IMG/VR virus record: IMGVR_UViG_2061766007_000545 | Length of the DNA stretch: 64,000 bases | Source: an uncultured virus (IMG/VR IMGVR_UViG_2061766007_000545) | Taxonomy: Duplodnaviria; Heunggongvirae; Uroviricota; Caudoviricetes | Strand: one strand, 5' to 3' | In this document: piece by piece, positions 1 to 64,000 of the stretch | Layout: the number at the start of each line of letters is the position of its first letter | Numbering within the stretch: the first letter of the stretch is position 1 | Notes under the pieces: model-generated | What the model was told of the DNA's origin: nothing | The model's database searches: none | What the model saw: only the letters and a program-made list of their open reading frames with translations | Made by a program: the position numbers and the translations under genes

Positions 1-1075
1 AAACCTTTACAGAACCAACACTAAGTGCAGTACCACCAATTGAATTAAAATAGAGGTCTTCAATAGAAGACTTGAGACGACAGCAATTAGATAGGCTATT
101 TACAGAACTATCAGTAAAGAAGTTAAATAAATTCCATTTACGAGATGCCTCACATGCCCATTTCGCAAATTCTTCATCAACAAACTTTCCATCCACATAA
201 AGCAGAGAGGCAGTCAAAACCGGAAAAGTAAATACATTTTCTTCTCTAACTTTATTTACAATATCAATAAATCTTTTTTGGAATTCAATAATTTCTTCTT
301 CTTCATCAATCATAAAGGTCCCGTCAGGGAATACTGAACCACCAAAGATAGACTCAAAATATGGGTGGTCAAACACAGAAACATTTGTGAACGCGCATTG
401 ATCAGTTCTAATCCAAGGCTGGTTTAGACGATAAATTAATGATTGAATCTGCTGATCACGATAGATTTCCGGAGACTCTGTATAGTAGTTCTCTGCTATA
501 TCTTTCTTCCAATACCAATAAAGGTAAGGAATTAGATTTGGTAATCCCACAGCGCCCGACTGACGACGGCTAAGCCATGCGATTGCTTCCATTAGAATTT
601 GAATAAAGGAATCTAAGTGGCGCGCAGGTTTTGCATTATAATTCTCAATAAAGAACAATCCTCTTTCTACAATATCTTTGATATCATAAGCATAACAATA
701 AGGATAAAATGTTGCGGTATCAAAATCATGAAGATAAAGTGAATAAGACCATAAATCTTCGATAATCTTATTAGCATCTTTAAAACCATATTTCTTCTGT
801 AGCTCATGGTAAATCTTATTATATGCAAGGAGCTTCCTATGCGGTTTGCTCATTTCACTCATTAGAGTTACAATATCTTTCTGTGAGATATTTGAATTTG
901 CATCAATTGATGCATTAGCTACATTTTCTTTATCAATAAAATTATCAATGAAGTCAGTAAAACTGAGCTGTCCATCTGATAGTCCTTGAAGTTCTGCAAA
1001 CTCTTCGCCGTATTTCTCTTGGAGTTTATTCAGTTGGGTAGTGAAATTTTTACTAAGACGAACATTTATATTCAT
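1..1075 (-). CDS. nrdD: Anaerobic (class III) ribonucleoside-triphosphate reductase, 3' end outside window
   Basis: Not in ORF track (runs off the edge). Manual translation from ATG 1075: MNINVRLSKNF...LYLHDFDTATFYPYCYAYD...AKPARHLDSFIQ...SRRQSGAVGLPN...NCCRL; adjacent to glutaredoxin. Confidence 0.9.
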   Translation of the reverse strand, partial: MNINVRLSKNFTTQLNKLQEKYGEEFAELQGLSDGQLSFTDFIDNFIDKENVANASIDANSNISQKDIVTLMSEMSKPHRKLLAYNKIYHELQKKYGFKDANKIIEDLWSYSLYLHDFDTATFYPYCYAYDIKDIVERGLFFIENYNAKPARHLDSFIQILMEAIAWLSRRQSGAVGLPNLIPYLYWYWKKDIAENYYTESPEIYRDQQIQSLIYRLNQPWIRTDQCAFTNVSVFDHPYFESIFGGSVFPDGTFMIDEEEEIIEFQKRFIDIVNKVREENVFTFPVLTASLLYVDGKFVDEEFAKWACEASRKWNLFNFFTDSSVNSLSNCCRLKSSIEDLYFNSIGGTALSVGSVKV

Positions 1076-1305
1076 ACTTCATAAACCCCCTTCTTCTCTC
1101 GCTTTGGCTCGGCGTTTACCCAAGCTACTGCTTCATTAAACTGCATCGGAGGTAGTCCGTCTACTACTAAAATTGGTACAGTATGAAAACCCATTCTCTG
1201 CACAGCTTCAATATCATTAACTTCTTTGTACTTAATATTTTTCATATCCATTTTGCGCGCGATAACACAGCATTTGGGACACCCCGTTGAATATAAAGTA
1301 ATCAC
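1072..1305 (-). CDS. Glutaredoxin/NrdH-like redoxin
   Basis: MITLYSTGCPKC CxxC motif and TVPIL cis-Pro motif, 77 aa; second copy at 1337-1441 is an assembly duplicate. Confidence 0.85.
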   Translation of the reverse strand: MITLYSTGCPKCCVIARKMDMKNIKYKEVNDIEAVQRMGFHTVPILVVDGLPPMQFNEAVAWVNAEPKREKKGVYEV

Positions 1306-1461
1306 TATTAGTTGCCTCCCTCACGCNNNNNNNNNNTACAGCTTCAATATCATTAACTTCTTTGTACTTAATATTTTTCATGTCCATTTTGCGCGCGATA
1401 ACACAACATTTAGGACACCCCGTTGAATATAAAGTAATCACTATTAGTTGCCTCCCTCACG
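1196..1461. other. Assembly artefact: near-identical duplication either side of an N-gap
   Basis: ~1202-1326 repeated at ~1338-1461 around 10 Ns with a few SNPs. Confidence 0.85.
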
Positions 1462-1641
1462 CTTAAGACAGTACTTACACTTACCATCAACAAATTCGTG
1501 GCTGCACTGTTTCTGATATTGACGAATTTCATCCTTTAATTTCATAACCTCTTTGTTTAATACGAAAATTTCAGGAGTAATTAGCTCTCTAATTTTATTC
1601 ATTCTCGCATCAACCTGTTGAAAAATTTCAAGATTTGTCAT
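1444..1641 (-). CDS. Small hypothetical protein with C-terminal Zn-ribbon-like motif
   Basis: CSHEF...CKYC motif, AGGAGG RBS upstream, in operon. Confidence 0.7.
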   Translation of the reverse strand: MTNLEIFQQVDARMNKIRELITPEIFVLNKEVMKLKDEIRQYQKQCSHEFVDGKCKYCLKREGGN

Positions 1642-1652
1642 ATTATTTCCTC

Positions 1653-2995
1653 CTATAATAATCCTAAACTTCGAGCATTACACTCATAAAAATCATTAAA
1701 TAAAGGATAGTTATTTTCTTTCACAAAAGCAAACACTTCTCTAATTTCATCTTTAGTCATACTTTGACCACCGTAGCGCTTATTTGGTTTTTCATCAGAA
1801 TGACGAGCAAAGTCATAAAGAGTATCATCATTGATTTTTGTTAAATAAGTTTGCGTTGCTACTGTTTGAAAGCTATTATGATAGAAATTAAAGAGTCGTA
1901 TAACTTGTTCCCACATAGGATCTTTAAAATATCCCTTATCATATATAAGTGAAAAATTAAGGTGACAACTTCGCGAAATTATAATCTGCCTATAAATTTT
2001 TGGTAAAATATTTATCACAAAGTCATCTGCCTCGTATCCGTACATGGCTTTATATTCCATCTGCTTGTATGCTGCTCGATCTCGGCATTTTTCATACCAT
2101 TTATAAAATGATTCATCATCAATAAGTCCATTAAATTGTAGGGAAAAGAAAAGACTATCAGTGCGTACAGTTGACCAATTAACTAGGTCTTCTCCTTTAA
2201 AAAGCTGAATTGGAAACTTCATTCCTACGCGGGTTGCCCATCCGTCATTGCGCGCGAGCTTCAGAATTTTTTGAACCTCTTCAAAACTTCCCTCAATTGC
2301 GCCTAGGTCATAATCATGAAAGATTAGGTGGCGCGTATTACGTAGGTTTTTAAATTGCTTACCATACTCTGGCCATATCGTCTTTCCATCTAATGAAAGC
2401 CGACAATGCTCTGCATCTATAAGATTTTTATAGATTGTACTAGTTAAGCTATAAGTTCCNNNNNNNNNNCTCAAAATCTTTAGATAAAACTACTATTTCT
2501 CTCTTTTTTTTATAGTATGAAGAAAGTTTCATAATCTCAAGATTAAAGGGGACTAAGAGATAAGTNNNNNNNNNNCGGCCATATTGTCTTTCCATCTAAT
2601 GAAAGCCGACAGTGTTCTGCATCTATAAGATTTTTATAGATTGTACTAGTTAAGCTATAAGTTCCCGCTTCTTTCATTTGTTTTTCATATCGAGAATAGA
2701 TTGAGGTATCTGGTTTAGATATCTCAATCTCTCTCGGTAGTGGAGTATATATATTATTAGAAAAGGCAAGACCACCATATTCCACATTCTTGGTGGTCAT
2801 TAGCCCTTTCGGAAAAATTTGGTCGATATAATCTTTTCGATATATAAATTTCGTATAATATTCCGGTTCAAAATCTTTGGATAAAACTACTATTTCTCTC
2901 TTTTTTTTGTAATATGAAGAAAGTTTCATAATCTCAAGATTAAAGGGGACTAAGAGATAAGTAGAAAAGTCTCCATCCATTAATCCAATACTCAT
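1653..2995 (-). CDS. Hypothetical protein (~380 aa) broken by two N-gaps; N-terminus resembles phage radical-SAM-associated proteins
   Basis: ORFs 2543-2995 and 1653-2474 share GTYSLTSTIYKNLIDAEHCRLSLDGKTIWP, so they collapse into one gene; starts IGLMDGD..PFNLEIMKLSSYYK. Confidence 0.6.
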
Positions 2996-5900
2996 TATTC
3001 TTCCTCTCTTACTCGCGTTTCAATTAATCCATCATCTGATACATTAGAGATAATTTCAATTCGATGGAATGGAGTTGTTTTATATTTCTTTGCAATAAAA
3101 GCATCTCCTTCTCTAATACCAGTTATGACAAGTTTATTTCCACGTGAGAAACAAGATTTTTCTTTTACGTGCTTCTTCCCATCTGCGCCACGTTCACTAA
3201 GCTGGCGATCATATTGTTGGAAGACTCCGTAGACCTTAACTGTTACTACTCCACTAGTTGTAAGTAAAGTAACAAGTTTTTTTGCTTTATCTCTATCAAG
3301 AACCGTACCAATAATACGATGAAGTTTAAAGATAGGAACTAACTTACCCTTAATCGGAATTGTGCGCTCCACATCTGGTATCTCTGAAAGTCTACTAAAA
3401 TCAGAGAAATCATATCTTTCTATATCAACCTTACTTAACTCATGCTCATGAATATAACAGGAGATACTATCCATTTCCCATTTACTTACAGAGCCAAGAC
3501 AATACTTATTCCACATATCGCTTGTGAGGCGCGCATTCACTGCGTCAAGAAGTTCTTTATTATGCGCTTGGACATAAGGTCTTATCTTATCCATATGCGT
3601 TTGATACATCGTATCCCAATATGTTTGAGGTACTTTAAACATATTATCTTCCGGAACAAGTTTATCTATGTCAAAGTGCGCGCAATAAAAATCATATGCG
3701 TTCTCATCTATATTATAATATGTGCCATTCTTCTGCTTTTTTATATATTTATTAAAGTTAAATACACGACATTGTAAGTCATACTCTTCGGGAATCAACT
3801 TAAAGTCAATAAGCATTTTCATATTTTGAAGTGTAATACGCTTCTTTGTATCGCTTATCGAGTCAATATATTCGTGCATTACTTTAACTCTATCACCAAA
3901 ACCATCAAAAGCACCAGACTTTATCAAATTAACCATTTGAGGCTTATTTACTTTTACTTTTTCTAAGAAGTTATCTAGTGAAGTATAAGGACGATTAGCC
4001 ATAATTGTCTTAACGAGTTCTCCACCAATACGAGTTATACCAGACAATCCATAACGAATCGTATTATTTTGAATATCAGGAGAGAAAGTAAGCGTTGACT
4101 CATTAATATCTGGTGCCGAAACCTTTACACCAGTAGATACGATGCGTCCGATAGCAGAACTAATCTTACCATAGTTTGTTGCTTTAACTTTCTTTTTCTT
4201 TTTCCCATCTTTTGTCTTTACAACTTCAGCTGGAAAACCATCACAATCTTCTTCCTCATATCCTTCTTCATCTTCATCTTCTTCATCGTCTTCACCAAAT
4301 TCTTCCATTTCATTATAATAAGTTTCTTCTACTTTATCTTCTTCAATCGCTTCTTCGTCTTCTTCGTTTTCGTCACTGCCACCCGCATCACTTATAAGAC
4401 ACGCACAATTCCAAAAAAGAATCGGATATTTATATGCAAGATTCATTTCTTGAAGTGCAATCAAAGAATATGCTAAGGTATGCGCACGACAGAAGCTATA
4501 ACCTCTCTGTACTTTAAGAAGTACATCCCATACATAATGAACAAGGCGCATATCACAGCCTTTTTCTTTTGCGGTCTTATAGTAGGCTTCCTCACATTCT
4601 TCAAAAAGTTTACCTTGCTTTTTTGCAATAGCTTTACGACACTTATCTGCAAAGCTCAAATCGTTTCCGCCAAGTCTTTCATCTTGGAGCAGAGACATAA
4701 GTCCCTCTTGTGCTTCACATACACCATTCGTTATAGCATTATTATGACTTAACCAATCAATTTGCTCTTCTGATAAGCCATACTGACGCATTTCTGTATA
4801 CCACTCATTAATATTAGCTCGATAACGCGCCCACATATCAAGTGGTTGTTCTGCGCCTGGCTCAGATGCCATAAGACGAATAACTGAGTTTAATACAGCT
4901 AACTCCGCAACTGACTGCGGCTTTGCTAATGCGATTCCCGTTATACCAGACTGCTTTTCCATCTGAAAGAGAGAGTTAATTTCATGGTTAAGTACCATAT
5001 CCCACATCTTCGGATCTTCTCTTTCAATATTATAAATACCTACGATTGAGTTATAAGTTTCTCGTAATGTAGGTTTGCGCTCTGCATATCCATAATCACA
5101 AAGCAAATCAATACAGATATGAATCTTATCCATCGCTTCTACAGAAAGTAAGTCAATCTTAATAAGAGAAGCTGCTTCTGCATCGTGCAATTCAAAAGCC
5201 GTACATAATGTACCATCAGGTGCGCGCATTAAACCAGTCGACTCAGTGAAAGGTTCATCTACAAAGATAACACCACCCGCATGGAGACCGGAACCATTTA
5301 TTAATCCTTCAATCTTATGTGCAACTTGCCATAACTCAGGATAGTTCTCAGTCATTTCAAAAACAAATTGCTTAATCGGCGCCCAACCATGTTCCTCATC
5401 ACCATTCATACATTGATCGAGACTACGAAGCTGTCCACGATCAGCAGGAATAAGAGATGCCACATATTGTGCTATATCTATATCAATTCCAAGTCCACGA
5501 GCCGCAGTTAAAACCGCAGATTTGGACTTTTCAGTTCTAAATGTTGCTACATTCGCTACTCTATCTTCTCCATACACATTACGCAAATGAGCAAGAACCT
5601 GTGCGCGCTTTCCACCTTCAATATCGGTATCAATATCAAGAACTGACTCTCGCTTCGGGTTAAGAAAACGCCAAGGGAAACAAGGAGTTATTTCTCTTAA
5701 GTTGTTCATCTGAATAATGTCAAGACAATACAACAAAAGGAAACCACCACCAGATCCACGAGAAGGTCCAACAATCGTTCCTGCATTCCAACACTCATCT
5801 ATTGTCTTTTGAAGATTTAAGAAGTAAGCAGACCATTGCGCCTTATTTACAAGAGAAGATTCCCAAGTACGCTGAAGATTATCCTCTAATTCTGCATAAG

Positions 5901-6975
5901 CTTTTTCATTCTGCAAATCAAGATGAGACTTAATTCCTTCAATTACCGCATCTACCAAATTTCTATCTGATACGAACTCAGACTCACTAAAGTTACGAAG
6001 AGTAGGCATCTTAGCAAACCATTCTTCATATTCTTCTTTATAATTCTTAATATCACGCCAAATTAAATTCGGAATCTTTAACGGCTTTGTTAAAGAGAAG
6101 TCTACACACATATCACTAATCTTTTTAATATTTGCATAGGCTTCGCGCATTACTTCTACATCGTCAAAACTATATTTCATATATGATTCAAGTTCTTCTG
6201 TTCCCATCATATATGTAGTTGCATAGAAGTCATCTACCTCTCTATCACCATTTTGAGAGTTAAGGAAAGCCTTATGGATACGTCTATCTTCTTTCTTCAA
6301 ATAGTGAGAGTCAGTAGTTATAATATATCCAAGTTTATGATACCGAGCAAATTCAAGAAGCTTTCTATTTACTTTTATCTGCTCAATATTCTTACTTGGC
6401 TGCATTTCCAAATAGAAGTTTTCTCTTCCAAAAAGTTCTGCTAATTGCTCAATCCATCCATGAAGTTTCTCTTCATCTGTCCCACGCAATATCTGTGTAG
6501 CTAGCGCACCACCAAGACATGCGGTTGATCCAATCACATGACCGGGATTTGCGCCAATTATATCAAATAAATCTTGATAGTATGTTGGAACACGACGCAT
6601 ACCGCGCGCCATATAACTTCTTTTCCATGCGCGAGTTGATATCTCCATTATCTGCTTTGCGCCTTCAAGGTCTTTTGCAATTAAAATAAAGTGATAGTAT
6701 CTATCATAATCTTTATTATAATTTGTCGCATTAAGACCATTACGCACAAGATAAATCTCATTACCCCTAAGAACCTTAAGGTTTGGATGCTTCTTTGCTG
6801 CTTGCTCTATCTTTAACCAGCTACTTACTGTTTCATGGTCTGTGAATGCAAACACAGAATGCCCTAATTCTTCTGCATAAGACATTGCATCATTAATATG
6901 AATAATACAATCTCGTAGACGGATGTTACTGTATTCCGTATGATTATGCAAAGAACCCGGATAAAACTCACCCAT
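2995..6975 (-). CDS. dnaE: DNA polymerase III alpha subunit (family C)
   Basis: PHP domain HNHTEYS/TDH, RGSGGG, DIDTD catalytic motif, GLHAGGV, KIDLL, YSFCRAH, C-terminal OB fold. Confidence 0.97.
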   Translation of the reverse strand: MGEFYPGSLHNHTEYSNIRLRDCIIHINDAMSYAEELGHSVFAFTDHETVSSWLKIEQAAKKHPNLKVLRGNEIYLVRNGLNATNYNKDYDRYYHFILIAKDLEGAKQIMEISTRAWKRSYMARGMRRVPTYYQDLFDIIGANPGHVIGSTACLGGALATQILRGTDEEKLHGWIEQLAELFGRENFYLEMQPSKNIEQIKVNRKLLEFARYHKLGYIITTDSHYLKKEDRRIHKAFLNSQNGDREVDDFYATTYMMGTEELESYMKYSFDDVEVMREAYANIKKISDMCVDFSLTKPLKIPNLIWRDIKNYKEEYEEWFAKMPTLRNFSESEFVSDRNLVDAVIEGIKSHLDLQNEKAYAELEDNLQRTWESSLVNKAQWSAYFLNLQKTIDECWNAGTIVGPSRGSGGGFLLLYCLDIIQMNNLREITPCFPWRFLNPKRESVLDIDTDIEGGKRAQVLAHLRNVYGEDRVANVATFRTEKSKSAVLTAARGLGIDIDIAQYVASLIPADRGQLRSLDQCMNGDEEHGWAPIKQFVFEMTENYPELWQVAHKIEGLINGSGLHAGGVIFVDEPFTESTGLMRAPDGTLCTAFELHDAEAASLIKIDLLSVEAMDKIHICIDLLCDYGYAERKPTLRETYNSIVGIYNIEREDPKMWDMVLNHEINSLFQMEKQSGITGIALAKPQSVAELAVLNSVIRLMASEPGAEQPLDMWARYRANINEWYTEMRQYGLSEEQIDWLSHNNAITNGVCEAQEGLMSLLQDERLGGNDLSFADKCRKAIAKKQGKLFEECEEAYYKTAKEKGCDMRLVHYVWDVLLKVQRGYSFCRAHTLAYSLIALQEMNLAYKYPILFWNCACLISDAGGSDENEEDEEAIEEDKVEETYYNEMEEFGEDDEEDEDEEGYEEEDCDGFPAEVVKTKDGKKKKKVKATNYGKISSAIGRIVSTGVKVSAPDINESTLTFSPDIQNNTIRYGLSGITRIGGELVKTIMANRPYTSLDNFLEKVKVNKPQMVNLIKSGAFDGFGDRVKVMHEYIDSISDTKKRITLQNMKMLIDFKLIPEEYDLQCRVFNFNKYIKKQKNGTYYNIDENAYDFYCAHFDIDKLVPEDNMFKVPQTYWDTMYQTHMDKIRPYVQAHNKELLDAVNARLTSDMWNKYCLGSVSKWEMDSISCYIHEHELSKVDIERYDFSDFSRLSEIPDVERTIPIKGKLVPIFKLHRIIGTVLDRDKAKKLVTLLTTSGVVTVKVYGVFQQYDRQLSERGADGKKHVKEKSCFSRGNKLVITGIREGDAFIAKKYKTTPFHRIEIISNVSDDGLIETRVREEE

Positions 6976-7007
6976 TCTTTTTACTCCTTTTCTTATTTTC
7001 TATAAAT

Positions 7008-7036
7008 ATTATATCACAATTTTCAAAAAAAATCAA
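7008..7036 (-). promoter_or_regulatory. Sigma-A-type promoter (dnaE)
   Basis: TTGATT-17-TATAAT. Confidence 0.8.
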
Positions 7037-7037
7037 A

Positions 7038-8798
7038 TTAAAATTCGTATTTTGGAGTTTTCTTTATATTATAGGCATCAACAAAAATTTGCGGCGTTAT
7101 TACTCCACACCATTCATTTATATTAGCGCGTCCTACGACTTCAAGAATTACATCTTGTCCATCAAAGCCACGCAATTCTTCAATAAAGTCTTTTGCCCTA
7201 AACCACATATAAGCAATACCATTCAATTCTACTTTTACAGTATCTTGGTTCTTACCCATAATTCTAAATTCTTTTGTATTTACTTTAATATTAGTAACAT
7301 AGATAAGAGGTTCGGAGTTGCCTTGACCATAGGTGTAAGTATAGTCAGAAAGTTCTTTAATGAGTCTTGCTAAATCTTTATCAGAAGCAAGGCGTTGAAA
7401 ATTTGCATCATAAATCTTCTCACCTAAGTTAATATTCTTTAACTTCTCATTTGCATATTCATGAAATGCACGCAAGTTTTTATCTGCAATCGAACAACCA
7501 AAAGCATTAGCATGACCTTGAGCATATTCAAAAAATCCGCTTTCATTTAGAAATGCTTTAAAGTCTTTTAATTCACTCTTATCAAGTCCTCGTGCACTTC
7601 CTCTAATATAACCCTCATCATTAAGGCGCGCAACAATAGTCGGACGTTTATAGCGGTCAGAAAGTTGCATAGCGATTAAACCATTTAATTCCGGAGGAAA
7701 GTTATCCGTATCGTCAAGACGAACAAAGAGAATTGTATTTTCCAAAAGGTCGTATTTTGCAATACGCATTTCCATTTTCTCTACAGCTTCATCCTTCATT
7801 TTATTTTGGTGCGTTTTATTGTTCGTACACTCGCGCGCCGCCTCGTTTCCGACCGAATCCATTTGACCCTTACAACCGCGCTTAAGACTCGGTACCTGTT
7901 TATTTACATCTACAAATGCGGTGTAAAGACGCTCTTTTTCTGCCTGAGTACCCATTCGGATTGTTGCATTAATAAGGGGAACAATATAGAAAGCAACAGA
8001 AATTGCGTTAATTTTCCCAATCATACTATCAAGTGTAGTAGTTGAACCACAGATTGAATAAGATTGCTTTTCAAGAAGGAGTTTAAAGAAAGGATTTTTA
8101 ATTCTTCTTAATCCTGTATAGGAGATATAAGCATTTTCCGGTTCAAGAAGAGAACCCATATCACCGATAATTCCCCAAGCCGCAAGGTCAATAAAATCCT
8201 CAGAATAATTAAGGTTAAGCATTTTATCAAGATAGCGACAGAACTGCCACACAACTCCCGCACCAGTTAATTGCTTATTAGAGTAGTTAGGAGAGAGCTG
8301 ATTATTTATGATGATTGCATTTGTACTAAATGGCGGGTCTGCTTCATGGTGGTCAAGCACAAGACAGGGTGCTACATCTTTGAGTGCCTCATGATACTCA
8401 TAGTCATTAGATGAACTATCGGGAAGAATAATGAGGTCAATCTTCTCATTCATATTTAGAATTTCATCACAATGGTCTTCTAGTCCATGTTCTTTATGAT
8501 CATGGAGAAGAGTTGTGATTTTTATATTTGGATTAAGTTTTAAGGTATATTGGTGAATAATCGCGGCTGATGTAAAGCCGTCATTATCACTATCGACAAC
8601 AAGGACAATATGGGTTCCATTATTTACTTTATCGACGTACAGCTGCGCGCCCTCCTCTATGCTCGACAAAAGTTTAGGGTCAAGCAAAGATAAAGCTGAA
8701 GGGTGCTTAATAGTGTCAAGGTCTATTACACCCCTCGCGCGCAAAAGTGAGTCAATATAATTTTCTTGGAAATTTTCATTCACTAACTGACATTTCAT
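7038..8798 (-). CDS. recJ: Single-stranded DNA exonuclease RecJ (DHH/DHHA1)
   Basis: DSDNDG, LDHH, GAGV, GSAR, GHANAFG motifs. Confidence 0.93.
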   Translation of the reverse strand: MKCQLVNENFQENYIDSLLRARGVIDLDTIKHPSALSLLDPKLLSSIEEGAQLYVDKVNNGTHIVLVVDSDNDGFTSAAIIHQYTLKLNPNIKITTLLHDHKEHGLEDHCDEILNMNEKIDLIILPDSSSNDYEYHEALKDVAPCLVLDHHEADPPFSTNAIIINNQLSPNYSNKQLTGAGVVWQFCRYLDKMLNLNYSEDFIDLAAWGIIGDMGSLLEPENAYISYTGLRRIKNPFFKLLLEKQSYSICGSTTTLDSMIGKINAISVAFYIVPLINATIRMGTQAEKERLYTAFVDVNKQVPSLKRGCKGQMDSVGNEAARECTNNKTHQNKMKDEAVEKMEMRIAKYDLLENTILFVRLDDTDNFPPELNGLIAMQLSDRYKRPTIVARLNDEGYIRGSARGLDKSELKDFKAFLNESGFFEYAQGHANAFGCSIADKNLRAFHEYANEKLKNINLGEKIYDANFQRLASDKDLARLIKELSDYTYTYGQGNSEPLIYVTNIKVNTKEFRIMGKNQDTVKVELNGIAYMWFRAKDFIEELRGFDGQDVILEVVGRANINEWCGVITPQIFVDAYNIKKTPKYEF

Positions 8799-9838
8799 TT
8801 AACTTTTACTCTCCTTTCTAAGAGTTTTTCAAATACTTTTTCTCCTTTATCAAAAGGACTATCCTTTAATTCCAAAAGATTATCCCAATCATAAATAAAA
8901 CTAAAATTTGCATAATTCTTATACTTTGTTGCCAATCCTAAAAGTTTATTAAAATACTTATCACCTGTGTCATCTTCTTTATCATAAGCAATAACTATTT
9001 CTTTCGGATGGCATTCTTGAACAAGAATTTTAATAAGAAACTTATTTAACTGACTACCGCATGAGGCAACCGTACAGTTATCTCTATTAAAACTTTCTGC
9101 TTGGAGAACTGATTTTTCTCCTTCTGCAAGAAAGCAAATACCATTCTTTTTTATATTTTCTTTATTCTGATATAACCCGTAAAGATTCATACTAAGTGGA
9201 TGTTTATACCATGTTTGTTCTATCTTAACCGGCATATACTTACCCAACATTTCAACCTCTACTGGATCGAGGGCGCGCCCTCTAATTCCAACAAGACGTC
9301 CTTTAACATCTACATGAGGAATAATTATTTTATTCTGTCCTATTGAGTAGCGTATTCCATACTTATCCATCGCTTCTTTACTTATACCATCATTAAGCCA
9401 TTCAGGTGGATAATATTTAATAAAGCAATCTAAAACCCCTTTATTATACTCCGGTAATTCTACTACTTTTTGCTTTTCATATTTATCTCTGATACTTTTA
9501 TATTTCTGTGGTGCAAAGTTAAATTTGTCATACTTTGAACAATCAAGAATTACTTCATAAATATCAGTAACCCAATCATATTCAATTCCGCGCACTTCAT
9601 AGTAGTTCTTTAAAAACTTAAAGATTGACATCGAGCCGCATTCTGTATAACAGACAAACATATGAGTATTCTTATAGTAATAAAGTTTATCAGAAGCATC
9701 TTCTAAATCGGCATTATGACACGCAGTCTTGCATGCTAAGAAGGCGCCTTTATCTTGGTAAGGGATTTCTAATTTCTCTAAAAGCGCCTTAACTTTATTT
9801 TCATCTAACTGCTCAATTATTTCTTGATAATTAATCAT
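8795..9838 (-). CDS. DNA primase (Zn-binding + TOPRIM)
   Basis: CH...CYTEC zinc motif, GIRGR, AEGEKSV, AYDKE TOPRIM motifs; next to helicase. Confidence 0.88.
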   Translation of the reverse strand: MINYQEIIEQLDENKVKALLEKLEIPYQDKGAFLACKTACHNADLEDASDKLYYYKNTHMFVCYTECGSMSIFKFLKNYYEVRGIEYDWVTDIYEVILDCSKYDKFNFAPQKYKSIRDKYEKQKVVELPEYNKGVLDCFIKYYPPEWLNDGISKEAMDKYGIRYSIGQNKIIIPHVDVKGRLVGIRGRALDPVEVEMLGKYMPVKIEQTWYKHPLSMNLYGLYQNKENIKKNGICFLAEGEKSVLQAESFNRDNCTVASCGSQLNKFLIKILVQECHPKEIVIAYDKEDDTGDKYFNKLLGLATKYKNYANFSFIYDWDNLLELKDSPFDKGEKVFEKLLERRVKVK

Positions 9839-11399
9839 TTCCGTTTAAATCCTTTAAAAATTCCTTACACTCAATATATTTATCATCTTCCCAATTCTGA
9901 ATGTCATAAGCTGCACCGGCAAAGAAATCTTCAATCGCTTCAAGATTTGCATTCGTTACAAACAAATCTTTCTTCTTCATTCTTCCTAAATCAACAATTG
10001 ACCAAATTCTAACTTGGCTCCAACGTCCTTCACGAACTTTAAAGATATCAGTTACGCAATTAGGGACTCCATACTTAGATAACAAACCCGCTTCTTCCAA
10101 TAACTCTAATTCTTCTTTAGAAGGTCGTGCCATGATTGCGCCATTGTCTGCTTTATTAATTGTACTACGTCCGCCAGCTAATGAAGCTTCATTTCTAATT
10201 GTTGTTGTACTATCTGCACTTGCATTAACCTGAGTTGAAGTAAACATTGCAACATTTAATTCAACAGCCAAATCTTTAAGTGCCGTAGCCATCATTAGAA
10301 GGACTTCATCATTTCTTAAACTAAATCCTTGGAACTCGCGCAATACTGCCGGTCCAATAAAGATATAATCAAAGAAAACGCAACTTATATCTTTTGTTAA
10401 GCAATTTTCACGAACCATCAACTTTATTGATTCAATTGTGGGGTTTGGCATCTTTACAATTATAAAGTTCGAAGCATATTGATCAACAACTCTTTTTGCT
10501 TCTAACAATAATGTCATTTCTTCTTCAGAAAAATGACCATACTTAAAGCGTGAATCATCCATATCTGTAAGATAAGCAAGAATCATTTTTCTAATTTGTT
10601 TAAAAGTTTGCTCTGTTATGATAAAAAGAACTTTCTCATTACCACCAGTCATAACCCACTGACTCTTATAACTATCATAACGAATCGGATAAGCAAGATA
10701 GCAGGCGTCTGCTACCGCTTGACGCGTCTTACCTAAACCAGATGCTCCACTTCGGATCGTAAGCACACTTCTGCGCGCCCCACCTATAATTTCGTTATAT
10801 ATTGCACCTTGAACGGCTGGACCAACTTCAATATCATCATTTAACTCATTAATAAAGTCAAGAAAGTTATCTGCCGCGCTTTCCTCTTGGACTTCTTCTG
10901 ATTGCGCGTACTCATTCTCTAATTTTAGAAGTTTCTTTTTAACTAATGCACAAATATCTTGAGTTGTCAGCTCTTCGAAACGCGCATTAATTTCTGTTGC
11001 GCGCTTATCAGTTAAATCCTCGCAATAATAATCAGTGATGTCAAAACCTTGTTTCTTTAAATCCTTTAAAAGATTTAACTTTTTTAACTTACTATAATAG
11101 TAGTTAAAATTATCTTCAGAACTTAGCTCTATAATGTCCTGAAGATACTCTATACCATTTTGATTTTCAAATGTTGCCTTAGCTGCATCATTTGTACTCA
11201 AATAATTTTCAATATCAATAGGGCTTATGTCACTCGCGCCCTGTTCATACAAACCTAAGATTGCAGAGAAGATATACTTTTCAAACTTTGACGAAAAATC
11301 CATTATCGTTAGTTTATACTTATCTACTTCACTTAGGAATTGAGGTCGATGCATAAGTCCGCCTAATACCTGCTGTATAACCGATTTATCCGAAAGCAT
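9831..11399 (-). CDS. dnaB: Replicative DnaB-like helicase
   Basis: Walker A GASGLGKT, FFDYI Walker B, TSTQVN, KADNG. Confidence 0.88.
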   Translation of the reverse strand: MLSDKSVIQQVLGGLMHRPQFLSEVDKYKLTIMDFSSKFEKYIFSAILGLYEQGASDISPIDIENYLSTNDAAKATFENQNGIEYLQDIIELSSEDNFNYYYSKLKKLNLLKDLKKQGFDITDYYCEDLTDKRATEINARFEELTTQDICALVKKKLLKLENEYAQSEEVQEESAADNFLDFINELNDDIEVGPAVQGAIYNEIIGGARRSVLTIRSGASGLGKTRQAVADACYLAYPIRYDSYKSQWVMTGGNEKVLFIITEQTFKQIRKMILAYLTDMDDSRFKYGHFSEEEMTLLLEAKRVVDQYASNFIIVKMPNPTIESIKLMVRENCLTKDISCVFFDYIFIGPAVLREFQGFSLRNDEVLLMMATALKDLAVELNVAMFTSTQVNASADSTTTIRNEASLAGGRSTINKADNGAIMARPSKEELELLEEAGLLSKYGVPNCVTDIFKVREGRWSQVRIWSIVDLGRMKKKDLFVTNANLEAIEDFFAGAAYDIQNWEDDKYIECKEFLKDLNGND

Positions 11400-11944
11400 T
11401 ATTCGTCCTCCATCTCCTCAATTTTACTCAAATCAACTGAATTCTTTTTCTTTTGTTTTCTTGGTCGCATATGAATAATATGCTCCCGGTTCTCTGCTTG
11501 GCGTACTTGGTCTTCTATCTTTTTAACCAAGTCGGCTTCTATTTTATTACGATTAATCCAATACTTACAAGATTCATCATAAATATAAGGAACAATTCCT
11601 ATACCACCCTCCGCGCGCTCGCCGTTGCCTTTTTTCACATTATAAAAATAACGAAGCGCAAAATAAATGCCCTTCGAAGTCATTTTCTTTGTTAAAAAAC
11701 TCTGCCATTGAGCATTAAACTTTAGAAAATCCAAATCTAAACGATGCTCCTTATGCAGAAGGCGCCAACCCGCATCAAACCAAAGGTTATCATCAATTTC
11801 TGATTCAATACTAACCGCTTTTTTACCAAAGTCCTCATAACATTTTTTGTGGTAGTACCAGTTCTTCGATGGCATAACCCATTCTGCAGTAGCGGTATCA
11901 AACTTTTCTCTACACACTCTACAAGTAACAATATGCTGAGCCAT
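11399..11944 (-). CDS. Hypothetical Zn-finger protein, possible helicase loader/partner
   Basis: Start moved to ATG 11944 (AGGAG RBS, promoter upstream); CRVC..HKKC; coupled to dnaB. Confidence 0.6.
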   Translation of the reverse strand: MAQHIVTCRVCREKFDTATAEWVMPSKNWYYHKKCYEDFGKKAVSIESEIDDNLWFDAGWRLLHKEHRLDLDFLKFNAQWQSFLTKKMTSKGIYFALRYFYNVKKGNGERAEGGIGIVPYIYDESCKYWINRNKIEADLVKKIEDQVRQAENREHIIHMRPRKQKKKNSVDLSKIEEMEDE

Positions 11945-11974
11945 TTCAAAACTCCTTTCTACTTTTCTATAATA

Positions 11975-12003
11975 ATTATACCACAATTTTCTTAAAAAAT
12001 CAA
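11975..12003 (-). promoter_or_regulatory. Sigma-A-type promoter (helicase/primase operon)
   Basis: TTGATT-17-TATAAT with TG extension. Confidence 0.8.
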
Positions 12004-12004
12004 A

Positions 12005-12031
12005 TTTGGGGTGTCGCATTGACACCCCAAA
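12005..12031 (-). terminator. Probable intrinsic terminator
   Basis: TTTGGGGTGTC-GCATT-GACACCCCAAA. Confidence 0.65.
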
Positions 12032-12041
12032 CAATTCTACC

Positions 12042-13028
12042 TTATTTAAGTTCGCCTACAAGAGAACGCATTTCACTAATAACCAATTCATAAAGATCAA
12101 CTTGGTTTTCGCTAATTTCTGACAAACGCATCGGCTTACCAAAAATAGTTTCAATTCTCTTTAATACACGACTTTCCATTTCTGCATTTTGTTCTTCATT
12201 ATCAGTTGAAGTAAGTTTCGTCCAAAGTTCACGAGCTTCTTCTCTCAAAGCATTATAATCAAGAGCTTTCTCTTCTTTAACTTCTTGCTTATCTACTACT
12301 TTGATACCATCAATTTTCTCTTGTAGATCAATAGCCTTATTAATAGCTTCTACTAACTCGTCATAGCCAAACTTAATCTTTGGCTCAAGGTACTTAAAAC
12401 GAGAACCAGCGAATATAGTAGGTGTTTCTCTTGTATAGAGCCATCTCTCACATTCTCCGTCTTCGTTAAAAATCTTACCAATATAACCGATAATATCTAC
12501 CAAACCATTACAAATTTCAACGGCGCGCTTTGGAATTTCGGGAGAGTGATATTCAATCTCTCCGTCTTCGCTCTTACGAGTAACATCATGGGCAATAAGT
12601 ACAATACCATAACCCAGTTTCGTAATTTGACGCAAGCAGTTAGCAAATTCTTTCTTACATTCAGAATAACCGCCGCCCCAAGGGATATCTCCAATCTTCT
12701 GAACGTCATGCTGTGAACATATGAACTTTTCACACATATCCCACGCGATCGTTACCGTATCGATAACGATCGTGGAATACATCTGCTTTGCTTCTGCTTT
12801 CTCTAGCTGTTTAATAACGGCTTTAAAATCACTCCATTTATTAATATCTTGGGGACGAATACCACCAATCATATTATATCCTTTTTCAAAGGCACAAAGG
12901 AGTGTTTTCGGAAAAGAACAAGCAGCAGTTGTCTTGCCTACTTTTGGCATTCCGTAAAGCAATACGTATTTACCACGTAGGTCACGCGCGACAACACTAG
13001 GTTGAATACTAAGGATATCTATAGCCAT
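12042..13028 (-). CDS. AAA ATPase (Sak4/AAA_24-like ssDNA annealing protein)
   Basis: YGMPKVGKTT, TIVIDT, LIAH; downstream of SSB-like gene. Confidence 0.8.
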   Translation of the reverse strand: MAIDILSIQPSVVARDLRGKYVLLYGMPKVGKTTAACSFPKTLLCAFEKGYNMIGGIRPQDINKWSDFKAVIKQLEKAEAKQMYSTIVIDTVTIAWDMCEKFICSQHDVQKIGDIPWGGGYSECKKEFANCLRQITKLGYGIVLIAHDVTRKSEDGEIEYHSPEIPKRAVEICNGLVDIIGYIGKIFNEDGECERWLYTRETPTIFAGSRFKYLEPKIKFGYDELVEAINKAIDLQEKIDGIKVVDKQEVKEEKALDYNALREEARELWTKLTSTDNEEQNAEMESRVLKRIETIFGKPMRLSEISENQVDLYELVISEMRSLVGELK

Positions 13029-13053
13029 ACTATGTTACCTCCCTAGTATTAAA

Positions 13054-13944
13054 TTAAAAACCGAAGTCCTTCTTTTCCTGAGGCTTAACTGCCGGTTTAG
13101 CAGAACCCTCATTTTCCTTCATGGCGTTAAGACGAGCCTGACGATCGGCAATTCCCTTAGAAACTTCTGCAGGGTCAAGTCTGTTTTCGTCATCTTCGCT
13201 CAACGAATTACTACCACCAGTAATAATAAGCTCGCTTACAGAAATAGTGCGCTCATACTCTTCGTCATCACCAAAGTCCATCTTACGGACAACAGTCTCA
13301 GTACGGGAACTAAAGTTCAACTTACCCTTAACAGTTACAGTATCGCCATCTTCCCACATACTAACGCCTTCTTTTGCCTTTGCGCTTTCAACAATAAAAG
13401 GAACAACGTCTACAGCGCCGCCGTACTGAACAATAGCGCCATTTACAATAAGACGACCGGTCTCATTCTCTTCCTTGTCAAGCTCTTCCTTACGAGAGCC
13501 AACCATAAATGTAATATTGAAACTTGCCTCAGGCTTGCAATCTTCTTTCTTAATCTTTGTAAAGAAGGAAGCATTAACACGAGGAAATGAAACGAGCTTA
13601 CCATTCTTATAGTAGTCATTCATTCTAATATTACCACTAGTAATACGGATTCTATCGGCGGAAGCCTCGTCAGAAGCCGCAATACTAACGAAATCTGTCA
13701 TAACTTTCTTAGCGGACTCATAAGCCGGATTCGGACTACCAGAGTTAGTATACTGACCAGCGAATACCTGTACCGGTACCTCAAGGACTACGTCCTTACC
13801 ACTAATCTTTGTATCAACACGAACCTTTACGGTACCCTTAATGCAAGGTACATCGGCTCCATTCTTCTTAAAAGTAGCGTCCTGCAAATCAATCTCAGAT
13901 ACAATTCCTTCAACTCTTACATTATTAAGTGTCTGCTTTAACAT
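13054..13944 (-). CDS. Putative single-stranded DNA-binding protein (two OB-like halves)
   Basis: NNVRVEGIV start, GDTVTVKGKL, C-terminal DFGF tail, replication-module context. Confidence 0.65.
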   Translation of the reverse strand: MLKQTLNNVRVEGIVSEIDLQDATFKKNGADVPCIKGTVKVRVDTKISGKDVVLEVPVQVFAGQYTNSGSPNPAYESAKKVMTDFVSIAASDEASADRIRITSGNIRMNDYYKNGKLVSFPRVNASFFTKIKKEDCKPEASFNITFMVGSRKEELDKEENETGRLIVNGAIVQYGGAVDVVPFIVESAKAKEGVSMWEDGDTVTVKGKLNFSSRTETVVRKMDFGDDEEYERTISVSELIITGGSNSLSEDDENRLDPAEVSKGIADRQARLNAMKENEGSAKPAVKPQEKKDFGF

Positions 13945-13990
13945 TTACTTTTTCTCCTATCTACTTTAATCATTTAATTTTGTGTGAATT

Positions 13991-14018
13991 AAAGGGGAGT
14001 TATATTTCAAACTCCCCT
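13991..14018 (-). terminator. Probable intrinsic terminator
   Basis: AGGGGAGTT/AACTCCCCT stem after wHTH gene. Confidence 0.6.
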
Positions 14019-14045
14019 AATTAACACTTGACTTACAACGCTTAA

Positions 14046-14306
14046 TTAAGCAATCTCGTAAGCCTCGCCAGCCTCAGTAAGGAATACATACTTAACCGGC
14101 TTCTCAACGCCCTCAACGGTCTTCTTCTCAGTATTAACGAGACCCTTACCGCGAGCACCACAGCCAAGACCAGTTACAACTGGAGTAAGATGCTTAGAAT
14201 CGTTGTTAAGAGCTGTGCAAAGCTCTTCCATCGTTACCTTGCCGTTTGCCTTAAGATACTCAACTACTGCCTTCTGATTTTCGGTCAACTTCTTGATTTC
14301 TGCCAT
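14046..14306 (-). CDS. Small winged-helix DNA-binding protein
   Basis: LTENQKAVVEYLK...KGLV...YVFLTEAG wHTH pattern; own promoter and terminator. Confidence 0.7.
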   Translation of the reverse strand: MAEIKKLTENQKAVVEYLKANGKVTMEELCTALNNDSKHLTPVVTGLGCGARGKGLVNTEKKTVEGVEKPVKYVFLTEAGEAYEIA

Positions 14307-14424
14307 TTTTGGTTTCTCCTTTTGGTTTAAAAAATTATTTATTATTTATTATTTAGAAAGAGGTTAAAAAGGTTTGGAGCAATAGGGACTCAAAGCAATT
14401 TCTTTCCTAACTTTCTATAATAAT

Positions 14425-14565
14425 ATTATACTAAATTTTTGGATAATTTTCAAATTTTCAGGGCTTATTTTTATGAAATTTGAAAATTCCGCAACTTAAT
14501 TAAAAGAGTTTTCTTCTCTTTTCATTTTCTAATTATATTATACTAAATTTTCTTTAATTTTTCAA
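14425..14565 (-). promoter_or_regulatory. Two tandem sigma-A-type promoters upstream of the wHTH gene
   Basis: TTGAAA-17-TATAAT at 14425-14453 and 14537-14565. Confidence 0.75.
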
Positions 14566-14568
14566 ATT

Positions 14569-16953
14569 TTAGCAGAGTGAGATTTTTATTATATTATCTG
14601 TCGGATTTAGCTTAATCGACTTATTTCCTTTCGCACCTCTTCCCAACTTCGGCACATCATCTGTCGTTAAACGAATGGTCGATCGGGTGGAGGCAATAAT
14701 TAAGTCAGATTTTTTAATAATCGGTACAAAATCTGCTGTCCAATCATTCAGTTCGAATTTTTGGATTTTTAATCCTTTTGTATTCTTTGACTGAATAGTA
14801 AATTCTGAATAATCCGTTTTCTTAAAATAGCCATTACCAGTTATAGAGATAATCTCAGTTACACCATTCGGGATGGCTCGCGCGCTAACAACGTAGTCTT
14901 CTTCGTTCAACTTAATCGCATGAACACCACGCGTTACTCGTCCAGTTTCACGAATATCATCAGAATTAATAAGTAAGAAATTACCTTGAGAGGTAAGAAT
15001 TCCTACTATTTCTTTTTCATTTACTGGAAGGACATTAGCAATTTCATCGCCACCATCTAAAGTTATAGCGCGATTACCGTTACCTCTCTTTATATTATAT
15101 TCAGAAGTTTCACTCTTTTTACCTATTCCTTTCTTTGTTAAGAATAGAAGATATTTCTTTCCATTCTTTTTGCTTAGAGAAGAAATTGTACAAATTTCCT
15201 CTGAATCTTTTATTGAGAAAAGGTTATATGGTGATACTACTTGATTTAGTACGATTTGATTTGCGGGAACGTGATAATAGTTTCCATTATTTGTAAAGAG
15301 AAGAAGTTCTTCATTCGTCTCAATATTTGCAGAAGCAATAACAAACTCATCTGCTGCAAGTTTAATCTTTGTACCTACACCACCGCGCTTCTGCGTATAA
15401 AGAGAAGATACCTCATATGCGAAAAGATTATTCTTATTCGTAAGCATTACTTGGAGAGATTTAGTCTCTACGACTTCATCATCATTCTTCGTATCAAGAT
15501 TAATAACTTTTGTACGGCGCTCATCACCAAACTTTTTAGATATTTCTTCCCAGCCATTAATAAGTTGCTGATTAAAAAGTTCGGTATCATTTAAAATTTT
15601 CTCAATTTTTCCCGCGCTTTTAATGCACTCTTCACGTTCATCTTCTAGCTTCTTTACTTCCAAATGCGATAAGCGCCCTAGCTTCATATCAAGAACGGCA
15701 TTAGCTTGGACTTCATCGAGTAAAAAGTTCTTCTGTAATGCGCTTGCTGCCGCTACTGTAGAAGCAGACTCCTTAATTGTCTTAATTACTTCGTCAATAT
15801 TAGCAAGACAAATAAGTAACCCATCAATAATATGGATTCGCGCTTTAATTTTATTTAAATCAAATTCAAACCCTCTACGATATACTTCTTTCTCATGGTC
15901 GATATGTGCCTGTAGCATTTCTTTCCAAGTAAATACCTTAGGAAAACGCCCTTTATCAAGCATTGTAAAATTAATTCCAAAATAAGATTGAAGTGAGGTA
16001 TTCTTATAAAGATAGCGCAAAACCTTATCAGGATTAGCTGTTTTAGATAAATAAATTTTTATCAATACCGTTTTTCCTGTTAAGTCTACAACTGGCTTTT
16101 CCCCATTCTTTGCATCGGGTCTATCAATACCTGGATTATCATCGCTATTTACTATTTCTTCCAATTGCTTACAAATAGTATTTGTATAAACAGAATAAGG
16201 AATTTCCGTAACTTCAAAGCATCTTTCTTTTGAGTTATATTCAACTACACTTCTTAACTTACAAGCGGCACCATATCCATCACGCATTGAATCCTTTACT
16301 TCTTTTTCATTATATAGAATCGCGCCCGTTGCAAAGTCTGGCGCGCAATAAATATCATCAAAAGAACAATCGGGATTTTTAAGTAAAGTAATAAGAGCGT
16401 TATTTAGTTCCTTTAGATTGTACTGAGGTACAGAAGAAGCCATACCTACTGCAATACCCATTGTGCCATTACAAATATTATAGAATCCTTTTGTAGGAAG
16501 AACAGCGGGGTATTGTTTTGTATTATCGTAGTTATCGCGCCATTCAGAAATAGTATCTTTATTGATGTCATCAAACATATGTCCCATCAATTTTGAAAGA
16601 CGGGACTCCGTATATCGCATAGCTGCCCAGTTGCCGGACTCAATAAGAGAACCCTTATTACCCTTTACTTCAACCAAAGGATAGCGCATCGCAAAAGGCT
16701 GACCAGCGCGCATTATAATTCCTTCGCAAGATGAGTCACCATGGATATAAAAGTCTGCCATCGCCATACCTACAGCATTAGCAGTCTTCTTATGCGGTTT
16801 ATCACTTGTAAGTTTATGTAGAAGCATTGAATAAAAAATCTGACGAGAAGAAGGTTTTAGTCCATCTCTTACATCAACCAGTGCGCGATTTTGAAGCACC
16901 GCACCTGCATATCCAATAAAACTATCTTCAATTACCGGTTTTAAATTACTCAT
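14569..16953 (-). CDS. gyrA: DNA gyrase/type IIA topoisomerase subunit A
   Basis: DVRDGLKP, HGDSS, AAMRYTE catalytic Tyr, GyrA-box-like QKRGGVG, beta-pinwheel repeats. Confidence 0.93.
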   Translation of the reverse strand: MSNLKPVIEDSFIGYAGAVLQNRALVDVRDGLKPSSRQIFYSMLLHKLTSDKPHKKTANAVGMAMADFYIHGDSSCEGIIMRAGQPFAMRYPLVEVKGNKGSLIESGNWAAMRYTESRLSKLMGHMFDDINKDTISEWRDNYDNTKQYPAVLPTKGFYNICNGTMGIAVGMASSVPQYNLKELNNALITLLKNPDCSFDDIYCAPDFATGAILYNEKEVKDSMRDGYGAACKLRSVVEYNSKERCFEVTEIPYSVYTNTICKQLEEIVNSDDNPGIDRPDAKNGEKPVVDLTGKTVLIKIYLSKTANPDKVLRYLYKNTSLQSYFGINFTMLDKGRFPKVFTWKEMLQAHIDHEKEVYRRGFEFDLNKIKARIHIIDGLLICLANIDEVIKTIKESASTVAAASALQKNFLLDEVQANAVLDMKLGRLSHLEVKKLEDEREECIKSAGKIEKILNDTELFNQQLINGWEEISKKFGDERRTKVINLDTKNDDEVVETKSLQVMLTNKNNLFAYEVSSLYTQKRGGVGTKIKLAADEFVIASANIETNEELLLFTNNGNYYHVPANQIVLNQVVSPYNLFSIKDSEEICTISSLSKKNGKKYLLFLTKKGIGKKSETSEYNIKRGNGNRAITLDGGDEIANVLPVNEKEIVGILTSQGNFLLINSDDIRETGRVTRGVHAIKLNEEDYVVSARAIPNGVTEIISITGNGYFKKTDYSEFTIQSKNTKGLKIQKFELNDWTADFVPIIKKSDLIIASTRSTIRLTTDDVPKLGRGAKGNKSIKLNPTDNIIKISLC

Positions 16954-16956
16954 TCT

Positions 16957-17337
16957 TTACTCCCTTACTGTACTAAAGTCAATATTATTCATAATAAAGT
17001 TTTTGCGAGGTTCAACCGCTTCGCCCATTAAATCATAAAGTAGTGTCATTGCTTCTTCAGAATATTCAAGTACTTCAAGACGCTGATATTGTTCGGTAAA
17101 CATTGAAGCATGTGCAGTTTCTTCGGGTAATTCACCTAAACCTTTCGCACGGGTAACTGTTCCCTTAATATCTTTTCTTACTTTATTAAATTCTTCATCA
17201 GTAAAGTAGTAAGACTCAGTTCCTTTATTATCTACGATATAAAGAGGTGAGCGCAACCAACATAAGCGTCCTTCTTTAATAAACTGAGGCGCGACGCGAT
17301 AAAGCAAAGCCATTATAAGTAAACCTATATGACTACC
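16957..17337 (-). CDS. gyrB: DNA gyrase subunit B, exon 2
   Basis: GSHI...SPLY...RAKGLGE; completes TOPRIM motif DADSD|GSHI. Confidence 0.92.
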   Translation of the reverse strand, partial: GSHIGLLIMALLYRVAPQFIKEGRLCWLRSPLYIVDNKGTESYYFTDEEFNKVRKDIKGTVTRAKGLGELPEETAHASMFTEQYQRLEVLEYSEEAMTLLYDLMGEAVEPRKNFIMNNIDFSTVRE

Positions 17338-18370
17338 CACGTTATTCCATTATTTCTAACGGCGCTGACTATATGTTACTCACAAATGTGAGAATACTCT
17401 TTCCACCTACGTACCAATAGTAAGTGTACTTCCCTTCCGGGGAATAGTCGATACAGGCTTCATTTATTAACCCAAACTTTTTGTTTCTTTTTGTATATTG
17501 GGAGGTCTTTATAGGTGCGGCCCCACAATATTTGTTGTAGTGTATTATAACTACATCTATCTTCAAAATCTTTATAAATGGTTCGTGCATCTTCATTTAC
17601 ATAACGCTCTCGTATTTGAAGAACCTCTTCATTTGAAAATTTCGCGTTATCAGAATTGGCACCATCAGTTGCATGATATTTATAGAAGTTTTTATTTTCT
17701 TCTGTATAAACTTCCATTTTAATATCTTTCCAAGTACTGCCATCCCATATAGAGGCAAAACCATAAAAACTTATTTTATTTTGAAACTTTTGATATACAT
17801 CACGTCGGCGCATATGTGCATCATAACATTCTCTGATGTAAGCTACATCTTCATTTGTTAAATTTGTGCGTCCATTATTTTCACCACGATTATTTCCTCC
17901 GCCTTCACTGCAATTATAACCAAAACCTTTATAAGTGTTATAAAAGGCAACCCAATATTTTTCTCGTTCATCAAGTTGTTCTAATGAACATTCTTCAATG
18001 ACTTGAAAATCAAAGGCGTCGGCGCCATACTTTCTAATAGCAATATCAATCGGTATATCAGTTTTTGTTTTATGTTCGGAAAATCTTCGTTCAATATTAT
18101 TACTTTGTCCGATATATGATTTTCCATTTTCTTTTTTTGTTATTTTATATATGCCTATCATCGCGGCACCTCCACAATTTTAGGCTTGGGTTAATTCTGA
18201 TTCCCACGGGATCTGCATGCCCACAAGGGGTTTAGCTTTTCTTACCACCATAACCTTCCGGTTTAGTTGCCCGTTAGCCTTCTAAATATAGTAGAATATG
18301 TAAACCATCACTACATTATTTTGAAGACCCCGCTGGTTAGCGGTAAAGTATTTACAGACAGTTTTTATTT
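17338..18370 (-). mobile_element. Group I intron in gyrB
   Basis: Exon 1 ends in U (CAGAU) and pairs with internal guide GUCUG including a U-G wobble; P7 pair GACUA/UAGUC (17445-17449, 17367-17371) in R- and S-like contexts; terminal G at 17338; removal restores frame. Confidence 0.9.
17460..18161 (-). CDS. Intron-encoded GIY-YIG homing endonuclease
   Basis: MIGIYKIT...SYIGQS..R...H, GYN motif; lies inside the intron. Confidence 0.92.
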   Translation of the reverse strand: MIGIYKITKKENGKSYIGQSNNIERRFSEHKTKTDIPIDIAIRKYGADAFDFQVIEECSLEQLDEREKYWVAFYNTYKGFGYNCSEGGGNNRGENNGRTNLTNEDVAYIRECYDAHMRRRDVYQKFQNKISFYGFASIWDGSTWKDIKMEVYTEENKNFYKYHATDGANSDNAKFSNEEVLQIRERYVNEDARTIYKDFEDRCSYNTLQQILWGRTYKDLPIYKKKQKVWVNK

Positions 18371-19867
18371 ATCTGAATCTGCATCGGTACAGATAGCCAC
18401 TTTTCCATAACGAAGCTTTTTACCATCGTATTTGTCTGGTACAATATTCATCGCACTAAGGAAAAGTTTTACCTCTTCGTTTTGAAAGGTTTTTTCATCA
18501 GGGTTAGATAGCGCATTAATAATTTTACCACGAATTGCAAGCAATCCATACTTCTTATAATCTCTCGCCTGCGCCATTCCTCCAAGAGCGGAATCTCCCT
18601 CTACGATAAGTAGAATTGAATCCTGTCCAAGAAATTCTGCGTCTTTAAGTTTATCAGAAGCAAAAACCTTTTTCTTTTGATTCTTTTCTACTTCTTTTGA
18701 AGCATTCATTATCTGTTCGCGCGCTTTAGCGGCCGCTGCATCAGCTTTAATCTCTTTCTCAAAAGTCTTTAGAATATTTTCAAATTCATTAGGGTATTTT
18801 TTCGTAAATTCCTCGAACATTTTCGTAGTTAAACGCTGACACAACCCGCGCAATTCAGGATTCGTAATCTTACTTTTTGTCTGTCCATCATAAATTGGAT
18901 CCTTAAGGTTTACCGAGCAAATATATTCAAGTCCTCTACGAAGAACATCCGCATCATATTCTCCCTTTGCTTTTACTTGCTTCTTTAGAAAGTTTGTGAT
19001 AGAAGTCTTAATGCCCGTAATTGGTGTGCCACCGTTTGGATTTTCTCCACCATTTGAGAAGAGATAAAAGTTTTCTTTACCAGATGCCGTCCACTGCATT
19101 ATAATCTCTACATCAATATCATTTTCCGAAGCTTTAATATAAAGAGGATGAGCATGGATAGGTTTACTAATTTTTTCTTTTGCAAAGTCGCGCAAACCTT
19201 CTTTACTCATATATTTATTTACTTTTTTCGTATTAGCATCAGTTACGATAAAAGTAATACCGGGATTAAAGTAGGAATATTCCTTCATCAACTCGCAGAT
19301 TTCATCGTAATCAAAGTTAATCGGTTCTGATTTAAAGACTTCCTGAGAGGGCTTATAGATTATATATGTACCCTGCGCCTGACCGTTAAGAGGCTTTTTC
19401 TGACACTCTGTCCATTTCGGTATACCTTTTTCAAACTCCATATACCATTCGGCGCCATCACGATAACTCGAAATCTTAAACCAATCAGAAGAACAGCAAG
19501 TTGCGGCTGAACCAGTACCATTAAGTCCACGGCTCTTTCCACCATACGCGTTATCATTAAATTTTGCACCGGAATGATTTTCAGTAAGAAGGTTAATCAT
19601 TACTTCTTTTGAAAAGCTATTCTGTCCGTGTGGCATTCCACGACCATAGTCACGACAACTTGCCCAATCTTTTCCAACTACTATTTCTATTTTTGTAGCA
19701 TCTTTACAAACCAAACCCTCATCAGTTGCATTATTGACTAACTCAAGAAGTCCAGCAATAACACCGGTATGGTCTGCACTACCCAAATAGATACCAATAC
19801 GAGAGCGTACGCCTTCTCGGAAAGTCAACTGTTGAACCGATGAGGCATCATAAATTTCTTGTGCCAT
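18371..19867 (-). CDS. gyrB: DNA gyrase subunit B, exon 1
   Basis: GHKL ATPase ELVNNATDE, DYGRGMP, GLNGTG; VEGDSA, IRGKIIN, TDADSD then stop. Confidence 0.93.
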
Positions 19868-19894
19868 TTATTCCTCTCCTTTCAATTTTCTTCT

Positions 19895-19923
19895 ATTATA
19901 AAAAATTTTTTAGAAAAGTTCAA
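19895..19923 (-). promoter_or_regulatory. Sigma-A-type promoter (gyrB)
   Basis: TTGAAC-17-TATAAT. Confidence 0.72.
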
Positions 19924-20639
19924 ATTTTCTTTTTCCATCCGTCATATTTTGTCCAAAGTTTATTATGGACACAGTTTTTATCCCAAGCCTTAAAGGGAGT
20001 AGTATGAATTATAGCTCCCATGCCTGGTTCACCACCAGTAAATCGGCAGTTATTAAAGCGATTTGAAATATACTTTACCCTACCTTTGCACGCAATATTT
20101 AATGCGTCTTGGTCAGGATAAGGAAGCTGTCGAGTATTTATAATCTCTAAAACTTCATCATCCATTCCCTCGTCTCTTAATGCCTTTAGATTCAAAAGAC
20201 AAACTCCAGTATTGAAGTATGGATCTGAGTATTCCCGAGTTACATGACGATATGCGCCGCCTCTATTTTTATCCTCTGGAACTACACAAAGTAAATTCCC
20301 TTCAAAGTCAGTATTCCAAAGTTCAGATATATCTCTAATAAAAAGAGTATCTATATCCACATAAAGAACCTTATCTTCTAAGAGATATTTTGACGCATAA
20401 CAGCGCACAAATGACATACGACTAAAGACAGTATTATAATTAGGACTTTCTTTTGAAAGATAGGGCGTCATTTTATCTAAATTTACTACTCTGACGCGTG
20501 GATCTAATTCATAAGGAAATTCATCATCCTCAATAAATAAATAGACGCGCTCTACATTTTGATTTGTCTGAAATAGACTCTCCAATGTTGCTGGCGCGAC
20601 ATCATATAAATTTCTTGTGATACAAAACATTAAAGTCAT
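19920..20639 (-). CDS. Glycosyltransferase family 8
   Basis: KVLYVDIDT, YFNTGV, DQDALN; start moved to ATG 20639 downstream of promoter. Confidence 0.88.
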   Translation of the reverse strand: MTLMFCITRNLYDVAPATLESLFQTNQNVERVYLFIEDDEFPYELDPRVRVVNLDKMTPYLSKESPNYNTVFSRMSFVRCYASKYLLEDKVLYVDIDTLFIRDISELWNTDFEGNLLCVVPEDKNRGGAYRHVTREYSDPYFNTGVCLLNLKALRDEGMDDEVLEIINTRQLPYPDQDALNIACKGRVKYISNRFNNCRFTGGEPGMGAIIHTTPFKAWDKNCVHNKLWTKYDGWKKKI

Positions 20640-20670
20640 AGAACTGTCTCCTATTCCATTTTCTATATAA

Positions 20671-20699
20671 ATTATACCATAATTTCGATAAAAAGTCAA
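20671..20699 (-). promoter_or_regulatory. Sigma-A-type promoter (GT8)
   Basis: TTGACT-17-TATAAT. Confidence 0.8.
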
Positions 20700-20728
20700 A
20701 TTTAGAAAGTAAAGGAGTAGACTTATGT

Positions 20729-21790
20729 CTACTCCCAATCTTTAACTTTTGTACCCCTAAAAGAATTACGCTTAGGTGGAACTCGTGTCCATACCAAGAG
20801 GTCGCGCGCACGAGTAGCCGCAACATAACTAACGCACTTTTCTTCAAGATTATAGAAACGGGCGCCAATTACAACTACTTTATTTGCTTCCAAGCCTTTT
20901 GCGGCATGGATAGTAAGAACTTTTACTGTAGGCTCTTTAAGCTTTTGGTTTAGCTCTTTTGTATTAAGCTGAGAGCGTTTAAAGGTATCGTAAGGTACTC
21001 CGTACTTACTTAGCGCGCGTGCCATTACATCTATCTCATCATTTGTACGACTTAAAACAAACCACTCTCCATAGTTACCGTAGGATTTAATTGTTTCTGC
21101 GATTCGTTCAGGATTATATTCACGCTCAATTACTCGACCATCTGTTTCTCTCATAGGAATTGATTCATCTCTATATCCAAGTCCGGCAAGACGAATTATT
21201 CCTTTTGCATAATCGAGAATTTTACGACCATTACGATAGTTTTCATCTAATTCGTAAAGTTTTACATCATCGCGTTTTGAAAGGTCAATAAGTATATCGG
21301 GGCGCGCGTCTAAGAATCCGTAAATGGATTGTCTCCAGTCTCCCACCAGGAACCAGTTCTTCGGATTCACATACTCAAGCAAAACTTTAAACTGTTCTTC
21401 TGTTGAGTCTTGCGCTTCATCAAGCAAAAGATAATCTACTTCTTGAATACACTCACGATGGTCAGATATTCTTTGAAAGAGTTTATCAAATTCTTCGTTT
21501 TCGAGAATATCGCTTGTACTAATACCGCCGCACATTAGAAGAAAATTTACATAGGAGTGAATTGTGCCAATAAAAATTCCTTGTGCATTTGTGAGGCGGT
21601 CATAAATATTTTCTGCTGCTGCATTTGTGAAAGTTAAAGCAACAATTCTTTTTGGATCTACCCCTTCATTAATTAAGCGCTGAATGCGCTCCACGAGAAC
21701 TGCGCTCTTCCCAGAGGCAGCAGAGGCGCAAACAACAATATGGGGTTCTTTTGCGTCTACTATTTTTTGTTGGTTTCTACTTAAATTCAT
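20729..21790 (-). CDS. Compact UvrD/Rep-like SF1 helicase
   Basis: ASAASGKS, LTFTNAAA, LDEAQD, VGDWRQSIYGF, ENYR, TIHAAKGLE, YVAATRA. Confidence 0.9.
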   Translation of the reverse strand: MNLSRNQQKIVDAKEPHIVVCASAASGKSAVLVERIQRLINEGVDPKRIVALTFTNAAAENIYDRLTNAQGIFIGTIHSYVNFLLMCGGISTSDILENEEFDKLFQRISDHRECIQEVDYLLLDEAQDSTEEQFKVLLEYVNPKNWFLVGDWRQSIYGFLDARPDILIDLSKRDDVKLYELDENYRNGRKILDYAKGIIRLAGLGYRDESIPMRETDGRVIEREYNPERIAETIKSYGNYGEWFVLSRTNDEIDVMARALSKYGVPYDTFKRSQLNTKELNQKLKEPTVKVLTIHAAKGLEANKVVVIGARFYNLEEKCVSYVAATRARDLLVWTRVPPKRNSFRGTKVKDWE

Positions 21791-21836
21791 TTTTCTCTCC
21801 GACCTGTTCAGATTAGCCTGCTCAGGATTTACTAGT

Positions 21837-22493
21837 TTATTGTCTTTGAGGTCCTTTTTCATATTTTCTCTTCCAAATATAATGATATGCAGTTTTCATT
21901 TCACCTCTACAACAGGACCTAATATTAGATGAACTCCATCCATTAATTCTTCCCGCCTCTGAAGCAGAACTATATTCTCTTATAAAGTTCCCATCTAAAT
22001 CAAATTGTAGAACTGGATCTGCATTTTTCTTTTTACTAAATTCACTAACCCTTTTGGCAATATCTTCATCGGTTATTAAGCCAGCACCTTTAAGTCTATT
22101 TAATACTAAATTTGTGCGCCCTATTCCCATTTTTCTTTCTATTTCTTTTCCTGTATATCCTTCTTGCCAAAGAGCGTACATGGTTTCGATATCATATTTT
22201 ATCATTCCTTCTCCGCCTAAACTTACATTATATCCATTTTCTTCAGTAAGACTTTTATATTTTTGTATATAGCAAATTTCTTTTTCATTTATCAGTTCTG
22301 AGGGAATATTATTCTCTATTACTTCTATAGAAAAGTTTTCCAATCCATATTTTCGCATAGCTAAATATAGTGGATAATTTACAGTATAAATATGGCGTTT
22401 ATGCTCTTCCCACCTTTCTTGGAGAGACCGCTCAGTTTTTCCTACATATTTTTTATTATTAATTTTATTGGTTATTAAGTAAATTAATCCCAT
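21837..22493 (-). CDS. Free-standing GIY-YIG homing endonuclease with NUMOD1-like C-terminus
   Basis: LIYLITN..KYVGKT, GYN, VLQFDLDGNFIREYSSASEA..IRSCCRG. Confidence 0.88.
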   Translation of the reverse strand: MGLIYLITNKINNKKYVGKTERSLQERWEEHKRHIYTVNYPLYLAMRKYGLENFSIEVIENNIPSELINEKEICYIQKYKSLTEENGYNVSLGGEGMIKYDIETMYALWQEGYTGKEIERKMGIGRTNLVLNRLKGAGLITDEDIAKRVSEFSKKKNADPVLQFDLDGNFIREYSSASEAGRINGWSSSNIRSCCRGEMKTAYHYIWKRKYEKGPQRQ

Positions 22494-22498
22494 AATTA

Positions 22499-23521
22499 CT
22501 ACCCCTGTCTTTCGTTAAGTCCGTATTCTTTCGAGCCGTAGAAGTTAATCCAATATTTTTCTCTTTCTCCAAGTTTATCCTTTGGTACTTCTTCAAGCAC
22601 TTCAAAGGTAAATTGGTCAACTCCATCTTTTTCCATAGTAGTATGGAGCATTGAATGAGCGATAGTGCCAACACCAAATGCGGTTTTAATGTGCTGTCCC
22701 CATCTATCACGAATATTAGTTGATTTACCGACATAGATTTCTTTAGTTTTAAGTCGAGTTATCTTATAGATACCAGATGGTGCAGAACCATTAAGTACAC
22801 GCTTAATCATTTCTTGCGCGGGTTTTGCTATGTAAGTATCATAGATAATCTTATCAAGAAAAGAACGATTAGAAAGACGAGGCGCAATAGAACGTAGGAC
22901 TTCAATATCTTGTTTAGCAGTATCACTAAGGCAAACTCGATAGAAGTCTTGTTTTTCTTCGATAGCGCGCTGACGAAGTATTTCTTGGTTGATGACTTCG
23001 CGCTTCTCTTTAAAGTCATTAATTATGAAGTCTAATTCAGTAATTTCTATCCGCTTCTTCTGTGCAAGTTCCTCGTTAGTGGCGAGGTACCCTTCGAGTT
23101 CTTTCCGTGCGTCTTCTTTTATTGATTCGAGAAGACGAGCAGTAGTATTACGGTAGTCATTTACTTCGTTGTCGAAATGACGATGGATTTCTTCATTATT
23201 TTTCTCCGTAGAAGTTCTTACGTATTCTGCGCCCGCTCGCTCCTGCGCGTCTCGCATCCGCTGGAATTCCTCAGTGGACTTCTTAGCATCATCTCGCGCA
23301 GAAGTAAGCCGCGCGCCTTGTGCATAGACCTCTGCTTCCAAATCCGAAATTTTCTTCTGTGCTTCCGCATCTAATTCAGCAAAACGACTTTCTAATTCTA
23401 TTCTATATTTATCTACTATTTTATCTCTAAGTTTATTTTCTTCTTTTTTTAATTTACTTCTATATACTATATCTATTATTAATATTACTATTATAATACT
23501 ACTTATAATATATATATACAT
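22499..23521 (-). CDS. Membrane-anchored coiled-coil protein with C-terminal GIY-YIG domain
   Basis: Hydrophobic N-terminus, charged helical middle, SGIYKIT..IYVGKS..RW..H..EREKYWI. Confidence 0.8.
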   Translation of the reverse strand: MYIYIISSIIIVILIIDIVYRSKLKKEENKLRDKIVDKYRIELESRFAELDAEAQKKISDLEAEVYAQGARLTSARDDAKKSTEEFQRMRDAQERAGAEYVRTSTEKNNEEIHRHFDNEVNDYRNTTARLLESIKEDARKELEGYLATNEELAQKKRIEITELDFIINDFKEKREVINQEILRQRAIEEKQDFYRVCLSDTAKQDIEVLRSIAPRLSNRSFLDKIIYDTYIAKPAQEMIKRVLNGSAPSGIYKITRLKTKEIYVGKSTNIRDRWGQHIKTAFGVGTIAHSMLHTTMEKDGVDQFTFEVLEEVPKDKLGEREKYWINFYGSKEYGLNERQG

Positions 23522-23548
23522 AAAATTTACCTCCCGTTTTATAAGTAG

Positions 23549-23577
23549 ATTATACCACAAAACGAGAGGTAAGTCAA
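23549..23577 (-). promoter_or_regulatory. Sigma-A-type promoter
   Basis: TTGACT-17-TATAAT. Confidence 0.78.
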
Positions 23578-23583
23578 ATTTTC

Positions 23584-24045
23584 TTAATTATCGTTTAGAG
23601 TAAGAAATCCAGTATCCTCACTAATGATTTCCCAATCTAAGGTTCTGTTGTACGCGCGCTCTACCGTTCCATTTCCACTTTCATTTTTATAATCTTGGAA
23701 AAGTTGGTCGAGAATTTCTCTATCGCGTTCAGTAATTTTCTTATATGGTTTATACTTATCTATAATGCGCACAATATTTGCACGAAGCATATCTTTTGAA
23801 CTTCCGATAAGTAAATCCATCTTTTTATTTTGTTCTTCATTTATTTTATAAATTTCTTTTACTGTTGGCGCAAAATCTTCTTTAACCTTATCTTGGATAT
23901 ATTGTGTTAGCTCTTTTGTTTTTCGCTCCTGATTCTTTTTAAATATATTGATTGGAACGTCGAAATATTTTAGTAATGCTACAATCGATCCAAGAATTGT
24001 AAGAATTAAAGTAAGAAAGGCACTAATGGTTTGTAAAGTCTGCAT
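23584..24045 (-). CDS. Single-TM phage membrane protein (holin-like)
   Basis: N-terminal TM helix, C-terminal YKNESGNG motif typical of Firmicute phage lysis-region proteins. Confidence 0.55.
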   Translation of the reverse strand: MQTLQTISAFLTLILTILGSIVALLKYFDVPINIFKKNQERKTKELTQYIQDKVKEDFAPTVKEIYKINEEQNKKMDLLIGSSKDMLRANIVRIIDKYKPYKKITERDREILDQLFQDYKNESGNGTVERAYNRTLDWEIISEDTGFLTLNDN

Positions 24046-24176
24046 GATTTCTCCCTCCTTTCGTTATGAAAGTAAGATTCTGCACGGACAATTAAAATTT
24101 TTTGTGTTCACGCAGAAATTAGAGTCTTTAAAAGAGAATTTTACTTCTATTTAGAATAATGAAGGAGGATACCGGT

Positions 24177-24497
24177 ATGTTCAAAATTAATAAGTCTGAA
24201 ATCCATATGACACGCGGAGATAGCGCGCAGTTTACGGTTAATCTCGTGTTTAGTAATGGAATTCAGTACACAATGGAGGATACTGATCAGCTACGTTTTA
24301 GTATGAAGCAAGAGCGTGCGGACGAATTATCTCTCCAAAAAACGATAACTGGTACAGCCACCTTTAACTTAGTTCCAGCGGATACGAATCAACTTGAATA
24401 TGGACGTTATAAGTATGATATTCAGTTGCTTCGTGGGGAAGAAGTTTATACAGTTGTACCATATGCAGATTTATTCTTAGAAAAGGAAGTCGGTTAG
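24177..24497 (+). CDS. BppU-like baseplate/Ig-fold structural protein
   Basis: TRGDS..F.V, LVPADT..L.YG.Y.YDIQL pattern; GGAGG RBS. Confidence 0.65.
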   Translation: MFKINKSEIHMTRGDSAQFTVNLVFSNGIQYTMEDTDQLRFSMKQERADELSLQKTITGTATFNLVPADTNQLEYGRYKYDIQLLRGEEVYTVVPYADLFLEKEVG

Positions 24498-24552
24498 ACT
24501 CTAGATAGAGTTTCGATTTTCTCTACCACACACTTAAGGAGGAAAAAGAAAT

Positions 24553-24735
24553 ATGTTTTTAATTAAGGATGGGGCGGCTTATGATACGCCTATTAAGACT
24601 TACTACGTTGAGTCAGAAGCAGAGCTTACGGATATTCCGGCTGAAGCACCTGCGGGTACTATTGTAGAAGTTAATGCGAGTACTGGCTTTAAAGTATTTA
24701 TGAAGAATAGTCAGGGCGAGTTTAATGAGCTATAA
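24553..24735 (+). CDS. Small hypothetical (tail-associated) protein
   Basis: AAGGAGG RBS, 60 aa, operon position. Confidence 0.6.
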   Translation: MFLIKDGAAYDTPIKTYYVESEAELTDIPAEAPAGTIVEVNASTGFKVFMKNSQGEFNEL

Positions 24736-24747
24736 GGAGGCGAGAAT

Positions 24748-26430
24748 ATGGATGGATTAATTGCGCTTGCTTTAGCGAAAAAGTATACAGATGAGCACGG
24801 CGGTGGAGGCGGCGAAGGCGTTAAGTATCATTCTGGTAGTGGCGCGCCAACTAGTTCCGTTGTTGCTAGTGCAGGTGATTTGTATACGGATACGACAAAT
24901 AATAAGTTATATCAATGTACGCAGTATATCGACCCATCAACAACATCTGATTTATCGGGTATGACTGTTACTTTTAATTCAGTTTTAGATTTAACAAAAT
25001 ATGGTGGCGGAGATACTACAATTCCAGTAACTTTTGTTTTTTCTACATCCACCTATTCTTATTCTTTTTTTAGGGTTATGTATAATTCTAAGTGGAATTA
25101 TAATCAACTTAGATATGGGGACGGCTTATTGGTTTATACAGAGCAGAATGGAAAAGGATGGGAGGAAGAAGATTATAGAACCATTACTATAACTGGAGGA
25201 ACAGGAGCCACAGATAGAGAAGTAATTACATGGTTACTTTCTAATACATCATCTGCAGGTTCTACCTGGGTTGAAGTATCAGCTAATGATATTCGTATTC
25301 CCTCAGTTACTTCATCTGATGAGAATAAAGTAATGACAGTTAACTCCTCAGGTAGCTGGGTAGCGGCTAATGTTCCTACTGAACTACCGGTCGTAACTGG
25401 TGCTGATAATGGAAAGGTACTTGGTGTAGATAATGGGGGATGGGCGAAGATTGATGTGCCTAGTGAATTGCCTCCTATCTCTACTGGTGATGCGGGTAAG
25501 GTTCTTACTGTAAACTCGGGAGAAACTGGGGTTGAGTGGACGACTCCGTCAAGTGGAGATAGTGGAATTGTGGCTCATAGTGGTAGTGGAGCACCTACAT
25601 CAATCATCGTTGCTAGTGTGGGTGATTTGTATAGAGATACCGCTACGAATAAAATCTATCAATGTAGTAATTATGCTGATCCAAGTATGATTACAAATTT
25701 AACAAATTTGACTATCACATTTAACGACACAATACCTACAGATCAGTTTAACACTACTGGAACATATAGTATAAATTTTGGTAATGAAAGTGGTAGTTCA
25801 ACAGGAATAGCTATACAAAAAGGTTCAACTGGTGGCTCTTTAAGGACTCAATCTGGTACGGGTGCTATGGGATTTAATTTCTGTAATATCTATCAGACAT
25901 GGACTGGATGGGATTATCCAGTAGTTAAGACGGTCACAATAACCGGTGGTAACGATGTAACAAATGCAAATCTTATAGGTTTTATATCAAGAAATGCTTC
26001 TATTTCAGGAGTAGGTTCTTCTTGGGTTGAACTCGTAGCGAAAGATAATAGACTTCCTGACGTAGCAGTTGCTGACGAAGGAAAAGTCCTACAGGTTAAC
26101 TCGAGTGGAAGTTGGGTAGCAGGCGTGGCAGGCGGTATGACTGTTACTGAATGTTGGAGCGGAGGAGCTACCGATTCCTACACGAATTTCACGACAGCAT
26201 TAACCGATTTTACGTTCGCGCTGATTTCTGCATCGACGGCAGCGCAGGGCGATGTTTATTATCAAGATTTCGTTCTTGTTCCGGTAGCTATTTTGGCTGC
26301 AGAAACGCCTGGAAATGCCGTAAGACTAGTCAATAATACCAACGTGGCTTACTTTACTTTATCAAAAATAAAAGGAAGAGCCTCAAGTGCAACCGGTTTT
26401 ACCACATTCAAAGTTTACGGCATTAAATAA
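24748..26430 (+). CDS. Modular tail fibre/virion surface protein
   Basis: Two GSGAPTS..GDLY.DT..NK.YQC modules and repeated LP.V...D.GKVL.V...G.W linkers. Confidence 0.7.
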   Translation: MDGLIALALAKKYTDEHGGGGGEGVKYHSGSGAPTSSVVASAGDLYTDTTNNKLYQCTQYIDPSTTSDLSGMTVTFNSVLDLTKYGGGDTTIPVTFVFSTSTYSYSFFRVMYNSKWNYNQLRYGDGLLVYTEQNGKGWEEEDYRTITITGGTGATDREVITWLLSNTSSAGSTWVEVSANDIRIPSVTSSDENKVMTVNSSGSWVAANVPTELPVVTGADNGKVLGVDNGGWAKIDVPSELPPISTGDAGKVLTVNSGETGVEWTTPSSGDSGIVAHSGSGAPTSIIVASVGDLYRDTATNKIYQCSNYADPSMITNLTNLTITFNDTIPTDQFNTTGTYSINFGNESGSSTGIAIQKGSTGGSLRTQSGTGAMGFNFCNIYQTWTGWDYPVVKTVTITGGNDVTNANLIGFISRNASISGVGSSWVELVAKDNRLPDVAVADEGKVLQVNSSGSWVAGVAGGMTVTECWSGGATDSYTNFTTALTDFTFALISASTAAQGDVYYQDFVLVPVAILAAETPGNAVRLVNNTNVAYFTLSKIKGRASSATGFTTFKVYGIK

Positions 26431-26448
26431 TTAAAAGAAAGGAACCAA

Positions 26449-26484
26449 AAGAGGTAGGCGCCTAACTACGTCTACCTCTTCTTT
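26449..26484 (+). terminator. Intrinsic terminator
   Basis: AAGAGGTAGGCG/CGTCTACCTCTT then T-rich. Confidence 0.7.
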
Positions 26485-26517
26485 AAAATTTACGGAGAGA
26501 AAAGGAGAATTACGAAA

Positions 26518-29500
26518 ATGATGTATTCAAATCCCGGTTTTGCAATGGGTACGAGTATAGGAGCGACGCTTGAAACAGCGGCCTCTGGTAGCGGGATTAC
26601 TGATCATAACAGATACCAGTACACAATGGAAGATAACGGATACTTCCTTATTACCCAGGCGCGCACTATACCTAATGGTGAAACCGATCCTCAACTTCCT
26701 ACTCCTACTGGATTTACGAAATTAAACGAGAGAGTAATCGTTAATGGGAGTGAATACTCTGGCTATAAGACTACCGCTCTCGGTGTATATATAAAACAAT
26801 GTAGTCAAGGAGAAGTTATATCTGCTTCTCTCGCACCCGATTCTAGAATTACTTTAGATCCGGTTGAAGTAGTTAGTTCAGTTTATCCAAATAGATATAC
26901 TCAATTACAAGACTTAATTTTTAACTATATTACTGATACTAATGCTGCGCGCAGTAGTCTAGGTATTAGTGAATCAAATGTATATGGTTTTGATATTGAG
27001 TTTCGCGCTGACTATCAAAATGATAGTACTCATGGAGTAATCTTAGCCGGACACGCCGATGGTTTTAGAATGTTACGCTCAGGTGCGCAACTCACTCTTT
27101 TTGTGCGTAATACTCTAGTTTATCAAGATGATGTATTAAATATGTACGAATGGAATACCGTTTCATTAAAGAATAATACATTAACTGTTAATGGAGTAGA
27201 CGTACATACAATAGATACAAGTTTTGCGGTAGGAACTAATTCTACTACAATCTATGTATTTGGTTATGGCGCAGGAGTAAGTGATTGGCGCTATACCGCA
27301 GGAGTTGGCGCGGTTAGAAAGGTAGTTCTATATCGTGCTAATGATTCCTATACCTATTATCCTACTTTTGATACTAGATATAATAATAGTTATGGAATGT
27401 TCAATGTAAATACAGAAAACTTTTATAGTACTGAAGTTAGTTATACTGCTTTTACAACAGGATATAATTATCAACAACAAGATTATCCATTATTTACTTC
27501 TGGTCCAATAAATCAAGGAGTTTATGGAGATATAATTGGTGTTCCAATATATGGCGCGCTAAGATATGAATATAGTACAGATTGGAATGATTTAGGTGTA
27601 TATACAAAAGATGGCAGATATGCTTCTATATATTTTGCATTATCAAATCCAACAAGTGGTAATATAGTTAAAGATGGTAATAATTATTGCTATTTTACTA
27701 GACCTCCTAAAGTTGATAGTACTAATAACTGGTATAATGGAGAAGGCGCAACTGGTTTGATCGGTGGTTTTTCTCCTGATATGGCTTCGGGAGTTAATTT
27801 TTTTAACGATATTTATAGTAATTATACTAGTGATGGAATAACCACTTTTGAAGTACGCTTTTTTGATGAAAATAGTAAACAAGATGAGACTTTTGGTACT
27901 ATTATTCGTAACGGTATTAGATATACTCCAGATATTAAAAAAATAATTCCTACTTATAATGGAACTTTTATAAATGATTTTAAGGTACTTCATAACTATG
28001 ATTACAAATTTGAAGGAGAAACTATTCACGATTCTATTGAATCAATAAAGTTTATAGTGCCTTCTGCTGTTTCAAATGTTTCTAGTTATCCATATACTAC
28101 ATTGCAATTTAAATATATAAATATGCAATTTTGTTCTAGTACTTGGAATATATTTAGTGATCAACTTGGAAGTATAAGTCCATTAGATTATCATAATATA
28201 GTGCTTGGTGGAAGACTTGTTGCAAATACAAATTATAATCATTCAACATCTATAACCAAACCTATAACTGGTGCTACTGATGCACAAAACTATTCTTCTA
28301 GTTATGGTAATGTAATTCTTGGAGAGTATAACTATGGTTATACTTCTAGTACTTATTTTGGTGGAAGAGTAATTATTGGTAGAAATAACAAATCTTATAC
28401 TTCAAGTGGTGACACTCATTGGATTATAGGTGAGTCTAATGATATCATATCACAGGATTATTTATTCTGTGGTGGATATGGTAATAAAGTACATTTACGC
28501 TATGATTATCCAGGAACCGGTATAATTGGCGCATACAACGTTTTAATTGACTCTTCTTCGGACGCTGGTGCATATGCCCCATTTGTAGCAGGCGCGCATA
28601 ACACTCTTCAAACCCATTATGGTTCACAGAATATAATTGGATATGAAAATTCAGTATATGACAATAAAGATGTATCATATAGTTGGAATGTTAATGGTAA
28701 CACATATAGCGGTAGTTATGATGATGACATAGGGCGCTATGGAGTATTTGTTTCTGGTCGACTTAATAATGTTTATGGCGGTACAACTGCTTGTATTGGT
28801 TTTAGTAATGCGATTAATGATGATATTGGATATAATGATACCACTACAGTTCTTGATTCCAATAAGAATGGAATGGTATATATATCTCGTGGTGTTATTG
28901 GCTCACAAAATACGGTTGCAGGTGTTTTATTTACGGCAGGCGCAAATAACGTTGTACAAGCTATATCTACCGTACTCGGTGAAAGAAACCGGTGTAATCA
29001 AATTGAAACATATGGCACCTACGTAACACCTGGAATCGTCGTAAATACGGACTACCTTATTCGTAGAGGACAAATTCTCGGTTCCTTTAACCAAGTAAAT
29101 GGTAGTGGTACTATTGTTGGTTTTGCAAATAGAGCAAATCGTGTTAAAGCGATTTTTGGTTCTGATAACTATGTAGATTTAGATACTCAGCCTACTATTA
29201 GTAGTATGATTTTCGGTGATCGAAATAGACTTGTTACTTCACCGAATAGCCACATCTTTGGTTCTCTTAATGATGTGAGTAGATATAATCAGACCAATGC
29301 AGGTGTACAAATCTACGGTAGTGAAAATAGTGGAACTATTGGTTATGCAATATATGGTATAAATAACTATAGTGGTGCTGGTACCGGTTTTATATATGGT
29401 TCATATAATAGTTTATCTGATAGCCAAGAAAGTATATATGGTAGTTACAACACAATATCTGGTCATATTAGCTACGCATTAGTTGGTGATTGGAATACTG

Positions 29501-30654
29501 TAACGGGTGGTTGCAATAGTTTATTTGGTAACTCTAACCAATTAACTAATGCAAATAATTGCTTTGGTAGTTATAATACCTTGGATAGTGGTTCTAGCGC
29601 AATTGGCTTTAGTAATACAGTTAATAGTAGTTCATATGTAGTAGGAGATAATAATAGTGTTAACTCTGGTTCTACCGTATTTGGTACTAGTAATACAATT
29701 ACAGGTGGAAGTTACTGCGTTGGATTTAAGAATACTATAGAATCTGGTGGCGCGCGAATCTTTGGATATAATAATATCTATAATGGTGGTGGCGGATATA
29801 CATTTGGTGAATCTAATGAAGTAAGATATGGCGCGGTTGCCTTTGGCGCCAATAACTATGTAATGAATGGAAGTATTGCATATGGTTCCTATAATAGAAG
29901 TGGTAATCGTGGCAGTTGTAACTTTATTGGTTTTAGTAACAATTGTGAACAAGGTAACTATCATGCAAGTTCTAGTAGTTGTAATATAATTGGACTTAAT
30001 AATGTTGTTACGAATAGTGCGTATTCTGATTTAGTAATTGGTAATCATAATACTCTTATTAGTAATGATGATTATATTTCTAGATTTGCAAATATAATTC
30101 TTGGTTATAGTAATACTATAGAAAGATCTGTTGACCTTACTTTGGGTATTTACCTAAAGCATATAGAAGACAATACTTTAAGTAATCCAAGAGTTATTTT
30201 AGGCGCATATAACGATGAAATAAGTGTGCAACATGATGCAAACATTATATTTGGTGATGGTACTGCAGATAATGCACGTCATAATTTATTCTATGCCGAT
30301 ACTAATCATAATACTTACTTCTCTGGTAATGTTTATGGTGAAAATATTCCTCCTGTACCGAGCGCGCAGGGAACATATACACTTCAATGTACTGTCAATG
30401 TTGATGGTCAAGGTAATATTACTAAAGTATATGAATGGGTAACTACAAATGCAAGAGTCGCGCAAATTAGTATAGATGATGCAAATTCATTTGAAGTAGA
30501 AAATGGAGTATTTGCAACAGATGATGGTAATATAGTTCCAAAAGATACTATTACTAATTATAGTAGTGTTAAATCCGTTGCTCAATTTGGAACATTAACG
30601 AAGCTTGTATTCCCGTTTGATGAATTTGAAAGTATAACGGAGGTAACACCATAA
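26518..30654 (+). CDS. Large adhesin-like protein with YadA-head-like G-x-x-N beta-solenoid repeats
   Basis: Dozens of hydrophobic-G-x-x-N repeats at ~14-aa spacing; ends IFGDGTADNARHNLF. Confidence 0.7.
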   Translation: MMYSNPGFAMGTSIGATLETAASGSGITDHNRYQYTMEDNGYFLITQARTIPNGETDPQLPTPTGFTKLNERVIVNGSEYSGYKTTALGVYIKQCSQGEVISASLAPDSRITLDPVEVVSSVYPNRYTQLQDLIFNYITDTNAARSSLGISESNVYGFDIEFRADYQNDSTHGVILAGHADGFRMLRSGAQLTLFVRNTLVYQDDVLNMYEWNTVSLKNNTLTVNGVDVHTIDTSFAVGTNSTTIYVFGYGAGVSDWRYTAGVGAVRKVVLYRANDSYTYYPTFDTRYNNSYGMFNVNTENFYSTEVSYTAFTTGYNYQQQDYPLFTSGPINQGVYGDIIGVPIYGALRYEYSTDWNDLGVYTKDGRYASIYFALSNPTSGNIVKDGNNYCYFTRPPKVDSTNNWYNGEGATGLIGGFSPDMASGVNFFNDIYSNYTSDGITTFEVRFFDENSKQDETFGTIIRNGIRYTPDIKKIIPTYNGTFINDFKVLHNYDYKFEGETIHDSIESIKFIVPSAVSNVSSYPYTTLQFKYINMQFCSSTWNIFSDQLGSISPLDYHNIVLGGRLVANTNYNHSTSITKPITGATDAQNYSSSYGNVILGEYNYGYTSSTYFGGRVIIGRNNKSYTSSGDTHWIIGESNDIISQDYLFCGGYGNKVHLRYDYPGTGIIGAYNVLIDSSSDAGAYAPFVAGAHNTLQTHYGSQNIIGYENSVYDNKDVSYSWNVNGNTYSGSYDDDIGRYGVFVSGRLNNVYGGTTACIGFSNAINDDIGYNDTTTVLDSNKNGMVYISRGVIGSQNTVAGVLFTAGANNVVQAISTVLGERNRCNQIETYGTYVTPGIVVNTDYLIRRGQILGSFNQVNGSGTIVGFANRANRVKAIFGSDNYVDLDTQPTISSMIFGDRNRLVTSPNSHIFGSLNDVSRYNQTNAGVQIYGSENSGTIGYAIYGINNYSGAGTGFIYGSYNSLSDSQESIYGSYNTISGHISYALVGDWNTVTGGCNSLFGNSNQLTNANNCFGSYNTLDSGSSAIGFSNTVNSSSYVVGDNNSVNSGSTVFGTSNTITGGSYCVGFKNTIESGGARIFGYNNIYNGGGGYTFGESNEVRYGAVAFGANNYVMNGSIAYGSYNRSGNRGSCNFIGFSNNCEQGNYHASSSSCNIIGLNNVVTNSAYSDLVIGNHNTLISNDDYISRFANIILGYSNTIERSVDLTLGIYLKHIEDNTLSNPRVILGAYNDEISVQHDANIIFGDGTADNARHNLFYADTNHNTYFSGNVYGENIPPVPSAQGTYTLQCTVNVDGQGNITKVYEWVTTNARVAQISIDDANSFEVENGVFATDDGNIVPKDTITNYSSVKSVAQFGTLTKLVFPFDEFESITEVTP

Positions 30655-31832
30655 TGAGTATAGTAATTAAAAATAAGACTTATAAATATGTTAGTAGTAG
30701 TAGATCACCATATGTTTCTTTTACGGGATGTAGTAAAGGAGACCTTGTTTTAAACATTATAAAAACGACAGCAGAGATTAGTTCAATTGGTACAAATACA
30801 GTTTTAGCTCATACTTTTTCAAGTGGTGCTGAAAGACTTTATTTTGTATACATAGTAGCTACAGAAGATTATGGTACATATTCTTCACTTTATCCAAGCA
30901 TTACTCTTAATGCTACGGGTTACCATTATTGTGTTGGCTTTCAAATTAGCGGTGCAATGGGATTAAAGTACGATCCTTCAATGGATTATAGTGGAACTTA
31001 TGGTGGAAATTTTTCAGTAACAGTAACAAAACCTTCGGTTGATACCCCTGTAATATGGGGTATCGGCTGCGGCTATAGTTTAAATAATACAACAACAAAT
31101 TATTCTGCTTCTCCTGATGATATGGAATATATAAGATGTCGTCAATCAGGATATGCTTTACGTTGTAGTGCTTGGGCAGATATTCAGACAAATGAAGTAT
31201 CTCATACTATTACTTATCCATTATCTACAAGTAGTTATGATGCTACCGTTGGTGGTATGATTCTTGTTCCTTATGGGCATAAATATGTAGTTATTGATAA
31301 TGGAACTGGATATGTTATAAAAAATAATCAATTGGTATCTCTTGGATCACTTCAAGAATCTGATCTTAATGCAAATTATATGATTCAAAATGGTGTAGAT
31401 AGTTTATCAGGTATTGATGCTTATTATTCAAGTCTTACTAAACCTGTAGAATATAGTTGGTGTGATAATGTTTTTTCTTATTCTCCAATTCTCACAACTA
31501 CAGTAAAAGGAGTACCAAAACCATTGATTTTAACTTCAAAAAATTATATTCTCGATAATATAGTTGGCGTATCGAGTATTGCTGCAACATATACTGGTTC
31601 ACCACTTATCTCTTTTAAGATAGATAATAATGACTTTAAGTATTATGATTCAGCGCAGAGTGCATGGGTAGCAGTTGATTCAACCCATAATGGAATGAGC
31701 ATTACAGATGCGCAGGCGCTAACTACAGAGTGGAATAGTTTATTAAATGGTGGAGATAAAGTTAAATTTAGAGTTGTAATACCAAGTGGAAGTTCACTTA
31801 AATCAATTGTGGTAAACTTTAGTTTCGTTTAG
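30654..31832 (+). CDS. Hypothetical structural protein
   Basis: 392 aa Ser/Thr/Tyr-rich, translationally coupled (TAATG). Confidence 0.6.
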   Translation: MSIVIKNKTYKYVSSSRSPYVSFTGCSKGDLVLNIIKTTAEISSIGTNTVLAHTFSSGAERLYFVYIVATEDYGTYSSLYPSITLNATGYHYCVGFQISGAMGLKYDPSMDYSGTYGGNFSVTVTKPSVDTPVIWGIGCGYSLNNTTTNYSASPDDMEYIRCRQSGYALRCSAWADIQTNEVSHTITYPLSTSSYDATVGGMILVPYGHKYVVIDNGTGYVIKNNQLVSLGSLQESDLNANYMIQNGVDSLSGIDAYYSSLTKPVEYSWCDNVFSYSPILTTTVKGVPKPLILTSKNYILDNIVGVSSIAATYTGSPLISFKIDNNDFKYYDSAQSAWVAVDSTHNGMSITDAQALTTEWNSLLNGGDKVKFRVVIPSGSSLKSIVVNFSFV

Positions 31833-31998
31833 ATTAATATTGGTGTAAGAAATAAGGAATAAGTTGACTTAATAAATAGAGAAAAGACTTATTTTCCTAC
31901 GTACTTCTGCGCGCCCCTGCTTCTGCGCATACCGACCCGGTCGTAGAACGGAGGCGCGCTTTCAACATATAAACTTCTGATTCAAAGAGGAAATACAA

Positions 31999-32763
31999 AT
32001 GAATGATATTCTTCAATTCTCTGGCTCACTCGTAGAATCGCCAGACCTTTCCTCTTCTCCCGTAACCGATTCTCTTGTTGGAGAAGAGACAACTCTCACA
32101 ACCGAAGGCTCTCTTACGGGAACAATTCCTTTTTCTTCTGCTGAGATTGAGGGTGGTAGTATCTCAGTTGATTCGACGCAGAATTTTTCTACTTCTTTGG
32201 TAGAGGGAGTTTTGGGAGCAGAAGTCATAGACTCGGTAAATTCCGGTGAAATGACAGCACTTATCCCTCAACTCTTCTCTATTGCAGAAGGACAAGCGAT
32301 TGTTTCTGATGAAATTAAAGTTGCCACTATTATTGGCTTTATTGATCGTGGAGAGTTCAATCATGGTGGTAGTGGATACAATACAAATACTCGTTATAAA
32401 ATTGTTCAGAGTCAAGAGAATCCATTTAGCTTTTCACTTTATTCTAAAGAGATTGATTCTGATCTTTGGGTTCTTCGAGATACAATCACTATTCCAACAA
32501 CCAATACGATTCCGGATACAACTGAAGTAGATACGAGCGCACCAACAGTTGGCGCGGTAAAAGATTACGTTCAACGTAGACGCGCTTTTCGTCAATACCC
32601 TTCAGTTTCAGAGTTCCCGCTTATTGGCGACCCCGGTTGTATCTATGTTGATGAGACGACAAGTATAGCATACTATTTTGACGAAGACCTTACGATATAT
32701 AAGAAATTCGCAATAGATGCTTCTTCACTATATATTGACTATATAAATGCTAATTTTGAGTAA
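31999..32763 (+). CDS. Hypothetical structural protein
   Basis: 254 aa, C-terminal FPLIGDPGCIYVD motif seen in tail-associated proteins. Confidence 0.6.
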   Translation: MNDILQFSGSLVESPDLSSSPVTDSLVGEETTLTTEGSLTGTIPFSSAEIEGGSISVDSTQNFSTSLVEGVLGAEVIDSVNSGEMTALIPQLFSIAEGQAIVSDEIKVATIIGFIDRGEFNHGGSGYNTNTRYKIVQSQENPFSFSLYSKEIDSDLWVLRDTITIPTTNTIPDTTEVDTSAPTVGAVKDYVQRRRAFRQYPSVSEFPLIGDPGCIYVDETTSIAYYFDEDLTIYKKFAIDASSLYIDYINANFE

Positions 32764-32775
32764 GGAGGAAAAGAA

Positions 32776-33597
32776 ATGCCGGATAATGTTGCTAATTTAA
32801 GATTAGTTAGCGCCCATCATACTGCTGCTGTTTGGGCGACAATTCAAACCGTTCCAAAAGCCGGTGAAATCTGCTTAGAAACAGATACCTCTAAATTTAA
32901 AGTAGGTGATGGCACGCATACATATGCAGAACTTCCTTACTTTAATGAGAGTGGAACTGGTTCAGTTACTACTGTAGAAGATGGTACTTCTACTGGTGGT
33001 TTAGGCTCGTTAAAAGTTACTACTGATGGAGTTGTGACCTATCCTAAGGCTTATGGTTTAGGTACAATGGCAGGAGAGGACGCAGGAGACTACTTACCGA
33101 AATCTGGCGGTACAATGACCGGTGCTCTTACATTAAGTGGCGCGCCGAGTACGGACAATCAAGCAGCTACGAAGAAATATGTAGATGATTCGGTTTCTGC
33201 TTTGCCTACTCCAATGCAGTTCAAAGGTACAGTAGGTACGAATGGTACAATAGAGTGGTCTGCATTACCTAGCGCTTCTTCTTCGAATGAAGGTTTTACT
33301 TATAAGGTAATTACTGATCATGCTACAGCGCCGGTATGTCAGGAAGGTGATACTATTGTATCCAATGGTACGAGTTGGGTAGTAATTCCTTCCGGTGATG
33401 AACCTGGTGGTACTGTTACAAATATCGCAACTGGCGCAGGGTTGACTGGTGGGCCGATTACTACAACTGGCACTATTTCCCATAGTAATTCAGTTACTCC
33501 AGTAAGTACGGAAACTTTTGCTACATTTACATACGATAATACTGGTCATATTACCGGTTCAACTCCGGTTACGATTATAGATGGGAATTTTAGTTAA
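32776..33597 (+). CDS. Tail fibre protein with Mtd/hyaluronidase-like N-terminal domain
   Basis: GEICLETDTSKFKVGDG; YLPKSGGTMTG; AATKKYVD. Confidence 0.75.
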   Translation: MPDNVANLRLVSAHHTAAVWATIQTVPKAGEICLETDTSKFKVGDGTHTYAELPYFNESGTGSVTTVEDGTSTGGLGSLKVTTDGVVTYPKAYGLGTMAGEDAGDYLPKSGGTMTGALTLSGAPSTDNQAATKKYVDDSVSALPTPMQFKGTVGTNGTIEWSALPSASSSNEGFTYKVITDHATAPVCQEGDTIVSNGTSWVVIPSGDEPGGTVTNIATGAGLTGGPITTTGTISHSNSVTPVSTETFATFTYDNTGHITGSTPVTIIDGNFS

Positions 33598-33619
33598 ATC
33601 ATAAAAAGGAGAAAGGGAT

Positions 33620-36600
33620 ATGTCAGATAATATTGTAAATACAAGAATTAAGCTGGCAATCAAAAGCGCCTCTGATTGGAGTACGGCTAATCCCGTACTC
33701 CTTCAGGGTGAGGTTGGACTTGATTCGACAAATAAGATTATTAAAGTTGGAGATGGGGTTACCGCTTGGAATAGCTTAGACGAGTGGAACCCCGCTTTAC
33801 CCACTAATCATGTTACGACTGATACTACTCAGGATATTACAGGTGAAAAGACATTCGTAGGTCAAAAAAGAATTAAGTTTAAGCAGAGTAGTTCGAATGA
33901 TAAACTTGGGTTTACTTTATATACGAGCAGTAATGTAGAGCAAGGATACTTAGAGTATAACCCAACAAATAAAATTGATGGCGCGCCGCTATTTACTTTA
34001 GGTAATTATGCGACATCTGCCGGTGGAATCGCGCAAGTAGGTTTTAGAAGATATTCGAGTATAAGCGGTGCAAGTGGTGCGTATAACTTACTTACTCCTT
34101 TAATTGCGGATGCAAAAACTCCATTTAGTTTAACAACTACTTATACGAATTTTTATCTTCCTTTAGGATTTACTGATGGAACTAATACGGTATTAGCTGC
34201 TAAGTCTGGAGTGGTTGACCTTAGCTCGTTAATACCTACGCTACCCACTCTGGCTACTGTAGCAACTACAGGTGATTATGGGGATTTAATAAATACTCCT
34301 ACGATACCTGCGGCTCAGATTCAGTCTGATTGGGATCAGTCAGATAGCTCTGCAAAGGATTTTATTAAGAATAAACCGGTCATACCTGATGTGAGTAATT
34401 ATCTGCCTCTGTCAGGTGGAACGATGACAGGGGATATTAATTTAGTTAGTAGTGATTCAACTTTAAATAATAATGGGTTTACTTTAAGAGATAGGGTTTT
34501 TGGTACAGTAAACTTAATTGACATAAAATCTTTGAAGCAAGGCGGTGTCAACAATGGTGTTGATTATGATGCTACAAATAGAGTAGTAAGTGGATTTGCA
34601 AAAGTTAGTCCGAATACAACTTATATTGCATCGAAGCCAAGTGGTATTTTATTATATTCATTTGTTTATTATGATGCTACTAAAAATTTTGTTCGTCAGA
34701 TAACTCCAGGTGCCTCTCTTTCTTATCAAATTACAACAGGAAGCACAGAGCACTATGTGAGAATTGTATTAAGTAAATCTACAACAACAGATACAATAAC
34801 ACCTAGTGAAGTAAGTTTTCTGCAGCTAGAGAAAGGTACGGTTGCTTCTGCAAGTAGTCCATATTCTCTTGATGTGGTAGAGTTAACGAATCGTCATTAT
34901 GTAACTGATTGGAGTAGCAAAAATCTTGCAGACATCAACAGATTAGAGCAAGGCACTATTGAGACTTATGGAAATAGTCCGACATTATCTTATGTAAGAA
35001 CTATGGATTATATTTCTGTAGAACCATACACAAAATACACTTTTTACTCAAATATAGATGGTGCTAAAGTATGGTTTTGGGAATATGACAAACAACAAAA
35101 CTATCTCCGATATAGTGGTGGAGATATTGATACTGGTGTTTATACTACTGAGATTACAACTGGCTCCGATACGAAATACATAAGATTTAATATAGGATTT
35201 CACGGACTGTCATCAAACATAAGTTTAGCAGATATAACTTCATTAACTTTTTCTAAAGATAGCTGTGATATACAAACAAAATCTGCTTTGGATAATGTTG
35301 AATTAACAAACCGCAGGTTCGTACAAAATTGGGAGAGCAAAAATTTACTTGACATCTCAATACTACAACAAGGCGGTTTAAATCAAGATGGTTCTACATT
35401 TGCATCTAACCAAAGAGTAAGAACAGATTTTGTAAAAGTAACAGGATTAACCACATATACAGTATCAGCAAATAATGGAGTATCACCATCGGCAGTAAGA
35501 TATTATAGTGATACGAGTACAGTATTAAGTTCATATAATAATCCAGTTGACCATTCTACTTCATTTTCATTCACTACACCAAATAACACTAATTATGTAA
35601 GATTTGTTTTTGTAAACTCAACATCTTCTAGTACTGATTTATTAGTAAGTGATGTTAAGACAGTACAGCTAGAGAAGGGAATAATCCCTACATCTTTTGT
35701 TCCATATGCATTAGACAATATCGAACTCACAAAACGCGTAGTTCCTGAATTTTCTGCGAGTCAGAATGGAAAGGTATTAGGAGTATCAAGTGGAAAACTT
35801 GCATGGGTTAATAACTCTGGTGGTGGCGGAACTTATTATGCTGGTGATGGACTTGCATTAAGTGATAATACATTTAGAACGACTGTAACAAGAGTTACTA
35901 CTGATGCTAATGCTTTACCTAGTATAAATACTTTCCGTATAAGAGAATATAATAGCACTTCTTCCAACCTACCTAGTGCTCATTGGTATCATATCTATGA
36001 GGCTAAAGGAGCAGATGGTAACTATGGTACTCAACTTGCTCTTGGTATGACCACTAATCAAGTATACTATAGGTCATATCAGGGTAGTTGGCAACCTTGG
36101 AGAAAGTTAGATAATAATATGTATGGTACTAACTTCTACTCTGGTGGGAAAGATGACCAGACACATGACTGTAATGCCGCCACCTATAATGGTCATTGGT
36201 ACTATTCTTCTAACGGTCCTTCTACTGCACTTGGTATGGTTTCAACTGATGGTGGTTTGTACACGCAATTTCATACCACTTCTTGGGGTGGACAGATTGC
36301 TCAAGATTATCGCTCAGGCAAGTTATGCGTGAGGGGTAAAGATAATGGTAACTGGAAGGCTTGGCAACCAGTAATGGTGGCTGGCGATTCAATGCAACTT
36401 ACAACCTCAAGCGATATTTATATAAGTCCCGCAGAGAAGAGAATAAGAAAGATTAATAGTTCTGCAGGTTGGGGTACGCAAGCATATTCAAATAATGGAT
36501 ATGTATCAAATTGTTATGTCTCTTTTAAACCTAATCAAGCAAATAAAGCAATTATGGCAGGTTTGGATAGCAATCCATCTCAAGACGCCGGATATTCTAA

Positions 36601-38089
36601 TATTGACTATGCTTGGTATTTTAGACAAGATGGTAAAGCAGATATATACGAGAGTGGTACTTCAGTCTCTCTTAATCGCTCATATTCAGCGGGAAACGAT
36701 TTTAGAATTGAGTATGATGGAACTTTAGTAAATTATTATCATAATGGATATTTAGTAAGAAGCGTTAGTAGAGCTGTAGGCGGAACTCTATACTTTGACT
36801 CTTGCTTCTATGATACAGATTGTTCAATTTATGATTATAACTTTGGTACTACTACAATTGCTACAAACACACTTACAAACGCTATTAAAGCAGTAAGAGG
36901 TGCCTCAATATCTACAGCCACATCAGGATGCTGGACGGCTATGTGTAACTCATCATCTACGGGTTCTCCAGTACTTCCATCTGCAAATGAATGGTGGCAT
37001 GTATTATCATTAGATTGGTCTGGTAATGACACAAGTAGCTGGGTATCTCAGTTAGCACTTCCGACTCAACAGAACTTGAGTATATATTACAGAAGAAATG
37101 CTTCAGGTGGAAGCGGTATAGATAATGCCGACTGGGTTAAGGTACTTGATGATAGAAATTACAGTAGTTATGCTCTTCCATTGACAGGTGGTAGTTTGTC
37201 AAATACATTAAGTATCAATTCTGGCAGTGGTAACTATGGTGAAGGACTTCGTATAAATCAAGGAAATGCGTCCTATTCGACATTCCTTATAGGTGGTACT
37301 ACAAATTCAACAAGTGGTACTAACGATGGTGCTTTCTGGATTGGAACTCATGGAACCGATAGAAAATTATGGATTGCTCATAACGGCTCTACTAATTCTG
37401 ATACCTATTTCTATGCAAGTGGTACTTCGGCAAGATCACCCGCCCTTCATCTTGGTGTGAGTGGTTCAATTGCTAGTGGAGACGGAAATGCAATAACTGG
37501 TGGTACAGTATATAATTGGTTGGTAAATAATATAACTGTCGCCGCTACTGGTAGTAAAATAGTACAAAGAAGTGCTGAAGGTTATATTTATGGTGTGTAC
37601 TATAACCAAAGTAGTAATGTTGAAAATAATCTTTTTAGCGGAACATGTAATATTATGTTCAGTGGCTCGGATAGCTGGGTTAGAAAAGTAGAATGGATGC
37701 ATTTAATGCAAAACTATTTATTCCCAGTATTCACAAGAGGAGATGGACCTGGCTCAGTTACCTCTAATGATAGTAGAGTTATAATTGATGAAGGCTCATA
37801 TATGGTACATAAATTTGGGTGGGCTAGTAATGCAACCGGTGTTGTAACAGTAACAATTAGACTCCATAGTACAGCAGATACTGGTACTCGTATCTATTTC
37901 GCAACACTACCAAAACCTGCCGCTCCTGTAGGAATTCTTCCGTTCAGTTATAACACAGGTAAAGTAGCAAATGCGGCTTGGTACTATCTTTCAACAGATG
38001 GTAGATTATCAAATACTGGTGCTATATATGCTGGTGAGCCACATTGTTTGACTTTTTCATATGTATCAGCAACAAATGAGTTTGCATAA
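33620..38089 (+). CDS. Long tail fibre/receptor-binding protein
   Basis: NPVLLQGEVG..KVGDG..WNSL N-terminus, three CBM-like repeats (KNL.DI..L.QG...YVR...QLEKG), knob-like QLA...YYR....W..W repeats. Confidence 0.8.
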   Translation: MSDNIVNTRIKLAIKSASDWSTANPVLLQGEVGLDSTNKIIKVGDGVTAWNSLDEWNPALPTNHVTTDTTQDITGEKTFVGQKRIKFKQSSSNDKLGFTLYTSSNVEQGYLEYNPTNKIDGAPLFTLGNYATSAGGIAQVGFRRYSSISGASGAYNLLTPLIADAKTPFSLTTTYTNFYLPLGFTDGTNTVLAAKSGVVDLSSLIPTLPTLATVATTGDYGDLINTPTIPAAQIQSDWDQSDSSAKDFIKNKPVIPDVSNYLPLSGGTMTGDINLVSSDSTLNNNGFTLRDRVFGTVNLIDIKSLKQGGVNNGVDYDATNRVVSGFAKVSPNTTYIASKPSGILLYSFVYYDATKNFVRQITPGASLSYQITTGSTEHYVRIVLSKSTTTDTITPSEVSFLQLEKGTVASASSPYSLDVVELTNRHYVTDWSSKNLADINRLEQGTIETYGNSPTLSYVRTMDYISVEPYTKYTFYSNIDGAKVWFWEYDKQQNYLRYSGGDIDTGVYTTEITTGSDTKYIRFNIGFHGLSSNISLADITSLTFSKDSCDIQTKSALDNVELTNRRFVQNWESKNLLDISILQQGGLNQDGSTFASNQRVRTDFVKVTGLTTYTVSANNGVSPSAVRYYSDTSTVLSSYNNPVDHSTSFSFTTPNNTNYVRFVFVNSTSSSTDLLVSDVKTVQLEKGIIPTSFVPYALDNIELTKRVVPEFSASQNGKVLGVSSGKLAWVNNSGGGGTYYAGDGLALSDNTFRTTVTRVTTDANALPSINTFRIREYNSTSSNLPSAHWYHIYEAKGADGNYGTQLALGMTTNQVYYRSYQGSWQPWRKLDNNMYGTNFYSGGKDDQTHDCNAATYNGHWYYSSNGPSTALGMVSTDGGLYTQFHTTSWGGQIAQDYRSGKLCVRGKDNGNWKAWQPVMVAGDSMQLTTSSDIYISPAEKRIRKINSSAGWGTQAYSNNGYVSNCYVSFKPNQANKAIMAGLDSNPSQDAGYSNIDYAWYFRQDGKADIYESGTSVSLNRSYSAGNDFRIEYDGTLVNYYHNGYLVRSVSRAVGGTLYFDSCFYDTDCSIYDYNFGTTTIATNTLTNAIKAVRGASISTATSGCWTAMCNSSSTGSPVLPSANEWWHVLSLDWSGNDTSSWVSQLALPTQQNLSIYYRRNASGGSGIDNADWVKVLDDRNYSSYALPLTGGSLSNTLSINSGSGNYGEGLRINQGNASYSTFLIGGTTNSTSGTNDGAFWIGTHGTDRKLWIAHNGSTNSDTYFYASGTSARSPALHLGVSGSIASGDGNAITGGTVYNWLVNNITVAATGSKIVQRSAEGYIYGVYYNQSSNVENNLFSGTCNIMFSGSDSWVRKVEWMHLMQNYLFPVFTRGDGPGSVTSNDSRVIIDEGSYMVHKFGWASNATGVVTVTIRLHSTADTGTRIYFATLPKPAAPVGILPFSYNTGKVANAAWYYLSTDGRLSNTGAIYAGEPHCLTFSYVSATNEFA

Positions 38090-38100
38090 AAGAGGCAAAA

Positions 38101-38523
38101 ATGAAGTATTACTTATCTGTAATTCAAAATCCTGATTCAGAGTCAGAGACAACTGTATTTTATGCATACAACACATTTAATGATGCTCTTGCTCTGTATC
38201 ATACAGAACTTGCCTATCGTGGCGAAGGAAGAAATGCAACAATTGCATACATTAATGACACGAATGGTATGACACTCGCGCAAGAAATATGGACTCGTCA
38301 AGAGAATCCAGCAACAGATATTTACTATGTACTGCTTATTCAAAACCAAGGAGAGAATGAGTCAGACACAGTATTTAAGTACACAACTTATGATGAGGCA
38401 CTTTCAAAATTCCATAGTGAATTAGGTTATCGCGCAGAAGGAAGAGATTCAACAATCGCGGCAATCCTATCATCAAATGGAAATCAAGTTAGAGATGGCA
38501 AATATATAAAAGAAGTAGAATAA
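38101..38523 (+). CDS. Hypothetical protein made of two tandem ~70-aa repeats (possible fibre chaperone)
   Basis: YY...IQN...ES.TVF.Y.T...AL..(Y/F)H.EL.YR.EGR..TIA occurs twice; directly follows fibre gene. Confidence 0.65.
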   Translation: MKYYLSVIQNPDSESETTVFYAYNTFNDALALYHTELAYRGEGRNATIAYINDTNGMTLAQEIWTRQENPATDIYYVLLIQNQGENESDTVFKYTTYDEALSKFHSELGYRAEGRDSTIAAILSSNGNQVRDGKYIKEVE

Positions 38524-38528
38524 ATACG

Positions 38529-38562
38529 AAAGAACGTAGGTTTAACCTACGTTCTTTTTTTT
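38529..38562 (+). terminator. Intrinsic terminator
   Basis: AAAGAACGTAGGT/ACCTACGTTCTTT + T run. Confidence 0.85.
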
Positions 38563-38702
38563 ATGCAATTTATACAAAACGTACTTAGCGCGCCACTGTG
38601 TTTTTGTGCAAAACCACGAACTTCTAACGCGCGTACCGACTCTAATGGATTTTTTATTTGTTTTTCCCACTTATAAATAGAACAATAAAGGAGAAAATAA
38701 AA

Positions 38703-39080
38703 ATGTACGAAGAATATAATCCAAATCCGATTTCTAGACGAGTTGGTGATTGTGCAGTTCGCGCACTAGCAAAAGCACTCGATCTAACATGGGAGCAAGT
38801 TTACTCCCTTCTTACAGTAAATGGTTTTTTAATGGGCGATATGCCTTCTTCAGATAGTGTGTGGGGCGCGGTTTTACGTCAAAATGGTTTCTATCGAGAA
38901 GTTATTCCAAACAAGTGTCCTGAGTGTTATACTGCGGAAGACTTCTGTATAGATAACCCTAAAGGCATATTTATACTCTGTTTTGGAGGTCATGTTGCTA
39001 CAGTAGTAGATGGAGTTCTCTACGATACTTGGGACAGCTCAAACTTAGTTCCTCAATTTTATTGGCATAAGGAGGTTTAA
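38703..39080 (+). CDS. Hypothetical protein with Cys/His/Asp peptidase-like motif (cassette gene 1)
   Basis: NPNP..GDCAVRA...GHVATV.DG..YDTWDS. Confidence 0.7.
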   Translation: MYEEYNPNPISRRVGDCAVRALAKALDLTWEQVYSLLTVNGFLMGDMPSSDSVWGAVLRQNGFYREVIPNKCPECYTAEDFCIDNPKGIFILCFGGHVATVVDGVLYDTWDSSNLVPQFYWHKEV

Positions 39081-39083
39081 TTA

Positions 39084-39467
39084 ATGAATCAATTTTATAA
39101 AAATTATGGATATACTTATGATTCTACGCTGAAGGCGCGCGATGCCCTTGCATGGTATTGGGTTCAGGGTGGTAAGGAGGCCGCGCAGAATGCCTACGTA
39201 GCACCTGGACAGATTGTTGCTTTTTGGGAATCAAATGAACAGATTATTTACCTTAAATATACCGATCAACTTGGTCGTCCAACAATACTTAAACTTCGCT
39301 ATACAATAGATAATGAGGAAGAATCTACTCAGACTTCTAACTATATTACAAAAGAAGAATTTGCATCTCTTCTAAAATCAGTAGAAGAGCTTCAAAAATC
39401 TCTAAAGGAGGTAAAACTAAATGAATCAACTTTATCAAATGCTGATGCAAAACTCTCCAGCATATAA
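39084..39467 (+). CDS. Hypothetical protein (cassette gene 2)
   Basis: WVQGG.EAA..AYVAPG...FWES...IYLK.TD..G.P, YITKEEF. Confidence 0.7.
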   Translation: MNQFYKNYGYTYDSTLKARDALAWYWVQGGKEAAQNAYVAPGQIVAFWESNEQIIYLKYTDQLGRPTILKLRYTIDNEEESTQTSNYITKEEFASLLKSVEELQKSLKEVKLNESTLSNADAKLSSI

Positions 39468-39630
39468 TGCACTTAGCTTACTCCAACAGTTTAGCCAATT
39501 TCGCTCAAACTTTAGAGGTAACGCACAAGAGCAAATTCAGCAAATGCTTCAGTCTGGTCAAATAACTCAAGACCAGTACAATATGGCGGTGCAGAAAGCA
39601 CAGCAACTTTCTCAATTTTTACCGAAGTAA
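39421..39630 (+). CDS. Gln-rich small protein (cassette gene 3)
   Basis: AGGAGG RBS; QFRSNFRGN..EQIQQMLQSGQITQDQYN. Confidence 0.7.
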   Translation: MNQLYQMLMQNSPAYNALSLLQQFSQFRSNFRGNAQEQIQQMLQSGQITQDQYNMAVQKAQQLSQFLPK

Positions 39631-39720
39631 ATTCTTTCGTGCGCACGATAGATTTACTATAAACCGCACTAACACCTGAGTTAGTGCGCTACCCTTACAA
39701 AATTAAAGGAGGACATTAAA

Positions 39721-40440
39721 ATGGCTTTAACAGACAGCGAAGGAATGGGCACAACAATGCTCGTTCAACCTACCGGCGCCATGAATGGTTTCGGTAATGG
39801 TTTCGGTGGAGATGGATGGTGGATTCTTCTGCTCTTTATCCTTCTTGGCGGAAACAATGGATTTGGTGGAAATGGATTCGGGGGCAATGGTCTTTATCCA
39901 TGGATGAACCAGTCTAATCAGATTGCAGATGGTTTCTATGACCAAATGCTTAACAACAATATTAGTGGAATTAGAAGTGATATTAATTCACTTCAAAATG
40001 CAATTACTGATGCTCAGTTTGCTGCTCTTTCTCAGAACTATGGTATTCAAAGCGCACTTCAGAATTGTTGTTGCGAGAATCGCGCATCTATTGCAGACCT
40101 TAAGTATACGGTTGCAACCGAGAATTGTGCAGACCGTGCCGCACTTTCAGATGCGCTCCGCGATGTATTAACTGCGCAGACAGCTTCAACACAGAGAATT
40201 CTTGACCAGATGTGCGCAGATAAGATTGATGCGAAGAATGAAAAGATTGCTGATCTTGAGCGTCAGTTGACTCTTGCTAATCTTGCTGCTTCTCAGAGAA
40301 CTCAGACTCAAACTCTTCTTGCTGATAATGCGGCGCAGACTACTGCTCTTGAGCAGTACTTAGCTCCGGTGCCTCGTCCTGCATATATCGTGCAGAATCC
40401 GAATTGTTGCTATAATAGCGGCTGTGGTTGCGGAGTTTAA
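39721..40440 (+). CDS. Gly-rich/TM/coiled-coil protein with CCC and CGCG motifs (cassette gene 4)
   Basis: GFGGDGWWILLLFILLGG, QNCCCEN, C-terminal NPNCC..GCGCG; strong RBS. Confidence 0.75.
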   Translation: MALTDSEGMGTTMLVQPTGAMNGFGNGFGGDGWWILLLFILLGGNNGFGGNGFGGNGLYPWMNQSNQIADGFYDQMLNNNISGIRSDINSLQNAITDAQFAALSQNYGIQSALQNCCCENRASIADLKYTVATENCADRAALSDALRDVLTAQTASTQRILDQMCADKIDAKNEKIADLERQLTLANLAASQRTQTQTLLADNAAQTTALEQYLAPVPRPAYIVQNPNCCYNSGCGCGV

Positions 40441-40451
40441 GGAGGTTTACG

Positions 40452-40913
40452 ATGGCGGCAGAATATCTTGCGAATGCAGTGCAGGCGGTTAACTTAAATG
40501 CACCAATTATCTTTACCGCATCTATTCCTTGTACAAAGGGGTATATCTACCATGAGGACGAAACAGGAATTTTTATAATGCGCGGTATCGTAAATAATCC
40601 ATGTAATAATTTTGCAACTTACCAAGTGACTTTTAATGGAAATATTTCCATTCCTACCGATGGAACTGTAGGACCTATTGCAGTTGCAATCACCTTGAAT
40701 GGTGAACCACGTCCTACAAGTCGCGCTATCTATACGCCAGCTGCGGTAGATGAGTATGGAAATGTAACAAGTACAACTATCATTAAGGTTCCGAGAGGAT
40801 GCTGTTTCTCACTTTCAGTAGAGAACGTAGCTGCTAGTACAGATACTACCGTAGTTCCAGCACCTGTAATTAATGTACAAAACGCCAATCTAGTCATTTC
40901 GAGAATTGCATAA
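40452..40913 (+). CDS. All-beta protein, BclA-CTD/jelly-roll-like (cassette gene 5)
   Basis: ATYQVTFNGNI, VAITLNGE, NVTS...VPRGCC..LSVEN, NANLVISRIA. Confidence 0.65.
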   Translation: MAAEYLANAVQAVNLNAPIIFTASIPCTKGYIYHEDETGIFIMRGIVNNPCNNFATYQVTFNGNISIPTDGTVGPIAVAITLNGEPRPTSRAIYTPAAVDEYGNVTSTTIIKVPRGCCFSLSVENVAASTDTTVVPAPVINVQNANLVISRIA

Positions 40914-40926
40914 GGAGGAAGAGAAG

Positions 40927-41289
40927 ATGCATAAGCTCTATGAATTAAAGAAAACTCTTTGTGCTGAACTCGAAGAGTATGCAAAAAGAGGGAATAATCT
41001 AGACCTTCAAAGTCTAGAAACTATTGATATACTGGCTCATGCGGTCAAAAACTTAGATAAAGTAATTAAGGCAGAAGATGAAGAGCTTGGTTACTCTGGT
41101 CGTAGTTATGCTAATAATTCTTATAACTCTTATGAGGGCGGATGGTCAAATATGAGAAGTCGTATGTCGAATGCGAGAGATCGTTATAGCTATACCGACA
41201 CAATGGAGAGTTTTAAAAAGTTAATAGATAGCGCACCTGATGAGCAGACTAGAGTTGAATTAAGTCGAATGATGCAAAAGTTTGAATAA
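40927..41289 (+). CDS. Helical hypothetical protein (cassette gene 6)
   Basis: AAGGAGG RBS; LC.ELEEY...L..ID.L.HA.KNLDK; followed by terminator. Confidence 0.7.
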   Translation: MHKLYELKKTLCAELEEYAKRGNNLDLQSLETIDILAHAVKNLDKVIKAEDEELGYSGRSYANNSYNSYEGGWSNMRSRMSNARDRYSYTDTMESFKKLIDSAPDEQTRVELSRMMQKFE

Positions 41290-41314
41290 GGAGTAAGAGC
41301 CATATCATAAAAGT

Positions 41315-41341
41315 AAAGACGCTTCGGCGTCTTTTCTTTTT
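41315..41341 (+). terminator. Intrinsic terminator
   Basis: AAAGACGC-TTCG-GCGTCTTT + T run. Confidence 0.85.
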
Positions 41342-41428
41342 GGAGAAAAATAGACTAATTAGAAAAAAACTTTACTTCTATTTAGTGAAATAGAAAATCT
41401 ATTTTAAAATAAAATGAGGTGATGTATA

Positions 41429-42298
41429 ATGATGACTGGTAATGAAGTAGCTTTGAGAGCTGAAGAGTTCGCAAATGCGCTTACAAAGTATGAAAAAGGT
41501 TGGTGGGGACAATATCCAAGTCAGGCTGAGTGGAATCGTATCCTTAGAATGTATCCGGAAAATTCTACGTATGGTAATGAGAGATATATTGGAAACAGCT
41601 CTTGCTTTTTCTTTGATTGCGTTTGTTTAGTTAAAGCAATCCTTGGTGGAGCAACTGTAGTACATAGAATTCAATACGCTGCACTTGCTAACAATCCTAT
41701 GGGCGATTGTGATAATAAATCTTTCTTAAGACAGATTAAAGCAAATGGTGGTTGCGCGCCAAAAGATGCGAAACGTGGTTATGGACTTGCTACGGAAAAT
41801 CATGCAGCTATTGCGCTTGGTAATGGTAGATGGCTTGATTGTAACTTTATTAGAAAGAATGGTAAGGTAGTTCAAGATGGTATTCTTATCCACGATACAG
41901 GTATTGAGCAATTCATTATGGCTGGACCTTTGACTGGTGTTGATTATTCTAGTGTTACTCCTACACCTGCTCCTGTTGTGGGTGATGTAATTCCAATGGT
42001 TATCACAAAGATTGAAGGAAATATTGCATATGGACAGGCAGAAATTACACCTGCGCCCGCTCCTACTCCAACTCCTACACCTGAGATTAAGGTTGGTTCG
42101 AAGGTAACAATTGCACCTGGTGCAGTATCTGGTGGTGGAAATCCTACTTATGCAAATAAGCCAATCGATCCTAAATATGCGAATGGAACGTATGTAGATA
42201 CAGTGGCACAGATTAACACGTTTGCCGGAGAAAAGCAAGCGCTTCTAAAGAACCTTTATACTTGGGTGGCATTTAAGTATCTAACCGTAGTTGGTTAA
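41429..42298 (+). CDS. Endolysin/peptidoglycan hydrolase (NlpC/P60-like Cys-His) with Pro-Thr linkers and SH3-like C-terminus
   Basis: FDCVCLVKAIL...HAAIALG; TPAPAPTPTP linker; IKVGSKVTI cell-wall-binding pattern. Confidence 0.7.
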   Translation: MMTGNEVALRAEEFANALTKYEKGWWGQYPSQAEWNRILRMYPENSTYGNERYIGNSSCFFFDCVCLVKAILGGATVVHRIQYAALANNPMGDCDNKSFLRQIKANGGCAPKDAKRGYGLATENHAAIALGNGRWLDCNFIRKNGKVVQDGILIHDTGIEQFIMAGPLTGVDYSSVTPTPAPVVGDVIPMVITKIEGNIAYGQAEITPAPAPTPTPTPEIKVGSKVTIAPGAVSGGGNPTYANKPIDPKYANGTYVDTVAQINTFAGEKQALLKNLYTWVAFKYLTVVG

Positions 42299-42303
42299 AA
42301 AAG

Positions 42304-42336
42304 AAAAGACATAGGTCAAAAGCCTATGTCTTTTTT
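42304..42336. terminator. Bidirectional terminator between convergent genes
   Basis: AAAAGACATAGG/CCTATGTCTTTT. Confidence 0.8.
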
Positions 42337-42731
42337 GTTACGTTGTGGGCGCGCCAGTCGTTGTCGTTCTTCCATCGGTCGCGCGCTAAGTACATATCAT
42401 CGAGTAATTCATTTAATGAACTTATATTGTCTAAATCCCAATAAGGCACACAATAAATTTTAATTCCATTAGCCAAGCAGTATGAGATTTTACGCCGGTC
42501 ACGTTCTTGTGCAGCGAGAAATTCTTCTCTCGTTTTATGGAATTGCTTAACTTGCGTATAGTGTTGCGGACCGTTAATCTCGATCACGATAGGGGCTTCC
42601 TTATAGTCTGGTAGATAAAAGTCAAATCGGTACAACCCATGTCGCAAATCCGTAAATGTTTTTTCCATTTCATAGTAAACTCTTTCTCTATTTAAAAGAA
42701 AGATTACTTTTCCTTCTCCTTTGCTCTTCAT
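42324..42731 (-). CDS. PD-(D/E)xK/Vsr-like endonuclease domain protein
   Basis: SKGE, YRFDFYL, IEINGPQHY, RD..K..YC. Confidence 0.75.
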   Translation of the reverse strand: MKSKGEGKVIFLLNRERVYYEMEKTFTDLRHGLYRFDFYLPDYKEAPIVIEINGPQHYTQVKQFHKTREEFLAAQERDRRKISYCLANGIKIYCVPYWDLDNISSLNELLDDMYLARDRWKNDNDWRAHNVTKKT

Positions 42732-42830
42732 AGTACTCTTTTCCTCCTATAAAAAAGTAGAGTTTTTATATTGAAAGTCTACTTATTTTAGAAGGAGAAA
42801 AAGGTTTCTTTATAAAGGAGATAAAAGGAT

Positions 42831-45800
42831 ATGAGAGAAGAAAAATCTAAATATGTCTTACGTCATAATACTGAACAGACGTGGCAATTATATAATCCAG
42901 TTCTTCTAAGTGGTGAGATTGGTCTATCGGAATATACGCATGAGGATAATACTGTCCAATGTCTCTTTAAGATTGGAGATGGTATAACTCCTTGGAATGA
43001 ACTTCCTTTCGCGCAACCGAAGACAGATACTACTCTTACCTTGCCTTATGTTGCAGCGGATGCCGCAGCAGTTGGCGCAAGACTTGGATATATTGATAAT
43101 GAGCTTCAAACATTAAAACAAACTTGCGTAGAAATTGAAAGTTTTACTATAGTACCTAAATATACCGAGGCCGGTGTTTCTCTTGGAATGATTACACTTA
43201 GTTGGGTTTATGGGAATTATAGTACAATCGCAAGTCAAACTATTAATGGAGTTACAATTAGTCCTGAAATACGAAGCCTTACAATGACAGGTGAGTTTAC
43301 GCAGAGTACGACTTTTAACTTAGTTGTTACTGATGGACTAGGCAATACGAAGACAGCGCAAACAAAACTTGAGGTTCTTTACCCAGTATTCTATGGAGTT
43401 AGAGAAATTCCGGAAACCTACACGGAAGGATTTGTTTATGGCTTAACAAAAGTAATTCCGACAAAAGAAGAATTTGAATTCTCTACTTCTTCTGCAGAGT
43501 CAGAGTATATTTACTTTTGCGCGCCCGATAGCTATGGTACATGCGCATTCTTCCATAGAGGATTTGAAGGTGGAGTACAGTTTGTAGATTCAATATCGCT
43601 TCATTTGAGCGAGACACTTACTGAAACATATAATATTTATCGATCTGACTATCCAGGGTTGGGGAATACGAGATTGCGTGTTACTTTCTCTACCGGTCCT
43701 CATACTGATTTAACGATTGAGCCTACTTTACCTAGTGGTGGTACTGAAGGACAAATCTTAATGAAAGCTTCTAATCAAGATTATGATACTTATTGGGTAA
43801 ATTTACCTAAAGAGATTCCGAACGGTGGAACTACTGGTCAAGTACTTTCAAAGAGAAGTGATGCCACTGGTGACTTAGAATGGAAGGATTTTGAAGGCGC
43901 GCTACCAAATGTTTCAACTCGAGATAATGGGAAAATTCTTAAAGTTACAAATGGATATTGGGGAGTAGGTAGTGAATCTACGGAACTTCCAAATATTTTT
44001 CCTGAAGATACTGGGAAGGTTTTAACTGCTGAAGAAGGCGTTGTTTCTTGGAAAGAAATTCCATCTCAGCTCCCTGCAACTAGTGCGGCGGATGAAGGAG
44101 ATGTACTAGTTGTTGACGGTAATGGTAGATGGATTAAGAAGCCAGTTATATATGAAGGTGCTGTTGTTTACGAAGGAGCTGGCGCCCCTACTTATCAGGT
44201 AATATGTAAGAAGGGTGACTTCTATAGAGATACAACAAATAATAAACTTTATTTTTGTTGGAGATATATTTCACCTGATCCATCAACCGCTACAGAACTT
44301 ACGGGAGTTACGCTTACACTTAGATCGACTGCGTACTATCCGGAAGAAGGATTAGAGGATTATAGTGCTAGTTATAACTATTTTGGTCTTATTAATGGTT
44401 TAAAAATTGATAGGCTTTGGGTAGAAAATAATGTAATTAAATTACAAGCTTATGAACGCAATAGTTTCGGTCAGGCAGTATATTCTACCTATACGATCTG
44501 CGATGGAAATGTAGAAGATCGTTCAAGTATTCCTATCACAGCAAGAACAATCGCATTTAACGAAAATGCAAGTGTAGTAACTGACGTACCTCTTGTAAGT
44601 TGGTTTATTGGTAATGCTGCCTCAATGAGTGGTACTGGTTCTTACTGGGTTGAGATAGTGGCAAAACCCGATTCCGGTTTCCCAACCGTTACTACAGATG
44701 ATAATGGAAAAGTTGCAATTGTACGAAGCGGTGCGTGGGACAAGGAATATCCTGAGTGGACCGCTACGTATCATGGGACTGGAGCACCGGTTGGAAGTAT
44801 TATGGCAACACCGGGTGATTTTTATAGAGATGATTCAAGTAATGAATTGTACCAGTGTACTGAATATATTGATCCATACCATATTACTGATTTAACAGGC
44901 ATTACGTTTTATTTTAATCCTACGGTAAATAATTCAAATTATAACTCAGGTTCTTCTTTACAAATTAATTTTACCATAGGCTCAGATTATTACACTGCTA
45001 TGACAGTAGGGTATAATTCCTATAGTAGTCGTAATACACTTAGCTACTTTAATAATAGTACGGGATGGATAAATCTAGTTTATGATAGCTATCTTAATAG
45101 AGGCTGGTTAGATGAGTCATATAGAACTATAACTATTACTGGTGGTTCAGAAGCTACAAATACAGATTTTATCAATTGGATTTTTTCTAATGCAGTTGCA
45201 TTTGGACTTGGTTCTCAATGGGTTAAACTTTGTCCTCAAGAATCAGTACTTCCTGAACCTCAACTCGCAGACGAAGGCAAGGTGGTCTCTGTCTCAAATG
45301 CCCAATATGCGCTTACTACCCCTGTAACCTACGAGAATCTCGAGGGAGCGGGCGCGCCAACAGCGTCAACTACTGCGTCCATGGGACAGATTTATATCGA
45401 CATATCAAGTGGTGAGGCTTACTATTGCACAAACTACCAAGACCCCACAAGCATAACTTCTCTCGAAGACCTACAATATACCTTTGATTCAGATATTATA
45501 TTCCCTGCTACAATCCCATCTTCTTACCCCGAAACTCTTTTCGAGTATGAAGCAGACTTTACCTACTCTTATGAAACAGTTGATGCAAATGATAATTCAA
45601 TCACAGTTTTAAGAGATGGACTTAAGGTAAAGGGTGTAGTAGATCAAATTACAGTTCAAGTAGAAACTGAAGAAGAAGGTGTCTACGATAGTGAAGATGT
45701 AACTATATATAAGCTAATCTATATTTACGATGACGAAGGCACACCAACCGAAGAAGTTGCGTATAATACCGGTAATCTTTATGAACAGGTAGAAACTCCT

Positions 45801-46046
45801 CTATGGACTCATGAGAGAATGCGCGAGATTCTATTTGGGAATTCCGGTAATGATTTAGAGAATGGCTTCTATATCGACTTCTTAAACACTAATGGTAACT
45901 TCTATGGTTACGGTTCGACTTGGCTTCGTCTATCTACTTTTAACCGTCTACCCGTAGTTACCATTGCAGACAATGGGAAGATTCCGATTGTAGATAATGG
46001 TGAATGGACTTTGGTTCTACTTAGTAGTTTATTAGGAGGTAATTAA
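42831..46046 (+). CDS. Modular tail fibre/virion surface protein with Mtd-like N-terminus
   Basis: NPVLLSGEIG..KIGDG..WNELP; GGT.GQ.L.K repeats; three G.GAP..GD(F)Y.D...Y.C modules shared with 24748-26430. Confidence 0.75.
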   Translation: MREEKSKYVLRHNTEQTWQLYNPVLLSGEIGLSEYTHEDNTVQCLFKIGDGITPWNELPFAQPKTDTTLTLPYVAADAAAVGARLGYIDNELQTLKQTCVEIESFTIVPKYTEAGVSLGMITLSWVYGNYSTIASQTINGVTISPEIRSLTMTGEFTQSTTFNLVVTDGLGNTKTAQTKLEVLYPVFYGVREIPETYTEGFVYGLTKVIPTKEEFEFSTSSAESEYIYFCAPDSYGTCAFFHRGFEGGVQFVDSISLHLSETLTETYNIYRSDYPGLGNTRLRVTFSTGPHTDLTIEPTLPSGGTEGQILMKASNQDYDTYWVNLPKEIPNGGTTGQVLSKRSDATGDLEWKDFEGALPNVSTRDNGKILKVTNGYWGVGSESTELPNIFPEDTGKVLTAEEGVVSWKEIPSQLPATSAADEGDVLVVDGNGRWIKKPVIYEGAVVYEGAGAPTYQVICKKGDFYRDTTNNKLYFCWRYISPDPSTATELTGVTLTLRSTAYYPEEGLEDYSASYNYFGLINGLKIDRLWVENNVIKLQAYERNSFGQAVYSTYTICDGNVEDRSSIPITARTIAFNENASVVTDVPLVSWFIGNAASMSGTGSYWVEIVAKPDSGFPTVTTDDNGKVAIVRSGAWDKEYPEWTATYHGTGAPVGSIMATPGDFYRDDSSNELYQCTEYIDPYHITDLTGITFYFNPTVNNSNYNSGSSLQINFTIGSDYYTAMTVGYNSYSSRNTLSYFNNSTGWINLVYDSYLNRGWLDESYRTITITGGSEATNTDFINWIFSNAVAFGLGSQWVKLCPQESVLPEPQLADEGKVVSVSNAQYALTTPVTYENLEGAGAPTASTTASMGQIYIDISSGEAYYCTNYQDPTSITSLEDLQYTFDSDIIFPATIPSSYPETLFEYEADFTYSYETVDANDNSITVLRDGLKVKGVVDQITVQVETEEEGVYDSEDVTIYKLIYIYDDEGTPTEEVAYNTGNLYEQVETPLWTHERMREILFGNSGNDLENGFYIDFLNTNGNFYGYGSTWLRLSTFNRLPVVTIADNGKIPIVDNGEWTLVLLSSLLGGN

Positions 46047-46048
46047 AG

Positions 46049-46549
46049 ATGTCTATTTATTCTATTGAAATGATATCTGGATTGACTCCTAAAAATAATA
46101 GTGACTTTCCATTGGTGCGCGCTCACGACGTAGAAGTTGAAGAAGGAGTTCGTCTAGATGATAGATTACAGTTTTACTGTACCGCTCTTCCAACTCCTTC
46201 TTCTGCCTACTTTATGCGCTCAGCTATACATTATAATAATGGAGTAAGTACTCCGTATATCTGCTTATATAGAGAACGAAATGGGGTTGGAGAGTACTAT
46301 TGGGCGCAATATAATGATGTAGCACCAATTCCAGCAGAGTCACTTCGTGATTTAGGAGATGTACAGTTACAAAATCTTCAAGATGGAGATACTCTCCAAT
46401 ATTCTTCTCGTGATAATAAGTGGAAGAATGTTCAGGGCGGAGAATTTATTTGTTTAACAAAAGCAGATTATGATGCTCTGCCCGCCTCAAAACTTACTAA
46501 TGGTGTTGTCTATTTTATTTCTGATATGGAAGAAGGATTTAATTTCTAA
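46049..46549 (+). CDS. Hypothetical tail-associated protein
   Basis: L.DL.DV....LQDGD.L.Y....KW.N and LTKADYDAL...VYFI motifs. Confidence 0.6.
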   Translation: MSIYSIEMISGLTPKNNSDFPLVRAHDVEVEEGVRLDDRLQFYCTALPTPSSAYFMRSAIHYNNGVSTPYICLYRERNGVGEYYWAQYNDVAPIPAESLRDLGDVQLQNLQDGDTLQYSSRDNKWKNVQGGEFICLTKADYDALPASKLTNGVVYFISDMEEGFNF

Positions 46550-46566
46550 GAAAAAGGAGGAACAAA

Positions 46567-46830
46567 ATGGCAAAGAACACAAAAAAGACTCCCACCCCTA
46601 TTGTAGAAGAGGTAAAGGAGCCAATTTCCGAACTTATCCTCGATAAAGAGGAGCCGCTCAATCAGAAAGTCATTAATACCTATTTACTAAATGTGCGTGA
46701 AGCACCGAGTACGAAGGCAAAAATTAAGTACGAAATTAAGGAAGGCGAAAGAGTTAGAGTACTTGAAGAAGTAGGTGATTGGACGAAGATTGGTGATAAT
46801 GAGTGGGTTATGACAAAATATTTAAAGTAA
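46567..46830 (+). CDS. SH3b domain protein
   Basis: LNVREAPST...GE.V.VLEE.GDW.KI...WV...YL. Confidence 0.8.
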   Translation: MAKNTKKTPTPIVEEVKEPISELILDKEEPLNQKVINTYLLNVREAPSTKAKIKYEIKEGERVRVLEEVGDWTKIGDNEWVMTKYLK

Positions 46831-46834
46831 AAAG

Positions 46835-46861
46835 AAAGAGAGGTCAATGACCTCTCTTTTT
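46835..46861. terminator. Bidirectional terminator between convergent genes
   Basis: AAAGAGAGGTCA/TGACCTCTCTTT. Confidence 0.82.
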
Positions 46862-46862
46862 A

Positions 46863-47975
46863 TTACATTTTCTCAACTTGTTCCCAAGTACAATCGGTTG
46901 GCTTTTTATCATCTCTCCAACCAATCATGCGCGGGTGGCGAATATGGTGGGATTCTTCATCAATCTGCATTCCACCAACTTCTACAACGCGCCCAATCAG
47001 CGCTTCCCAGTTTGTTAGGATTTCTTCTGTAAGACCAGACAAATCACCAAAGTAAATCATCTGTCCATCTTTATAGAGTCCTAACTTAAGTGAGCCAGCC
47101 ATTCCATAGTAGAAGTTCTTTGTGACCGGAAGATATGGCGCACCCTTCTCGTAGTCATTAAACCACTCACGAATATCAAGTTTATCACCACTCAGCGCAT
47201 GAACCCAGTACTTCCATGTTTGAATACTCTTCCCATTATACTCACGGGTAGGCGGATTTGCACCAATTACGACACAATCAATCGTCTCCTTCAGCTCCTG
47301 CTTAACCTTCAGGGTCGTCTTCGACGGTCTCTTACCCGGCTCGTAGTATGAGTCTCCCTTAGTAATAACCATACCCTCAAAGCCATCAAGCAAAAGTTCC
47401 TGAAGCGTATCCCACAGTGCGCTACCATTTACATACTCTGCATACTCTACATATTTTGAAGGATAAGCGCGCCATAATGTAATCAAAAAATCAAATCTAT
47501 CAATCGCTTTCTTCTTAAGGAAGGACTCCCCATCCCAAGCAAGAACATCAAATACATAGTAGTGCATTTTCTGTGATTCTTCTTTTTGACGCTCGATAGC
47601 TTTATCAGTTAAACACCCCATAATCGTAGTTGTGACTTTTGAACCTTCATCGCCCGGTCTATATACTTCACCAAGAAGACAACTACCATTAGGGATTTCT
47701 GATGCCCAATCCTCTAACTGAGGTAAGTGATCCCATTTATCTAAGTACTCACCATTAACGCTTTTTGAGCGTCCGCGCAGTGTAATATTTCCATCTTCAT
47801 CTTTGAGGAATACGTACAAGGCGCCGTCTACCTTGCGCGCCCCATACCAATCACCCGAGAAGATTCGATTACGCGTCTCTGCCTTCTTTTTCTCATCTGA
47901 CCATGAAGCAGGTGGCGCATAATACTTCATAACATCAAGCTCTGCAAAATTATATCCGTCAATATAACCTTTCAT
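46863..47975 (-). CDS. ATP-dependent DNA ligase
   Basis: RKVDG motif I, LGEVY, VFDVL, EGMV, LKVK, IRHPR. Confidence 0.85.
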   Translation of the reverse strand: MKGYIDGYNFAELDVMKYYAPPASWSDEKKKAETRNRIFSGDWYGARKVDGALYVFLKDEDGNITLRGRSKSVNGEYLDKWDHLPQLEDWASEIPNGSCLLGEVYRPGDEGSKVTTTIMGCLTDKAIERQKEESQKMHYYVFDVLAWDGESFLKKKAIDRFDFLITLWRAYPSKYVEYAEYVNGSALWDTLQELLLDGFEGMVITKGDSYYEPGKRPSKTTLKVKQELKETIDCVVIGANPPTREYNGKSIQTWKYWVHALSGDKLDIREWFNDYEKGAPYLPVTKNFYYGMAGSLKLGLYKDGQMIYFGDLSGLTEEILTNWEALIGRVVEVGGMQIDEESHHIRHPRMIGWRDDKKPTDCTWEQVEKM

Positions 47976-48244
47976 TCGTCCTCTTCTCCATTCTTCATTT
48001 TTGCATAACAGTGTGGACATCTTAATTTAGGACTTAAACTAATCATACTACAATTCATACATTTGTATCCATAGCCATAAAATTTATCATCTATTTTAAG
48101 TCCAGCAATAACTTTCCATCGTGAATCTGTAAGTTCCATATAAAGCGGACAAGTTTCTGCTCTTGTATTACTTTTTTCTCTACCAAATTTGCTACATGGC
48201 ACAGGTCCATGTTCATACCCTACACAAGTTCCACAAGTTTTCAT
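47972..48244 (-). CDS. Cys-rich Zn-finger protein
   Basis: CxxC pairs at both termini. Confidence 0.65.
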   Translation of the reverse strand: MKTCGTCVGYEHGPVPCSKFGREKSNTRAETCPLYMELTDSRWKVIAGLKIDDKFYGYGYKCMNCSMISLSPKLRCPHCYAKMKNGEEDE

Positions 48245-48771
48245 TCATCCACTCTCTCCAATTCCTCAATAAGTAACTCAGCGCTTTCTTTTAACTGCGC
48301 CAAATCTCCATTATTATCAATAATATAATCATACGCAAAGTCAAAAACTTCTTCATCCGCATGATTCGAGGCAAGCGCGTCCTCTGCGTTATCTCGTCTA
48401 ACTAAAACACACATTGCCCCAAGTCTTTTTCTAACTTTCTCTAATTCATTTGGTTCTCTAATACATACGAATAAAAACCCTTCATCTTCAATTTGATGTC
48501 TTTCATTCCATAATTCCCAAACTTTAAGAGCTTTTTCAATTTCTTTGTAGGGAATATCACCCCATTCAGTCAGAATATCTTTCATATCAGAGAGAAACTT
48601 TCGATTCTTTAAATCTTTTTCTCCGTTCCAGCCGCAATAAAATGCAATTTTCTTTACGAAATCAATAGAAGAAGTCTTTCTTCCTTTTTCGCCTAACTTC
48701 TCATTACAAATATCAATAAATGTATCCTTGCCACTACGAGGCGCCCCATTTACCGCAACAACTTTAATCAT
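48241..48771 (-). CDS. P-loop (deoxy)nucleoside monophosphate kinase-like protein
   Basis: NGAPRSGKDT, IREPNE, DYIIDNNG. Confidence 0.75.
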   Translation of the reverse strand: MIKVVAVNGAPRSGKDTFIDICNEKLGEKGRKTSSIDFVKKIAFYCGWNGEKDLKNRKFLSDMKDILTEWGDIPYKEIEKALKVWELWNERHQIEDEGFLFVCIREPNELEKVRKRLGAMCVLVRRDNAEDALASNHADEEVFDFAYDYIIDNNGDLAQLKESAELLIEELERVDE

Positions 48772-49732
48772 CTTCTTCCCTCCAACCATGGAAATCTAAC
48801 CACTCAAAAAAAGTTTGTGGGAACTTATATAATTTCTTATCAAGTACAGTATACTGAAGTATCTTATCCTTTAGCTCATTCATACTATCCATATCCTTAA
48901 GTTCTTTTTGAAAAACTTCTATATGAAGTAAATCATAAATCATATTTTCAATTTCACTCGGAATAGGCATCTCTTTAGCCAAAGCGGTCTGATAGTAGTT
49001 ATAAATAAAGAAAATACGCGGGAATAGTTGTACAAGCTTTTGCGGAAATTTTTCTTGCACATACTTAATCGCATCATAAGAAGCTCTAATATAATCCAAA
49101 CTTAACACATTATCACGCGCCTCACCTTTCATTCGAGTTATTGAACTCTTTTCATCACGCCAAAGATAAACTGGTTGTTCGAGAATCGATTTCTTCTGAG
49201 TAGAAAAGAAGCACTTTACACAAAAAGCAATATCCTCATTTCCTCTTAATCCCTCAGGAAATCTAATTCCATTCTCTATAAGAAAAGAAGTGCGAAAAAT
49301 TTTCCCATGAAGCCATACCTTACTTGCTTCTTCTCCATTTAATACAAATCCTGTAGAATGTTTCTGCTCAACAGAAATCGGAGATACAACATAATCATCA
49401 TTTCTATGCGCGATTTCATATTTCAATCGCTCTAGCGCATGAGGCATCAACAAGTCATCTGAGTCTAAAAAGGTAATAAACTCAATATGCGCACGAGCTG
49501 CCGCCTCAATACCGCGCTGTCTTGCCATCCCTGGGCCTCCATTAATGGGCTGGCGCAGATAAGTAAGTTTTAACTTCTGCGTAAATTCATCGCATACACT
49601 CTTCAAATCTTCTTGACTACAATCATCAACAACAATTGTCATAAACATCTTCATTGTCTGCATTGTTAAAGAGTTGAGTGCTTCTCTTAAACACTCAGGT
49701 CTATTATACGCAGGAATAATTACTGCCAACAT
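48764..49732 (-). CDS. Glycosyltransferase family 2
   Basis: VIIPAYN, VVDDCS, GPGMARQ.G, FLDSDD, NED. Confidence 0.88.
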   Translation of the reverse strand: MLAVIIPAYNRPECLREALNSLTMQTMKMFMTIVVDDCSQEDLKSVCDEFTQKLKLTYLRQPINGGPGMARQRGIEAAARAHIEFITFLDSDDLLMPHALERLKYEIAHRNDDYVVSPISVEQKHSTGFVLNGEEASKVWLHGKIFRTSFLIENGIRFPEGLRGNEDIAFCVKCFFSTQKKSILEQPVYLWRDEKSSITRMKGEARDNVLSLDYIRASYDAIKYVQEKFPQKLVQLFPRIFFIYNYYQTALAKEMPIPSEIENMIYDLLHIEVFQKELKDMDSMNELKDKILQYTVLDKKLYKFPQTFFEWLDFHGWREEDD

Positions 49733-50204
49733 AAATAACTGTTTCCTCCTTTTGCGCGCCGACTTTAGCAAGGGAATCACAGATTTCATTACCCATTACT
49801 CCCACATGACCTTTAACTTTTTCAAAAGTATAATTCTCTTTCTCAAAATATGGAATTAAGTCAACCCACAAATCTTTATTTTCAACGGGTGTTTTTTTAC
49901 TTGTAATCCACCCATTATTTTCCCAACTCTTATACCATTTCTGCTTTCTGCAATTAATCATATAAGCAGAGTCACTATAAAGTATCACCTCTTTCTCTTC
50001 CATATCTAACTTTTTTAAAGTAGATAGCGCCATAGAGGCAGCGGTCAGTTCCATACGATTATTAGTCGTATGGTCCTGATGTCCTCTACCATATGCCAAG
50101 GTTTCTTTCTTTTCATTATAAATTACAAAAGCCCAGCCACCTTGTGCGTTCTCCTTTCCATTCCCTAAACAGCAACCATCCGTATAAATAATATATTTAT
50201 CCAA
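49704..50204 (-). CDS. rnhA: Ribonuclease HI
   Basis: IYTDG, TTNNRMEL, SDSAY, N.DLW, KVKGH, NE.CD.LA; probable TTG start. Confidence 0.92.
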   Translation of the reverse strand: MDKYIIYTDGCCLGNGKENAQGGWAFVIYNEKKETLAYGRGHQDHTTNNRMELTAASMALSTLKKLDMEEKEVILYSDSAYMINCRKQKWYKSWENNGWITSKKTPVENKDLWVDLIPYFEKENYTFEKVKGHVGVMGNEICDSLAKVGAQKEETVIYVGSNYSCV

Positions 50205-50217
50205 AACGGTCTCCTTT

Positions 50218-50781
50218 CTATTCTTCATCATTAATTACATGAATTTGACAACTCTTCATAACATCAAGCGCGGCACGATGCATTCGCGGTGTAGTACCGG
50301 CGCAGCACGAAGCATCAACCGTAACTCTAACTCCGGGGCAACTTAGCTTAATGGCAAGTGCATTCGAGATAATACAAATATCTGTACATACCCCTACGAG
50401 TTCTACCTCTTGGACGAAATGAGGATGCGCGATTGTATTCCAATGTTCAAAAGCAAATCTCTCTTTCGGAAGAATCGTAACTTGCGCCTTACGCTTAAAC
50501 TCTGGATCGTAAAGCTCTTCCTCAATTTTAATTCCTTCTGTACCAAGAATACAATGAGAAACCGGAAGATTTCTTCCTTCTTCTGTATTCAGATAGTTAT
50601 CTCGATGAGTATCTTGAGTAAAGAAGATTTGACCAGAACAAACGCCATTAGAAGTTGTATCCTCAATATACCGCATAATCTTTTCACGAATTTTCGGAAT
50701 AACTGCTACAGCTTCGTTAGTGCCGAGAGGACCAGTTGTAAAGTCTTTCTGCATATCAACTACAACTAAAATCTTATTCAT
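50218..50781 (-). CDS. pncA: Isochorismatase-family cysteine hydrolase (nicotinamidase-like)
   Basis: VVDMQKDF, TQDTH, HC, GVCTDIC. Confidence 0.82.
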   Translation of the reverse strand: MNKILVVVDMQKDFTTGPLGTNEAVAVIPKIREKIMRYIEDTTSNGVCSGQIFFTQDTHRDNYLNTEEGRNLPVSHCILGTEGIKIEEELYDPEFKRKAQVTILPKERFAFEHWNTIAHPHFVQEVELVGVCTDICIISNALAIKLSCPGVRVTVDASCCAGTTPRMHRAALDVMKSCQIHVINDEE

Positions 50782-50804
50782 AATTTTTACTCCATTTTTC
50801 TTTT

Positions 50805-50833
50805 ATTATATCAAAAATTAGAGAAAAAATCAA
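50805..50833 (-). promoter_or_regulatory. Sigma-A-type promoter (pncA-ligase operon)
   Basis: TTGATT-17-TATAAT. Confidence 0.78.
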
Positions 50834-51001
50834 ATTTCCGTAGTATACGAGATAAAAGTCTACTTATATTAAAGAGAAAAATAGCTTTTTAGAAAATTTG
50901 AATTTTTCTTTAAATTTTGGTATATCGCGCGTGCGCGTGCATGTGTGCGCGCGTTATTTAATAAGGAAGCAATTCAAAAAATAGATGAGAGGAAAGGAGT
51001 A

Positions 51002-52060
51002 ATGGCAGAGGATAGAGATTTTATTGGTTTTTCCTTTAACGGATACTCAAGTATCGACGATTTAGGAATATATCGAGTTAGTGATGGTTCGCGCTATGAA
51101 GAGTCATTACTACCTCAGGTTAAAGATTTAACTACAGATATCGAAGGAAGAGATGGTACACTCTTCTTTAAATCAAACTATAAAGCGAAAGTATTAAATC
51201 TAAATTTTTCTTATGAAGGAGTAACGGAAGTTCAGATTCGAAAAATACGTAAGGCTTTTGATGCGCGAGTCCCTCATGACTTAATTTTCGAAGAGCGCCC
51301 ATACAAAGTTTATAATGCAAAGGTAACTACAGTACCAAATCTAAAGTATGTCCCCTTCTTAGAGAAGCCACGCACTGCAGGTACTCAATATATCCTAGAT
51401 GCAAATGATCCAATCGTTCAGGCGCAGACTTCTCTTAATGCAGCTTTTGGTCGTGCTGCTGATGATGGGAAACGAATCCCTATAGTAGATGGTGCGGATC
51501 AGCGTATTTATAAAGGAGAGGGAACTGTAGGTCTTACTGCATTTTATCCTTTCGCGCATACACCAGCTGGCAAAAAGTTTAAAGAAAATTATCCTCTAAC
51601 GGATTATCCAAGTAGAGACGAATGGTGGGTTTCAACTGGAATGATAGATGAGCAAGGTAGCTTCGATATTTTTGATGATGGGATTATTCCAGTTATGAAT
51701 CCAGGCGATCTAATCGCGCCATTTATATTAGATTTTGAAGCTGTAGCAACTGGTCAAATTGCGATTACTTTAGGGGTAGAGAACGAGCCACCCGCTTCAG
51801 CACTTATCCTAACGGCAGTAGCTGGCGAGAAGTTTCATATTGATAGTCAACAAGGTCTTATTTACTTAATAAATCAAACAGGTGGTATCTATGATGGTAC
51901 TATCTATGATAATAATGGGAATCCTCAGGTAGCAAATAATCGTATCCTTGGAGGAAGCGCGCTATTTGGAATTCCACTTTGTACCGAAACAGACGGTATG
52001 CGTTTTACCTTAACAAACGTAACCGATGTTGCAATAAATTATAACTACTGGTATTACTAA
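51002..52060 (+). CDS. Distal tail (Dit)-like siphophage tail component
   Basis: GFSFNG, IEGRDG, DLIFEE.PYKVY.A, F.A..PFA, NPGD pattern. Confidence 0.7.
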   Translation: MAEDRDFIGFSFNGYSSIDDLGIYRVSDGSRYEESLLPQVKDLTTDIEGRDGTLFFKSNYKAKVLNLNFSYEGVTEVQIRKIRKAFDARVPHDLIFEERPYKVYNAKVTTVPNLKYVPFLEKPRTAGTQYILDANDPIVQAQTSLNAAFGRAADDGKRIPIVDGADQRIYKGEGTVGLTAFYPFAHTPAGKKFKENYPLTDYPSRDEWWVSTGMIDEQGSFDIFDDGIIPVMNPGDLIAPFILDFEAVATGQIAITLGVENEPPASALILTAVAGEKFHIDSQQGLIYLINQTGGIYDGTIYDNNGNPQVANNRILGGSALFGIPLCTETDGMRFTLTNVTDVAINYNYWYY

Positions 52061-52074
52061 AAGGAGGAAAAGAT

Positions 52075-52305
52075 ATGAGTAATAAAGTCTATAATATTTT
52101 GAAGTATCTTTCTACTATTGCATTGCCCGCGTTGGCCACATTACTTATTGGTATTGGTGAAATTTGGAATATTTCTATTATGACACCAATTGCTGGAACC
52201 GTTACTCTTATTGCTGCTTTTCTTGGAGCATTGATTGTTAAGTCAAGTCTTAGCTATTTCAAGGATAAGGAGATTATTCCAATAGAAGACGGGGAAGAGA
52301 AGTAA
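52075..52305 (+). CDS. Holin (Dp-1-like)
   Basis: MSNKVYNILKY...ALPA..TL, two TM helices. Confidence 0.8.
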   Translation: MSNKVYNILKYLSTIALPALATLLIGIGEIWNISIMTPIAGTVTLIAAFLGALIVKSSLSYFKDKEIIPIEDGEEK

Positions 52306-52313
52306 ATAAAGCG

Positions 52314-52341
52314 AGTCGGGTACCTTGGTACCCGACTTTTT
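52314..52341 (+). terminator. Intrinsic terminator
   Basis: AGTCGGGTACC/GGTACCCGACT + T run. Confidence 0.82.
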
Positions 52342-52356
52342 CTATTCATAAGAAAT

Positions 52357-52385
52357 TTGAAAAATTAAAAAAAATATGATATAAT
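52357..52385 (+). promoter_or_regulatory. Sigma-A-type promoter
   Basis: TTGAAA-17-TATAAT. Confidence 0.78.
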
Positions 52386-52420
52386 TTATTTAGAATAGAA
52401 AAAAAGGAGATTTTTTTGAA

Positions 52421-52723
52421 ATGGCTAATAAGGTTACGAATAACGATATTCAGAAGTTCAACGAGCTTTACTATAAAGTTAAGTCTTATGCAGAAGTCGC
52501 GCGCCAGACAGGTTTTACTGCGGCTACTGTAAAGAAATATATTATAAAGGATTGGGCGCCGATTCAAGAAGAGAATATTAGGAGATTTGATCCACAGAAA
52601 GATATGCCTCCTATTTTTGGAACATTTCTTTTTAGAGGAGTAGATAATTATGGGGATTTGTGTGTACTTAGCGATGAAGAAAAAGCAGAAATTTATGAAC
52701 TTCAAAAAGAGGTTAGTATTTAG
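52421..52723 (+). CDS. HTH-containing hypothetical protein
   Basis: SYAEVARQTGFTAATVKKY; own promoter. Confidence 0.65.
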   Translation: MANKVTNNDIQKFNELYYKVKSYAEVARQTGFTAATVKKYIIKDWAPIQEENIRRFDPQKDMPPIFGTFLFRGVDNYGDLCVLSDEEKAEIYELQKEVSI

Positions 52724-52805
52724 TTGAAGATTATATTTGTTGTTTTTCTTTTATGCACGACAATCCCTGAAATAATTATTTTAATAAAAGATAGGAGAAA
52801 TAAAG

Positions 52806-53237
52806 ATGAATGAGAAAAAGACATATTTTTCTTTTGGCGAATCCCCTTTCCATCCTGGGAAGTACCTTATTAATATAGATGACTATGAAGGTTTTCATTG
52901 CGGGGGTACGCTGGGTAGTTATAATGTATTGTTCGCGCGCCTTATGAATTTATCGTATGCACAGTTCTTGAGGTTTTGTAGAGACGTAGGTGGCGCAGAG
53001 TTGTGTGGTAAGAATTCGCTTTATATAATTCCTGTGTTTCCTCATAAAACCGGAACAGCAGCACAAATACTTAAGCTTTTAAATAACTTGGCTAATGTAG
53101 TTATTTGGGAAAGAAATCACCCTGATTGGGAAGACCATCAGAGAGAAGTGCTTGAAAAAGAACTTAAGGTATTTAATATTGTAAAGGAGAATCTTGATGT
53201 ACTTAACAAAGGAATTGTTGGAGAAGAAAAAGGTTAA
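52806..53237 (+). CDS. Hypothetical protein
   Basis: 143 aa, AGGAG RBS. Confidence 0.6.
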   Translation: MNEKKTYFSFGESPFHPGKYLINIDDYEGFHCGGTLGSYNVLFARLMNLSYAQFLRFCRDVGGAELCGKNSLYIIPVFPHKTGTAAQILKLLNNLANVVIWERNHPDWEDHQREVLEKELKVFNIVKENLDVLNKGIVGEEKG

Positions 53238-54048
53238 TATTTATTGCCCTACTATTTATGAAGAGGTTTCAAAAAAGCCTCAAGAGTTAATGGATATTTT
53301 GGATAAGATTCAAAAGAAGAAATTAGATTCGAATGAATTACTTACTCTTCCTTATTTTATTCTTTTTGATTTGGAAGAAGAAAAGAAGATGGAAGAAATT
53401 CTTAATCTTATTAACTGTAAGGCAGTAATTTATTCAAAAAATATTAAGAATAGTGAATTAGTTAGTGAATCTTCAGAAGTTAAAGATTCGGATTGTATTT
53501 GGAAAAGCAATAACGTAACTAATTCTAGCCATGTAACGGATAGTAATGTTATTTCAAATAGTCAGCATATTAAAGATTCAAGATATGTAATTGATAGTTA
53601 TGAAGTTACAGAAAGTACTGATGTAGATAATAGCTGTGCGGTATATCAGTCTAACCATGTTTTGAATAGTTTTTTAGTATCCTTAGGAATAGAAATTAGT
53701 GATAGTATTGGAATTATTGCTAGTGACGAAATTAAGAATTGCTATTTCTGCAAAGGATGCTGCGACATAGCAAATGGAATTTTTTGTTATAGTTTTGATT
53801 GGGTAGACAAGGATAAATATTGGTTTTGTAATGAGGAAATCTCTAAAGAGAAATTCGAAGGTTATGTAAAGATGATAAAGAGAATCCTCGAAAGTTCTTA
53901 TCTTGGACATAAAGATAGATTAAGTGATTATGAGATAGAAAATCTGCGTGATTGGGCAAATTCGCTTCCAAAAGCAGATAAAGATTTTATTAAAGTTATA
54001 CTTGATTCTATTACTAAGGTAGGAAATAAATCTTATGACAACGAGTAA
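53197..54048 (+). CDS. Hexapeptide-periodicity beta-helix protein
   Basis: S..(V/I)..S..(V/I) six-residue repeats ending in C..C..C. Confidence 0.65.
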   Translation: MYLTKELLEKKKVNIYCPTIYEEVSKKPQELMDILDKIQKKKLDSNELLTLPYFILFDLEEEKKMEEILNLINCKAVIYSKNIKNSELVSESSEVKDSDCIWKSNNVTNSSHVTDSNVISNSQHIKDSRYVIDSYEVTESTDVDNSCAVYQSNHVLNSFLVSLGIEISDSIGIIASDEIKNCYFCKGCCDIANGIFCYSFDWVDKDKYWFCNEEISKEKFEGYVKMIKRILESSYLGHKDRLSDYEIENLRDWANSLPKADKDFIKVILDSITKVGNKSYDNE

Positions 54049-54532
54049 AAGAAATTACTATAAATATCCCGAAAGAAGTAATTGTGGCGGATACGCCCTT
54101 GGATTGGAAGAATGGTATAAACCTTATATTGGTTCTGATGTATTTAGAGAGCGCGCCATCAAACAACGATTGCGTGAGGGTAAAACGATAGAAGAAATAG
54201 AAAAAGAAATTTTGGAGCAAGACACCAAATTTATCCTACAAGATTTCGGTCGCGCGCTGAGTACGACCGAAAATCCACATACAATACCAAATTCCAAAAA
54301 AGTTATTGCTTATCGAATTTGCGTGGATGAAAATTTTGAAGGGATTTATACAGATTACCACTTTAAAGTACGAACCAATGGAGTTTGGTCACACAAACAA
54401 GGTTCAATGAAACCGGAAGAATGCGAGTTAGATGAAGATAAACCTTGGGGATTACTTGAGAATGATGATGAAACCATTCTTCATTATTACGATAGTCCGA
54501 TTGTGTATTTCGTGGTAGAAGAAGAAATTTGA
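54035..54532 (+). CDS. Hypothetical protein with papain-like Cys/His motif
   Basis: NCGGYALG...DYHF...G.WSHK.G. Confidence 0.6.
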   Translation: MTTSKRNYYKYPERSNCGGYALGLEEWYKPYIGSDVFRERAIKQRLREGKTIEEIEKEILEQDTKFILQDFGRALSTTENPHTIPNSKKVIAYRICVDENFEGIYTDYHFKVRTNGVWSHKQGSMKPEECELDEDKPWGLLENDDETILHYYDSPIVYFVVEEEI

Positions 54533-54557
54533 AATTTTTCTGAATTTTTTATATAAT
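54529..54557 (+). promoter_or_regulatory. Sigma-A-type promoter (tRNA array 1)
   Basis: TTGAAA-17-TATAAT. Confidence 0.75.
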
Positions 54558-54598
54558 TTAGTTACAAAAAGTTAAGGAAAGAACGAGGGAAAAGAGAT

Positions 54599-54877
54599 AT
54601 GAAAAGATTTATTGGAATTTTTGATAATGGGTATCCTAGTTGCGAAAATAGATTATATTTTGTTGCAGATAATGAAGAGCAAGTAAATAAATATATGGAC
54701 GAAAGACTTTATGATTATGCCCTAGACTACGCATATTGCTGTATCAATACTGAAGACGATGAAGGCGAAGAGTGGCAGGCTTATTATGAAGATTGCGATT
54801 ATTATGTAACGGAAATTGAAGAAGATTGCGAAGATTATGATGATATTGAAGAACTTTGGATTGATCTTCGTAATTAA
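54599..54877 (+). CDS. Acidic hypothetical protein
   Basis: 92 aa, Asp/Glu/Tyr-rich, first gene after promoter at 54529. Confidence 0.65.
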   Translation: MKRFIGIFDNGYPSCENRLYFVADNEEQVNKYMDERLYDYALDYAYCCINTEDDEGEEWQAYYEDCDYYVTEIEEDCEDYDDIEELWIDLRN

Positions 54878-54879
54878 AT

Positions 54880-54950
54880 TACGGGTTGGTGTAAGGGCAG
54901 CATTGTAGATTCTGACTCTACCGATAATGGTTCAATTCCATTACCCGTAG
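54880..54950 (+). tRNA. tRNA-Gln(CTG)
   Basis: Cloverleaf; GTAGA-TT-CTG-AC-TCTAC. Confidence 0.85.
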
Positions 54951-54953
54951 TCT

Positions 54954-55026
54954 TGGGGCGTAGCCAAGTTGGTAAGGCACGGGGTTTTGATCCCCGGATG
55001 CGTAGGTTCGAGTCCTACCGCCCTAG
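54954..55026 (+). tRNA. tRNA-Gln(TTG)
   Basis: CGGGG-TT-TTG-AT-CCCCG, GTTCGAGTC. Confidence 0.92.
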
Positions 55027-55030
55027 CTTT

Positions 55031-55102
55031 GTCTGTATGGTCTAATGGATATGACATCTGCCCTCCAAGCAGAAGATGTGGGTTCAATTCCCACTATGGA
55101 CT
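55031..55102 (+). tRNA. tRNA-Gly(TCC)
   Basis: TCTGC-CC-TCC-AA-GCAGA (C33). Confidence 0.85.
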
Positions 55103-55106
55103 TTTT

Positions 55107-55179
55107 GTCGAGTTCGTCTAGTTGGAAAGGATAGGAGACTCTCAATCTCCAGACACGAGTTCAAATCTCGTACTCGGTA
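55107..55179 (+). tRNA. tRNA-Glu(CTC)
   Basis: GGAGA-CT-CTC-AA-TCTCC. Confidence 0.88.
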
Positions 55180-55187
55180 TTCAGTTT

Positions 55188-55270
55188 GCGCGCGTGGCGG
55201 AATTGGCAGACGCAGGGGACTTAAAATCCCCTTCCCTTTGGGAGTGTGGGTTCGAGTCCCACCGTGCGCA
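55188..55270 (+). tRNA. tRNA-Leu(TAA)
   Basis: GGGGA-CT-TAA-AA-TCCCC, long variable arm. Confidence 0.93.
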
Positions 55271-55537
55271 GTTGCCACAAAGCTAGTGGCATAGGCGGTG
55301 TAGCTAATCGCTTTAAAACCTACCTCAAACAAATAAACAAAATGAGGGTACTTTCGAGAGAAAGAGAAAAGGTAATAGAATTCATAGGTAGACAACTGTA
55401 CGATAGTTTAAAAGATGAGCATAAGAAAACATGCCTATGCAGAAGTAAGGCTGCTTGGACGCAGAAAGGCTTCAAATTTTATTAGGTAAGATAGGAAATA
55501 AGTATAGCGCTGTATTTATTTCTGACTTTTGCCTTAG

Positions 55538-55608
55538 GCCGATATGGTCTAGTGGTACGATTTCTCCTTGCCAAGGAGAGGACGTGGGTTCGATCCCCAC
55601 TATCGGCT
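55538..55608 (+). tRNA. tRNA-Gly(GCC)
   Basis: TCTCC-TT-GCC-AA-GGAGA. Confidence 0.92.
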
Positions 55609-55612
55609 TTAT

Positions 55613-55686
55613 GGGGCCGTGGCGCAATTGGCGAGCGCAGGTGCTTTGCAAGCACAAGGTTGAGGGTTCAACTCCCTTCGGCTCCA
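55613..55686 (+). tRNA. tRNA-Ala(TGC)
   Basis: GTGC-TT-TGC-AA-GCAC, G3-U70 pair. Confidence 0.92.
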
Positions 55687-55692
55687 TTTTAT

Positions 55693-55776
55693 CCGCAGAT
55701 AACCCGTAATTGGCAGCGGTCCTGACTGTAAATCAGGTGTCTTCGGATTCTGGTGGTTCAAGTCCATCTCTGCGGA
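55693..55776 (+). tRNA. tRNA-Tyr(GTA)
   Basis: CCTGA-CT-GTA-AA-TCAGG, long variable arm, C1-G72. Confidence 0.88.
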
Positions 55777-55796
55777 TTTTATTGAAAGGAGAAATC

Positions 55797-56108
55797 ATGA
55801 TAATAGGAAAACTTATTCGTCCTCAAACTTGTGACATGGGTTCTAATTATGTAGAATATGAAATGACAGAAGATATGACTTTAGACCAAGTTCTTGAATG
55901 GATTAAAGAAAATAATATTTGTGCATTTGGAACCATTACTATTAGTTTTAGAGATGGAGACATTCTTCGTAAGTTTGATTATGATTTATTTCACAAAAAT
56001 GAAAGGTCTTTTTATTATAATTTTGGTTGGGAAGGCAAAAAGATTGTAAATAAAATGACTTCTCAAGCTTGTTTTATGTATTGCGATTTTGAGATTCAAT
56101 TAAGATAA
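55797..56108 (+). CDS. Hypothetical protein within tRNA array
   Basis: AAAGGAG RBS, ATG 55797. Confidence 0.65.
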   Translation: MIIGKLIRPQTCDMGSNYVEYEMTEDMTLDQVLEWIKENNICAFGTITISFRDGDILRKFDYDLFHKNERSFYYNFGWEGKKIVNKMTSQACFMYCDFEIQLR

Positions 56109-56112
56109 AGTT

Positions 56113-56186
56113 TGGGGCGTAGCTCAGTCGGTTAGAGCAGTACTCTTATAAAGTAAAGGTCAAGGGTTCAATTCCCTTCGCCCCGA
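56113..56186 (+). tRNA. tRNA-Ile(TAT)
   Basis: TACT-CT-TAT-AA-AGTA, canonical D and T arms. Confidence 0.85.
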
Positions 56187-56303
56187 TTTGTGCGGTGTGT
56201 ACGAGCTTCGCGCCGTATGCGTTGTACAGTATAATAAAAAGGTGGTAAATTTTATGAAGAAACGATTTACTATGGATAAAGTAGAAGATTATGACTTTAT
56301 CCA

Positions 56304-56376
56304 GCCTCGGTAGCTCAACTGGTAGAGCGCAGGCTTGAAGGACCTGGCGTAGTTGGTTCAACTCCAACCCGAGGCA
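56304..56376 (+). tRNA. tRNA-Phe(GAA)
   Basis: CAGGC-TT-GAA-GG-ACCTG. Confidence 0.87.
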
Positions 56377-56468
56377 CTCATGGGTTTGTTGGTTTCCCAA
56401 ATTACACCAAATGAGGCGGGCATAGCGCCAAGAGCGAAAATGGAGTCAAATCTACTATGCGTAAACGC

Positions 56469-56542
56469 GGGCGATTGATGCAACTGGCAGACATACTCGA
56501 TTCAAAATCGAGGTTTTATGGGTTCGATTCCCTTATTGCCCA
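56469..56542 (+). tRNA. tRNA-Leu(CAA), short variable loop
   Basis: CTCGA-TT-CAA-AA-TCGAG. Confidence 0.85.
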
Positions 56543-56551
56543 TTATACTAT

Positions 56552-56624
56552 GCTCGCATAGCTCAGCTGGGAGAGCGCGTGGTCTACACCCACGAGGTCG
56601 GGAGTTCGATCCTCTCTGTGAGTA
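56552..56624 (+). tRNA. tRNA-Val(TAC)
   Basis: CGTGG-TC-TAC-AC-CCACG (C33). Confidence 0.87.
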
Positions 56625-56628
56625 CTTT

Positions 56629-56702
56629 GTTCCGTTAGGCTAATGGAAAAAGACTAAGCGACTTCTAATCGTTTGATATAGGTTCGAATCCTATACGGAA
56701 CA
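56629..56702 (+). tRNA. tRNA-Arg(TCT)
   Basis: AGCGA-CT-TCT-AA-TCGTT. Confidence 0.88.
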
Positions 56703-56719
56703 TCGAAGGGAGAAAAGAA

Positions 56720-57289
56720 ATGTATAAAGGTTTATATGATAAATTTAAAGATTGGTTTCATAATGATAGAGGTAATGTATGGTTTTATTCCGATCCTCAC
56801 TTTAGTGATGAAGAAATGATTTATTTGCGCGCTAACTATATTGGCGATTTAGAGCAAGTAAAACGAATTAACTCTAAAGTAGGTAAATATGATACGATTA
56901 TCTTTCTTGGTGATATTGGAAACCCTGAATACATTTCTAATATTCGTGGATATAAAGTACTTATAAAAGGAAACCACGATAGCGGAAATGCAAATTATGA
57001 AAAGTACTTTGATGAAATTTACGAAGGCGCGCTTTGTGTGTCAGAAAAAATTATACTCAGTCACGAACCAATTTACTTTCCTTTTGCCCTAAATATTCAT
57101 GGACATGACCATTCTAATTGGGAATTCCAAGACGAAATGCATTGGAATGTTTGTGCAGAGTATATTAACTATACTCCTATTAGTTTAAATGATATAATTA
57201 AGTCTGGTAGGTTAAAGAAAATTGATAGTATCCATAGAGTTACGATAGATAAAGCCACGGAAAGAAAGGGAGAGAAAAATGGTGTATAA
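56720..57289 (+). CDS. Calcineurin-like metallophosphoesterase
   Basis: SDPHF, LGDI, KGNHD, LSHEP, HGHDH. Confidence 0.9.
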   Translation: MYKGLYDKFKDWFHNDRGNVWFYSDPHFSDEEMIYLRANYIGDLEQVKRINSKVGKYDTIIFLGDIGNPEYISNIRGYKVLIKGNHDSGNANYEKYFDEIYEGALCVSEKIILSHEPIYFPFALNIHGHDHSNWEFQDEMHWNVCAEYINYTPISLNDIIKSGRLKKIDSIHRVTIDKATERKGEKNGV

Positions 57290-57467
57290 ATTAATATTAG
57301 ATGAAAAAGATATTAGTAAAATTCTATCACAGGTTTTTGTAACAGATGGCGGTAAGCTTGAAGCTTTTTGGAAGGTATATGACGAAGCTGGCATAATGGG
57401 TGATGAGACAAGACTTGAGATTACCTTAACGTCTAGTTCTCCTATTACTCCAATAGAAGATTTTTGA
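57279..57467 (+). CDS. Small hypothetical protein
   Basis: 62 aa, overlaps upstream stop, GGAG RBS. Confidence 0.55.
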   Translation: MVYKLILDEKDISKILSQVFVTDGGKLEAFWKVYDEAGIMGDETRLEITLTSSSPITPIEDF

Positions 57468-57492
57468 TTTTTCTTAAAATTTTTGATATAAT
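57464..57492 (+). promoter_or_regulatory. Sigma-A-type promoter (ncRNA/tRNA array 2)
   Basis: TTGATT-17-TATAAT. Confidence 0.8.
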
Positions 57493-57651
57493 ATATATAG
57501 AAAAGTTGAGAGAGAAATAAAAAAGTTTATAAAAGTTATAGCCTCTGTGACAATTTAGGGTGCTTACGCTATAACTTCTTAAGCGCAAACCTCAAGTTAT
57601 GCCTAATCTGCTGCTATCGCGCTATATAAACTGAGCAGGAAAAGGCAATTC

Positions 57652-57724
57652 GGTTCTATAGTTTAGTTGGTTAAAATACGGCGCTGTCAACGCCGAGTCA
57701 TGGGTTCAATCCCCATTGGAACCG
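57652..57724 (+). tRNA. tRNA-Asp(GTC)
   Basis: CGGCG-CT-GTC-AA-CGCCG. Confidence 0.92.
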
Positions 57725-57951
57725 CGCCCATAGTGGATAGACGGGTTCAGAGATGCCTTAAGGTGTAACTCTATAAAAATACCTTTATTGCAAGGATAAC
57801 TAGTGCCACCTAGGAAACCTTAGCCGGAGTCAAAACAGGGTTTTTCTCCTTATTAATTCAAGGGCGTACGACGCTGAGAGTGAATTAAGTTAAAGGAGGT
57901 TTTCTGATGGCAGCGACTTACGACAACAAAAACAGGCAGAGAAAACTTTTG

Positions 57952-58025
57952 GGGGGTTTAGCTCAGTTGGTTAGAGCGCTTGACTGTTAATCAAGATGTC
58001 CTAGGTTCGAGTCCTAGAATCCCCG
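57952..58025 (+). tRNA. tRNA-Asn(GTT)
   Basis: CTTGA-CT-GTT-AA-TCAAG. Confidence 0.93.
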
Positions 58026-58086
58026 TTGAACAAAAACCTCCTAAAGGTTTTTACTAGTAATGTGCTTGCACTACCCTAGGTTTTTT

Positions 58087-58281
58087 GTGAAGGTTGGCGG
58101 AGTATGTAGGTGTACGCAGTATAAATTCATAGTAATTGGATTCTAAAAAGAATTGGGCGCCACGTGGGTGGCTCGGAGAAAGTTAGGACTTCTCTCAATC
58201 AACTCTACGGGACTATGATACCTCTCTATAATGAATACCCGAACCAAGAGGGAGTCGATTAACTCCAACTCTTGCCTTCAC
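58087..58281 (+). ncRNA. Candidate ~195-nt structured ncRNA (unclassified)
   Basis: Ends pair (GTGAAGGT/GCCTTCAC), internal TCATAGT/ACTATGA and GAGAAAGT/ACTTCTC; no ORF. Confidence 0.45.
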
Positions 58282-58284
58282 TAT

Positions 58285-58356
58285 GCACCCATCGTCGAAT
58301 AGGCAAGACTACTGACTTGTAATCAGTGTATGGCGGTTCGAGTCCGTCTGGGTGCT
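58285..58356 (+). tRNA. tRNA-Thr(TGT)
   Basis: ACTGA-CT-TGT-AA-TCAGT. Confidence 0.9.
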
Positions 58357-58359
58357 CTC

Positions 58360-59165
58360 CCACCACTCGATACTAGTAGGAAAACCGAAGCTTTATTTCG
58401 AGTTAATGTGACTCTAGTGGAATCTTAGGAAAGTCGAGGAACTCGAGGGATATACCCTCCAAGAAGGGTTGAGCCTTCAGCACAGGGGTTTAAGGTCGAA
58501 GTGACAATAGTCATATGGTAAGAACCAGGCATGTAAATGTGCGTTAGTGCGAAAAACCTTAAAGAACCTAACACGCCTCTCAACGATGCGGACCACGTTA
58601 GGTCTGGGAATACTGAAAAACGAGAGCAGTGAGCACACACAGGAATCTCACGCCGTACTAGTCTCCGGTACACGACTATGAGGTGGTAATAGTCCCTCGT
58701 CACGATGTGTAGGTATTCCCGTAATTTGTCGCCTTCGTCTAATTGGCTAGGACAGCGCCCTTTCACGGCGCAAACGTGGGTTCAAACCCCATAGGCGGTA
58801 TATTGGGTAGAAAGATAAACTACCCCTCCCTTCCGAGGGAAAAGGTCCCTGACATCTTTAAGAGTCGACACTTGAAAGGTGCATACCAAACTTCTTATAA
58901 TGGGCAAGCGATAGTCCCATATCGTTAACGCTTCTAACACGGAAGTAAAAATAGGTAGTTGCTCGTAAGGCAAGCTTCGACAGAAAGGCTGACATGAGGA
59001 CTCCGCGGATGTCGTGCCGCGGTATAGAAATGGTTGGACAGTTCTACTAGGGATGACAACTAAAGTAGCAGTATGGAGCATTCTATGTAATGCGGTTGAA
59101 ATGCTGAAGTAGTTTGCGGTGGTTTTGGGGCGACATTTATCCACTTGTCAAAAAGAAAGAGCGTT
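58360..59165 (+). ncRNA. Large ornate ncRNA candidate (one ~800-nt GOLLD-like RNA with embedded tRNA-Glu, or two ~360-nt RNAs)
   Basis: GC-richer, no credible CDS, more than 15 hairpins plus several loop-loop complementarities; family assignment unverified. Confidence 0.6.
58728..58800 (+). tRNA. tRNA-Glu(TTC)
   Basis: GCGCC-CT-TTC-AC-GGCGC. Confidence 0.92.
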
Positions 59166-59170
59166 CATCA

Positions 59171-59244
59171 CGAGGGATACGTCAATTGGCTAGACGGCGT
59201 GCGTTGGATGCACGAGGTTGCGGGTTCGAATCCTGCTCCTTCGA
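59171..59244 (+). tRNA. tRNA-Pro(TGG)
   Basis: CGTGC-GT-TGG-AT-GCACG. Confidence 0.9.
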
Positions 59245-59253
59245 CTCGAAAAT

Positions 59254-59282
59254 TTGAAAATTTTCGGAATTTTTGGTATACT
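59254..59282 (+). promoter_or_regulatory. Sigma-A-type promoter (tRNA array 3)
   Basis: TTGAAA-17-TATACT. Confidence 0.75.
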
Positions 59283-59306
59283 ATATTTACAAAAGTTAAG
59301 AAATAT

Positions 59307-59377
59307 CGCGCTGTGATGTAATGGAAGCATACTAGCCTCATACACTAGAAATACGGGTTCAAGTCCCGTTGGCGCAA
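59307..59377 (+). tRNA. tRNA-Met(CAT), initiator-like
   Basis: CTAGC-CT-CAT-AC-ACTAG, C1:A72 mismatch. Confidence 0.83.
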
Positions 59378-59424
59378 GTCCATTATCTATAGGTGGCGCT
59401 GAATACATAAGAAAGGAAAAAGAA

Positions 59425-59781
59425 ATGGGATATTATACTGATTATTCACTTAAGGTTTATAATGAGAAAGGTCAGTTAATCGATTCAGAAGATAAGGAAT
59501 TCGAAGAAGTACGTAGAGTCTTTTCTGAAAAGGTTGAATGGATAGATTCTGATGACCTTAATGCTCTTAATACTGAACACGGAGTTAATTGGAAGTGGTA
59601 TTCTGCGCGAAGAGATATTGAAGAAATCGCAAAAGAACTTCCTTCTTATTACTTTATTCTCGAAGGACAGGGAGAAGAGAATGGAGATTGGTGGACTCTT
59701 GCTCTTCATGGAACACAAATTTATGAAGACGAAGTAGTTGCACCCGCAAATCATTTTGATGATTTTTGGGTTGCTTATTAA
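59425..59781 (+). CDS. Acidic hypothetical protein
   Basis: MGYYTDYSL...KWY...L.G.GEE..D.W; AAAGGA RBS. Confidence 0.7.
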   Translation: MGYYTDYSLKVYNEKGQLIDSEDKEFEEVRRVFSEKVEWIDSDDLNALNTEHGVNWKWYSARRDIEEIAKELPSYYFILEGQGEENGDWWTLALHGTQIYEDEVVAPANHFDDFWVAY

Positions 59782-59858
59782 GTCCTCGTACGCCAATAGG
59801 AACCAGACGGCTTGACTACGAATCAACGCAGATGTGGGTTCGAATCCCTCCGAGGACA
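59782..59858 (+). tRNA. tRNA-Arg(ACG)
   Basis: TTGA-CT-ACG-AA-TCAA. Confidence 0.85.
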
Positions 59859-59861
59859 TAT

Positions 59862-59947
59862 GCCGCAGTACCTTAGTGGGGAGGAGGGACGGTCTTGAAA
59901 ACCGTTGACCTTCACGGGTCTGTTAGGTTCGAATCCTACCTGCGGCG
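59862..59947 (+). tRNA. tRNA-Ser(TGA)
   Basis: ACGGT-CT-TGA-AA-ACCGT, long variable arm. Confidence 0.9.
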
Positions 59948-59951
59948 CTCT

Positions 59952-60040
59952 GTTTGGGTGGCAGAGTCTGGTCGAATGCGGTGGATTGCTAATCCATTGA
60001 ACATTAAATTGTTCCGAAGGTTCGAATCCTTTCCCAAACG
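59952..60040 (+). tRNA. tRNA-Ser(GCT)
   Basis: GTGGA-TT-GCT-AA-TCCAT, long variable arm. Confidence 0.9.
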
Positions 60041-60112
60041 TTTAAACTAATTTAAAGGAGAACTATGATGAAGCGAAAACATATTCACAAATTAAAATCG
60101 AAGAAAATTTAC

Positions 60113-60184
60113 GCGTCCGTGGCAGACAAGTAATGCACACGACTTTTAATCGTGGATATGTGGGGGCAGTACCCATCGGGCGCA
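60113..60184 (+). tRNA. tRNA-Lys(TTT), non-canonical T-loop
   Basis: CACGA-CT-TTT-AA-TCGTG; T-arm GTGGG-GGCAGTA-CCCAT. Confidence 0.8.
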
Positions 60185-60188
60185 CTAT

Positions 60189-60262
60189 ACCGATGTAGTT
60201 TAACTGGCAAAATAGCTGACTCTTAATCAGTAAGACTGTGGGTTCAACTCCCACCATCGGTA
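60189..60262 (+). tRNA. tRNA-Lys(CTT)
   Basis: GCTGA-CT-CTT-AA-TCAGT. Confidence 0.9.
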
Positions 60263-60264
60263 CT

Positions 60265-60336
60265 GTGGGAGTGGCAGATAGGTAATGCGCTAGATTGTGG
60301 CTCTAGTTTATGCGGGTTCAAATCCCGTCTCTCACC
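60265..60336 (+). tRNA. tRNA-His(GTG)
   Basis: CTAGA-TT-GTG-GC-TCTAG, C73. Confidence 0.9.
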
Positions 60337-60339
60337 TAT

Positions 60340-60414
60340 ACGAGCATAACTCAGTAGGTAGAGTGTCCGTCTGATACGCGGGAAGTCGGTTGGGTTCAAA
60401 TCCCCCTGCTCGTA
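60340..60414 (+). tRNA. tRNA-Ile(GAT)
   Basis: TCCGT-CT-GAT-AC-GCGGG. Confidence 0.85.
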
Positions 60415-60426
60415 CTTACCGAAAAT

Positions 60427-60455
60427 TTGATTTTTTCTTAAATTTTTGGTATAAT
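60427..60455 (+). promoter_or_regulatory. Sigma-A-type promoter (ROOL-like RNA)
   Basis: TTGATT-17-TATAAT. Confidence 0.8.
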
Positions 60456-60480
60456 ATATGTATAGAAAATAAGAAAAGAA

Positions 60481-61085
60481 CTTTGAAAACTTTATAAAAA
60501 GCGTGTTGCAACCTTGTGAAGAGCGTCTAACCAACGCTGCAAGGGCGCCTCGGAACAGCTGAGGAGTCGTCAGAAGGATACTTCAAAACGGCTCAACTTT
60601 CACAGAAATCGAAAGACGAAGTGAGAAGGAGTAAAACTCCAACAGAGAAGAGGTGGCGCAAGGGCAATATGATTATAAGACACGATTCCGGTTTTCCCAA
60701 CAATAGACGCCTCGGTGAGGAATAACCCTATAGACCACATCCGCAAGATGTGAGCCAATGTAGGGAATGCAAAAGCAATGGGAATGCCTCGACACTACGT
60801 CAGAAATGGCGTAGAACCGGTTTGCGGTACGAGTAGCCTAAGAGGCGTAATATTTCTAAAATAGTTGACATTAATTATTGGGCAAATGTTATTAATCTGA
60901 ATGGTTGGTGAAAGTTAGGGGTACATGAATCCCCTTCGAGACAGTGGTTCCGAAAGGAACTGGGGTAAGAAGTTATACGGCGACGGCTGTATGGCTCAGA
61001 CTTATCTCCTCGGTGGTCGAATAATAAAGGTTATTGAGGGAGTATAGCGAAGGCTAGCAATATACTTTTTATAAAGTTTTTAAAG
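60481..61085 (+). ncRNA. Large structured ncRNA, probable ROOL RNA
   Basis: ~605 nt with no CDS, 29-nt terminal complementary arms, many short-loop hairpins, own sigma-A promoter, tRNA neighbourhood; family assigned from recalled size/context/motifs, not from a search. Confidence 0.72.
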
Positions 61086-61147
61086 AAAAGAAAAGGAGTT
61101 AAGTTATGATGAGACGATGGTGTATGGAGCAGCACATTAAGTAATAT

Positions 61148-61218
61148 GCGGCTCTAGTGTAATGGTAACATGGCGGTCTCCAAAACCGCAGATTAGGGTT
61201 CAACTCCCTAGAGTCGTG
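61148..61218 (+). tRNA. tRNA-Trp(CCA)
   Basis: GCGGT-CT-CCA-AA-ACCGC. Confidence 0.92.
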
Positions 61219-61222
61219 CTTC

Positions 61223-61296
61223 GGCATTGTACTCAAGTGGATTAAGAGGCGGGGCTGCAACCTCCGTAGTCGTTGGTTCGAATCCAACCAATGCCT
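61223..61296 (+). tRNA. tRNA-Cys(GCA)
   Basis: CGGGG-CT-GCA-AC-CTCCG, U73. Confidence 0.92.
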
Positions 61297-61310
61297 CTTT
61301 AATAATATAT

Positions 61311-61383
61311 GCCCCGATAGTCGAACGGCATAGACGCTTGTCTTAGGAACAAGTATTTGGGGGTTCAAATCCCTCTCGGGGTA
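61311..61383 (+). tRNA. tRNA-Leu(TAG), short variable loop
   Basis: CTTGT-CT-TAG-GA-ACAAG. Confidence 0.85.
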
Positions 61384-61550
61384 CGCCGCGGTAACAAAGG
61401 TATATACCTAGGGGTAAAGAGAATAGAGATAGTATGGGACGCTCGAGGGACTAACCTCGTTCTGCGCTTTGCCAGAGAATTTAAAGTGCGCAACCCATGC
61501 CCCGGCGTTTTTGTAGTGGCGCTCGAAGTAATACACTACGATAGAAGGTT

Positions 61551-61617
61551 AGTCTTATGGTCTAATTGGACAAGGACGCGCAAAAGCGAGGTAGGGGTTC
61601 GATTCCCTTTAAGACAA
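61551..61617 (+). ncRNA. tRNA-like RNA lacking a normal anticodon arm
   Basis: Acceptor GTCTTA/TAAGAC, D arm, T arm AGGGG-TTCGATT-CCCTT; anticodon arm reduced to CGC-AAAA-GCG. Confidence 0.75.
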
Positions 61618-61643
61618 TTTATTTTATTTTGGAGGAAAAGAAA

Positions 61644-61979
61644 ATGCCGTTTTCATTTACTACTACAAATTTACTAGATGATATCTTTCTTTCTGCTGAT
61701 TGTAGACTTGTTGTTCGATCTCAATCTCGTGTTGAACGATTTAAAAATCTTGTAAAGGTTGTGTTTAAGAATAAGGATAAAAGAATTTTTGGAGTAAAGC
61801 TTTCTAATGGCGAAGTAATTACTGTTAAGTGTGCCGAGAATGATACTTGGGATGAAGAGAAGGCATTGCTTGCATGCTTCGCAAAGTGGGAAGCCGGTAA
61901 TAATGGTACATTCAATAAGCTCTTTAGCTTACTTGATAATGTAGTAGATACTTCGAAAGGACAAAAGAAAAATGACTAA
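61644..61979 (+). CDS. Hypothetical protein
   Basis: GGAGG RBS; V.C...D.WDEEKA motif. Confidence 0.65.
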   Translation: MPFSFTTTNLLDDIFLSADCRLVVRSQSRVERFKNLVKVVFKNKDKRIFGVKLSNGEVITVKCAENDTWDEEKALLACFAKWEAGNNGTFNKLFSLLDNVVDTSKGQKKND

Positions 61980-62106
61980 TAAAGATAAATATAATCTGAT
62001 GTTCGCGCGCTATGTAACTTTGAGCGAAAAGCCGAAAAACATTAAGTCAGGTGGAGTACTACGGAAGCTGCGCCGTAAGCTGCGCGCAATGAAAAAAGAC
62101 AATTAA
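61972..62106 (+). CDS. Small basic protein (44 aa)
   Basis: MTNKDKYNLMFARY...KNIKSGGVLRKLRRKLRAMKKDN; overlaps upstream stop; below ORF-track cutoff. Confidence 0.55.
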   Translation: MTNKDKYNLMFARYVTLSEKPKNIKSGGVLRKLRRKLRAMKKDN

Positions 62107-62139
62107 CTAATTTTTGTTTCCTGTTTTTCTTTTCTTATC

Positions 62140-62173
62140 GGGGTTACTCGATAGAGTAACCCCACCTCTTTTT
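62140..62173 (+). terminator. Probable terminator hairpin
   Basis: GGGGTTACTC-GATA-GAGTAACCCC. Confidence 0.6.
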
Positions 62174-62191
62174 CTTAGAAAGGATTCGCTT

Positions 62192-62401
62192 ATGTATAAA
62201 ATGACAAAAGTAAACTCAAGTGCGATTGCAGAAATTGGTTATGATAAAGATACGGGTACTTTGAAAATTACTTTTAATAGTGGTTTAGAGTATGAATATC
62301 CAAACTTTGAAGAAGCGCAATATAAAGAATTTCTTCATGCGCCTTCAATAGGAAAATATTATAATAAGAATATACGCTCAAGCTTCTCAATAAAAAGATA
62401 G
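62192..62401 (+). CDS. KTSC domain protein
   Basis: VNSSAIAEIGYD...L.I.F.SG..Y.Y...APSIGKYYN..IR. Confidence 0.9.
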   Translation: MYKMTKVNSSAIAEIGYDKDTGTLKITFNSGLEYEYPNFEEAQYKEFLHAPSIGKYYNKNIRSSFSIKR

Positions 62402-62466
62402 AACAAATAATAAAAACTCCCACTTATAAATGTAGGGAGTTTTTTTAATATGGAGGATTATAAAGA

Positions 62467-63093
62467 ATGGCGAAGAATGACTTGACCATTAGAATTCCAA
62501 ATTTGGCAAAGGAAACAATGCCACTTCCCGATCCAGAGCTACTTCAGTTTTATAGGGAATATGAAAATAGAATTATTTGGCTTATAGATGAGATTGGAGA
62601 TGAAGTCTATAGTGTGATGCAAATGATTCTACAATTTAATAGAGAAGATGAGGAGATTGCCCCTGAAGATAGAAAACCTATCCGATTAATTATCGCTTCA
62701 CCCGGCGGTACGCTTGATTGCGCGCGCTCATTGGTTTCTATTATGAGACTTTCAATAACCCCAATTTATACAATTGCTGTTGGAAGCGTAGCTAGCGCAG
62801 CTTCTATGATTTATCTCGCAAGTAATCGTAAATTTGCAATCCAAGGTGCGTCCTTCCTTTTCCATCAAGGGAGTTGCGATAATGTAAGCGGTAGCTATGC
62901 AGAAGTTACTGCTTTTGCAGATAATTATAAGAAAATTATTTCTGATATGACAGAATTTTATAAAACACATACAAAGTTTCCAAGTGAAGTTATTGAAGAA
63001 AAAATTCAAAAAGATTGGTATATTGGTCTTGATGAAGCACTTGAAAATGGAGTAGTAGATGAAATTATAGAAGATATTAGTATACTTCTGTAA
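62467..63093 (+). CDS. clpP: ClpP-like protease subunit
   Basis: IASPGG, ASAAS catalytic Ser, FHQ, EALENGVVD. Confidence 0.88.
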   Translation: MAKNDLTIRIPNLAKETMPLPDPELLQFYREYENRIIWLIDEIGDEVYSVMQMILQFNREDEEIAPEDRKPIRLIIASPGGTLDCARSLVSIMRLSITPIYTIAVGSVASAASMIYLASNRKFAIQGASFLFHQGSCDNVSGSYAEVTAFADNYKKIISDMTEFYKTHTKFPSEVIEEKIQKDWYIGLDEALENGVVDEIIEDISILL

Positions 63094-63105
63094 TGAAGGA
63101 GGAAT

Positions 63106-63942
63106 ATGAACGAACTCAATTATACGGGTTACATTGAAGCAGACTTGAATGATGAAAGTCTTGCTGAACTCATAGAAAAGGGAACGTCTAAAATACTTAG
63201 TACAACTACGGAGAATCAGTACGTAATCGCGCACGATGAACATGGAAAAGAAGTTTATTTTAAGTGTAAAAATGGGAAATATGAATTAGTTAAATATCCT
63301 TTTATAAATTCGATACTTACTGGTCAGTTGAAGCCGAGAAACCCTCAGCAGTATTGCGCGATGGATATGTTACTTGATGAAAGTATTCCGGTTAAATTGA
63401 TTACGGGTAAGTTTGGTAGTGGTAAGACATTGGCTTGTATTGACTTTGCAATACAGGCAATTGAAGCAGGAAAATTTGAGAAGATTGTATTTGTAAGGAA
63501 TAATGTACAGGTGGCTAACACAGATAGTTTGGGTGCGCTTCCCGGTGACGAGTTGGAGAAGACGCTGCCTTATGTGATGCCTTTTGCTGACCACTGCGGT
63601 GGAAAGGATGGGTTGATGCGCTTGATTCATGATGAAAAGTTGGAAGTTATTCCACTTGCTTTTCTGCGCGGGCGCAGTATACGTAATGCCATCATTTACT
63701 CTATGGAGTCGGAGAACCTTACAAAGGAGCAGATTCAGTTAATTATGGGGCGCGTAGACGAGGGTTCTATCTTGGTTATGGACGGTGATATAAAGCAGAG
63801 AGATAAAGCTGCTTTTGAGAAGTCGATGGGACTTGAGAGAATGGTGAGCGCGCTTAAGGGGAATAAATTATTTGGATATATTCATTTAGTAAAATCAGAA
63901 AGAAGTGAGGTTAGCGCGCTTGCGGATTTACTTGATGAATAA
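63106..63942 (+). CDS. phoH: PhoH-like ATPase
   Basis: GKFGSGKT, LGALPG, FLRGRS, GD..Q.D, RS..S.LA. Confidence 0.9.
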   Translation: MNELNYTGYIEADLNDESLAELIEKGTSKILSTTTENQYVIAHDEHGKEVYFKCKNGKYELVKYPFINSILTGQLKPRNPQQYCAMDMLLDESIPVKLITGKFGSGKTLACIDFAIQAIEAGKFEKIVFVRNNVQVANTDSLGALPGDELEKTLPYVMPFADHCGGKDGLMRLIHDEKLEVIPLAFLRGRSIRNAIIYSMESENLTKEQIQLIMGRVDEGSILVMDGDIKQRDKAAFEKSMGLERMVSALKGNKLFGYIHLVKSERSEVSALADLLDE

Positions 63943-64000
63943 GGAGACGCAATGGGAAGAAAAGGGATTGGACATATTACGAGTTTTACCGGCGCCGGCG

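Follow-up and report, generated by a model that had tools for sequence, protein, structure and literature searches.

A 605-nt region on the + strand (60481-61085) of a 64,000-nt stretch of DNA from an uncultured tailed virus, hereafter referred to as the window, had previously been read, without database searches, as a ROOL-like RNA with its own promoter. This reading raises the questions whether the RNA is a genuine member of the ROOL family, how it is produced, and whether it would assemble in the same way as the ROOLs with solved structures. ROOL came to light in sequence data from the cow rumen; members of the family, with an average length of 581 nt, are located close to tRNAs and within prophages (Weinberg et al. 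2017, PMC5737381). The cages they form are described as RNA-only and as either octameric or hexameric (PMC12286853, PMC12990946). What is stated in these sources agrees with the background given in the sequence-only reading, namely RNAs of about 600 nt, found near tRNAs, that form multimeric cages. As detailed below, 60481-61085 (+) very probably is a ROOL gene with its own promoter, situated among the clustered tRNA genes of a large, uncultivated phage of the tailed type; by homology, its RNA would form a cage.

Identity of the RNA

The Rfam covariance model for ROOL (RF03087) matches the + strand of the window at 60488-61075 with a score of 292.4 bits (E = 4.3e-66), the gathering score of the model being 99.1 bits. 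The match is full-length, covering positions 1-574 of the 574 in the model without truncation. The family call, which had been made on size, context and motifs, is borne out by this search with the Rfam model. The Rfam match measures 588 nt, and the gene is lengthened to 605 nt (60481-61085, +) by the extended closing helix P1. At the gathering threshold, Rfam otherwise matches nothing in the whole 64-kb window but 30 tRNAs, every one of them on the + strand, from 54880 to 61617; the same scan gave no match to GOLLD.

For comparison, viral contigs were collected that contain a conserved ROOL motif (17 specified bases), amounting to at least 83 loci. Twenty loci, picked from the 28 with a blastn match to the window ROOL, were scanned with Rfam. 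All 20 proved to be ROOLs, 19 of them full length, with scores ranging from 160 to 347 bits. As the 292.4 bits of the window ROOL fall inside this range, it can be considered a typical copy of the family. A profile built from the Rfam-confirmed loci picks up a ROOL at 77 of the 83 listed loci that contain the motif. Six loci (L019, L031, L034, L057, L068 and L072) have neither a profile match nor a tRNA and were discarded as chance matches to the motif.

Searching the 605-nt sequence by blastn ('distant' mode) against 50,697 phage records yielded no match, and the nearest viral contigs among the matches listed are 67-70% identical to it. The window ROOL is, in other words, an ordinary further copy of a catalogued family, with a sequence that is new to the collections searched. 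Since ROOL was discovered in the rumen, this sequence may already sit in published alignments. The variant with a CGCAA loop that characterizes the window and its closest relatives (see below) was not found in the published ROOL alignment (supplementary file 4), the gapped and partial text of which is uninformative as to whether the clade is included.

Phage and tRNA island

The gene content of the window is that of a large tailed phage, with genes for RecJ, primase, DnaB helicase, Sak4, topoisomerase II and ligase, in addition to tail proteins, a prohead protease and PhoH. Its PolC/YorL-type DNA polymerase is 38% identical to that of SPbeta-like Bacillus phages. DNA runs containing the complete stretch are labelled bovine gut metagenome. 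Two further features concern the replication genes. The C-terminal 90 residues encoded by an ORF in the replication module (22499-23560, - strand) match GIY-YIG homing endonucleases, and the GC skew turns from negative to positive at about 24000, where the replication genes on the - strand give way to genes on the + strand.

The tRNA island extends over approximately 6.7 kb (54879-61617) and contains 28 tRNAs according to ARAGORN and 30 according to Rfam, all on the + strand and together covering all 20 amino acids. Rfam alone calls tRNAs at 55695-55774, 60113-60184 and 61551-61617 (+), and the island includes a tRNA-Ile with anticodon UAU (56112-56187, +). A shared strand is also the rule elsewhere: around the 83 motif loci listed, 231 tRNA genes lie on the strand of the motif versus a single one on the opposite strand, and for 48 of the 83 the retrieved flank includes one or more tRNAs on that strand.

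Together with five IMG/VR contigs (L024, L044, L055, L071 and L088), the window makes up a subclade, which was built from the nearest relatives plus one contig retrieved by a clade-specific pattern search. Both complete subclade contigs (186 kb, and 181 kb with terminal repeats) encode the same polymerase, at 36-51% identity; no match to the YorL-type polymerase was obtained in the three fragmentary ones.

Several other contigs of the comparison set deserve mention. In L006, L050 (344-645, - strand) and L051 (1751-1831), Rfam tmRNA matches (93 and 59 bits) adjoin the ROOL on the tRNA strand, so that some ROOL phages also carry a tmRNA-like gene. Just upstream of the ROOL in L010, a 190-kb viral contig, ARAGORN calls a suppressor-type tRNA with anticodon UUA (oriented positions 633-705), which may hint at stop-codon recoding. 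Finally, L029 and L042 are located on the same 402-kb viral contig, so that this very large phage has two ROOL genes about 200 kb apart.

Secondary structure and pseudoknots

The RNA is closed by helix P1, in which the 5' arm (60481-60509, +) pairs with the 3' arm (61057-61085, +) over 29 nt through 25 Watson-Crick and 3 G-U pairs, leaving one mismatch (28 of 29 paired; 86% when only Watson-Crick pairs are counted). In 300 random 645-nt segments from the same window, the best pairing of 29-mers from end to end covered at most 24 of 29 positions (mean 18.7), versus 28 here. The terminal pairing described in the sequence-only reading is therefore real, and its 'one mismatch' is correct if G-U is taken as a pair. 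The hairpins and motifs named there are likewise all present at the expected places on the + strand: stems CCTCGG/CTGAGG (60548/60559), GAGTCGT/ACGGCTC (60564/60588) and CACATC/GATGTG (60736/60747), hairpins CTACGTCA-GAAA-TGGCGTAG (60795) and GTTCC-GAAA-GGAAC (60947), and motifs GTTTTCCCAA (60691), GAGTAGCC (60831) and GGTGAAAGTT (60907).

Folding of the region gives -202.6 kcal/mol for the + strand (z = -7.1, 20 shuffles) and -160.1 kcal/mol for the - strand (z = -4.0). In an alignment of the six subclade members, 52 of the 169 predicted pairs show double compensatory changes, and five positions of P1 have compensatory changes. Across 19 diverse ROOLs, double changes are found at 19 of the 20 predicted P5-P9 pairs.

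Two pseudoknots could be anchored in the window ROOL and both are intact; the third one of the 2017 description was not located. The first is formed by TGCCTC (60785-60790, +) and GAGGCG (60842-60847, +), and three of its six pairs differ from those of other subclade members by double changes (alignment columns 328-333 x 387-392). We infer that it corresponds to 'P10' of PMC12286853. In the second, TCTGA at the flank of the linker (60896-60900, +) is the perfect complement of TCAGA in J17/18 (60996-61000, +). When mapped by means of conserved motifs, these strands would be equivalent to the covarying pairs 458-461 x 578-581 of the env-120 ROOL. The linker itself, a variable A/U-rich segment at about 60848-60895 (+), is gapped and of low posterior in the Rfam alignment and cannot be aligned among subclade members. 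In solved cages, the ROOL linker is reported to be disordered and to point inward (PMC12286853).

Inter-subunit contacts and assembly

By homology with the solved ROOLs, the window ROOL would assemble, free of protein, into a hollow shell of dihedral symmetry with the linker inside. ROOL is described as a D4 octameric shell, in which the in-plane bridge B4 connects L8 to J6/8 and is called 'highly conserved' (Kretsch et al., PMC12286853). For env-120, B4 is annotated with three covarying pairs only, 307-335, 308-334 and 309-333 (supplementary table 3, PMC12286853), and the equivalent contact in the Enterococcus faecalis ROOL is given as 3 bp (PMC12990946).

In the window, the B4 partners are the L8 loop CGCAA (60742-60746, +), which sits on stem CACATC/GATGTG and is shorter than in most ROOLs, and the J6/8 strand AATGCAAAAGCAAT (60766-60779, +). 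Three candidate pairs link them, G60743-C60770, C60744-G60769 and A60745-U60768, in a register that moves J by 1 nt from its place in the family alignment. L8 is the 5-nt CGCAA in all six subclade members, versus 6-9 nt elsewhere among the matches listed, and J6/8 reads AAUGCAAA or AACGCAAA in the subclade. In L044, L055 and L071, a C takes the place of the U in J, leaving two B4 pairs without compensation in L8.

The pairing between L8 and J was evaluated over the family in two ways. In a register-specific test of five pairs, based on a structure-blind profile alignment and on 43 of 57 distinct rows (the 14 with a gap in a scored column being omitted), 137 of 215 cells are Watson-Crick, compared to 105.5 ± 5.5 after shuffling; none of 2000 shuffles reaches the observed number. 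These counts are lowered by 1-nt alignment shifts in L047, L038, L025, L033, L036, L004 and L021, all of which score 4-5 in the second, register-free test. In the latter, covering 49 distinct combinations, a complementary run of at least 4 is present in 86% of matched L8/J pairs versus 36% of mismatched ones. With two to three pairs, the window and its subclade show the lowest complementarity among the 49 combinations.

Complete loss of B4 in the subclade was considered and rejected, as env-120 and E. faecalis also have three pairs and the window can form three. On the basis of its sequence, the window ROOL has probably kept B4 in a minimal, shifted form. A 6-nt complement of L8, TTGCGG at 60820-60825, is missing in the other subclade members and was attributed to chance.

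B6 of env-120, a self-pairing bridge between shells, is annotated as L18:L18 (supplementary table 3, PMC12286853). Its counterpart in the window is the L18 hairpin tip C-GACG-G (60981-60986, +). Among 66 distinct 3' segments of the family in the matches listed, L18 is of the CGACG type in 12, TCGCT in 39 and TAGCT in 8. The hairpin directly following GGTGAAAGTT had also been considered as the self-pairing inter-shell loop, a candidate that was dropped since supplementary table 3 places B6 in L18.

Because its L8/J complementarity is the weakest of the 49 combinations, assembly of the window ROOL could differ from that of the solved examples. Carried to its conclusion, this would mean that the RNA is a true ROOL but that the subclade, via its shortened B4, assembles otherwise: with another stoichiometry, as an open half-shell or without a stable cage. 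Such an outcome would fit the 5-nt loop maintained throughout the subclade, its position at the bottom of a distribution in which most matched pairs reach a run of four, the uncompensated U/C difference in J, and the report that minor alterations of the secondary structure suffice to turn a ROOL hexamer into an octamer or the reverse (PMC12990946). Nevertheless, the octamer of env-120 itself has only three covarying B4 pairs, the E. faecalis contact consists of 3 bp, exactly the number that the window can form, and the CGACG-type L18 is common to 11 other distinct family members. We judge a departure from the known assemblies to be unlikely. In a broader sense, the subclade, with B4 cut to a 5-nt CGCAA loop (two to three possible pairs) and, in most members, a ROOL closely flanked by tRNAs, might represent an assembly variant, a reading that we put forward as doubtful. 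If the shortened B4 alters subunit number or shell closure, the subclade would offer a natural variant for dissecting ROOL assembly, and if the reading is true its tRNA-flanked copies would show maturation of ROOL by RNase P and tRNA 3'-end enzymes.

Promoter and probable transcription unit

Directly upstream of the ROOL, a consensus scan identified a sigma-70-type promoter site (60427-60455, +; 10/12 plus TG), composed of a -35 element TTGATT (60427-60432), a 17-nt spacer and an extended -10 element TGgTATAAT (hexamer 60450-60455). It ends 25 nt before the start of P1. The promoter belongs to an extended 29-nt motif, TTGAWW-N8-AATTTTT-N2-TATAMT, of which a pattern search found five exact copies in the window versus none in 100 shuffles: 50805-50833 on the - strand and, in the tRNA island, 54529-54557, 57464-57492, 59254-59282 and 60427-60455 on the + strand. 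The other + strand copies likewise precede groups of tRNAs, and the motif probably defines a promoter class of the phage's own. Similarity between the copies, A-rich upstream and 'ATAT' downstream, reaches beyond the pattern. Since the motif recurs five times where none is expected, the claim that the ROOL has its own promoter gains support beyond the consensus match.

The promoter copy is located in a 65-nt spacer between P1 and the last gene of the upstream tRNA cluster, a tRNA-Ile (GAU) called by both ARAGORN and Rfam (60340-60415, +). Transcription would start near 60462. On the other side, genes for tRNA-Trp, tRNA-Cys and tRNA-Leu (UAG) (61148-61384, +) start 62 nt past P1. The terminator scan found no terminator-like site between tRNA-Ile and the ROOL or between the ROOL and tRNA-Trp. 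Outside tRNA genes, the first hairpin plus T-run downstream of the ROOL is located at 62140-62163 (+), and the sole other + strand site before it (61271-61293) lies inside tRNA-Cys. The transcript would probably run on into tRNA-Trp, tRNA-Cys and tRNA-Leu, yielding a ROOL-tRNA co-transcript in which RNase P, by cutting where tRNA-Trp begins (61148), would define the 3' terminus of the ROOL. Co-transcription of ROOL with tRNAs was suggested by Weinberg et al. (PMC5737381).

The spacer downstream of P1 contains a mini-ORF (61095-61144; 12 codons from 61106, MMRRWCMEQHIK) with GGAG 7 nt upstream. It has a Trp codon next to a Cys codon and stops 3 nt short of tRNA-Trp and tRNA-Cys. Its interpretation as a leader peptide was rejected, as ten distinct pairings of a Shine-Dalgarno sequence with a mini-ORF occur in the 7.7-kb array, which is chance level, and is further disfavoured by relatives that are without this spacer.

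The arrangement in the relatives is different. In all five other subclade members, only 3-12 nt separate P1 from the tRNA upstream, which in L044 and L055 is the same tRNA-Ile (GAU) as in the window, and in L055, L024 and L088 a further tRNA starts 5-10 nt after P1. Because these tRNAs abut P1, there is no room for a promoter before the ROOL in the closest relatives, and a promoter is consequently not a feature of the ROOL family. There, the RNA would be released by tRNA-processing enzymes alone. By contrast, TTGACT-17-TATAAT immediately precedes the ROOL of L033, which is less closely related. Where the P1 ends could be placed, a tRNA was found within 20 nt on the upstream side at 6 of 18 loci and on the downstream side at 3 of 11; these are rough figures, since for most of the 72 distinct ROOLs among the matches listed the profile alignment stopped short of the AT-rich ends of P1.

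Given these relatives, the window ROOL itself might lack a working promoter and be made only by read-through from the tRNA cluster, followed by excision by tRNA-processing enzymes. The closely abutting tRNAs in the subclade and in part of the placeable loci, the co-transcription proposed in PMC5737381 and the uninterrupted stretch between tRNA-Ile and the ROOL, where no terminator-like site was found, would all suit such a scenario. On the other hand, precisely the 65-nt spacer that is absent in the relatives carries an exact copy of the 29-nt motif, the remaining + strand copies stand before tRNA groups as well, and a promoter and read-through can coexist. Production by read-through only is thus quite improbable, and we retain the reading in which the window ROOL has its own promoter.

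Presence in RNA libraries

Metatranscriptome contigs that are 98-100% identical to 60528-61042 were retrieved from four RNA libraries of rumen or gut origin, belonging to two studies. Run X5 contains a 468-nt contig covering 60575-61042 with one difference, at a depth of 78.7. Contigs of 164 nt and 151 nt without differences are present in run X11, and runs X14 and X17 add three contigs with 2-3 differences. These RNA-library contigs, which are assembled, carry no strand, ends or level and may include DNA carry-over, are consistent with expression of the ROOL. For the protein-coding part to the right (61216-64000), no contig was found in the four RNA libraries, an uncovered part that proves nothing.

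Runs X5 and X11 additionally contain contigs with a depth of 106-206 and loose ends, matching only 60688-60774 and 60962-61009 before they diverge. As these deep contigs match conserved segments only, other ROOL variants appear to be abundant in the same rumen metatranscriptomes.

That the locus would be a decaying, non-functional relic, or that the region would in truth be protein-coding, is extremely improbable: no supporting point was found in this analysis, the only overlapping ORFs (96 aa and 52 aa) both lie on the - strand, the covariance model is covered in full with a score typical of the family, compensatory changes keep the stems with respect to relatives that are 67-70% identical, and near-identical sequence is present in RNA libraries.

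Possible function and significance

Speculated roles of ROOL and other cages include the encapsulation of tRNAs, ribosomes or other cargo (PMC12286853, PMC12990946), and the titles and abstract openings returned by a search for newer ROOL literature indicate no functional study. Since the ROOL shares its strand, and probably its transcripts, with the phage tRNAs, it is tempting to see in it an RNA container or sponge tied to the tRNA and translation programme of the phage, which might, for instance, hold tRNAs, shield them or bind ribosomes. This is a tentative guess, for which genomic linkage is the basis.

Few natural RNAs are known to form, without protein, a cage that exceeds the ribosome in size, and ROOL is one of them. 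The window ROOL adds no new principle to this; it is a well-delimited example, with signs of expression in rumen RNA libraries, in a phage with a complete tRNA set. Modest extras are the recurring motif, through which its promoter is recognisable because the phage reuses it, the difference from relatives whose ROOL is flanked by tRNAs, and the shortening of the B4 loop. The latter two lend themselves to simple constructs for studies of ROOL maturation and assembly.

Comparison with known cage RNAs

Like ROOL, GOLLD is a large ornate RNA of phages and prophages that is found beside tRNA clusters and forms an RNA-only cage, in its case a 14-mer with an inward linker (PMC12286853). In sequence and fold, however, it is unrelated, and the Rfam scan of the window gives only ROOL and tRNAs.

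Within the ROOL family, solved structures comprise an octamer, tetramer and monomer from E. faecalis and a hexamer from a Lactobacillus salivarius megaplasmid (Wang, Xie, Su; PMC12990946, bioRxiv 10.1101/2025.04.15.649049). Their in-plane loop-bulge contact, J11/9-L11', is described as 3 bp, and three pairs are possible in the window. For the L. salivarius ROOL, an abundance equal to that of 16S rRNA is reported (same sources), with which the high depth of the window contigs in RNA libraries is in keeping. In contrast to the window ROOL, which resides in a large phage of lytic appearance, these RNAs, compared here by description, are encoded on the chromosome or a megaplasmid of cultivated Lactobacillales.

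The closest likeness is to the octamer of env-120 from cow rumen (Kretsch et al. 2025, PMC12286853) and the ROOL family around it. The window ROOL differs in having a P1 of 29 bp versus 16-17 in the Rfam model, an L8 of 5 nt (CGCAA) allowing at most three B4 pairs in a shifted register, and a promoter of its own where its nearest relatives have none; moreover, its sequence is unmatched in the 50,697 phage records, and the nearest viral contigs listed are 67-70% identical. In the following respects it conforms to the family: it belongs to RF03087 as env-120 does, measures 588-605 nt against an average of 581 nt (PMC5737381), has a closing helix, pseudoknots and an unconserved linker expected to face inward, and is encoded by a phage, within a tRNA island and on the strand of the tRNAs, in a metagenome of bovine gut or rumen type.
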